A stretch of DNA of 64,000 nt, taken from NCBI GenBank assembly GCA_021613535.1, contig CP075497.1, forward strand, positions 11,222,001-11,286,000, given 5' to 3'. The stretch comes from Adineta vaga (Eukaryota > Animalia > Rotifera). Under the pieces are notes generated by a model. That model was not told where the DNA came from. It made no database searches and saw only the letters and a program-made list of their open reading frames with translations. Positions 1 to 64,000 of the stretch are shown piece after piece. The first letter of the stretch is position 1, and every line of letters begins with the position of its first letter. The position numbers were made by a program, and so were the translations under genes.

Positions 1-10
1 TGTCACTTAC

Positions 11-89
11 CGGCATGTTTATTTCCTATTGTTCGCCAGGTAATAAGATCATCAAGTAACGTTGCAACATGTTGGGTATTTGTAGTCAT
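11..89 (-). CDS. First exon of an unidentified gene running off the left edge (MTTNTQHVATLLDDLITWRTIGNKHA...)
   Basis: ATG at 89 opens a 26-codon frame ending at a consensus donor (G|GTAAGT). It lies head-to-head with the CHCHD2-like gene. Confidence 0.55.
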
Positions 90-168
90 TATTCAATGTT
101 TTAATAATGTATAATGAGGATAAGGAAAAATTCTTCTTCTTTTGAATGAAAAACCATAAGAAAATTTC

Positions 169-178
169 GACCAATCAG
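169..178 (+). promoter_or_regulatory. CCAAT box (NF-Y type) in a divergent promoter
   Basis: GACCAATCAG between two head-to-head genes. The identical 10-mer recurs on the minus strand at 59139-59148 in another divergent promoter. Confidence 0.5.
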
Positions 179-577
179 AATTTGGTTAGTGACCTCTTCA
201 ATGAAAGATAAGATATGAAAAAACAAAAAGATTCAGATTAAAAATGTGTTTTTAGGATAAAAACATTCATGATTTATTTTTTCGCATAGTTTTCTAAGGA
301 AATTTTCCAAACATTGAAAAGGGTAAAGAACATTCTGGTAATAAATAAATAAGTATGAGTGTAAATTTTGGATGGATAGATCAGATCGGAATAGTATATA
401 TGATTCACAGAAGAGTTTTTCATCATTCAATACACGTTACATCACATCACGATGTATATTCTTTTTTTGCACTTACTCGTTTGTTTCTCAGTCATTTGAC
501 TGATGCAAAGCGAATTTTTCTCATGATTTTTGTTTGTTTTATAGAGTTCTTTTCGTCTTCATTTATATAAATTAAAA

Positions 578-1277
578 ATGCCTCGTCGATCTGGTGGTGG
601 TGGTGGTGGTATGCGTTCATCATCTCCTACTCGGTATGTACTTTTTTTTTAATTCATTGTTTTCTATACAATCTATTTTGTATCTTGATTTTCAGAGCTC
701 CTGCTCCAACTCGTGCTGTTGCATCTCGTCCTCCAGCTGCTCCAGCGCCAGTCACGGCACCACAGGGCCGTCAACCTGGTCTATTTGGTCAAATGGCTGC
801 TACAGCCGGTGGTGTAGCTATTGGTTCAGCTGTTGGTCATACAATTGGTGCTGCTTTAACCGGTACGACTTCATGAAACTAGAGAATAATGAAATGAATG
901 TTCATTCTTTCGTTATTTCAGGTGGATCTCGTGGTCATGATCAACCAGCTGTTACACAAGAAGCTGGTCCAAATGATCAACCACTTTATCAATCTTCTGG
1001 TGAACGATTCTCAACTGAACGATGTAATTTATATCAGAAAGAATTTATGAAATGCCTTGATCAAGCTGGTGGAGATTCAACACAATGTCAAGGCTTTTGG
1101 GATGCTTTGAAAGTAAAATTTCTCTTTTCTTCTATTGATCATTTCCTTAACTATATTTCTTTTTACTTTCAAGGAATGTCAACGTTTTCATGGTCCTAGC
1201 GGTATGTGATTAATAATTTGTACCTATGATTTTCTAATAATATTTTTTCTTTCTTTCTTTGTTTAGCAACGCTCTAA
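578..1277 (+). CDS. CHCHD2: CHCHD2/CHCHD10 (Mix17)-family mitochondrial intermembrane-space protein; 5 exons (578-633, 696-862, 922-1112, 1174-1201, 1267-1277)
   Basis: [11 protein letters not shown]-terminus, conserved helix [30 protein letters not shown], twin CX9C ([11 protein letters not shown]...[11 protein letters not shown]). GT-AG introns keep the frame. Confidence 0.93.
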
Positions 1278-1480
1278 GTAATAACAAAAGATGGAATATG
1301 TTAATCAACACACGCTTCCCTTTCCCATAGTTGCTCTACTTCCAAGATTACATTCGATTCTATATCAATCGAAAAATTATTTTCTTTTCTTCTTCTGTAA
1401 CTTTGTTTTTCATTAGTCCAATAAAATCACATCCGAAAAAGATTAATTATCGAACTCCGAGCGCCAGATAAACTTATTGA

Positions 1481-2161
1481 ATGGATGATTTTAATTCTTG
1501 TCTCTTACAAATCCTTCGTTTTTGTATTGAAGCAAATCTTTTTCTTCATCAATTATATCAATTTGAATGTCACTTAACAAAGATTGATTCACTGTATCAT
1601 ATTTCATCTGATGATTATTTCACTATTCTTGAATGTCTTTCAATGATAATCAATGATTTGAATATCTATCATAGAAATTATTTTCAAAAACTTTATTTGA
1701 ATATTGAAAAGTATCTTCTAAGACAATATTTTACGATAAATTATTCTTCAGAAGAACTATTTCATGAAGATTTCGAACATTTGAAATATTTTCTTTGCCA
1801 TGAAATTAAATCATTTCAAAGAATTTTTCATTATTTACATAAATTAAGTATTAATTGTATCTTATGTCAACAATATCGAAGATTATGTACGAATATTGAA
1901 TTAGAAAAACGATTTAGTTGTATTCGAATGGATTTATTAATGAATTTAGAAACAGTAAATAGAAAAATTGAAGTTTTATTACTGAAAATTAATATGAATT
2001 TCGAACGAAAACATGAAAATCACCAAATGAAAGAAAGAATAATAATTACAAACCTTTTTCGAACCATATGTTTTTGGTTTATAATCATTTTTTCATTTGG
2101 ATATTATTTACAACAATTCTTCGTAACTAAAAATACATCAAAAACGATTTGGTATTTTTGA
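1481..2161 (+). CDS. Intronless 226-aa hypothetical protein, helical, with one C-terminal hydrophobic segment (tail-anchored-like)
   Basis: Long ORF in AT-rich DNA with TM-like segment TICFWFIIIFSFGYYL near the C-terminus. No family recognised. Confidence 0.6.
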   Translation: MDDFNSCLLQILRFCIEANLFLHQLYQFECHLTKIDSLYHISSDDYFTILECLSMIINDLNIYHRNYFQKLYLNIEKYLLRQYFTINYSSEELFHEDFEHLKYFLCHEIKSFQRIFHYLHKLSINCILCQQYRRLCTNIELEKRFSCIRMDLLMNLETVNRKIEVLLLKINMNFERKHENHQMKERIIITNLFRTICFWFIIIFSFGYYLQQFFVTKNTSKTIWYF

Positions 2162-2378
2162 TTTTTACAGAAATCAAATTCTGTATTTCATTAGCATTTT
2201 CAAATATGTTGACCACGGTAAGCCTTGATGAGTTGTCCTTGTGCTGACGTGGCATGAGAAGACACGTATGAAAACATTGTCACAGATGGGCATTGATCAA
2301 TAGGATTTGAATTGCAAATCTGAACAAGGAATGGTGTATATAAAATCACGATTTTCTTGAGATAAATTTCATACAAAC

Positions 2379-3238
2379 ATGATCAATCAAGTCTGCTTCG
2401 TCGTTATTCTCGCTCTTTGTTTATCATATGGAATTGCTGATGGTAAACTTGATACAAGTCCACCAGAGAAATATACAATTACCCATGAAGCTACTTTCAA
2501 TATTGTTATTAAGGATAACGCTTATACAAGTGATGTGATATCTAAAGGAAAAGTTATTATTGGACTTTTTGGTGATATTGTTCCAATGACTGTCTTAAAT
2601 TTTGTAACAATTACCAATGGTATGGTTCGTAGTAATGTAAGTTGTTAATATTATTTTGTAGTTATGAAATTAGTTTTCGATTATTTTAGACAAATTACAC
2701 GTATAATAACGTTCCAATTCATCGAATTGTCAAAGATTTCTGTATACAAACGGGTGATTTCATCAATCGTGATGGTACAGGAAGTGAGTCGATAGAAATA
2801 TGAAATTTTCAATCATAAGAATCTTCACGAATTCTTAGGTGCAAGCATATATGGAGCGAATTTCGTCGATGAAAACTTTCGTCTTAGTCATAGATCTGCT
2901 GGATGGGTTTCAATGGCAAAGTAAAGCATAGAAAACGTCATTTTTTTTTCTTTTTTTTCTATGTAAACTTTTCATAGTTATGGAACAGACACCAATGGAT
3001 CTCAATGGTTCGTCACTTTAGTTCCTGTCGTTGGCTCGATGGTCATCATGTTGTTTTCGGTCGTGTTCTTCAAGGTATGGATTTTATACATCAAATCGGA
3101 GAAATCGATACCTATGCTGGTACATCATTACCAAAGAAATTTGTTGGCATTGTTTATGGTTCTGCTAAAGAAGTTTCTCAACGATATGATCTTGCATTAG
3201 AAGATCTCATTTCAGCTGAAGACATTATTGTTGCTTAG
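2379..3238 (+). CDS. Secreted/ER cyclophilin-type peptidyl-prolyl isomerase (PPIB/PPIC-like), 4 exons
   Basis: Signal peptide MINQVCFVVILALCLSYGIA; motifs IGLFGDIVPMTVLNF, HRIVKDFCIQTGD, SMANYGTDTNGSQWF, WLDGHHVVFG. Introns at about 2637-2689, 2784-2838 and 2921-2977. TATA-like TATATAAA at about 2337. Confidence 0.93.
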
Positions 3239-3418
3239 TTTTATCAAGATTATTCTTTTTGTTTTGCTTTTCAATTCAATAAAACGTATCGATACTAGAC
3301 ACATTAGTTTTATTCTCTATGAAAATATATATGATGATGAACAATGAAGTTTTTTTTTGTTCTAGTTAAGTTTATTCGTTTACTTTCAGTTTGAAATCGA
3401 TGTAATTTTGATTTTAAT

Positions 3419-4437
3419 TTAAGCAAGTGTATTAATTCTTGATCTTCGACATTTTTTGAAATATATCTGAAAGAAAACATGAATACATTGATGACGAAAT
3501 CGTTGTGATGCACACATATACATATAAAATGGACTCTAAATAGACAGAAAATATCAAAATAAAATCTGAATTTTTACCGAAAACTTACAGAAAAATTCAA
3601 ATAATAAAAACATGTTGCTATTGTAGTTGCTAATTGTAATTTTGCTTGCCAGAGTGCATCGTTTGTAACGACTGAATCCACCACAATTATTGTCACGATA
3701 ACATATGGTATAATAGCAACGAATGAATAAACAACTTGTACAAGAACGATAACTGTCAATTGTTTGTCTAATTCTTGTCGAACAAGAGGTAATATTCGTC
3801 GATGTAATTGTTGAACATTCCAATAAGCTAATAGACCAAACAAAGCATTGATTATTATCGGTAAAACCCCTCCTAAAACCCAAATAAATGTATAAGCATA
3901 AAAATAATAAAATTTTGTAGTTGATCCCAAACACATCATTCTATTTATCGATGGTAAATAAAGTAAATCATTATAGATTAAATATGGAATTCCATAAAGC
4001 ATCCAAATTAAAACTGATATTGATGTTACGATATGAGCAACTTTGATCTTGTTCCATCTTTGCCATCGAACTCGTAAACATGTTGCTAAATATTGATCGA
4101 TTGTTGCTAAGCACATACATGTGAAAGAAATTAATGCAGAAACAATAAGAGAATAAGGTCGAAATTTACAATAAAACGCAGATGATTGTGTCCAATCAAT
4201 ATTAAAACCCACGATCATTATTCGAGAAAATAAACCACTGATTAATTGATTGATATTAACTAAAGCCATGACTGTTAAATAAAACACACATGAATTTTGA
4301 CGAAATGTTTTTAGACTACGAAAAACAATGATGTTCAAAAGATTTCCAATTACACCAGAGATTAGAACAGCAATACCAAAGTAGATCGTTACTTTCTGAC
4401 TTGCAATAGCATACGATAAAGCACTCGATGAAGACAT
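3419..4437 (-). CDS. Class A (rhodopsin-like) orphan GPCR, paralogue 1; 2 exons (4437-3589, 3535-3419)
   Basis: Seven hydrophobic segments, GNLLN in TM1, CKFR before TM3, IDQY at the DRY position. The last exon gives SPFYMYMCASQRFR (TM7/helix 8). Confidence 0.9.
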
Positions 4438-4781
4438 TCCAGTCAATCTTCAAGAATAACTATGCCTTTTTCAGAAATAGTTTGAATATTATATAGTATA
4501 ATCTTAGACTTGTCATAATAAATCTGAAATATTTTGTCAGTCAAAAGTACTCTTTAATCCGAAGGACTTTCAAAGTTATCAGACGATAATTGATGATAAA
4601 TATAATGTCTTAAAATAGTTTCTTTTGATTAACGTGTCTACACTTAATGCAAGTAGATGAAATTAATTTCTATGAGAGATACAATAATGATTTATTTTTA
4701 GGAATTAAAATGTACAAGAAAATAACGAAGTGAACTTTTTCTGATGAATGTTAATGACAGAACAATCTGTAAAGGACTCAT

Positions 4782-5820
4782 TTATGTTTCTGGTACGACT
4801 TGATTCACAACTGCCACACGTTGTCGCCATTTATTAATATAAATTTCAAAGAAAGCATAGATAAATTGTCGACGAAACCGTTGTGAAACCCAAATATACA
4901 TATAAAATGGAATCTAAATCAAAAAATCGAAACTAAGCAAACAAACAAAACATTGGATAATTGAATCTTACTGCATAATTTAAATAATAAACACATGTAG
5001 TAACAGCAGTCACAACTTGCATTTTAGCTGCAATCACTGGATCATTCTTAATGATTGATGTATCAGAAAGAATAGTTGAGACTACATATGGAACGGTTGC
5101 TATGAGGTGGCAGATAAATTGAACGAATATAATCGATATCAATTGTTTATCTAATTCAAGTTGAACAAATGACATTGCTCGTCGATCTAATTGATGACTA
5201 TTATGGTAAGCTAAAATGCCAAATATACCATTGATAGAAACAGGTAAAATACTTCCGTAAAAAACAGTTACACCATAGAGATGATATTGTTCAAAGATTA
5301 AATTTGAACTTGCACATGTAAAAATACCGGTATTTCCGACTGGAATAAGAGTATAATAAATCAAGTATAAGATTCCATGAATAAGCCAAATAGAGACAAG
5401 AATAGGAACAATACGAGCAGCTATTTTGATATTACTTAAACTTTGTAAATAAAGATTTGAAGAAGTTGCTAGAAATTGATTGACCGATGCTAATGACATA
5501 CATACAAAGGATGTTAGAGAAAAAAATTGAAAACAATAAGCACGAAATTTACAATAAAAAAAGGAGACTATTGTCCAATCAATTGCAAAACCACTGATTA
5601 AAATACGAGAAAGAAGACCAGTAAGCAATTGACCAACATCAGCTGCTGTCATTACAGTTAAATAGAATGCACAAGCATTTTCTCGAAATGTTTTCAAACT
5701 GAGAAAAACAATAAGATTGAATATATCACCGAGTAAACCAGCAATAAATATTGGTATACCAAAGAAAATCGTTATTTCGCGAGAAATAAATGTATAATAT
5801 GCAGTAGCTTCTTCAGACAT
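4782..5820 (-). CDS. Class A orphan GPCR, paralogue 2; 2 exons (5820-4972, 4913-4782)
   Basis: Aligns with paralogue 1 (IVFLSLKTFR, SGFAIDWT, CKFR, LDKQL) and has the same intron position. Last exon IPFYMYIWVSQRFRRQ. Confidence 0.9.
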
Positions 5821-6716
5821 CGTCGTTTTTCTTTCTGATAAAATCAAATGAGAATCGGTCCTATGCAGTCTTTTATATGTAAAACTTATGTCAATTTTCA
5901 AGTATTGAAATGACAAGAAACTTAGCTGAATATATACTTTGTTAGCATGATTAATCTGAATGTTCATTACACAATTCTCGTTCTTTCACTTGATTAATAT
6001 TTTGTCAGAAACAGAAATTAATTATCGAAGGAGTCAATAGCATTGTAGCTAAGAACAGAAAAATGTTTTTTCTTCCATAGTGATTATGATAAGATGACAA
6101 CTATAAAGAGATTCTTCTCGTGATTTGAAAAGAAATGCACCAGGAGTTTGATAAATATATTTCAACACATTCACATGAAATTTCGTCGAAATCTGTTGAA
6201 AGAGTAACTCTTCTGAAACCGAATTAAATATAATATTAGACTAGTAAATGTTAAACATCTATATCCACATCTATTTTATCATAATTAAATATCATCAACA
6301 AAAAATAACTCTATTTACACAACTTCAAACGAACTCGCTTCAAGAAAGTTATCAGAACAGTCAAACTCATTTCATTACTAATACACAAGTCATTAGTAAC
6401 CTTTTTGGAAAATCTACCTGCCATCTTGAGGGTGTGGATGTAAGAAGAGCGACACACACACCCACACCCACATCACCCAACCATCGTACTTTTTGCAATG
6501 CATTCGAATTTGTTTTAGAACATACTGATGTTACGCATTGTTTCTGTGAGTGAGCGACTATGAGACCAACTTTTGAATCATGATATATGTGAAAATATTC
6601 ATAAATGATTATTTGTATTCTTACTCTGTTGATAAAAACGAAGATCGTTTTAATTTTTCAATTTCAGAAGTTTTCAAGTATTTATTAAAATGAATATAAA
6701 TAAGAATATCACAAAA

Positions 6717-7100
6717 CTATGCTTTCTTAGTGACAGTCGAAGTAGGAGGGAAAATTTGTCGAAATTTTGACTTTTGAGTAGGAGATTGCGTACAAGCACA
6801 TTCTTTATAATCGCTTACTCGACTACAGAAACCACTTTTGAATTTTAGATTTCTGCAGTGATAACGACAACGATATTCATTGCGATTGTTCGGACCATAA
6901 CAACCAAAACCACGAATATGTCGTTCCGTTTCTTCAATTCCAGACAACACTAAAAAGTACGCTTATCGTAGGAATGAAAGGAAAGATTGAAATTTGTACA
7001 TACTATCGTCGTAATCAAAATTAAAATCTCGCATTGTTCCCTGTATTTCAACGAGGAAAGCCAGGAAAATTAGGACAGCAAACAACCATTTATAAACCAT
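6717..7100 (-). CDS. Prepro-defensin of the invertebrate/fungal CS-alpha-beta type; 2 exons (7100-7004, 6949-6717)
   Basis: Signal peptide MVYKWLFAVLIFLAFLVEIQG, acidic propeptide ending RHIR, mature region GFGCYGPNNRNEYRCRYHCRNLKFKSGFCSRVSDYKECAC with six Cys in C..CxxxC..GxC..CxC spacing. A 54-nt phase-1 intron preserves the frame. Confidence 0.88.
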
Positions 7101-8995
7101 TAGTACTAAACGAAATGAATAGAGTTAAATACTCATTCCAATGAAAAGAATATTGATCTCTAGCATGTCATGCTCTTTCATTTTGCTAGAAGGCGGTATT
7201 ATCGTATATAATTACTATCAAGTATTGAATCTAGAGTATGCGGTTGTTACTAGATCTTTAATGACAATTGAATTATATTTGTTAGTAGTCACTATTGTTG
7301 ATATTCAACATTACAAATCGAAAAACTGTGTGTTTGTTTTTCAGAAGATCTTACACACAAGTCCATTCTAGTATTGTCCTGTATATCATATCGAACAAAT
7401 AGTAGGCATTCAATGAAAAATCACCATTTTTACTGTAGAATATGAGTAGATAGATAGTTGACTGATAAACTTACGAAAGGTAATTGTATTTGTGATTTTT
7501 TTGAAAACTTATTAAGACTTTGAAGAATGTAAGATACATTTACTTATAACTTGTTAATATATAGATCATCAATATAGAAAAAGAAATATTTTCAATGGAA
7601 TTCCCACGCTAATCGGAAAAGATGAGCCATTTGATTTTGATTTTTTCCCATGCGAGAAAAGGGCTGAGTTTCTTTTCAATAGTGGGTGTATCATTTACAC
7701 GTTCTTTCTCTACAAAATCACAAGATTTTTTTCTCCTTTGCCAATGAATATTTCACGATAATCTCTATAGTTAAGCAAGAAACATCCATAGTCACATAAA
7801 ACAACTATCAACATGTATTTCCCCTCTCTTTTCCCTTACAGCTATACTAATATTATTCATTTCTCAACAAAAATGAGTGTCTCCATCAGTAGTAATTTGA
7901 TAGGTATTCATGACATCATCATCATTGTCATACCAAAATGAGAAAAAAACCTTCGTCTAAGTCATACTTTAATCCCTCAATACCTGTTTAGCATACAGAT
8001 CAATTACAATTTCAACAGAATCAAAAGAATTTTCCTTTCCTCTCTTAGTTATGACAAACCAAACATATTTAGAGAATTTAGAAATTCAAAAAAAATAAAA
8101 GAATCACTTGATGGAAATATAGTATTTATTGACAATAATCATTTCCGTTCGTCTAAAACTGTAGGAGACTTTATTATCTTAATTTATATATGAATCAACT
8201 TTTCGAAGAAGTTTGGTTTCCTATTCTGGTTAGTTTTTCTAGGAACTCATTTATTGCGTAGGAATTTAAAAGAATCAAAAATAATTTTTTTTCTAAATTG
8301 TAAAACGCACGGGTAAATACTGATGAAACTCTTCGTAAGCGAACTAGACAATGAGCTTCAATTATCTCTGTAATTAGTCCATTTTTATTAGAACGTTATT
8401 TATTTAATTGATTCCAACATAGTATTTGAGTAAATAATTAACTAGGACAAAACATGTTCTAATTATACATGTTCATAGAGTATATCAAGGAACCTTCAGA
8501 ACACGCATGATGTTTTTCTCATCTGTTCTCATTAAGTATAAAATGTCATGAGAGATCATACAATTAAACATGAAACTTATCTAAAAATTAAACTCCATAA
8601 TAATTATCATCTCTGGAGTCTAAAAAGTACCACTTTATAGTATTAATAATGGCGACACGACAAAGCATAGATCAAAGTTTTTTTTTTAGAATTAGTTTAA
8701 TTTATTTATATTCAAATGTACGTAGAAATTTTAATTATTTACACTTAAAAAGTAAACATTGATATCGAATAAAACGATTTTCAGACAAGACGAAAATACA
8801 TTCAACCTTTCTATTCATCTGTACCTAACTACAATAATTTTTATAAATAAAAATAATTCTAAATGAAATAATTACATGCGTAAATTTTGATATTTCAAGT
8901 AGAAAATATCGAAGATATATCAACTGTTCTCCATATGAACTCTTAGGTCAATATTTTAATTGAACAAGATGTTTTCAAATATGATAATGATTTCC

Positions 8996-10035
8996 TCATG
9001 TTGCAGGAACTATTTGATTGATGATAGGTCTTGCTCGTCGCCAACGTTCGAGATAAACTTGAAATAGAACATGGGATAATTGTTGACGAAATCGCGCAGA
9101 TGTACAAACATAAATATAGAATGGACACTATTGAAAAAATTCGAAATATTTTAAACATTCGGTCAAAGAGAGAAAAAACAAAAGCTTACTGAAAAACTTA
9201 AATAATATAAAAGAATAGCCATAACATTAGAGAAATCGAAAACTGCTTGTTCATTTACATTTGTTATTACTAAAACCGATGAAATAGTCGTTAGAATTGT
9301 ATATGGTAATGTAAAAATAAAATTTAGAACAATTTGAACAAGAACCATCGATGTTAATTGCTTATCTAAATGACGTCGAACTAATGGAACAGTTCGATAA
9401 GCTAAATTTTTTACATTATAATATGCTAAGATTCCAAAACAACTCGTTATAATCAATGGTAAGATTCCTGCTAATGTGATTAGATAACCATAAAGATGAT
9501 ATTGTCGAAAAAGATTATTCTCACTAGTACAAACAATTCGATTTGTAGTCGATGAACGAATTAAATCAAAATAAATTAAATAAAAAATTCCATGAAAAAT
9601 AAGAAGAAGAAGAACTAGAATTGTTAAATATTGAGCAGTTTTAATATTACTCCAATTTCGATATCGAAGATGAAAACTTGTGGCTAAATATTGATCAATT
9701 ATTGCCAAACATGTACATGCAAATGATGTTAAGACACAAAATTGTAAAGCATACCATCGAAATTTACAATAAAATGAAGAAATTAATGTCCAATCAATTG
9801 CAAATCCACTAATAATTATACGAGAAAGTAATCCAGTACATAGATTTCCAATATTAACAAATGACATGACAGTTAAATAAAGAGCACAAGCTTTGCTTCG
9901 AAAAGTTTGAAGACTTAAAAAGACAACAATGTTCAATAAATTGCCAGCGATTCCCAAGAAAAATATACATGAACCAATATAGGTCGTAAATTTTTGTGAG
10001 ATATAGACTAATGTTGACGCAAGTATTGTCGACAT
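8996..10035 (-). CDS. Class A orphan GPCR, paralogue 3; 2 exons (10035-9190, 9127-8996)
   Basis: Same family motifs (GNLLN, CKFR, IDQYLAT, LDKQLT) and same intron position. Last exon CPFYIYVCTSARFRQQ. Confidence 0.9.
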
Positions 10036-10696
10036 GATGAATCTGTTTCATCAAATAAAATAAAACTAATTACAGACAAAAATATCGTTCATTATAAAAT
10101 GAGAAGAGAAAAGAACAGAAAGGTTCACCTGTTTTTAATTATATCTTTCAAGTATGATTTGCTTACAATGATATTATTAATGTTATTTAGTAGATTTTTA
10201 TATCTAATTCAAATGCCAATTTGAAGTCAGAGGAATTTCGGACGTGATCTCTAACAAACAGATTACCAGAGAACACGATCCGTATTTTAACATCGAAGAC
10301 ACAGTACTGAAAAACATTTTTGTAGGATTATAGTAAAGGATACTAATGATAATCGATAGAATTTCGATTTAAACATATATAACAGGTTTTAGAGCAATAA
10401 ACAAAGATAAGGATATGAGATATATGCATGTCTGCAAGTTACGATATCATTTTTATTTGCTTTATATTCACATATATTTTTTCGATGAAGCATTACATTT
10501 CTTCTCGACGACACGCAATACGATCACATTTTTTAGAGAAACAAAAAGCATTTTCTTTTGGTGTTTTGGTTAACCGGGAAAAGGTCGGAAGTAAAAATGT
10601 CGAAAAATACGTATAAAGTAGCGTTATTTTTATCATTCGACGTTTTTATTTTCGACGTTATTCTCCAGTAAACCTTTGTGTTTTTTCGACACTAAT

Positions 10697-11560
10697 ATGG
10701 CTAGTATTGATAATTGCGAATTATCATTAACATGTGCCATCTGCTTGGACGTAGCCTCTGCAGAAAATGCCATTGAAACTTCTTGTTGTCATCATTTATT
10801 TTGTTTTACTTGTATTACAACTGTTGAGACATGTCCTGTCTGTCGACAAACAAATTTCAAAACTATTCCTGCTTATTTTGCTCGTCGAATGATTGGCAAT
10901 ATGTTTATACAATGTCCTAGCACTGGTTGTAAGGAAAAGATTACACGGTCAAATTTAATGGATCATTTATCGAATCATTGTACTTACAGTGTGTTATTAT
11001 GTCCTGATCCAAATTGTAAAAATTTTAAATGTATTAAGAAAGACTTTTTAAAACATTTAACAAAACAACATAGAGAGATTTTAATGGAAAATTATAAAAA
11101 ATTATGGCCAACACGCGATGCTACTGACAGATCAGAGACTTCTTTCGAATCCAATGAAAGACTATCGTTGAATGATCGAATTGAAGGAACTCGAAATACA
11201 TTTGGTCGCTATGCACGTTTAGGTAGTAATGGAAAGTTCTATTGTGGTGGTGCATTAGATGGAGCTCGATGTTCATGTTGTAATGGTTATTGTGGTGTAA
11301 CAAATGGTTGTAATTGTTCAGCATGTATGTTATTAGATGTTCAAAAACGGCAATTATCCTATGGATGGTTAGTGAACCGTGATGGAGCAGCAGCGAGATG
11401 TAGTCAACAAGAACCAACAAAATTTTATTGTGGTCGAAACGTATTGACACCAAATGCAAGAACCGATGGATACTGTGGACCTACAGATGGAGAACAATGT
11501 CCAGCATGTCGAACAATAAATGAACAAAGGCCTGGAAGATATAAACAAATTTGGACATAG
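10697..11560 (+). CDS. Intronless RING + TRAF/Sina-type zinc finger protein with two C-terminal Cys-rich repeats; probable E3 ubiquitin ligase
   Basis: C3HC4 RING (CAIC...CCHHLFCFTC...CPVC), CPSTGC...HLSNHC and CPDPNC...HLTKQH zinc fingers, two KFYCG...GYCG..G..C..C modules. First ATG at 10697. Confidence 0.85.
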   Translation: MASIDNCELSLTCAICLDVASAENAIETSCCHHLFCFTCITTVETCPVCRQTNFKTIPAYFARRMIGNMFIQCPSTGCKEKITRSNLMDHLSNHCTYSVLLCPDPNCKNFKCIKKDFLKHLTKQHREILMENYKKLWPTRDATDRSETSFESNERLSLNDRIEGTRNTFGRYARLGSNGKFYCGGALDGARCSCCNGYCGVTNGCNCSACMLLDVQKRQLSYGWLVNRDGAAARCSQQEPTKFYCGRNVLTPNARTDGYCGPTDGEQCPACRTINEQRPGRYKQIWT

Positions 11561-12403
11561 AATATTAATATTTCGATTTTTTTTGTTTTGAACATTCATT
11601 AAAGTCAGACAGTCCTCGACTGTTGTTTCTTTTCTAATTTATCATAAACCGAATTTATATTACAAGGGTGACAAACGTAGAAGTCGATAAGTCTCGTGTC
11701 AAATGATATTTACGTCAATCTTCTCATTTGTAATCTTGAAAATTTTGACTTCAAAATATATTTAATCTCGTGTGACACCTTGTAAAAAGATGCACTGGAT
11801 CATGTAAATTGATTATGTTTTTTTTTCGTCATATCACTTAACTATCTTACGTTACTTTTTTTAATAATCAGATGTTTTCCTAATCAAGATAAACTCCAAT
11901 TAGTCTTCTGTTTTTTTGAGGATGTTCTCGATATCTCATGTTACTAATTACAGCCAGCAAGTTTTTCTTTCCAATAGACATTCTTCAGATCAAAACAGGT
12001 AATTAACATGCATGATAAAATTCTTCATCTCTCCAGTATAATCAAAATATAGCATATTTCTCTCGTCTTTCATGAAAGAAAATTGACTTTCCTATGCACT
12101 GACTTACTTTTAATATCCTTTCGATAAGTAGATTTGTCCTTATTTGATTCTTTAATCAATTGTCAATATTGATTTCCTTTCATTAATAAGATATTACATA
12201 TTGCATGTTTTCGATTCAAATCGTATTACTTTTTATTCAATCTGATGTTTTATCTTTTGTCATTTTCTATGATAGAATTACTTTTTTTTTCTCATAATTT
12301 ATATCTTTGTTTCATCCAAAAATAAATACAAGAAATAACTATACAATCAAGTCTTCTGTAGTTTGTCTTCTTCTTCTTCTTTTTGCATTGAAAATCTCAT
12401 CAG

Positions 12404-14221
12404 TTAAACCGTAGTTGCTTTGATTAAACATTGACTTGTTTCATCGGATGGTAATTCTAATTCAGTTAAACTAAATTCATCTCTATTTTGTAAAGAAACA
12501 AACATCGAATCGATGGATGAATCATGTGGTATGTTCGATGGTTTTTTACATCCATTCTGTGGTAAGGGTAATGTTGCACGAGTCGGTAGACTATTTCTTG
12601 GACGTTTTTGAGAACCTGTTTGTATTGTTAAGTTTTTATGATTCTGTTTGTTATCTTGAGGAAAGAATCTTCTTAGACGAAGAATTTCAATTAGTTCATT
12701 ACGAAATTGTGCCCCACAAATCATTAGAATTAAAATATTCGATGTTGATGTAAATAATTCTAAGATACTTCCAAGAAAATTTGGTAAAATATTATTACTC
12801 GATTGTCCATAACAATTATCTGTTTCTAATCGAAAGAGTAAACGATGACAAGTAAAGAAATTAATTATATAAGATTGTAATGCACTCATTAAACTCAATA
12901 AAATTTCAACTAATATTAATGATAATGAACGAAGTTCAGCACGTGAATGACTATGTTTACGTATAGATGGTCGATTAGATATATAATAAAGACAAACAAA
13001 CGATGATATTATACATATACATGATGGAATAAATGTTCCAATAATAAAACCAATTGTATAACGATTTTTTAATGATAAACGACGATCATAGAGAAATTTA
13101 TACCAATTTTGAAAATTTTCAGCTGACAATGGAATTGTACAATTTGCATATAAACCAATAAAATGATAGATTTGAGTACAAAATTGATGTTCATGAAAAT
13201 AATCTTCACCGGGACGTGATTGTAAAGATGGTAATGTCAAATTATCGATTGATATGAGAAGATTTCTTGGTAGAATATTTCCAAGAAGACATGTTGATCG
13301 TTGTGCATGTTCATCTGGCCAATCAATTGACATATAACGTTGAAGATAAACATGAGCTATTGTACGATGACGAATACGGTTCCAATTAGGTTTCGAAGAA
13401 CAATATGAACTTGTATCGATATCAAATGAATCATTTGTCGAAATTAATAATTTTTCATCAAAAATATCAATAGGATTTGTCCATGTTGGTACAGGTACTG
13501 TTGTTGTTATTGGTAATGACGAATAATATGTTATTGAATTATTTACTAGAAAGAAATATTCTTAAAAAACAAAAAAGAACAATGAAATGTCATCTATCTT
13601 ACCTGAATAATTCATTGAATCTGTAGAAATGACTGACATGCATTTAGTATCCATTGAACGTTTTGTATTATTCATTAAGAAATCAATTGTTAATGTTTGA
13701 TTTGGTGTTAATTTTAATTCTTTTATACAAAAAGCATCGTATAATTGAAAATAAGATACACTAATTCCATAGATAAATGCAATTAATGTCAATAATAATG
13801 CACATATTCGACTTTCACGATAAGATATTGATGAAAATGTTCGAACACGTTGAATAGACATAAACATAAAAATTAACATGGAAATTTGTGTATAAGTTGT
13901 ATTGTAAGTAAGCACCGAAAAACTTGCTCGATAAATCATTTCACGATAAGAAATAATATCAATAAATTTTGTTAAATAAATATTAAACCAACAAGATGAT
14001 GAAGCATCAAAAATTAACATTTTTGCCACATGTGATATGAATAAAAGTAAACAATCATTAAAGAACAAAGCTATGAAATAAACACTAATTGAACGAGCAC
14101 GAAAACGACGACGAAGAAATACTATTATACATATAATATTACCGAAAAAACCACAGATAAATATTGGTGCAAGAACATTACACAATATACGTGGATCGAT
14201 ATTTTCTTTTGTTAACAACAT
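12404..14221 (-). CDS. Divergent class A GPCR (about 586 aa) with a very long second extracellular loop; 2 exons (14221-13603, 13545-12404)
   Basis: GFFGNIICIIVF in TM1, SIQRV at the DRY position, GTFIP in TM5, SNILILMICGAQFR at TM7/helix 8. A 57-nt phase-1 intron joins the two ORF-track pieces in frame. Confidence 0.85.
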
Positions 14222-17200
14222 TTTTTCTTAGTTTGTTGATTATCTAAAAAAAAACAGAATAGAACATCAAATCTGACTAATTTTATAATCTATAAAGAAG
14301 TAATTAGATAAGTAGCATCTTCCATTTTCCTCTCTCTCTCTCTCTGGAAATGTCTGAAAATTTTATTCGATAGAAAACTGAAGATAGGCCAATAGGCGAA
14401 AATATTATCTTATGAAAATACATCATTAACATTGGAAAATCTTATTAAGTACACTCATTAATACATGACAAAACTAATATTTATGAAAAGTCACAAATAT
14501 AGTGTACGATAATGTTTGAGTTGTTAATCGATGAAAAAAAAACAGGTGTTTTGAAAATAGTACTTTCTTTATAATGAGCTACAGGAGATATATTTCTCTG
14601 TTTGTCTTTTTTTCCGAGTCTATGACACGCAAAACGGAAAGACATAGGATAGGCGGAAAAAAAAGTAGGAGGAGAATGATGACGACCAAAATGAGATGAA
14701 TCGATACTCGACAATTTGCACTAAGAAATCGATCAAAAATATCATCAGAAAGAATAGAAGAAGAAACGAAGGACTTTATTAGTTTATCGTATAAAACTGA
14801 AAATAACTACAAACAAAATGATATAATGATCTCATTTTGTATTGAAAGAAAATATCTTCTTTTTTTTCTCTATAGATCTATTTTCTCGAAAGAAGAAACA
14901 TGTGAAAAAGAATAGATTCATTTTTATAGCTTAGAGTATCATTGTTTCTATTGAAATTTATTTTTATATTATCAATGACATCTTTTCTAAAGAACTTGAT
15001 AGACTAAAGAAAGAACAACACGTCTTTATTTTCCACTAGTATTTCGAAAAAACACACGCAGTGCTAGAACAGCATGTAGGCATATTGATATGATTGGTAA
15101 TCTTTCTATTGGAGATTGACGAGGTCCATTTGATAAACATTCTAACAACTGCAAGTTAGTAGAGATAATATATCGACTTTTTTCAGATGCTAAAAAAAAA
15201 AGGACGAGAATAATTATCCATTATCTTTGTTATTCTTCTTCGTTTCTTTGGCTTTGATCTATTTGTTTCATATACTAGACTAGAATGTCTGCATATAGTT
15301 TACTTCTTCTATCTTTCTCAAACTACTTTAATAAACTAAAGTGATTTTCTTTCTATATAATAGTGTCAAAGAAGATTATTTTTCAATATCAAATATAGAT
15401 TTCTATTTTCAACATCGAATAATTGTCTAACGAGTCTTATATGGTTCATTAACACAATACAATTATCGATTTTTATGCGTATCTGCATAACATAGTTGTT
15501 TGTTTAACATTTTTTTCTCAAGGACGAGAGAAGAAAAAAAAAATCCTATCCAAAAATGAAACTTCAATTGATGATCATTGTTTGCTCTTGGTAAACACTA
15601 ATGATACGTTGAATTGATTATTATAATTGTTCTCGACATAGTTTCATCTGTCATTTTCATGTCTGACAACATAAGAGAAAATGATTGATGATAATGCCTT
15701 CGAGCAAGTTTCTTATTGATGATTTTGTTATTTAAAAATAGTGTTAGATCTATATATGTAAACTCAACTAAACGTGTAAGATGAAATTATCATCAAAATA
15801 AAATTCTTTTTCTTCCTCATCAGGAAAACAAAATTCCTACTCTTCTTAGTAAGTAGCCCGTTTATTGATAGAGAAAATTAGTTTCCGATCGCGTATAAAA
15901 TTAATCGGTCCTATTCACAACATAACAATAGTTCGCATCTAAAGTCATTTTAAATAAATACAATAGTCTTTTCAAAACAAAACAAAAAAGCTTTTCTTTT
16001 TTCTTACGTATGAGTAATATTTGCACTAACGGAGTAAATCAACATTATTTTATATCGATAGTATCAGGATAGAATAAACTAGGGTAAAAGAGTTTTCTTC
16101 TTCTTTTCTCTCTCTCTCTCTCGATTTCTTTTTCATTTGCTCTTCGACATCCGCTAGAATCGAGTATTTTTGAACTACTTGATTATATCGTTGATATAGA
16201 GTTCGTGAAGAATGACTACACTACCTCTAAAGATCTATATTTCTTCTATTTCTATCAGATCAAACACCGATTAAAAGAAAAAAATTACTCGATTACTCAC
16301 TAGAGAAGAAACGTTAGTGATGAGAGTTTGTTATCTATTTTTCTTCTCCTTGAAAACACTTGATGATCGATATAAAAAGAAAATATCTCGTATTCTACAT
16401 GATCATAGTCATCTGCTTTTTTTTTCTTACAACTAAACGATGAATTCTGAAACGATTGGATTACTACGAGAGAAGAAAACGGAACAAAAAAGAAAGAAGA
16501 CAAACCGATAGAATAACGATCTCAATGATATATTCAAGAAAAAAAGCATATCTTTTCACTTCATACTGTCATTTATAGAAAATTATATTATGTTAAATGC
16601 TCTCAAACCATTGAAAAACGAATCTATCTGAATAAACTAAATTATCCATAAAAAATTTCTTTTTCTTCTTCTTATTAAGTAGTTAAATATATATTTTCGA
16701 CTAAAAAATGATGAAACTTACGATTACATTGATTCAACTGTCCATGACATAATTATACCATATCTAATGAATCCATATAAGCAAAACTGTTGCGTAGGTT
16801 GTTTCTCAGTTAAACTCTATTCATACATCAAAAGTAAAAACATAATTTAAAAGGAATTTCATTCTATTTATAATTAATTCTTCTTTGAGAAAGTCTCTTT
16901 TATTTTCTTATATATTCTTTTTTTTTCTGAATAACAAAAGTCTCATCAACTTTCCAAGCAGAAAATTTTTTCGACAAGTATCTACAATCTTTCTTTTTCT
17001 TTGTTTCTTCTTAATTTGATTCATTATTCTCAAGTAAACTAAAACATAATTCAATGTCTTTTATTATATCCGAACATTGATCTTCTTTTTTGTCAACTTG
17101 TATTTTGATAAGATCTATAACAAAGAAACCTTTTTCATGCACATCCTGTCAACCAATTAAGTATCAAGAAATTTTCAAAGATTTTTATCAGAAGACAAAT

Positions 17201-20005
17201 GAACATTTTCTTGTCAAAAATCATCGACTTATTTTTTTTTGCACATGTCTTCTTTTCGAAATCTGTTTTTTATCTCACTGACAATCATGCATACACAATC
17301 GTTCGGATCTACATTTGGTGCTTTCTTGTTTAGTGAGAAAATCTTATGATAGTAGGACGATCACTTCGAAAAAAACTAGGAGAAAATCTTCGAGAAATTT
17401 CTTTTTCTATAAGATATTATTTGCATAATTATTCAGTCTTAAATGCTACATGATCTAAAATGATAATTATTTTCTAATTAAGTAGTCGAATGAGAATTGA
17501 ATCAAATCATATGGACTTTTATTTATTTTTATTCAATGATATTTCTTTCTCATTTCGAAGATAATATAGACAACGCATTCAATATGATTTGTCAAACTAA
17601 TTTGTAATTTTTCCTATGGAAATCACAAGAGGGTTGTGGAGTAGATTGAATAATTTCATTTTCTCAATCCTTGCTTATCTTCTCCTGCAAATGGAAATGA
17701 TTTCTCGAAGAACTTTGGTCGTTTTTTTTGTTGCGCAAAACTAAAACCAGAAATTTTTTATCATCAGTTCTATCAAATAATTATCCTAAAACCAAAACAG
17801 AAAGGTTAACGAAACTAAATGAGAGAAGAAGAAGAAGAAGAAGAGAAAGAAACGCGTGGAGAATATCGTATAACATATAGAATAATAAACAAATCTTGAA
17901 ACCACTGTGGTAGTAAAAGCAACTTTGATGGAAAGAATATTTCTATTTTGGTCCTAAATACTTCTTATTTATATCATTATGATAGACAGTTTCTCTGGTT
18001 ATTTGATATTCTTCTTTGTAGAAACGAATGTTTGCCTTTATAGAGTTTCGAAATAAATAATTAGAATGGAGACTTTGGGATTAGTACGTCAAAGAAAATA
18101 TATCGACTGTGTTAATAATATATCATCTTATACTTGAGTTTTGATGTCTTTTATGTTATGTTGTCAATTATTTATGACTGTTACATATTTTATCTTTCGA
18201 CATGTAAATACAAGAACATATCCGATGGGTTCGAAACCTGTTTATATCTGTATCAATGATGATAATGATGATACCAGTTTATTTTCAATTATGAGAAGAA
18301 AAAGAAACGTTTTGGAATGTTCGGAAGTGTTTGGTGATAATCGATTGATAAAAAAAGAAGGTAGAAGGTATCTATCGGGAAATATCAAACTTTTGTTTGC
18401 ATTAGGGAAGAAAATCATAATTGAATTAAATTACGCCTATTCTCTTGAGCTTGGTAACAATCTTCTGTTCTGTTTAGATTACATGAAAGAGAAAGAATCT
18501 TATTGATTGATGAAAATCTATCGAAAAATATCGATACAATAGATTAATATTACATGAGGTGTACGGAGTAAATGTTTTCTCAATGGAAACCAGAATTAAA
18601 AGATTCTTACTCTAAACTTCTTCTATTTGCAATGGGTACATGACGTCGAATTAAGTGCATCTGTATCTGATTTGAGTTCAGTTGTTTTTTGCTATGGATG
18701 TCAATTGATTAATGAAAAGTCAGTATTTATGCATTAATTCTATTTGAAAAAAAAAGAAGTCTCTGTGTTAATATATTCTTGTTCGAACGATAATTCTTTT
18801 TATTTCATATAGCTACGTATATAATGTAGACAGATAATGTAATCAGTAGATTAATTCTATTTTTGTAACCTTTACAATAATCAAAACAACTCGAAAAGCA
18901 AAGAATACTGTGCATATAACAAGTAATGCATAAAAAATGAAGTACTTTTGTTCTCCTTTTGTATGTATGTGTGTGTGTGTTTTTTCTAAGAAAATCATTC
19001 TTATAGAACAAAAACTGGGTGTAAAAATTGTTCATTCAACATCAAATTATCTTTTCACGTGGAAATTCAAAGCTTCAGCTAATTACCAAAGCCAATATTA
19101 TTTCCTGTTCGATTTATTCAATGCTCTTTTGACCTCGATGACATTTATTCATATAATACAAAACATCCATTTATGTTTGACGACATCAGTATTTCGAATC
19201 TGGAAACTATTGGAAATAATCTCTGTATTAACATGATATCATATATCAAATATAGTTCTTCAAGTAAAAATTAACGATTGTATTTCTTCTTTATATCATA
19301 ATCAATTCCAAATTGCACTCAAAATAGAAATTAAACTAAGGAAATGCATTCGTTTGGAATTATTTCCTTTGTAATTCCATTAGTGTAGTTTGATAATATT
19401 CATTAGAAGTTTCAAACGGTGTTATTTTGTATCTATATTCATAATTAATACATGACATTCAAGTAAGTAGTTTGTCTGAGATATTGTTTGTCACGAGTTT
19501 TTTTCTAAATATATTTCAAATTCCTATATTATGAAGATGAGTATTGATGAATAGATTTTAATGAACTAATCATGTTATAATATTAGTGTGTCTATGTCAA
19601 GACAATCTCTTCGTTCTCATTCAATATAAAAGATGATAGATTTTCTAGACCAATAAATCAGTTTAGTACAATACTGTTTAACATATGTTAATCATTAACA
19701 TAATTGGTCTTATATGATATTTTCAAGTCAATTATTTAAAATACAGAAATGTCGGATCATGATTGATTTCGACTACCTTTCAGTCAAACGTTTTCAGAAA
19801 TATTTTCTTTGTCAATGGAAGAAATTCAGCTAAAGCGATGATTTTGTTGTCTTTTACTTGTATAGAATATTGAAAAAAAACAAACAAACAAAAATGTTGA
19901 ATAAGAATGAAAGAAACATAACAGATTGATTTTGTTTTGTTTTTGTTTTTTTTGTTAAAAAGTTCATTCATATGTCGAAGGAAGGAGACCTTAGAAGATA
20001 TCTTT

Positions 20006-21191
20006 CTATGAAAGAATATCACCGGCTTGTTGTTCTACTAGAGTAGACATTTGTTTAACATCATGTGTCCATTGATCTAAACGTTTCTTCAATGTTCCAA
20101 CTTGTCTTAAATCTAATACACGTGGTTTAACCCAATGCATATTGAATTTTTCATCAACTTGATCAATATTTCCACGAATTAAACCTAATGATAAAGCTTG
20201 CATAGCTAATAATTCAACTTCATTCAAAGGTAATTTCGTTCTTGTTGCAACATCAGTAAAACTTAATGCACGTGTACCACCAGCTGTAAATATCATATCC
20301 ATAAGACAGAGTAAATTGATTTTTCTTTTTAAAATTCCTTCCGCCATACGTAAATCCGGTTGAACTTGCCAAACAGATTTCAATGCTTCATATTTGTCCA
20401 TATCACCCATATTAAAAGCTTGTAGAAGATCAATTAACCATTGTTCACGTGTATCTTTTAGTGCATCAAGTACGGGATGTTGAAGAATTTCACCGAAATT
20501 ATAAACATTTTCAGCTAATAATGCAGCTAAACCAAGATTAAATGCTCGCTCAGCTTTTTCTTTAAGTGGAATTGATGAATGATCAATACAACCTAAAAGA
20601 AATGAAAATATAGAAAATGTGATTAGTCTTCAAACTAGAATGTTTACCAAGATATTTCAGTGCATTTTGATAATATTCACTATGATTACCCATGACACGA
20701 TAATAATTTGATGCTAAATCATAAAATCTTGAATGAACTGTTGTTAAATGATCTAATTCATCAAATTTGGGTGCTAAATCTTCGATAATTTTCTTTGTTT
20801 CTGGTAGATTTTTTGTTATTAAATATGCTTTTCCAATAGTAATATCACATAATAGAATAGCCAAAGAGTTTCCTTTAACTTTTTCTCGAATTTGTTGAAC
20901 AAATTGTATTGCTTGATCAACTTGTTTATATGTTCGTGCAATTGGAATAATAATTTCAACGAAAGCTAATTGATTTATTCGATGTTCGAAATCCGAAAGA
21001 AAATTTTCATAAAATCGTATTAATTGTTCACCTTGTTGAAGTTCATCACGATGTACAAGTGATGTAACACGTAATGTTAATTCATGCCATAAACGACTTT
21101 GATATAAAGATTCAAGTTCAAGCCATTCATTTGCTAATGAACCACCATTTGCTTTACGTTCGTTAAGATAAGTTTCAACACGAGACGACAT
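20006..21191 (-). CDS. PSMD13: 26S proteasome lid subunit Rpn9/PSMD13; 2 exons (21191-20648, 20592-20006)
   Basis: LYQSRLWHELT, FYENFLSDFEHRIN, YYQNALKYLG, ENVYNFGEILQHP, and PCI end EVELLAMQALSLGLIRGNIDQVD...WVKPRVLD. Confidence 0.96.
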
Positions 21192-21744
21192 GATTTCAAT
21201 TGTCTTTTTCGAGTAATTATTGATCAATGAATGAAATATATATATATATATGTATGTTGGTTAATAGTGAAGATGACTCATTGTATATATTTCAAAAACA
21301 TTGGTAAGAATTTTTCAGAGAAATATTCATATATTCAATAAATCTATTTCACAATCGTTTTTTATTTGAGTTTTATTTTAAAATCAGATCATAAAGCGAC
21401 ATCTATATAGATTTGTCCAACCAGTGAAAATTCTGTCTTGTTGCCAGGTAGATAGATCGATAGATAGGAGAAAAGAACTAGATAACACCTAAATATAAGC
21501 TAAACTATAATATGAGTATCGATAACAGAACTCAAAGTCTCAGGAATACTGCGAGATCGAGAGCATGCTGAAGAACTCGACGATTTTCCTAAAAATTTCC
21601 GGAATTTTCGTAGAGAAAATGAAAGTTCTAAAAAAATAGGGGGGTGCCGTTGCGCTCCCCCCTTTTTCTCGCTCGCGACACTCCGGTAAAGTATCTCAGA
21701 AATTATTTCATTCTAGATTTTGATTTGAAATTATTGTTCGTAGG

Positions 21745-23630
<1,886 letters not shown>

Positions 23631-24523
23631 CTGTTATGTTTTTAATTGAAGAAGAAAAAAAACCAACTAAAAGTTTTTTTTATTATCTTTTTTTTCTCGT
23701 TGAAATTTTCAGTTGATGCTATATGATTTAGTAAGAGTGATTTAATCTTTTATTTTTAGATAAGTATTTTTGTTTTGATTTTAATCAATTGGAATATGTT
23801 AGGATGAAATTTAAAAATAAATGCATCGTTTCTATACTTGTTTATTTATTTAATTGTAAAATAAACTCTTTCAAAGACTAGATCTATCTTGTCGAATAAA
23901 TAAACAATCATACATAATTCTATTAATTGTAATTGGATGATAAAACTTGGAATAGTAGTTTTTCTCTTAAACTAAAAAAGAAGTATTACGAGTCTATGAT
24001 GATTTTTCTTACTATATATATATCACATCATCATTGACATTGACTTTAAACATATGTGTCGACATGTCAAATATTTGTGTAGAGTTCAAATGTGAAGAAT
24101 GTAATTCATAGACAGTAGAAGTATTTGGATTGAATGAGTAGTAAAGATTGCTAAGCTATTCATTCATCAAATGTGTTCTGATATTTAGTCGAAAGGAAAG
24201 GAAATGCAATATTGCTACGCCATCTTTCTTTTTGCTAAAGGTTTCGAACAAACTTTTCACTGGTTTATACCTGTAAAATGTTGAAAAATAAAAATAAACG
24301 TCAGTCTTTACTTTGGTTGGAAAGAGAGAAATGACATGCGTTTTTACTCTTCCGACAACACAGTGACAAATCGTATATTTTTCTTTTACTTCAAAACATC
24401 AACGATATACAGATCTTTTTATACATCTTTTAACAACTCAATTTCTTTTCTAGAATTTTCCTACAAGATTTTATTATTATTCATCGATTTTGTCCTCTAT
24501 TCTTTTATTTTATTATTAACGAT

Positions 24524-29353
<4,830 letters not shown>

Positions 29354-29650
29354 TTTTTTCATAAGTCAGAAAAATCAGAACAAATTTTCGGAAAATCTTC
29401 GTTTTCTTTACTGTCTTCTGTTTTCCGATTCTATTTCTTTAAATAATACACCTATTTTTTTAACTTTTTTCCTTTCTGAATTGTATATAATAAATAATTA
29501 TATATATATTTTTTGTTCGCAGTCAAGAAAGAAGTTTTCTTTTCTTTATAAAAAAAAAGTACACACACAAGTTATGATAGATTTTTTTGTTGATTTGGTT
29601 GTTTTGATCGATTGTCTTCGTCGATTATTGACATATCACAATTGAATAGA

Positions 29651-29933
29651 TCACCAGGATGCATGTGGTGGTGGGCGAGGTAATGGCGGTTGATAATCGA
29701 GATTCATTTGGGAACGAAATTGTTCGAGTTGAATTGAATAACGTTGAGACGGTTTGAGAAATTGATAAAGATTAGTCGCTTGATTGCGAGTCTAAACAAG
29801 CAGAAAATCAATTGAGAAGACACAAAAAAAAAGAATAACACTTTTTCTTTACTTTATCTTCTGCATAACCTCGGAAACGTTCAGTATTACTATGTATCTC
29901 AGTATATTTTCGATTTTTTTCAAAGAACGACAT
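29651..29933 (-). CDS. Candidate 73-aa microprotein, 2 exons (29933-29853, 29791-29651); not in the ORF track
   Basis: ACAATG start, 27 codons, a 61-nt phase-0 GT-AG intron with pyrimidine tract, then 46 codons ending YQPPLPRPPPHASW-stop. Confidence 0.55.
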
Positions 29934-30007
29934 TGTTGTTAAGAGAAGAGAAACAAAATAGAAATCGATGTGTATGATGAAGTCTTGCTTCTTTTTTTAT
30001 TGTATGT

Positions 30008-31616
30008 TTACCTACTGCTGTTAGTTTTGGAGCATTTTTTTTCTTCGTCTGTTGTGATAAGAAAAAGCAAGGAAAGGAAGAAAAAAGAATAAATGGTTGG
30101 CATGCAACTAGTTTTCAATATATAAACATATCGACAGGAAACGTTCCGGAATAGAGTTTGTGACTTGAATATAAAACATTTACCTCGATACCAATCGTCT
30201 TCATCACCTTCATTTACTCGTCGATGTCGATTTAATAAGGGAACTTTAGCAGTAGTTGTTGTTGTTGTCGTCAATGTTGACATCGATCCATTTCCATGCG
30301 GAGAATTACCTGCGGCAGTAACAATACATCGAATAGGTGAAATATTAGTTGTACTATTCGAAAAAAGAGTTCGTCGATGTAAATCTAAAAGACTTCGTCG
30401 AACAATTGACGGTATCCGTTTCGGATCGAGTAATGTCTGTGGTGTAAGATTTCTTTGAGGAGTTTCTACATGAATTTGATAACTAGCAGTACGAGGAACA
30501 GTTAGTGCTCCAATACTATTATTTCGTCGATTATGTCCTAATTCTAATGCACTCGGCGAATTTGAATGTTGAGACATTATTGACATTCGTAATGTTGATG
30601 TTGATTTAACATGAAGACAAGTTTCACTTGGAGAACGAACATAGATTGTTGCACGAGGTGATGCATCTATAGCTGGTTCGGATGTAGCACGTATAAAACT
30701 AATCGGTGGTGGAAGCATGGATTGATCGGAATCATTTGAATGTCGATCACGACGTGATGATGGACAAACGCTTACTTTTGTATGCAAAGAATAAGTTGGT
30801 AAAATCGATGGAGGATTACATATTCGTTCAAGTTTTCGAGCTAAACTAATTACTGCTAATAACCAAAGACCAATCACGACTAAGACAAGAAGACTTTCGA
30901 CAAAACTCATTCGATAAATTCCTTCTTCCATTTCTCCTAAATTTTCCAAGAAAAGATTAATAATTCAATACAAAAGGAGAAAGAAAATTCAATTAGAAGA
31001 ATGAACGATTGATTACTATTTATTTAACGAATAGCTTATTAATTTTGATAGGAAAACTAGACCAAAACATATTTTCAATGAAGATTTTCTTTTCCTTTTT
31101 TTCAAAAGAAAAACTATCGATGTTCGAATCGGAAATTACAGTTTGTTATAGTGACTCTTATTTCTTTCTTTTTTCTAACTATAATTTCATACCGGAAACA
31201 TCGGAGGTTATATAAACGAATAGGAGAAAAGACAAAAGAAGAAAATAATAATAACTAAATAGGATGTAAATAAATAAATAAAAAAAACGTTGAAGTTTAA
31301 TTAAAAGAAGACGTTTAGTTATTTTCATTGAATCGTTCTCATCTGATCATTGAAAATCTAAGGAAAGACATCGAGAATATGAGAAAAAGAAGAAATAGAA
31401 AAGAATCAATCTAATGAGACGATCAAGTGTGCTTCTTCACTGAAGTATTCTTTGAATATAATCAATAATTTTCTCATTGATAGTGTAGAGATTATCGTAC
31501 TGTGAGAGAAAAAGAAATCTTATACAATCAATCATGTTTTCAGTGCAAAAGAAAGTTGTTGAGATAACGAAAAATAATTTCTCAGAAGATAACTTACGTG
31601 TCGAGTTGTTCGACAT
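30008..31616 (-). CDS. Orphan single-pass (type III-like) membrane protein with a long Ser/Thr/Arg-rich tail; micro first exon 31616-31598, main exon from 30936; 3' end uncertain
   Basis: Exon ATGTCGAACAACTCGACAC|GTAAGT splices in phase to give MSNNSTREMEEGIYRMSFVESLLVLVVIGLWLLAVISLARKLER (N-glycosylation sequons, TM segment, basic stop-transfer). A probable further donor lies at 30183. Confidence 0.7.
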
Positions 31617-33270
31617 TGATTATTATTATTATATTAATGTTTATTGTGGAATAATATCTCGATGAAGCATTCATATTATTCTAAAGATAAGTTGCAGAAC
31701 GAAAACATTGATGAAATCGATTAGAAAATATCAATGTGATTATCGTATTTAGAGAGAGAGAGAGAGGGAGGGATAAAAACGTGTCGATACATTCTATTTC
31801 TACAAATTAGACAATCGAAAATATTCTTTTGCAGAAAGAAGTACGTCGAGTTGTTAACAAATGCATCGCATCGTTCGTCAGTAAAGAAAAATGTCGTCTT
31901 TCTATCTTATCCTTATGCTTTTTTCCCTAGTTTTTTTTCTCTATCTTCTTATCTTTGTTCTTCTCATTATATTCTTTTGGAATTAGAGAAAAAGATGAAG
32001 AAGAAGGAAGAAGGCAAAGGAAAATATTGAGCATGTGTCGTTTGAAGATAAAAATATTAAAAAAAAACGGAAGATTTTCTTTCTGACATTGCAATGATTG
32101 AATTATCTATGGAAAATAGAGTTAATCAGATAAATTATTATTTCTTTTTTGTTAATAAATCCAATTTTTATTATGAGAACTTTAAAGACAGTATGAACTA
32201 TTGTGAATCTGACCTTTTATATATATATATAAGATATTCTCTTGAGAAAATACTTCGTATAATTTTTAACCTTGAACTGTCGATGAATGACATGAACAGT
32301 TTTCTTTTTTTTAATTAATTTATTAATACTGATTGCCTGATGACAAGTAGATTTTCTTTTTCTCACTTTGTAGAGAATTGTTTCATAATCATTAAGAAAT
32401 CTTTGCTCTGACACTGATGAATGTCTTCATATTGTTTGCCTTTTAATTTATTAGAAACGAATAGAAGGAAAAAACTAACAAAATACTGCTTATTTTTCTC
32501 GACCTCTTCAAGTATATGTCATCGAAACAAATAATGATCATTCTGCTACTTTGTCCTTTTGGTTTCGGCGAAAATAAATACCAGACGGAAGTTATTACCG
32601 CATGATGTTATCGACGATATTCTACGCACAAACAATAATCCTCTTCTGATAATTGACTCAATCGTTTCCTATCATTGGCTTATTCTCCTCTAATGCAACG
32701 CGAACCTTGATTAACACATTTAGCTTTCTTTCTGTTTTTGTTTTTCCTCGCGAAATTGATGGTAGATTTATGATAGAACATGACAGTATTTTGACTATAT
32801 GCATTGCCTATTCCTTTTATATGATTAGCTGATAGAGTATGTTCATAAAGAAATTGACAGAGCGAAAACGACGGAAAAAAGAACTATACTAACTTCCTTT
32901 TTTAAGAATACAAAAAAAGAAAGAGCATAAACAATGAACGCAGAAAGAAAACATAAGACCTATCTTGAGATTAACATAACCTAATGATGCTTATTGTCTT
33001 TCGATCAAATCTTTTCTGAGGATATTTTTGTCGATGAAGAAATGTTAATTCAGTTGTTGAATGGAAAGAGAAAAGATGAAAGTATACATTATCTAACAAG
33101 AATTATAATTATGATAATGAGAGAAAACAAAATGACAAACTAATGTTCTTTTTTTTTGTTTTTCGAAATTTTATTATGGTTGAATAAATTTTGTTGGTCA
33201 TTCTGTTAAAAAGAGAAAAAGAAAAAGAAAAGAAGAACACGTTCACAACAAAAAATATTCCAATTGAAGA

Positions 33271-34053
33271 TTAATTTCGCATTTGAAGTGTTGATATAAG
33301 AGATAGTAATTGTAATGCAGGACCAAGTTTCATTTTAAAAATACGAATTAAATGATCTTCTGTTAATAAGGGAAGTGTTCGACCATCGATTTTTTGTTGA
33401 ATAAATTTCTAAATATCAAAATCAGAAGAAAATCAAATAGAAATAATGGAGAATTTACTCGTGCAATATTTTTGTCAGGAAAATGTTTTTCAATAAATCG
33501 ACTCACATCAATAATTGACCATTCATTTAATAATAAAGATGAAGAAGTAGATGTAATTGAACTTCGACTATAATCACATGGTACAGAAATCTTTGATTCA
33601 GATAATGAATTGGATGGTAACGAAAAAGGTCGTTGTGAATTACGGCCTGAATGTGTATAGGAAATTTTTGGTATGCCTCCTATTTGTTGTGAGTGTGTTG
33701 ATGATATCAAAGATGGTAATATACTGACTACATTAGTTTTCGTATCCATAGGTCTAGGTAAAGCAAAATCAAACGTAATTTTTTTCCTCGTTTTGTACTG
33801 TCACATACTCTTTCTTGATATTTCCTGACTCGGTTGCTGAATGAGATGCTGTTGATAATGTATCCGATTTGACTAATGTTTGAAGCCATAAACGATATTG
33901 TTCATAATCTCTTCCACCACTTTGATAAAATCGTTTGAATGTATTACTTGAACTATTGATATCGCGAACTGTTGACGATTTCATTCGACGATTTACAATA
34001 CGTAAACGATGAACAGGTTTTATTGTCGGTCCAATATAATTATCGTTATTCAT
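33271..34053 (-). CDS. C-terminal SAM-domain protein, SAMD7/SAMD11/Polyhomeotic-type; 3 exons (34053-33809, 33753-33459, 33408-33271)
   Basis: Spliced C-terminus EWSIIDVSRFI...FIQQKIDGRTLPLLTEDHLIRIFKMKLGPALQL matches the IDGxxLPLLTEEHL...KLGPAL signature. Upstream exons are possible. Confidence 0.82.
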
Positions 34054-35782
34054 TTGTTTTTCGAAAAACAATCTGATTCAATATTGAATATGAAAAAAAA
34101 GGTCTCAACTGTCACAAATTTCTTTGATGTTCTTATTATTTATGGCAATCTTTATGTATTCTTTTAAACGATCGCTACGCATGATGTAGCAAACATCATA
34201 AGTGTGATCACAAAATCATATAGATGGTCTTGCTTGAGTGACTTTCTTTTTGTTAGTTTCATTTTTTTTCTCGATATTGAGAGTGAATTTATATCTATAA
34301 AAAAAATGAGTAATGAAACGAAAATAACTAGACGTTATACCATCTTGATATCAATTCATTTGGACGTAAAAAAACCGAAAACGACGAAGAAATTATATGA
34401 AATATTTTCATGTCAATCTTTCAAGAAGATAATAAGAGAATGCATCAATCAATTCAGATGATATTCAAGTCTAGAAAAAGAAAAGAAAATTGTTATTTCC
34501 ATATTGAAATTAGAATATAAAACATGGAATCAATCGATTTCATATATATATATATATTAGAAGCAATTTCTATACGAACAGATAAGAACCAAGATTTATG
34601 TCATATATATTTCTAAAGTAACAGATGGTCGTGTTTTTGTTTAATTAATTATACGTAAACGACAGATTGTTATTGTCAATGTCATTTAGAATCCATAAAT
34701 AATCATTTTATATCCTTAATTATCATTTGTCTCTACAATAGATCTGACATTTAATCAAAATACTCTGCTCGATAGGAGATCTCCTAATTGTTATAAACAC
34801 CCGTATAGTACTAAGACCTAATTGAAGAAACTTAGCAGAAAGTTTTATGATACGTATGAGATATACAGACGAAAAAGATTTGTTTTTATCTAAAATAATA
34901 TTTGAATTGACGATATGAATAATTAAAATTTATATCATTAAATGACTTTGAACATGCTATAGATGATCGAAGGTTAGAAAAAGTAAATGATCATAGTCTG
35001 AAAAAACAGCTGAACTCAATTAGATATTGGTTGTCTATGGTACATTATCGTTGATTGCTTTTCATGATTTAATGTTACCTGAAGATTGAAAATAAGAAAA
35101 GATTCAATATAGGAAAAAAGAAACTTGCTTACCAATGTGAGATGAAGACCCTGAAAATTGATCGTGCGTATCACCTTTCTACCTTCTTTTATATTACGCA
35201 TACATTCAATGAATCTTCAATCGTAAGAACAACAACGATCATAACTTCAAACTTTAACAATTGAGAATAATTATCGATCTATGGTTTGAGAAAAATCCAA
35301 GCAAATCATTAACGATTTTACAGTGAGATTGTTTTTATACACGAGTATTCTTTTCCGAACAAAACAAAGTAATAAGTTCAGCTTTAATAATCATATCTTT
35401 AAATTGAATAACTATAAAGCAAAAGAATTTTTATTCGATATGTAAGTTTCAACTTGGTAGATGTCGTTAATGATCAACAAATATTATCGTTTATTTTCGT
35501 CAAATCCATTCAACGAAAATAAATATTCGAGTACAAATTTCATCTCAGTGTTTTCATTTTTTTTGTTTTTTTATTGATTTTTGAAGTCGAATATCTTTAA
35601 TAGAGAAAATCTAATTGGATTAGTAATTTCCCATGAATCATCATTGACACAATAGAAAGGAATATGAAAATAAATTATTTCTCTTTTTATTGCGAATCTG
35701 TTGTAAGATTTTTTTCTAACTATTCTTTCTATAGATTCTTAGTTAGTTTCATCTAACTTATTGATTAAATCGTCTACATTCT

Positions 35783-38340
35783 ATGGCAACGAATTTCCAA
35801 ACAGATGAATATCTTTCTGTTGATCATCATCTACGTTCAATTGTTTATAATCCATCATTAAATTCATTAATTTATCTCAATAATAAACAAGAAATCATTG
35901 TTCGTAGTGCTGATCATTTATCCACATTATTTCATCAAACATTACCAATTCATAATTCGAATGAATATTATGAAATAATTCCTTGTCATGATAAATTTCT
36001 ATTCTTAACATCAACACATATCTATGTTCGACAATTATATCAAGGTTTATATTTTCTTGATTCTATTCTATCATCGATTAATGATGAAAATTGTCGTGTT
36101 TTAATCGAATTAACATATGGTGATGCACAATTGTTCTTACAATTATTATCAACATTAGATTTAACATCATTACAACATATTGCAGAATTTCATGATCTAT
36201 TAAAAAAGAAATTTGATGAACATATTTCGTCATCATTATGGAATGTTATACAAATTTCCTATGATTGTCTTAGTGCAATTAAAATTTGTTTTGATATTTT
36301 ACGTTTACATAAACAACAAATACAACAAATACAACAAAATCAAAGTAATCTTTCACCATTACCTGGAATTGTTGTTGTTGGTCTCTTACTTGATTATTTA
36401 ACACGATATTATCATCATAAAAAATCATTAGCTACATCTGCAGATGAACAAATTGGTTCAACAATAGAACCATCTACGTCCTCCTCCACCGCATCATCTT
36501 CAACTGCAGTAACATCGACAACAACAACAACAACAACAACCAGTACATTATTCAATACAAATGGACGAACAACACGTGAACGTTTGATGTTTAGTGAAGC
36601 AACACGATATAGAACATTTACATTATGGCCACATGCTGCTTTTCGATGGTTATCACCGGAAAGTATGGCCAAAGCTGGATTTTATTATTCACCATTGAAA
36701 GATAATGATGATCGTGCGTTATGTTTTGCTTGTACTGTTACACTTGTATGTTGGGAACCATCGGACTCGCCTTGGACAGAACATGGCCGTCATTCTCCAA
36801 ATTGTCCATTTATTAAAGGTGATTTTACTGAAAATGTTCCATTACGTACAACTTGTTCGATTCAACCGGGAAAGAAAATCTTTTCCAATCAACAACAACA
36901 AAAATGGCTGATTAAATCCAATGAATTAATATCACATGAACATATTTTACTCTTTTTAAATTCGGAATGGATTATTCGTTCAGTTGATATCACAAATGTT
37001 ATTCATATAAAAACAACATTAGCATTAAAAACTCTTATTGAACAATTAACAACTGATATCAATCATGAAGATAATTCACAAATTGATAATCCAAATCAAA
37101 CGATTTTTATCGAACATTTCGATCGTTCAACAACACGACGATATTTAAATTCAACTCTTATTCCACTTGCCTTAACTATGTATTCATCGTCACATAATAA
37201 TGAGACGGACAATTCAATCATTTTCACATTTGTTCATATATTAGAAACAAATAAATGTCTTCTATTAACTACAACAACTGCAAATCAATATGATAATATG
37301 ATTTCATCACGTGCATCAACCATTACAAATAGTCCTCATCATGAACAACAATTGATTGAAACTACATCAAATGATCAAATGAAATCTTCGACAAATAATA
37401 AATATGATTATTTAATTGAATTTTCAAATTTTAAACAATCACCTAAACAAGCCTTTCTCTTTCAATTAACAAAAACAAAAATGATTTTATTAATCAATAC
37501 AACTGAATGTATTCATAGTTACTGTATCGAATATGATCAATCGAATTTAACATCAAAAATACATTTCTATCATTGTATTCATCAGTCATCAAACAATGAT
37601 ATTGACATTGATTCTATAAATCCAATCATATTCGATGAAGATGAATCATTAAACACTGATGGACAATCAATGTTGAGTAATGAGGAAGAAACTTTCGAAT
37701 ATGAAGATAATGAAGAAGATGATAATGATGAAACTGATGATGAAGAATTTGGAAAAAAGAATCAGTATTTAAATAAAACTCCGAAGAGGAAACGCTTTTT
37801 AATTTGTTTAAAATCTGGTCCATTGATTTTCTATGATATTTCAACAGTTGGAAATGTCGAAAACAATTCCGAAGGAAATCCAATTGGTATTCTTGCTGAT
37901 CAACAAATAACAGGTCATGTGGAAAAATGTGTTCATGTAAAAGGCACAGAAATCATTTACGCATGGACAAGTGATCTTGGTGTGAAAAAAGTAACGAAGA
38001 AAACTTTTCATTAAAGAAAAACTCTTCATTTTTTTATTTTAGTTTAATATTCGTGATTTATTTCCATCGTATTTTCTACATTTACAATCTGATGATAAAA
38101 TTATGACATCTTCAATCAATCCATCTCAATCGAAAATGTCTTCGGATGAACAAAATATCAATTCATATTCAACATCAACTCTTCGTTCACTTTTATCATT
38201 TACATCATTTGATTCGTCGCCAACGACATATTTCTTTGCTCAAGTAAATTCTTCATTTTGGATTGATACACTCGATACAACGAAAACTAATGTTGATCGA
38301 CATACATGGCGTTTACAACAACCACACATCACTCAATCTC

Positions 38341-38377
<37 letters not shown>

Positions 38378-41300
38378 GCAACAACAATCATCATCATTGA
38401 ATCAACCAACAATTCCATCGATACATATATTTGATTTACAAACCGCTACACCATGTACTTTACATACCATTGAATTTCGTTATACATTAAATCGACAACA
38501 TTTATATAAGAAGAATTTATTTGTTACACTTTATCGATTTTCTAAAGATCAGAATGCTGTAGATCAAAAAATCGAATTTAATCAATTAAATTCCTCATTG
38601 AATTTTTCTAATCAAGATATTCTTGCTGGTCCATATTCATTAATTGACTATTTAGAATCACCAACACATGATCAAGGTCTTATTCAATTATGTTCGTATG
38701 ATTTATTAACGCATAAATCGAAACATTTTCGTCTTGTTCTCGAATCGAAATCAACAACAACAACAACAACATTAGCAAATCAACAAAACTTTTTTCCTAT
38801 TGAAATTATTTCTATAACACTTCGTTCAACAAAACATCAAACACGTTTATTACGTTTATATGATTCATCTACAATCAATTGTTTAATATCAACAATATTA
38901 ACCACAACAAATGAACGAAAAATACTTTTCTCATTAAATTTATTAATATCAATTATTTATACAACAAATGATTCGAATAAATTCAATCAAATCAAATCTT
39001 TAATATTAAATGAAATACTTCTTCAACGAACACTAATCTATACTTCAAGAACAATTGCCAAACGAATGGCAACATTGATCTTAATGATCATAAAAAATGA
39101 TCAAGATATGGATAAATTTATTGAAAATTTTCTAAATCTCTTTCCAATGAATGAACAGTACTTATTGGGATTTAAATCATCATCAGCATTGAAATGGTTT
39201 TTTATCATCATTGGACAATGGACGAAAACATATCAATATCAAGTTGGAAAGAAATTATTACAATGGTTATTGGAATTAGCGGAAATTATTAAAAATACAG
39301 ATACAATTCAGCGACAATCGTTAAGAAATAAGTAAGATATTGAATTTATTTGAATGTTTTTTTCAAGTTTTTTATGATGAATGTTTAGATTTGGATTTTA
39401 TTCGGATCCATTTGATGCGCATTTATTTGATGTTGATCTTGCTACTTTAATTGAATGTAGTCTTCGTCAACGAAATTGCAATACATCATCATCAACATCT
39501 TCAAATTCAACTAATCCATCACAATCATCTCGTCCACCTGGTATGAATGATAATTGTTATGATCCACGGATCTATTCTCGTTATGGTACAACAGGTTTAC
39601 CTATCATACCAACCGATCCGGAATCATTGTATTCAACAGCAAATATTCAATATGCTTTAACAAAACTTTTACCAAATTCTTTATCATCATCAAATGTTTA
39701 TTTAAAACCAATTCCAGGTCTTTTTGAAATTACACCATTAAATTATACTATTCATTCAGCAGCTGAAGGTACACGTCTTGAACGTGTTGATATGACACAT
39801 TTATTAACATTACGAACATATGAAACAACAAGTGCACCTCCACCATCGAATGTTGCTTTTGGTACTGCATCACATCATCTTTATCATCCAACAACATCAA
39901 GTTCAATTCCTCCGCCACCTCTTCCACCGGCTATATCAACATTTAATTCTACAAATACATTTCCATTTTCATTTCCTACACCTAATATCAATTCATATTA
40001 TGATACACTTTACATGTTACCATCTGCGAACAATTCAACAACCACGTCTACAACAATGAATGATCCAACATCAACTAATGTTTCGTCTTTTCCTATGACC
40101 ACAACAACAAGTACAACGACAATTGATAATTCGTTAAGTGGTAATTTAATTGCACCACCTTGGTTACCACATTTAGCATCAAAATTCAAAGATAAACAAG
40201 GTTTACAAAAAGAAAAATTAAAATTAATTGCCAAGAAAAATAAAGCAGCTGCGGCACAATCTTCTATGTTAAAAAAGAATTCAGCTTTATTTAATGATCT
40301 TATTCCATCATCGAAACTTTCGTCATCAGCATCGGCTGTTCTTCTTCCAACTCAAGCAATTCATTCTTCAAATATGCATTCATCTACAAATAAAAATCGT
40401 TCCGATGATGATAATCTTGATCAACAATCTACAACAACAACAGCAACTCCAATAACGACAACATTAGATGAAATTCTAACTCAACTATCAAATAATCTTC
40501 TTCATGGACAATATTTACCTTTATATCAATTCGTTATTGATCGTTTCTCCGGTGGTGGTCGAAGTCATTTTGTGTTAGATTTTGGTCAACAAGTGACCTT
40601 AACCGATATATTGATTCCATCTTGTCAAGAATTAGCTTCATTAAGTTTAGATTTTTGGACTCATGGTGAACATATCGATTGTCAACGTTTATTTTCTTCT
40701 ACATATATATCTACTCAACCATTCTTTCTTCATGATTTACAACCGGCAATCATCGCTCGATATATTCGTATAACATTAATTGGTCAATCAAATCTTTCCA
40801 TTTCATCGGTTCGTTTACCCGTTGGATATTTCTTTGGTTATCCATATATTTTAAATAATGATGAGAATAATTTAACTAATGAAAATCTTTCCAATCATCA
40901 TGATAAATATCAAATTAAATTACAAGTTATCGAAGGAATTTATGAAACTTTAATCTCAAATTATGCTCTATGTCGACAGAAATTATTTCATTTATTATCC
41001 ACAGTGAATAATTTTGAAAAGAATTTCATTGAAAAAATCTATCGTGAATGTCTTCAATTACAAATTCAAATAAATCAAGCTCAAAGACAAATTCAACAAT
41101 GTAAACAAATATTAAAAATCGAAACCTTTCCAATGGAGAATTCACAACCAACGAGTGATTATTTGAAATTATTAGCAGATTTATTAACGAGTGAATTAAC
41201 TTCATTATCAGGAATAATGCAACAAGCTGAAAAGTAAATCCTTAAAATAAATCGAAGAACATTTTGAAATTCTTCTTTTCTTTTTAGTTCAACATCGTTC

Positions 41301-44300
41301 ATTTCGTTGAATCAAGCATTACAAATCTTTGACACATTTGCAATTCGTCATGTTCAAATTGTTGATATGCCTAAACGTTTATTACAATTATGTTCATATC
41401 ATTCCTGGTGGCCTGAATTTGTAAAAGAATGTTTTCAACGTTATTTTCTTTCCAATGAAATCTTAACTCTTGATCAACAACAATCCTTATTCATTAATCT
41501 TGTTGATCTTTGTGAACAAACACTTTTAACCATGAATTCATCAACTGATTCTATCCTATCATATAATCGTCTTTTAGCTATTGAATATCTGAATAATACT
41601 TATGATTTATTATTAAATACAAAGAAGAATCATCAATCAATTGAATGGTTATTATTATTTATCTATCGTTTATCAGAAAAGAATCTTTTTCCTTATTATT
41701 ATGAACAAACAAATAAGAAAAGTCATTTTTCACAATCAATTACCAAACATTGGCAATTTCTTCATACATCATCCATTATTCCCAGTCCACGTTTAGTCAA
41801 TCCTTCAACAAATTATCGTCGAAAACTACGTAAAGAAACCTTATTAAAAAAGCCTTCGAAATCTTCCTCATCAGCACTCTCCACTCAAACACCTTCCTCT
41901 TCCTCTTCATCGATCATCATATCTCAATCGAATTCCATCGATTATTTTTGTCAACGATCATTAGTTGTCAATATTTGTCAATATCTTCTGGATATTCTCA
42001 TATCAAATCAAAATCTTTCGAATGAATTATTCATTCTTATTTGCAAATCTTTATCGGATATAAGTCGATCATGTAAACCATTAATTCTATTAAATGAATA
42101 TACAACAAAAGAGAATTTAATTCAATTAATCTTTCAAAATCAACAAGTTTGGGTAAAACATGCATTGATCTATTTTCTCAGTGATTTTATTGATAATGAA
42201 ATTTATTTACCAAATGAAATCTCGGAAAATGAACATGAAGAAGAGGAAATTGAAGTTGATAATGAAGAAGAAGAATGGACAAAGAAGAAACATTTTCCTG
42301 CATTTAAAAAATCCAAGAAGAAAATCAATTCACTCGATCAAGATATTCTTTATCCAACAACTGATGAATTTCTATATCTATTAACACAATCATCTTCATT
42401 TCATCAATTGAATACTTCATCTCCACAACAAAATCTTTATTCAAATCCAAATTATGATATTATTCCATTTTCAATTGATAATCGTCTCGATGGAAATATT
42501 CAATTCATTTTTGATCTTTTCACCATTAATCAATCGTATAAAATACAAAAATTTCTTAATAAAAATCTCATTCAATCCAATTCGAATACATTTCAATATG
42601 ATTTACATATGGAAAATTCGTCGTTAACAAATTCAGAAATGAAAAACTTCTTTTCACAAACAACAAGTGAATTATTAAATGAAATCTTTCAAACAATGTT
42701 ATGTGAATTAATTGAAAAACAAGACAAATTTTCCTATGAAATATTCGACAATATCGAACATTTACTTTCGTCATATTTATTGATTTCTTTAGGAAATTAT
42801 TCGAAAAATTTCCATCAGAAACAAACAGAAGTTGTACAAACAAATCAACCACCGATTAATATTCATTTAAAACCATTATTTCTTATGTCAATTGAAATTT
42901 TAAATAAATTTTTAAGATTTCTTTTGAATTCTTCATTAGTTACACTTCGTCTCTGGCATCATCTATTTTCATTATTATATTATTCAAGTACAAATATTCA
43001 ATTAGCAAATCAAATGAAACTAAATTGGTTCTGTGGAGAAATTGAAAATAGTTTATTTGCACAGATTTGGTTGAAATTTATACAAACAACTCATGAAATA
43101 ATTGATGAAAGTACAATTGATGTTATTATTAATTATTTTGAACGATTATTTATGTGTAATGATGAACATTCAACTAATTCGGAACATTCCAAATCAAGTA
43201 AACGAATTGCGACAACAGATGAATCGATTTCATTTGAAGAAACTTCATCATCGAGTCATACCAATCGTCTTTATTTAAATACATTATTATCACTTTTAAA
43301 TCGTCTCATTCTCAATGGTTTTCATGGACCTTTGAATTGTCATTTGAAATTTCTAACTTATCTTTTCAAACAAAATTTTTCTCAAGCAACATCAACAATT
43401 CGTTTAACATTGTGTCGAAATATTATCGATTTTGTTTGGTCATTTTGTTATTCCTATTCGCCACTTTCATTTACTCTAACAGATATTCATCCATTAATAT
43501 GTTTTCTTAATTACGATCGACTTCATCCTCATCGTCAAAGTTCATCAACAACAAATCCAATTGTTCCATCTTCATCACCAATTAATAAATGGCAATTAAT
43601 GAATACTGTTAATAAACTTTCCATACAAAATAATCAATCACCATCGACAGTTCCAACAACGAATGAATCAACAGCAAATACGAAAACATCACTGGTTCGT
43701 CGACAAAGTAATTTACGAGATATTTGTGTTCGACAAATGATTTTATTAATAACAAAACTAATGGAAAATCCAAATCAATCGATTGATCAACAACGAAAAC
43801 GTTTTAAATTCGAACAAGGTGATCAAAAACAATCGAATGAAATCCTTATTGACGATGAATCCGATGCTATACTTGAATCGACTTATATCGAAAAACTTCT
43901 TTCCATTCTTTCAACTTGTCATTCAGCATTAGATTCATCTGCATCGATTCCATTGACTTCATCAATTAAATTTCTTGCTGCATCTATCACTTCAACAACA
44001 GATTATTCATCATTTATTCATACAACAATACGATTAAATCTAAATGATTTACTTTCCGTTGGTGATAGTATATATTACTGTTTATCATCATTTTTATTAC
44101 AAACAAATTATCTTTTACCAATTCTTTGTCATTATTTATCAACAAAACCACTTCTTTCATCACCATTATTATTATTCATTATCTATTCGTTACATCATTC
44201 ACGAAATCATGAAGACGAAGAAAAAGAAGAAGAAGAATTCAAACGAAACGAATTTCTTGATTTATTAGTGAATAATTTCATTTCATTTTCAAATCATCTA

Positions 44301-47300
44301 TCAAATCAAACACAAATTCCTTCAGTTCAACGTATTTATGATCAACGACAATCTCTCAATACTAATTCAATGGATATTGGTTCGATTAATCTTGCACCAC
44401 AATGTCAAATTACGTGTTCAAACACCAATGCAATATCACCAGAAATCTTAATTCAAGCAAATACTAATCTTCAAACGACTCTTCCATCTTCATCGCGTCG
44501 TCTTCGTTCACCACCTTGGTCTTACACATTTCCTCCTAATGATCAACGTTGTACATTAACAATTAATTTTCCCTATTCAGTTATTTTAAAATCAATTCAA
44601 ATTCTAACATTTACTCAATTATCCGTAAATCATTACACAATTATTGATCATTTAAATACAAATTTAAGTCAATGTCCATCATCAATTACCTGTGAAATCT
44701 CTTCCGATGGCTATTATTTCATTCCATGTGCATATCTTTTGAATACTCAAGGTCAACAAATCATTAATCTTTCCATAACAAAACAAATTGATATTGTTAG
44801 ACAATTACGTATTCATTTTTCTAAACCAATCGATCATGATACCATTGGTTTACAACAGATCTTAATCTACGGTTACTATTCCTATGATCAACAAATGATT
44901 ATTGAACAAACAAGTCAACCATATCAAACTTTAATATCAACTGTTTATGGTCGACAAGTAACACATAGTAAATCGAATACAAGTTCATCAATTGTAACAA
45001 CATTAAATGATGATGATATGAAATTAATGTATTCATCTATGAAATCTTCATCATCGAATTCAACAAGTATTGATAACAGCCATCAAGTATCGATGATTTT
45101 AGCGGATAAATATCGTTCATTAAATCATTATTTACAACTGATACATCTATGTTTGAAAAGTGCAATGAAAATATCGAATGTTCTATTCGAGAAAATTCTT
45201 TATCTATTAGAAAAGAAATTTTTATTAAATAATGATTGGATTTATAATGAAATCTTTCTTTATTTAAGTAATCATTGTACAAATGAACAATTTGAAAAGT
45301 TAATTGAACATTTAATTCATTACAATCATTCACAAATCTTATCGGAAATGAGTTTCAATCAAATACGAATTAATTGTTTAATCAAAAACTTATTCAATCC
45401 ATCGATTAATCAACAGATAATTCAAAATATTTTCTGGAAAATCAAAGATGAAAACATTCTTCTCAATGATGAAATTTTCGAAGATTTAATCGAAAAACAT
45501 GACTGGTTATTACCATCCATTGCACATCATAAACCATCATTAATTATCAAGAAATATTTCAGTAAAATCGATTCCTATATCGAATATTTTCAACAATTAA
45601 AAACTGCTTCAACAAGTGTCGAATTTCTCGATGAAATTTTAATCAATGATTTATTTCTTCAAGCAATTGAACAATTAAATCAACACATAGTATCGATGAA
45701 TTTTCAAGATCAATCCATTTTTCATGCATTAGATTATCTCATTTCGATAAGTAAATATTCTAATGTTCAAATGTGGTTTTCTCAAACAAATTCAGCATCA
45801 AATATTTGGAAGAAATTATTAGATTTATTTATTAATCCACAATTTTCATCAACGATTCAATCACCATCAATTATTCTCACACAATTAATAACTCTTCTAC
45901 GAAATCTTTCGATACAATGTCCAACAAATCAAATGAATATGTCATTAATTGCTTCATATTTAGCACAATTAACTGAACAACGTTTGGAACAAGATCGACC
46001 ATTAACTGGTTATTTACAATATATTCTCAGTGAAGTTGTTCTCAAACATGAATATATTCAATGTTTAATTAATACAAAAGATTATCCAATTAATTCGAAA
46101 GAATATTCAACATTTCAAAGAAATTCTCTTTATCATCGTTTAATACAAGATTGTCCAATTACGATGAATATTGGACAATTAATTGAGAAATTCTTTGGTT
46201 ATAATTATCTACAAGCAAATATTTGGACAGCAACCAATTATATTAAAAATAAAAGTCATTTAATTAAAGCATCAAGTGAACCAATCAGTACAAATCATCG
46301 ACGAAAGATTCCGCGAGCTGAATTAGTTTCATTAAGATCAACATTAGCCGGAAAATTAACAACAAAATCTATAAGTTCATTATCAAATTTAGCTAAACAT
46401 CATAAATCTTCATCGAAATCGATGACAAATGAATCATCTAAAAAGACTTCGTCATCACCATCAACAATTCCTGTAGAAAATGTTCATTTTATTCTTCATA
46501 TAAATGGACAAAAGAAACAATGTATTCTTCCTAAAACAGTTCGATTAAGTGATTTATTATTATCATTTGATTGTCGATCATTAAATATGTACGAAGTTGA
46601 TGTAATGGAAATGACATTTGATAATCATATTGGACTTAATGATGGACAAGTAAGTGATTGAATTCAAATGATTTTTAATTTATGTTTTTTTCTCTCTAGG
46701 AAAATGATTTGATTACACAAAAATCAATTGTCGCTAATAAAGATTATCCAACCTTACTTGATACATTTGTTCATGCGAATGGTTTGAAGATTCTTGCACA
46801 ACATTTCGCTCGTAATTATCCATCAATTCAATCTTTTGATGAATGCATTACCTCATCATCTTCAACAGCAAATGTTTTCGATAAAATCAATTTCTTCGAT
46901 TTTTCTTCCTTAGTTTCCACTTCATCATCAAATAGTTCGAATACAATGACAATGCCCTATTATGTTTTTATTACATTTTCAATTTTTCTTCGTTTACCGA
47001 ATTATGCGCGAGCTATGTTAAAGAATCGTTCATTAGCATGTAATATTATTCGTTTAATGCTCGGTCAAAAGGAATCAATTTTAAATGAATATCAAGATCA
47101 AACTCATCAACAACATCAAGAAAATTTTGACATGAGACAAATATCGAAATTACCATTTGAAACTTTATCGATTCTTCTCAAAGATTCTCCCGATGATCTA
47201 TTAGATGAAATTTTACATTCAAGTATTCTTCTTCTACTATTATCTTGTTTATCATCAATTACACGTCATCCACATCGAAAACAAAAAGATTCATCTTCAA

Positions 47301-49591
47301 CCAATTCGTTACCTTCATTATCACTCGTTCCACCACCATCATCACAATCTACAGTCAATCATGAATCAATGATGGATGATAATGATGATGAATATTATGA
47401 AGATGATATCGAACAGATTGAATCATCAACCATTCAACAATTAAATACAATTAATAATAATAATAATACAAATTCGATTACAAATTCAACGAATTCAAAT
47501 CCAACTTTTTGGGCTAAAGGCACAGGATTCGGTACAGGTTCGACACATTCACAATGGAAACCAGAAGAAATTCTTCAAATTCAAAAACTTCATGAAGAAC
47601 ATGTGATTTATCTCTTCGATATATTTCATTCGATCTTTTCAAATAAATTATCGGAAGATCTTCTTGATGAACATTTAATCGAAATTATCAATACATCATG
47701 TTTGATTCCTGTTTTGGAATCATATTTACGTAATGATTCAATCTTAGATCTTTCTAAACAAGGTGATATTCATCGGCAATGTTTACGTTTAGTTTATTGT
47801 TTATTAAATAATCAAAAATTAAAGAATTTAATCTATCAAACAAGTAATATTGAATATCTTATTGAAAATCTTCTTCAATGTGTTCAAACATATACATCAA
47901 TGATACAAATCGATGATGATGAACAATTAAATTTATTTTCCGTAGAATTAAAACAAGTCTATGATAAAATCAAAGAAGAACAACAAATTGCGAAAGAAAC
48001 AAATAGTGAAAATCTTCATCTATCAACGAAACAATTCATTACATTGGAAGAATTTTATTGTCAAACAATGAAACTTTTACAATTTAGTACATATCCAATA
48101 ACAATTGAAAATGAATCGGGAGAAAAAGTTTTATTTAATAAAGTCATGAAATATCATTATGAAGATATTGTTCGTGATGCGTTAACAATTAATTCTATGC
48201 AACGAATTAAACGTTTAGCACAAGAACAAATAACGATTTCAACATCATTACCATTATCATTCAGTTCAACAATATTTGTTCGTTCCGATGAAAATCGTAT
48301 GGATATTATGAAAGTTTTAATAACAGGTCCAGATGGAACACCTTATTCGAATGGTTGTTTTCTATTTGATGTTTATTTTCCCAATGAATATCCCACATCA
48401 CCACCATCGATTAATTTAGAAACAACGGGAAATCATACTGTGAGATTTAATCCGAATTTATATAATGATGGAAAAGTTTGTTTGAGTATTTTGAATACTT
48501 GGCATGGAAGACCAGAAGAAAAATGGAATACAACTTCGACATTTTTACAAGTAAGACGATCGGAGAAATTCTTTTCTTCATGAAGATTAGTTTTTGTTCT
48601 TGTTTTAGATACTTGTATCGATTCAATCGTTAATTTTTGTTCCTGAACCCTATTTTAATGAACCTGGATATGAACGAACACGTGGAACAGCAACAGGAAC
48701 ATCGCAATCATTGGAATATGATGCAAATATTCGACAAGCAACTGTTCGATGGGCAATGCTTGAACAATTACGAAATCCTCCCGCTTGTTTTACCGATGTT
48801 ATTCGACGACATTTCTTTCTTAAACGAAGTAAGCTTTTGTTTGGAGAAAAATTTTGTTCAAAGAATTTTTCTTTTTAGATGAAATTATTGAACAATGTGA
48901 AATATGGATTCGAGAATTACAAGATTCTTCGTCAACGGAAAAACGTGTTAGTTCATCTATCAATCAACATTTATCTTCATTAATTCGTCATACAAATGAT
49001 CTTAAAAAAGAATTTGCACGTTTAACTACACCCGATGACTTAACAGTTCCATCGGAATTAACCAATTTTTTACTTCATACATCCACTTCTACAAATTTAA
49101 CTACAGATCAAGTCGCGCCTTCATCTACATCATCAACAACAGTTATAACAATTCCACCCATATCGGAAACTAATCAGATATCTGATTCGACAACAGATGA
49201 ACATTCAATACAAATTAAAATAGTACCTAACCTTCAATATCAATCATCGACAACGTCTACAACTGTTGCATCACCTACAATATTAATCGATACTGAAACA
49301 CAACAATCGTCGAATTCTTCAACGAATCTATTCGATCAACAACAACAACAACAACAAACTTCATCTTCATCATCAAATCCCAATACCTATGATATAACAA
49401 TCTCTCATTCAAATAGTTTACTTTCTGATTGGACGACAACTGATGCTCCACTTGTTCCTTTAACTGATGATGGATTAATCTATGATGATTTACTTGATGA
49501 TGAAGATGATATGGATGATGATTTAGATGTTGAAGATATGCTCGAATATGAAGGTGATATTCCTGAAGGTTATCCTGAAGACTTTTATTGA
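35783..49591 (+). CDS. BIRC6: BIRC6/BRUCE/Apollon giant IAP (BIR + UBC), about 4,500 aa, 7 exons
   Basis: N-terminal BIR ([16 protein letters not shown]...MAKAGFY...DRALCFAC...[21 protein letters not shown]), [13 protein letters not shown], and a C-terminal UBC with [17 protein letters not shown]. Short introns link the consecutive ORFs. Confidence 0.96.
38340..38387 (+). repeat. (CAA)n microsatellite encoding 16 Gln in BIRC6
   Basis: Direct read, with one CAG interruption. Confidence 0.95.
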
Positions 49592-49894
49592 CAATTCTTT
49601 TTCTTTTCTTCGTGAAAAAGCCGAGTGATTGATTGATATTTGTATGTTCTAATTTGTTTTCTTCTGTACGTATTCTTGATTGCTAAAAAAGCAAAACACA
49701 AAGACACTTTTCTCTTTCTCTCTTTGTTATTTCATTCGCTCTGTGTGGTTAACTCATGTTATTAGTCTTAAAGTAAACAAAATGCAAAAACATAGCACGG
49801 AAATATTTTTTATTTAATAAACGAGAAAACCATAAAGCTACTTGTTCGATTTGATTGAATTCATTTTAGATATTTGTTTTCGATATTTTATTGA

Positions 49895-50386
49895 ATGATA
49901 CGATTGAGAAAGGTAAGAAATCAAACTGATTTTATCAAAAGATCAATATGAAAGAATTTAGGTTTCCCTTGTCAACGACATCCGTAAGAATCGTACTGCA
50001 CTTTATTATTGGTCACTAGGTGTTGGTTTCTTTACAACTGCATCTTTCATTACTGTTGGTTATTTTCTTTAGTAAGTAAAAACTATTCATAAATTAGTGA
50101 ATTGATTGTATTTCTTTGTTAAGTTCCTATCGAATTAAAAAACGAACGAGAGAAAGTATTGAAAAAGGTAATACTGAAAAGATTCTTAGTCCACAAGGTT
50201 TAAATAGTCAAGGTTTGTTAATTATTTTCTTATTTGCTGATATTCAGAATGTTTTGTTAATTAGAAATACAAAAAGCGATTGTATTATTTGAAAAACAAC
50301 GTGCTCAGGATCAGATTCAAATTGATAATTTCGAACGCTATAAACAATTACGTAATAAACGTCGTGAACAAGAAGGTTTACATTAA
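49895..50386 (+). CDS. 112-aa single-TM protein, 4 exons (49895-49912, 49962-50071, 50124-50212, 50265-50386); not in the ORF track; possibly mitochondrial
   Basis: Three 49-52 nt GT-AG introns join 339 nt into one frame: basic N-terminus MIRLRKVSLVNDIRKNR, TM segment LYYWSLGVGFFTTASFITVGYFLY, charged helical tail. Confidence 0.8.
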
Positions 50387-50399
50387 ATATTAAATTACA

Positions 50400-53300
50400 A
50401 TGTTTACACATTCTACAACTAAAGTTTCAAACGAACATGTTAATCATATTGTTAAATCGATTTTAAATAAACGACAACGAAATATTCTCGAACAACAACA
50501 AACATTTATACGAAGAAATACCGATGAAAATAATAAAAGAAATAATTATCTTGTGGATAAATTTACAATGAAAAAACCAACAAAGTTTGTATTCTTATTT
50601 TCTTCTCTCGAAAGAATTTTATCTTCGATTCAATTTGGAAATAGATCATCAAAAGAAAACATCAGAAATCCAATAGCAACAACACCAAAAAAGAAAACTA
50701 GAATTGAGAATAACGATGATGATGATGATGATTTTGTTTCGACTAAAAAACCTTCAAAAACAATTGATCTACCAAAGAACGAACCTATTACAATGAAAGC
50801 CGATCCAATTGAAGAATGTCTTGAAGCGATTACTTCAGAAATTGAACAAGAAGATGCAACATGTCCTATATGTAATCAACTTTTAACGAATTTCTATACA
50901 ATTGATCAAAGACAGCAACATGTCAACCAATGTTTGGAAAAATCACAGATAAATAATGTACGTTCCTCATCATTGAATCTTAAAAGATTAGAAAGCAGAA
51001 TCAAAACTTGTGATTATTTGTTTAGATTGAAACAAAACATCAGAAAAGTTTATTATCTTATTCAAAATTTTCTTCAACTAGCCGAAAACCATCAACAAAT
51101 TTCAAATGTCAAATTTGTGGAATATCATTCAATGTTAAACGTACTTATCTATCTCATCTAAAAAAATGTTCAAATCAAAACAGTGTACAACTCAAACATA
51201 TAGTAAATTTTGCTGCGAAAACTATAACAACAACAACGACGGATGAAACAAAATCAATACCAACAGAAAAGAAAAAATCGACAATGAATATTAAGAATCG
51301 AATTATTAAAATGGAAGTACCAGTTACAGAAGATGATGAACAACAACAATTAGTAATGTTTATTTTAGAAAAACATTAGAACTAAATTAGATGAATACTC
51401 TTTTTAGGCAATCGCTTTATCTGCTTCAATTAAAACTGCATCAGAACCTCCTAATGCTTTTGATATTCTTCAAGCTGCATCGAAAAAAATGAAAACAATT
51501 GAGTAATTTATTTTCACACAATAATTGATTAGTCTTAAATCGAATTATTCATTTTAGTTTATTAACAACACCATTGTGGAATGTTTCAAATGAAGATAAA
51601 CTTAAACTTTCTTCTACTCGTCTATTGAACATCTGTGAACGTGTGATATCAATCGATTCTGAAACAAATATCTATAAATTTCCTTCCAGTTCACTTCACT
51701 TGATATCACAAATCAATTTTGGTCATGTTAATTGGTGGAATATAACAACAACAGATCCTCAAGATGATGAAGTAAAACAATCATTTCATTTCTTCTTCTT
51801 TCATTGATTTTTCATTTCCTTTTTTAGATCCCGATGACTCAATTAGCTCGTATACTTAATGATAGTGATGAATCACTGACGTAGTTTAATCCATTGATAG
51901 TCTATTTTTTCGTAAATAAATTTTTTGAAAGAGAATAAAAAACAAAAGAACTTAGGAAAAACATTTATGGAAAATATATGATTAAAATCATGTTCTCTCT
52001 TTTTTGTATTACAGATGATGGATGTTCATCGAGATAATGATGATAATGACAGTGATCGAACAGAAAGTTATACACCACCACCAATTGATATCACAAATAT
52101 TTCTTATAATAGTAGTGAAAAAGAAAATCAATATGAACATATTAGTATACTTAAAGTAGATTCAATTACAGTCTTAGATAATAGTTTCAATCAAGTAAAT
52201 ATTACTAAACCACTCGATTATGAACCAGGTTAGTCGTAATTGAACTTGAAAAGAGTTTTGTTATTCGTTTTATTTTTCTTAGTTGATAATTATTGGGATC
52301 AATGGCCGTTATTCAATGATGAAGCCAATAAAGAAGAACTTTCACAATTGTATTCAATACCTGATATAGATGTACCACCTTCTCCTCCACGACCGATTAT
52401 TTCATCACCAATTTCGCAACTATCCACAACGACTGAAAACAATATTCTTGATATTCTAACATGTCCTTCTTCTTCTTCCTACTACAGTGCAACTCAAGTA
52501 CACAAATCTCCATCGAAAAAAGCACCAGTCAAACGAAAGAAGAAAAAGAAACCTATGTCTGAATATCGACCACCATCACCATTTTCTCCGAAACCAGATT
52601 ATAAATCTATGGATATTGAACGAATAAAAAATCATGCAATGAAATATGGTCTTTCAACTAGTCTTTCTAAAGGGCGATTGATTAAAATTCTTGATGAAAT
52701 TTATAATGTAACTCATCAGTATGAAACAGATACGGATTTCGAATTTGATACGAATGATATTGATTCATCAAAAGTGGTTTCCAATAAGAAAGATTTATCT
52801 CACACGCCACCGACACCAGCAATCATGGCTGAAAAGAAAAAACCAAAAAAACGTCCAGCTGTTCATCACATGAGTTCTTCCGATGATACCAATGAACATT
52901 CTCCACCAAAAATAAAGAAAACAACACCAATTAGTACAGTAGATAACGTGAATAATAATCAGTCAGATGAAGATGACAATGATGACATTGATGCTAACCA
53001 TGAAGGTCGATTTCTTGAATTAACAGTTTATGAATTATCGTCGTCCGTTGCATCGTCCAGTTCATTATCAATTACCGATACTCCGTCGAATCGTCTTCCG
53101 ATTATCAGTCCTTTAAAACGTAAGTAATTAACCATAAAAAATCACCTTTCTTATGTCAATCAATCTTTATAGAATCACCGATAGAAACAGTTTCTCAATC
53201 AAGTACAACAAAGAAATCGAAATCAATATCTTCTACTTCCGATTCTGATGCTCCATCGTCGAAAAAAGCACCTAAACGTCCTAAGCTTCAAACTCCCACA

Positions 53301-53540
53301 CTTCCTCTCAAAGAAATCGTTCGTAACTATATTGAATCCAATCCATCTCTACACGCACGTATTCTCTGTTATGAACCTGTTGATTTCGAAGACTTTCATA
53401 AACAGATGAAAACGGATCTGAATATTAAAATTCAATCAAAAGAATTAATGCAATGTCTCGATGATCAATGTATTACATTTACATTACGTTCACGAAAAGG
53501 CGCTTTCACTAGCGTAATGAGAGCAAAACGACGCAAATGA
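50400..53540 (+). CDS. SLX4: Structure-specific endonuclease scaffold SLX4 (UBZ4, second Zn finger, MLR, SAP, SBD); no BTB evident; may be split at 51772-52014
   Basis: UBZ4 CPICNQLL...RQQHVNQCL; MLR-like EDDEQQQLAIALSASI; SAP PFSPKPDYKSM...KYGL...KILDEIYNVTHQ; SBD SLHARILCYEPVDF...LMQCLDDQCITF. Confidence 0.88.
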
Positions 53541-53623
53541 TAAATAGATATTTTTCCTCTTTGTTTCTTCTCTTTGTTAATAAATCAATCTAGTCTTATG
53601 AAATTGAGCAATTTGTCTTTCAG

Positions 53624-54705
53624 ATGTCAACAATACCATCGACAACAATATCGACGAAAAAAGAAAAAAATGAAGATCAATTTGAATTAGAACAAGAATT
53701 TGTTCTTCGAATGCCACCGGTATGATGAACTTTTCTCCTCAGTCAATTTGAATACATGTGATTTCATTTTCTTAGGGAGAATATGCGACAAGATTACATG
53801 ATTTGATCGAATCAGGTGATGAAAAAATTCGTGAACGTCTTTTCATTGATCTGAATGCGGAAACAAGACGTGGACGTGTAAAATTCGATGATACGATTTT
53901 TAAAGCGACACTCTACGATTTACCATGTGTTACAGAATCTTATAAAACATTTGATCGAAAAACGATGTATAAAATCGCAGATATTGCTCAAGTAAAGAAC
54001 GAAATCTTTCATAATTTGATCAACAAATGATTGTATATTTAGGTTCTTGTTTGTCGATTACCGGGTGATCTTAGTTCAAGTGATGACGATGATGATGAAG
54101 ATGAAACAACAAAACGAGCAAGTGCAACAACAATATCTGATGGAGGAAATGATAAAAAGAAGAAAGATAAAGATAAAGAAAAGAAATATCAATGGCCACA
54201 TGGATGTAAGATAAAATTTCAATTGATTCGATTGTTTTGCTTCATTTATGATTATTAGTGACGGCACCGTTGAAAAATGTACGAAAACGTCGTTTTCGAA
54301 AAGTTGCAAGACAAAAAACACAAGATCATGACGAAATTGAAAAGGAAGTACGACGTTTATTTCGGTAATATGATTTGCATTAAATTTCGATTTATTTTTT
54401 GTTTATGAAAGAATTTTCTATTTTAAAGAGCGGATAATGAAGCAGTTGATGTAAAATGGGAAATTATTGAAGATGATCAAGAAGTCGAAGTTCATAAACC
54501 AATAGAAAAAGATCCACTTGGTACGACATAAAAGGTCCTTTTCATCGTTTAAAACTATTTCTTTTTTTTTAAGAACATAATGATCTATTTGGCGGTGCTG
54601 TTAGTGAATCAGATGAAGAAGACGCTTCACAGAAAGGTTTGCATTCTCAATACATTCATTCATTCATCATTCAAATTATTAATTCAGGTCATACCGAACA
54701 CCATC

Positions 54706-54738
<33 letters not shown>

Positions 54739-55236
54739 CTCCGAGTTCTGTCGATCAACGAATGGATTTTGAAGGGTTATTTAGTGGCGATATGGGTGAA
54801 TTAAGTAATATGGATACTACATCTCAAGTGAATGCAACTGATGATGATCATTTCGATCAATCCGATTGGACACAAGAAAATGATTTAAATCTCGATGATA
54901 ATACAACAACTGGTGGTTTATCGCAAGAAGCTCGAACGAAATTAGAAGAATGTCAAAATGAATTGTTTCGATTAACAAATGAAAAAGCAAATGTTGATAG
55001 TGAATTAGCTCAAATGAATAATCCATTACTTCGCGTAATGATATTTTATACTTCAATGAAGATAATAAAAAGAAACTCTTTTTCCTTTCGTTTTTAGAAT
55101 AAATTATTAGCAAGAGCCAATACACTTCAAATTGAAATTGAACGTGCACAGATTGAGGTATGTTTTTATATTGGAAATTCAATCGTCTTTTCCTATAATT
55201 TTCTCTTTGTAGTATGAACAATTATCAAATATGTAA
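53624..55236 (+). CDS. TAF7: TFIID subunit 7, multi-exon
   Basis: [76 protein letters not shown], and a C-terminal coiled coil (NPLLR). Confidence 0.95.
54699..54737 (+). repeat. (CAT/CAC)13 poly-histidine tract in TAF7
   Basis: Direct read, in frame just after the acceptor at 54687. Confidence 0.9.
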
Positions 55237-55299
55237 CAAATCGAACATTGATTTCTTTATTTGTACATAAATAAAATTTAAAAAAAGTGAACGAGAAAT

Positions 55300-58200
55300 T
55301 TATGCGTTCAACATAATTTCTTTTAAAGTTGCTTTGAATTTGTCTGTAAAGGAATCTGAATGTGTAGCAAATGTTCGATCTAATTGATGAATTTCGATTT
55401 GTGAGGATTGTTGTTTAATAACAAGTGCAAATGCTGTTTCATATTGATTACTTGTTGAAAGTACAAAATGACTGAGGCTAAAAATAATGAAGAAATTTAT
55501 TTTCGAGAAAAAAGAAATACTTTCTTACTTTTCTATTTTAACATTTCCTAATGGTTCATGTAAATCTTTTGTTAAATCCCAATATTTAATGTGACCACGA
55601 GAATCATGAGCAAAGAAGATACTTGCTCGGCCCGATGACCAATTACAACTGAGAACTGTTGATGACGAACGAAAAGCATGTGGCCAAGAAAGAATCGGTT
55701 CATCTAAACTCGATAGTTTTATCAATAAATCATCACTTTTTTCTTTTTACCTCGTCCTGTATTATATAAATACAATTGACCATGTGCAGTACCAACAAGT
55801 AGTAATTTATTAATCATTGGATTAAATGCTAAGCAAGTAACTTCAATTTGTGATTCTATACAGAACAAAAGTCAAAGTTTTATGTTCATTTTTCTGTGCG
55901 TAAAAATCAATCCTTACCTAAATCAGTTGATATGCGAAGTTTTGATGGTGTACCCATTTCACCATATCGAGTCATATGATAAACTGCATTCTAAATTATA
56001 AATAAATGTATCATTTTTTGAATAAAGAATACATTCTCATCATACAGCATTGCTGGCTACATAAAGATTGTCTACATCATTGATTGGACAGGAGAGATCA
56101 TAAGCTTGAATAGAATCTCTACAAACAAAAAAAGAAATGTTTATCGAGAATTTGTTCTCGAAATACAAAAGAAATTATCTTACTTAGCCATGTATATAGA
56201 TTGTTTTATTTGAATAGAAGATGTTTGTGTCATTCGAACTCGACCACCTGGTTTTAAACCTAAATCAGCAACTGACCCAACTTCATCCGATTTAATCAAT
56301 TCCACTACCGACTAAAAAGAAATATTTAAAATCGTTTTAAATATTAATCAATACATTTAGGTTATTTGTATTACCCAAATGATAATCAATCCATCTCGAT
56401 CCAATGATGCCAACGAAAATGAACCTGTCGATTGATCACTTTTATTATTCATACTTCACAAAAAAAATACAAATCTTCAATTCAAATTAAATTATACAAT
56501 AATCAATTAATTACCTTGTTGTTCGTAAAGGTAAAACACGAATCACTTCATTATAATGTCGTTCATTAAATTGAATATTTGCTAAGGAAAAATCATTATT
56601 TTCATTTCGAAATTTCTCATAAAACAAAGGTTTACCCGTCGAAAAGGTAGGACTACTTGGCATGGGTTCATGCGAATCAGATTTGTATCTATTCGGTTCA
56701 CTTATATCGAATAAAACAACGGAACCGTCATGCTAAATGAAAAGAATTTCGAATTTTTGTCTATAGAATTGATTCTATTTACACATCCAGCAAATACATA
56801 AACCATAGAGGAAGAACAGCAACGAACAGATGCTTCACAAGTCAGTAATCTTAACGGTTTCTCAGGATTTCGCACATTATAAATTGCACCAAAACTTGTG
56901 GTATAAATCTAAATATTAAAAAACATTCTTGATCTTTGTTCAAAAGAAATTACAGTAAAGAAACGAACTGGTTCATAAAAAACTGCAACTTGATCAGGTT
57001 TGTCAGGACAAAAACAAGCAGTAGCAATTGAAATTTCTAGAAGAACAATGTTTAGTTTGAATTTTAGGAATATTTTTCCAATCAATTACTTGATTCAAAC
57101 GAAAGTCCTGGGAGTATAGTCAATCCAGATGCGAAATTTAAATCTGAATCTCGTTGCATGCCATCTTGTTCATTATTTTCTTTCGATCGTTTGGATTTCG
57201 ATTTCACATTACTAGTTGATTGTTCACCAAGTAATGCAAAGATCAACTAAGAATGAAAAATCATTGATGTCTCTTTATTCACCTAGATTCTTTCCTTACT
57301 TTGCCTGAATTAATCACAAATGTTTGATAACGTCCAAGATCAGTTTCTAATCGAAGCATACGTAATAATTCATCATTTTCACGTGTTTTATGCATATCTA
57401 AATCGATTATAAAATAAATTCTTCGATACGAAAAAATTCCTTTGAACTTACCTGAAAATTTATTGTCATCATTGATACTTCCACTTCCACATGCTTTCTG
57501 TTCATTTTCACTTGGATGTTGTGTCCACATAGATCGTGTATCGATTTCATCCGTTTGCGATTGGACATGTTCAGCATCATCATTCGTTTGTGTTTTAACA
57601 CTTGATGTCCAACCTGCTCCCTCATCGAGATTATTAGTTGATGATTGATTCTTTTTATTATTCAAACGAATATCACGCATGTAAGTAGCATGAGCTGGCA
57701 TTGGAGCCATATCGAGAATATTGAATGATTGACGATCAAGTTCAATTAAACGAGAGAGATCTTTGTAACGACGTCGAATACGATCTGAGACACTTTGAGA
57801 ATGAAAACGACGTGAATTTGTATAGACTTGAGCATCATCAAGACCAGCGGAGGTAGAATATGACTTGGACGGAGAAGGCTAAATAATCAATGAGAAATAC
57901 AAGGAATTTATGATTGAAAAAATGTCTTACTTCGTCATAGTTTGAACGATGTTTTTCTTCTCTACGGGATTTCGATGATTTCTAAATAGTAATTCGATAT
58001 TTATAGAATAAGAGAATATGAAATTTTTAGACTTACCTTGACAGGTTGATGATCCGCTTCGTCATCAAAATCATCATCATAATTCTTGAAAAGAAAACAT
58101 TACGAAATGATATTCGAGTTCATATTGAAAAACTCTTACCTGCTCGAAATCATCACTATAATTTTCATCTTTTTCACTCGCTTTATTTTTCTGAAATTAA

Positions 58201-58980
58201 CATAAAACAAAAAAAAAGAACTTATACTTTTCTAAAAGAATGTCTACTAACATGTTTCGACAGAGGCGGAGATGAAGGTGGTGATTTCGCTCGTGATGAC
58301 TAAGTTTAAATAATTAAATAGTCAGTTATCTCAGTGACGGAAAAAAGAATGGAGAAATATTTACTTTATGTTTTCGACTATCACCATTTTCCATATCACG
58401 ATTCTATTCCAAGAAAATCAATCGATTTCATTCTAATGATTTCAATTATCAAATTACTTTTTCTTTTCGTTTTCGTCGTTCTTCTTCATATTCTTCTTGT
58501 TCACGTCTTAATCTTCCTTCTTCTTCTTCTTTTTCCTGTTTTAATCTCTCTTCTTCTTCACGTTGTTTACGCAATTTTCGACGTCGTCGACGTTCAGCTT
58601 CTTCTTCTTCTGCTGCTGCTATTGCATTTTCATCCTGTTCAGTAGTTTTACTTCTGTGTTTTGATTTTGATTGATGTGACTCTGATTTCTATTCGAAGAA
58701 AGAAAAATATCATCATTTGAACATACACTTTCCAAGAATATTTACCTCTCGATGTTTTGATGATGATGCCTCTTGATCATAATCTTTCGAACTTCGTCGA
58801 TATTTATCTTCTGCATAGTCATCCTTCGAATATATGAATGAAAAAATTGAAAACTATCACTCAAAATTCATATATACTTTGCTATTATGTTTGCTTTTAC
58901 TTGAATCACGATGCTACAAACATAATTGAGATTGAATTTAATGATAATTAAAACTCAAATCTTACCTTTTTACTCGTCAT
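55300..58980 (-). CDS. DYNC2I1: Dynein-2 intermediate chain 1 (WDR60), many small exons
   Basis: Charged N-terminus, YSDDFEQ/YDDDFDD acidic motifs, RYKDLSRLIELD, QTNDDAEHVQSQTDEIDTRSMWTQHP, and C-terminal WD40 repeats (GSVVLFDI, ASLDRDGLIIIW, GHIKYWDL). Confidence 0.88.
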
Positions 58981-59138
58981 TTTCTTATTTCAAAAAAGAA
59001 CAGAACAGCTGTAAGGAAATAAACCATCCATTGCATATTCTCATCATCCTCTTGTTCCCAACGTTTTCCTCTTCTATAGAATCAATCTTCCAAGTGCATA
59101 GGTAACTTTATATGCCAAAAATTCTAGTGTGTCTTTTC

Positions 59139-59148
59139 CTGATTGGTC
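59139..59148 (-). promoter_or_regulatory. CCAAT box in the WDR60/TMEM35 bidirectional promoter (255-bp ATG-to-ATG gap)
   Basis: CTGATTGGTC is the reverse complement of GACCAATCAG at 169-178. Confidence 0.5.
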
Positions 59149-59235
59149 AGATAAACTAAATCAGGTTATCTCACTCATCCGTATATATATATCATTTTGA
59201 ATGAAACAATATTTGTGCTCAAACTCAAAAACGAG

Positions 59236-59748
59236 ATGGGATCGCTTGCTTTACATTTATTGACTGTTGTGCTTGGTGTGACCTTTGTTTTTCTTGGTCA
59301 TATCCAATTAACTCCTCAATTTTTTCCGGAATATCATACTCAAATACGAAATGAATTCGGAAAATTAAATAAAGAATTCCCATTGTATCATCTCACCGGT
59401 TGGCGTCCTTATGCCAAAAACTATCGAATAGGTTTAGGCGTTGCTGAAATGTCCGCAGGAACTTTATTATTACTCGGTGGAGGTTTGTAAAAATTCAACA
59501 ACGAATAGAATTTGTTTTATTTCAATGTGTTTTTCTTTGATTTAGTTGCTTCTCAATCGTTAGGTACACTGGTATTACTTGTGATAATGACAAATATGAT
59601 AATTGCATTTCATAAATTAAATTATAGTATTGAATATCTTGGTGCGGCAGTATTTCTTACATTTTTACTTCTTCTTCGACTCATTTTTGCCTCAAAATCA
59701 AAAGCATCTCGAGTTGTCAAACAAAATATTGAAAAAAAAGTGGAATAA
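59236..59748 (+). CDS. TMEM35: TMEM35/NACHO-family (DoxX-like) ER membrane protein, 2 exons
   Basis: LTVVLGVTFVFLGHIQLTP...YRIGLGVAEMSAGTLLLLG parallels NACHO. Four hydrophobic segments and a C-terminal KKVE di-lysine ER retrieval signal. Intron at about 59483-59545. Confidence 0.82.
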
Positions 59749-60306
59749 AATCCTCTTCTCGTTGTTATTTTCTTTTTCTACTCGGTTATGCATGTAGTTT
59801 TGATTTGAAATAACATGTAGCGCTTAATAAAAAACACAAACAATGGTTTTTGCTGATGAAGAGAGATTTATTTTCAATGATTTGTCACAGATCTCACGAA
59901 GAAAATGTCAAAATACGGAGCTGACTGTGAAGAAAAGCATACGATATCGATTGACCTATACTCCAACTGTTTTCTTTTCTATCGAGGTGAAATACCCAGC
60001 TGTCGATGATTGAGAACAACGAACAAGATTATCTGTAAAAGATGAAATTTGATTTTATTTTTCTTTTTTCATAATTTAACAGTGTAAAAAAAATCATATA
60101 GTAAAAAGATTTCATTCGGGCACTTTGTTCAGTGAGATGTTTAAATGTGAAGAGGATTTGGTTAAATAGATAAAACTTATGGGTAAATAGAGAATAATGA
60201 AAAACAGAAAAAGAAAGAAACAAGCAAATCTAATCAATCTAAATTATAGCTATTGTTGTGTGAAGAAGAAAAAAACACGAATGAACAGAAGAGCAATTGC
60301 GTGAGT

Positions 60307-63300
60307 TTATTCATAATCAATAGTGCGATGAACCGATCGAGCACGGATTAATGTTGTTGTGACCATTTCAGCACGTTCTTCTGCATCTTCAAGCTCTCGT
60401 TCAAGTCGACGAGCGCGAGTTAAGACTAAAATGGAAAGTAAAATATCAAAGTTTTGGTTTATATTGAAATGTAGAGTTTACCTTGGGCAGCTGATGATTC
60501 GGCACTTTCAATTTGTGATTTATAAACACGCATTTTATCATTAACTTTACTTAATGAATCAGTAAGTGAAAGAACTTTTGTTTGTTCTTCATCAATTTGA
60601 GTTAATAAATCTTTCACACGTTTTTCATAACGACGTAGATCTTTAAGGAGTTCTTGATAACGAGCACGTTCTAATTCAAGTTCAGTTTCAAGTTGGGCAA
60701 CCTATCAACAAAATGTTTCCCTATTGTCTAGGAGATCGATATTTTCATTTTCGTCAAATACTTACACGTCCTTCATATTTAGCAGCAATACGTTTGCCTT
60801 CAGCACGAGCATAAGCTTCAGCTTCATCGATCTTAGCATTACATTCACGTAATTGTTGATCTAAAGAACGTTTTGAAGCTTCAGCTTCGGCAGCTTTTTC
60901 ACGTTCATGACGAATATCTTCGTCACGATGAATTAGTTCTGCGGCGAATTTTCGTGCCTAAATATACGGAAAAAAAGGTGACTTAACTTCGCATGTATTC
61001 TTCTCATATCTAACGGGGCAATCATTTCTCATAAATGATTCTTTTAGATGTAAACATATATGCAATGTTTTTGTAACCTCTGTCTATTCGATACTATTTC
61101 TCATTAATAAAAACTAAAAAATATTGATCGCGTCTCTGTGATACTGAGGAAATTTAGAAGAAAAAAGCTATGTAAGAAGACAAAACAAATTGTATTTTAC
61201 TCGTTCATCAACGATCTTCAATTCTTGTCGTATATCAGCAATTTCTCCTTGGTATTGTATAGCATCTGCTTCAAATTTCTTTCTTTCAGCAATAGTACGA
61301 TTAGCAAATGATATTGCTTCTGTTAGACGTTGTTCGGAATCATGTAATTCAAGCTCAGTTGTCTTACGAGCTTTATCACTCTAAGAAAAACAGAAAATTT
61401 TCATTCAAATGAAATCAAACATCGAAATGAAACATACACGATCGAGTAGGATACGAGTTTCTTCGATTTCACCACGAAGAATACCTAAATAGAAATAAAA
61501 GAATAGGATATGATTATAAGGAGGAGTTCAATCAAGCACCAACCATTTCGTTTATCTGCAGCTGCAAGTAAATCTCGTGTAGCTTCATGAAGTGCCTGTT
61601 CTTCCATAAATTGATCTTGTATATCTTTGAGATTACTTTGAAGTTTTTTCAATTGATTTTCTAAATCAGCTTTGATTTTTTTTATTGATTCAAAACGAAC
61701 ATGAAGTTCTTCAATTTCCGATTGATATTTCGTTTTCAAACGATTCATATCGGTCTTATAACGTGCTTCTAATTCTTCGATTTGAGATTGTAGTTGTTCA
61801 ATTTGTCGTCGATGACCAGAACTAAATTTATGAATGTAAATTTGAAGAAAAAAAAACAAAACAAATAATGTTCGTATTTTACCGAATTGTTTCAAGTTCT
61901 TCTTCTTTTTCTGCAACTTTCTTTTCTAAATCAGTACGAAGTCGTTCGACTGAACCATGTAAACTATTATATTTGCTTATTTCAATATGTATTTGTTCAC
62001 GATAGTCTTCAATCGTTGAATTTAATGATAATTTCTCAGCTTCAAGTTGTTTACGAAGACGATCCATTTCCACGATACGTGTATTCAAATCAGATATTTG
62101 ATTTAATTGAACATCCATTTCATCTAAACAAGATTTCGAAATTGTTAATACGAACGTTAATCGAATGTATTATCTATATGTAAGATGATCCAAAGATCTC
62201 ATAAAACGATAACTTTGTATATCGTTCGAGGTCAATTTTATTCTCATATATTAGTCATTAGGATAAAACCAATGTGTTTCCGTGAAGAATAGTCAACAAA
62301 CCTTGTAGACGACGTTTGTCACGTGTAATAATTTCAATTTGTTCAGCAAGTTGTTCATTTAAACTTTTTACTTTCACCAATTCACTTTGATAATTACGAT
62401 ATGCTTGTAAAGCTGATTCTAATTCAGCATTCAATTGATTTAAACGTTGTCGAGCATCATCAGCTTCCTTTTCTAATTGTTTATTACGACGGGTTGCTTC
62501 ATCAGCACGTTTACGTTGCTTAATGAAACAAATCACATAATGAAAAGGTTTTTTATTAATTGATTTTTATTTACTTTATCAAATTCATCAGCAATTTTAT
62601 CATATTCACTTTGAAGACGTTGTTTGATTTTTTCAAGATTACTTGCTTTGGCAAGAACATCAGTCAATTGCTCTTGAACTTCATTGATACGTGCATTAAA
62701 TCGACGTCTAGAGTAGCAAATAGAAAAGAATTGTTCGTTAAAAATCAATGATTATACCTTTGATCTTCAATTTCTTCGTTTTTAGATTCAAGTTCTTTTT
62801 CATAACGATCACGCACATGACGTGTCTCTTCTTGAATTTTAATTAATGCTTTTTGTAATTCAGTTTTTGCTTCTAATTCATCATCTAACTGTAATCTTGT
62901 TGATTCTAAATCCATTTGAAATGTTTTCACTGATGATTGTAATGTACGATTTGTCTAAAGACAAGAAAGAATATCTTCAATTGAAATGAAAATTTTTTAT
63001 TGAGTCTTACAGCCATTTCAGTTTCCAAATGAAGACGAGCTTCTTCAAGGTCACCTTGTGCTCGTCGATAATTTGTTTGTAATGTTGTTAATTCAAATTC
63101 TGCAGTTTCAAGTCGACGACTAAATACTAGATTTTCTTCCGCGAGACGAGATTTTGCTGTATTAGCATCCGTTAATTGACGAATAGCATCATCGATTTTA
63201 TTACTCATTTCAATTAATCGTGATTCAAGTTCTTTATTCATTGATACAGCTTGACTTTTTCCTTTGGCTAATGATTCAACTTCCATTTTCAATTCTTCAA

Positions 63301-63844
63301 TTTCGATGATAAATGTTTTACTTTCCTTGTCATGTCTAAAATAGAACAAATCAATCGAATTTTCAAGTAAAATGATACGATGAATATGAAAATATTGACC
63401 TGGCTTTTCCTTTACTTAAAGCTTCAACTTGACTGGTCAGATCAGAAACTGTATCCTGAAAACGACGACGAAATCCACTTTGCGTTTCATCATGTTCGGT
63501 TGATTGAAGTTCAAGTTTTTGACGTAAATCATGAATTTCCTGTTTTAAACTAAAGAAAATTTCCTATTGATTCCGGCTCTATTGGCTTAATCAAAATATT
63601 TTACCGTTTATTTGCGTCAACTTCTCGGTCACGAGCATTGGTTACTTCGTCAAATTGTTGTTCCAATTCATCGAAATCAATTCGTAAAGCTGTTAATTCT
63701 TTTTCTTGACGAAATCGTACATCACGTTCCGATTTCATTTCTTCTTCAATATCACGAAGACGAGTCTAAATCATTTGATTATTTTCATAATAACAAAACT
63801 ATTTCTTTCATTCGAAAACTTACAGCTAATATGGCTTCAGTCAT
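60307..63844 (-). CDS. Paramyosin (headless myosin-rod coiled coil), multi-exon
   Basis: Continuous heptad exons; N-terminal RLRDIEEEMKSERDVRFRQEKE, GKRIAAKYEGRVAQLETELELERAR, C-terminal RRLERELEDAEERAE...IRARSVHR. ATG at 63844 follows an acceptor, so an upstream exon is possible. No motor domain is present in the window. Confidence 0.88.
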
Positions 63845-64000
63845 CTTTGATTGTCTAAATAGAAATCAACAAATGTTACATAGAAAGAAAACAAGGACAA
63901 GGAGTTAAGAGTGATGACAATACATTCTTCTTGTAATGTGATGAGTTGTGATAAATAGAAAGATATACATTCACAAACGATTATCTCATCGCTGATCATC

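Follow-up and report, generated by a model that had tools for sequence, protein, structure and literature searches.

In our judgment, a dicistronic mRNA read by leaky scanning is the probable and the best explanation for the RNA contigs and the comparative evidence gathered at a locus within the 64-kb stretch of DNA from the bdelloid rotifer Adineta vaga analyzed here (the window, to which all coordinates refer). Under this mechanism, a 112-amino-acid (aa) ORF and a 396-aa ORF would share one spliced-leader-capped mRNA as its first and second cistrons, and this mRNA starts at 49870 and ends probably after 51884 (Table 1). Scanning 40S subunits would come first to AUG 49895, whose context is deliberately weak (U at -3, A at +4), and part of them would initiate there to produce a membrane protein that is small, basic, and single-pass. 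The remaining subunits would bypass 49895, scan ~500 nt of mature RNA kept AUG-free in every frame by selection, and initiate at AUG 50400 (A at -3), yielding a protein whose two zinc fingers are UBZ4-like. Unresolved dicistronic mRNAs whose second product arises by leaky scanning have been described in flies, green algae, and viruses. Our literature search returned no leaky-scanning dicistronic mRNA reported for rotifers or for any SLX4-type gene.

Table 1. Features of the putative dicistronic locus and the gene that follows it
Feature	Position	Strand	Remarks
AG acceptor, spliced-leader trans-splicing	49868..49869	+	Loose end CTTACCAAG in X1 plus genomic AG
5' leader, 25 nt, ATG-free	49870..49894	+	Final TGA in frame, abuts start codon
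Cistron 1 exon 1, MIRLRK	49895..49912	+	Joint 49912/49962 in X1, X5, X14
Cistron 1 exon 2	49962..50071	+	Single transmembrane segment, ~residues 24-42, by hydropathy
Cistron 1 exon 3	50124..50212	+	Joints 50071/50124 and 50212/50265
Cistron 1 exon 4	50265..50386	+	Conserved basic C-terminal helix; TAA stop 50384-50386
Spacer, 13 nt, without ATG, without AG	50387..50399	+	
Cistron 2, 396 aa, two CCHC (UBZ4-like) fingers	50400..51884	+	TAG stop 51882
Cistron 2 exons	50400-50584, 50645-50957, 51026-51352, 51408-51502, 51558-51771, 51828-51884	+	
Two AATAAA signals	51915, 51934 (51915..51939)	+	3' of cistron 2 stop
Next gene, outside the dicistron, 472 aa	52013..53540	+	Acceptor AG 52013-4 flush with ATG 52015; stop 53538

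Start codon avoidance across rotifer lineages

The initial annotation had described an upstream ORF without internal ATG, a pyrimidine at -3 of its start, and a 13-nt gap before a second start with A at -3. All of this stands, and the coordinates of the four-exon cistron 1 are exact. The only ATG in any frame of its 339 spliced nucleotides is its own start, which is also the sole ATG in the 377 nt from the acceptor at 49870 to 50399; the spliced leader and the 5' leader of cistron 1 were scanned as well, and neither holds one. The two start contexts read ttgaATGa (T at -3, A at +4) and acaATGt, and the first ATG downstream of the spacer is that at 50400. The depletion exceeds what base composition would give, as had been proposed: mononucleotide shuffles yielded a mean of 6.5 ATGs (P(0) = 0.001) and dinucleotide shuffles a mean of 4.3 (P(0) = 0.004). 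ATG-free windows were likewise missing (0/627; mean 7.8, minimum 1) among coding-like 336-nt windows drawn from long open stretches of the same 64 kb.

Nine lineages were compared (Adineta-like, three Rotaria, and five others). Adjacency of the two ORFs and the AUG-free upstream ORF are kept in every one, with an internal ATG in none of the orthologs; leaders, in the lineages where they are known, are ATG-free as well. Cistron 1 measures 336-339 nt (111-112 aa) throughout, always starts with T at -3 and A at +4, and always ends in TAA. The spacers span 9-72 nt (9-22 nt in eight lineages) and are ATG-free in 9/9, and their sequences are unrelated to each other. The next ATG after the spacer is invariably the conserved cistron 2 start. 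A purine occupies -3 in none of the nine cistron 1 starts versus eight of the nine cistron 2 starts (Fisher 0.0004, for lineages that are related). The first context is called weak by the general rule of a purine at -3 and by this within-locus contrast, rather than by A. vaga's own start consensus. Past the spacer, the opening 180 nt of cistron 2 hold 2-4 ATGs, and its N terminus (MFTHSTTKVS...) is conserved from the ATG on in the nine lineages. A cistron 2 start at 50568, which the initial annotation had named, like internal AUGs in orthologs, as a finding that would speak against it, is rejected: the 56 codons from 50400 to 50568 are conserved, and the Met at 50568 is not, being absent in L014.

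The same avoidance is visible at single codons. Where a codon for N, D, H, or Y precedes G, so that T in its third position would make an out-of-frame ATG, the rare NAC form is used in 26 of 26 cases, against 98 NAT and 18 NAC at the remaining N/D/H/Y sites (Fisher 5e-17, overstated since the nine lineages are related). Residue N11, in exon 2, is AAC in 9/9 lineages, which avoids an out-of-frame ATG; N94 is AAT in 8/9. Synonymous resampling placed the probability of no out-of-frame ATG between 0.13 and 0.0004 per species; Fisher and product probabilities alike overstate independence for lineages that share ancestry. In one lineage, cistron 1 has reached 51% GC with saturated synonymous sites, and the same features are kept. 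On this sequence comparison, codon choice maintains an ATG-free cistron 1, and the locus offers comparative proof, of unusual clarity, that AUGs are selected against, with nine lineages and every risk codon in agreement. The pattern suggests that ribosomes bypass the first AUG.

Judged from its conservation, cistron 1 is a real protein-coding gene restricted to rotifers. It appears to encode a real protein because it is under purifying selection, with dN/dS of 0.2-0.45 over the whole ORF. Conservation 5' of its stop tracks amino acids, and within the peptide it is highest over the 40 residues that precede the invariant TAA. Database queries were single exons or natural contiguous orthologs, and the joined 112-aa model served for counting and for local alignment to orthologous loci. 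Homologs outside rotifer-like sequences were not found, with nine matches among 1.84 billion representatives. Pfam gave nothing above noise for the exon pieces or for the full-length natural ortholog P0030, and a word search with P0030 recovered P0030 alone. Its look-alikes in the protein atlas score < 0.9, with weak hints of small mitochondrial membrane subunits that we take as leads only. A second genomic copy was sought with DNA and three exon protein queries; the locus alone matched, leaving no ohnolog to compare.

This restricted distribution and the missing Pfam family, together with the C-terminally weighted conservation and the invariant stop codon, would also suit a conserved-peptide upstream ORF. 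Leaky scanning would then still operate, and the small ORF would be mainly regulatory, tuning or gating synthesis of the zinc-finger protein (e.g., in response to stress) instead of providing a working membrane protein. We consider a mainly regulatory ORF unlikely, although it fares best among the alternatives. Conservation also takes in the transmembrane segment and the basic stretch at the N terminus, the length is fixed at 111-112 aa, and the constraint over the whole ORF is that of a functional protein. The regulatory and membrane-protein roles are, moreover, compatible with each other.

RNA contigs across the two cistrons

All three cistron 1 introns are seen as GT..AG joints in three RNA-like runs (X1, X5, and X14), and these joints were sought in the DNA run, where they are absent. 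Five of five cistron 2 introns are likewise present as joints in RNA runs. In X14, one 609-nt contig extends from 49868 to 50689 and crosses the cistron 1 stop and the 13-nt spacer, with the three cistron 1 introns and the first cistron 2 intron spliced out. Runs X1 and X5 follow the same path, the only break being an allelic bubble that is also present in DNA run X11. The mature mRNA body begins at 49870, as marked by a spliced-leader tail: an X1 contig has a loose end, CTTACCAAG, just 5' of 49868; joined to the genomic AG, this reads CTTACCAAGAG, with which the rotifer spliced leader GGCTTATTACAACTTACCAAGAG ends at its 3' side (PMC3795323 Table 1).

Four assemblies of another rotifer (L014-L017) contain intron-free contigs with 2-11 nt of spliced leader at their start (CTTACCAAGAG in L014), followed by a 111-aa ORF, a 72-nt ATG-free spacer, and a 303-aa cistron 2 ortholog. 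Spliced contigs bridge both ORFs in three runs here and in four assemblies elsewhere. They are assembled sequences, able to merge overlapping molecules, rather than single reads; on our reading, the bridging contig probably represents one mature molecule. At the other end, the AATAAA pair 3' of the cistron 2 stop likely marks the 3' end of the dicistronic mRNA, and bin depths suggest that RNA contig cover stops near 51920. Contigs L012, L013, and L005 were rejected as transcripts, all three being unspliced genomic contigs. As a separate observation, which counts against the dicistronic mRNA, the cistron 1 stop lies far 5' of seven exon junctions, an arrangement that normally invites nonsense-mediated decay.

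A very unlikely alternative holds that two mature mRNAs are made, the 5' end of cistron 2 arising by internal trans-splicing (e.g., at 50264) or at an internal start site. It also posits that cistron 1 is polyadenylated inside cistron 2 and that the bridging contigs are precursors. The genome does split neighboring genes by trans-splicing, as shown by the leader tail at 49868 and by contigs that begin at the acceptor-ATG at 52013. Contigs can also bridge genes, since another one spans the next-but-one junction (53508-53718) despite an acceptor-ATG there. However, among the loose ends listed (all but six), no spliced leader was found at 50265 or near 50400, although one was recovered at 49868; a minor spliced-leader form at some internal site may exist. 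Reuse of acceptor 50264 for trans-splicing, which the initial annotation had offered as an alternative, is unsupported, since X1, X5, and X14 all use that site for cis-splicing. Because the A. vaga-like spacer lacks AG, it offers no acceptor between the cistron 1 stop and ATG 50400; the L014 spacer does have a CAG, 5 nt 5' of the ATG, as well as a pyrimidine tract. Contig L018 begins within the spacer without a leader, and X14 contig depths are alike across both cistrons. With two mRNAs, ATG avoidance through exons 1-3 would be unneeded, yet N11 keeps AAC and no Met occurs anywhere. As for polyadenylation, AATAAA motifs occur at 50466 and 50532 but are not conserved, and a search across lineages for a conserved poly(A) signal 3' of the cistron 1 stop found none. 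A poly(A) signal for a monocistronic small mRNA was accordingly left unsupported: the sole recurrent AATAAA, at +76 to +80, encodes Asn-Lys and is missing from four lineages.

Relation to known systems

The leaky scanning proposed for the rotifer locus has its closest animal counterpart in Drosophila sloth1-sloth2, whose upstream cistron is a small single-pass membrane peptide with a nonoptimal start context; a 5-nt spacer separates it from a better downstream start context, the layout is conserved across distant species, and leaky scanning is backed by reporter data (PMC9681215). Both are animal nuclear genes with a small single-pass membrane product upstream and a weak first start. The rotifer products are unrelated to each other (112-aa membrane versus 396-aa zinc-finger protein), and our comparison draws on sequence and contigs. 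The rotifer mRNA is also spliced-leader capped and lies, unlike sloth1-sloth2, within an operon-like block with acceptor-ATG starts at other junctions.

Green-algal bicistronic mRNAs show a weak Kozak-like context of ORF 1, start codons underrepresented ahead of ORF 2, little sequence between the ORFs (14 nt once), and deep conservation, and an extra out-of-frame ATG reduces ORF 2 output (PMC11892635 / PMC11291117; PMC7896298). The rotifer locus shares the weak first context, the start-codon depletion, the short spacer, and the deep conservation. The algae belong to another kingdom and lack trans-splicing, and theirs is a genome-wide class, whereas one rotifer locus was examined. Codon avoidance at 26/26 risk codons constitutes a per-locus comparative test rather than a statistical trend.

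Spliced-leader operons of C. elegans and Ciona (PMC1488885) resemble the locus in their same-strand genes, tiny or absent intercistronic DNA, and occurrence in trans-splicing animals. The neighboring junctions do look like spliced-leader-resolved operons, with acceptor-ATG starts at 52015 and 53624. A spliced-leader acceptor is present at 49868 and likely at 52013, and at the cistron 1/2 junction the A. vaga-like sequence has none separating the first stop from the second start, nor is there a leader among the loose ends listed. The upstream rotifer cistron is kept ATG-free, a state that resolved operons do not need. On the favored reading, a trans-splicing animal leaves one junction of an operon-like block joined, which makes testable how each strategy is chosen and how dose is set for part of a DNA-repair scaffold in animals known for extreme DNA repair.

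In influenza B M1/BM2 (PMC3035654), too, the second ORF starts few nucleotides from the first stop, but that virus has an overlapping stop-start and a conserved upstream RNA motif, whereas the rotifer spacers of 9-72 nt share no common sequence. The ATG-free signature at the rotifer locus points to scanning, unlike viral termination-reinitiation. A close stop and start combined with a conserved upstream RNA motif, as in a termination-reinitiation cassette, was not found here. Eukaryotic ribosomes generally reinitiate inefficiently after an ORF of 112 codons. Least probable of all is one mRNA on which cistron 2 is made mainly by termination-reinitiation, with help from the conserved C-terminal peptide or from some RNA element close by: the short spacer of eight lineages, the strongly conserved last 40 residues, and peptide-dependent coupled reinitiation of cellular mRNAs, as reported in PMC3923131, would favor it, but an ATG-free first cistron and a weak first start would be unneeded and yet are strictly kept at the codon level, and one of the dissimilar spacers reaches 72 nt.

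Cistron 2 and a possible split of SLX4

The initial annotation had named the downstream ORF SLX4 and assigned it to one mRNA with the small membrane protein. The shared mRNA is favored by the contigs and by conservation in nine lineages, but the downstream product is not the whole of SLX4. The C-terminal SLX1-binding domain of Slx4 (PF09494) was sought in the 396-aa product and is absent; it sits in the last exon of the separate 472-aa gene at 52015-53540 (E = 9.7e-15), which combines a SAP-like region with the Slx4 C-terminal domain and at which X1 and X14 RNA contigs start (52013). Annotations of Rotaria show the same Slx4-domain split, as does the L014 contig. What was called SLX4 at this locus is two genes, and the gene models are corrected here.

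A wider reading, which we hold to be quite doubtful, is that bdelloids split SLX4 into two cistrons in a conserved block that mixes two polycistron strategies and uses the peptide ORF as a translational gate. The order within such a block may be BIRC6-like, small membrane protein, UBZ half, Slx4-domain half, and TAF7. If so, most junctions of the block would be resolved by spliced-leader trans-splicing, with the first pair left on one mRNA, and the gate would set how much of the repair scaffold's ubiquitin-binding half is made or alter its supply under stress, e.g., desiccation.

The identity of the cistron 2 product was followed by several routes. Searches of the PDB (phmmer and profile) with the zinc-finger protein gave generic C2H2 fingers only and no SLX4 chain, and an AlphaFold model from a four-sequence alignment was poor (pLDDT 38). 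The match to Pfam zf_UBZ is weak (E = 0.43), with two CCHC fingers visible in the translation, and the Rotaria cistron 2 ortholog is labeled in UniRef as a UBZ4-type domain protein.

RNA contigs across the two reading frames

The small ORF (cistron 1) and the 396-aa ORF that follows it (cistron 2) are probably carried by one mRNA on which cistron 2 is reached by leaky scanning, a reading that draws on contigs and on comparison of orthologous loci. Three sequencing runs with GT..AG joints in their contigs (X1, X5, and X14) were treated as RNA and a fourth, X11, with no such joints, as DNA. Joints in the RNA runs confirm all three introns of cistron 1 and all five of cistron 2, and the initial annotation of cistron 1 proved exact in its exons, length, product, stop, and spacer. 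GC content of the window is 29.7%, and introns are short (~50 nt).

An X1 contig bears the loose end CTTACCAAG immediately 5' of 49868. Read on into the genomic AG, it matches the last bases of the spliced leader known from rotifers, GGCTTATTACAACTTACCAAGAG (Table 1 of PMC3795323), which places the mRNA 5' end at 49870, 25 nt ahead of the ATG; neither the leader nor the 5' UTR contains an ATG. In X14, joints and piece lengths sum to a single 609-nt contig running from 49868 to 50689, which comprises fully spliced cistron 1, its stop, the spacer, cistron 2 exon 1, and 45 nt of exon 2. Contigs of X1 and X5 follow the same path; the sole stretch that interrupts them, 50219-50368, is represented by two allelic contigs in the DNA run as well. 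This allelic bubble, in exon 4 of cistron 1 (two 150-nt contigs with 0 and 5 differences), accounts for the breaks at 50219 and 50339. The single mRNA proposed initially is thus backed by spliced contigs crossing stop and spacer, which are assemblies and not single molecules. As a partial control, no contig spans the neighboring junctions 49838/49868 and ~51920/52013; one RNA contig spans 53508-53718, and bridging alone is therefore no proof of a single molecule. That contig joins the 3'-terminal part of the Slx4-domain gene to TAF7, with AATAAA 53579 in between, bridging a junction that is probably trans-spliced. A GAT microsatellite coding for Asp lies in cistron 2 at 50690-50740, with an allelic 3-nt insertion at 50714; all assemblies are interrupted there by many contigs diverging into unrelated sequence.

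Features of the A. vaga locus and orthologous loci
Feature	Position or contig	Strand	Detail
Cistron 1 exons	49895-49912, 49962-50071, 50124-50212, 50265-50386	+	RNA joints; total 339 nt, 112 aa
Cistron 1 stop TAA	50384-50386	+	
Spacer, cistron 1 stop to next ATG	next ATG at 50400	+	13 nt
AATAAA signals 3' of cistron 2	51915, 51934	+	
Long first intron, small gene, Rotaria	L007:2798-3537, L009:1954-3527, L010:1903-3282		
Rotaria magnacalcarata	L007, L008		genomic
Rotaria sp. Silwood2	L009		genomic
Rotaria sp. Silwood1	L010		genomic
One ENA metagenome assembly, two contigs	L006, L011		genomic; locus GC 51% and 36%
Three further contigs	L005, L012, L013		genomic

Avoidance of ATG in nine lineages

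The sole ATG in the 377 nt of mature RNA between 49870 and 50399 is the cistron 1 start. Mononucleotide shuffles hold 6.5 ATGs on average [P(0) = 0.001] and dinucleotide shuffles 4.3 [P(0) = 0.004], and none of 627 windows of 336 nt from long open stretches of the 64-kb window was ATG-free (mean 7.8, minimum 1), so the AUG depletion first noticed from the sequence withstands permutation.

Orthologues were reached by taking the opening part of cistron 2, unspliced, as the query of a word search; this led to rotifer proteins and to their contigs. For eight genomic lineages, cistron 1 models came from local alignment combined with a search for splice sites; the ninth lineage is an intron-free contig. 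The joined 112-aa window model was used in counts and was locally aligned to the retrieved loci, and database queries were single exons or natural contiguous orthologues. Annotated Rotaria loci keep the order BIRC6-like, 112-aa gene, UBZ gene, Slx4-domain gene, TAF7. An exon 4 profile retrieved only nine hits from 1.84 billion representatives, apparently all pieces or orthologues of the cistron 1 protein (five were retrieved and inspected). One is a full 111-aa protein (P0030) encoded on L014-L017, four assemblies (two from Logan runs, two from JGI records). These intron-free contigs open with 2-11 nt of spliced leader (CTTACCAAGAG in L014), then carry the 111-aa ORF, a 72-nt spacer, and a 303-aa cistron 2 orthologue, followed in L014 and L015 by a 339-aa Slx4-domain ORF; the first 480 nt of L014 contain the two starts as their only ATGs. 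The L014 spacer (401-472) has a long pyrimidine tract, then an A-run, CAG, ACAAA, and ATG, and resembles a trans-splice acceptor, latent or in minor use; another contig, L018, begins within this spacer without a leader. A more distant partial copy (L019) is ATG-free in exons 3-4 and has an ATG 7 nt past the stop.

In all nine lineages, cistron 1 spans 336-339 nt without internal ATG in any frame, has a start flanked by T (-3) and A (+4), and ends in TAA. The spacers, 9-72 nt long and unrelated in sequence, are likewise ATG-free, and the next ATG is the conserved cistron 2 N-terminus, preceded at -3 by a purine in eight of the nine (ttgaATGa and acaATGt are the two A. vaga contexts). Cistron 2 already has 2-4 ATGs within its first 180 nt; the region is therefore not generally ATG-poor. 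Adjacency and an upstream ORF free of internal AUGs, whose conservation the initial annotation set as a check, are thus kept in all nine lineages.

Codon choice is the decisive detail of this sequence comparison. Out-of-frame ATGs arise where Asn, Asp, His, or Tyr is encoded by NAT ahead of a codon starting with G. NAC is used at all 26 such risk sites, against 98 NAT and 18 NAC at the remaining N/D/H/Y sites of the same ORFs (Fisher 5e-17, lineages being related), and locus-wide NAT use is 0.8-0.96 in AT-rich species. N11 is AAC in 9/9 lineages and N94 is AAT in 8/9. Synonymous resampling with each locus's own usage gave P(0 out-of-frame ATG) of 0.13, 0.095, 0.005, 0.0008, 0.0004, and 0.004 for lineages that are related and not independent. 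In the metagenome contig L006, synonymous differences to all others are saturated (pS ~0.8), yet the ORF is ATG-free.

Routes to the second start

A conserved weak first start and a second start that is the very next AUG complete the conditions for leaky scanning. Because selection against AUG covers all of cistron 1, exon 2 included, scanning subunits must cross it from the 5' end. The dicistronic mRNA would have to escape nonsense-mediated decay after termination at 50386. The same criteria have been applied to green-algal bicistrons (PMC11892635, PMC11291117, PMC7896298) and to Drosophila sloth1-sloth2 (PMC9681215). The mechanism is already known, and the locus adds one more case; the literature searched yielded no account of bdelloid dicistronic mRNAs and none of an SLX4-type gene in a bicistronic unit. 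Comparative support is unusually strong here, in an animal that elsewhere resolves gene clusters by trans-splicing.

Termination at cistron 1 followed by reinitiation would use the same RNA but is very improbable, as it needs neither an ATG-free cistron 1, a weak first start, nor a second start at the next AUG, and the spacers share no common motif. Contigs across both cistrons could in principle be precursors. A monocistronic small mRNA for cistron 1 is not supported, there being no conserved poly(A) signal. The separate cistron 2 mRNA trans-spliced at acceptor 50264, which the initial annotation offered as an alternative, finds no support: the site is observed cis-spliced, the 13-nt spacer lacks AG, no leader-bearing end occurs at 50265 or near 50400 among the loose ends listed, and such an mRNA would need ATG avoidance in exon 4 only. 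A conserved cistron 2 start at 50568 is excluded in favor of 50400, since the 56 intervening codons are conserved and the Met at 50568 is missing in L014.

The small product and the neighboring genes

The 112-aa protein is basic (pI 10.2). Residues ~24-42 form its single hydrophobic segment, and its C-terminal helix is charged. It evolves under purifying selection (dN/dS 0.2-0.45), and profile, word, Pfam, and protein-atlas searches found no family outside rotifers. Its C-terminus, strongly conserved beside the invariant stop, would be compatible with a role as a regulatory peptide. Exon 1 (ATG ATA CGA TTG AGA AAG) is near-invariant at synonymous sites across the nine lineages, which, with codons assumed to be rare in AT-rich genomes, suggests that the RNA near the first start is constrained for more than the peptide sequence. 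The first intron measures 740-1574 nt in Rotaria versus 44-52 nt in Adineta-like and metagenome lineages.

Cistron 2 had been taken for SLX4. Its ORF, with RNA-confirmed joints, terminates at TAG 51882 and encodes two UBZ4-like CCHC fingers. Coverage by RNA contigs (X1, X14) resumes at 52013, where an AG acceptor directly abuts the ATG (52015) of a 472-aa gene. The last exon of this gene encodes the C-terminal domain of Slx4 (PF09494, E = 9.7e-15), and TAF7 comes next, again at an acceptor-ATG (53624). The name "SLX4" thus covers two genes at this locus, and cistron 2 is at most its detached ubiquitin-binding half. No homology of its product to the SLX4 N-terminus was established, Pfam and PDB searches matching generic zinc fingers only, and its AlphaFold model is poor. 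Searches with DNA and exon proteins found no second copy of the locus in the A. vaga assembly. Upstream, the BIRC6-like gene has its stop at 49591, AATAAA at 49816, and an RNA contig end at 49838, only 31 nt short of the acceptor at which the small gene receives its spliced leader; this gap, bridged by no contig, is operon-like in its spacing. The apparent two-ORF split of SLX4 into UBZ and Slx4-domain parts (51772-52017) is annotated in Rotaria too and recurs on L014, which is intron-free.
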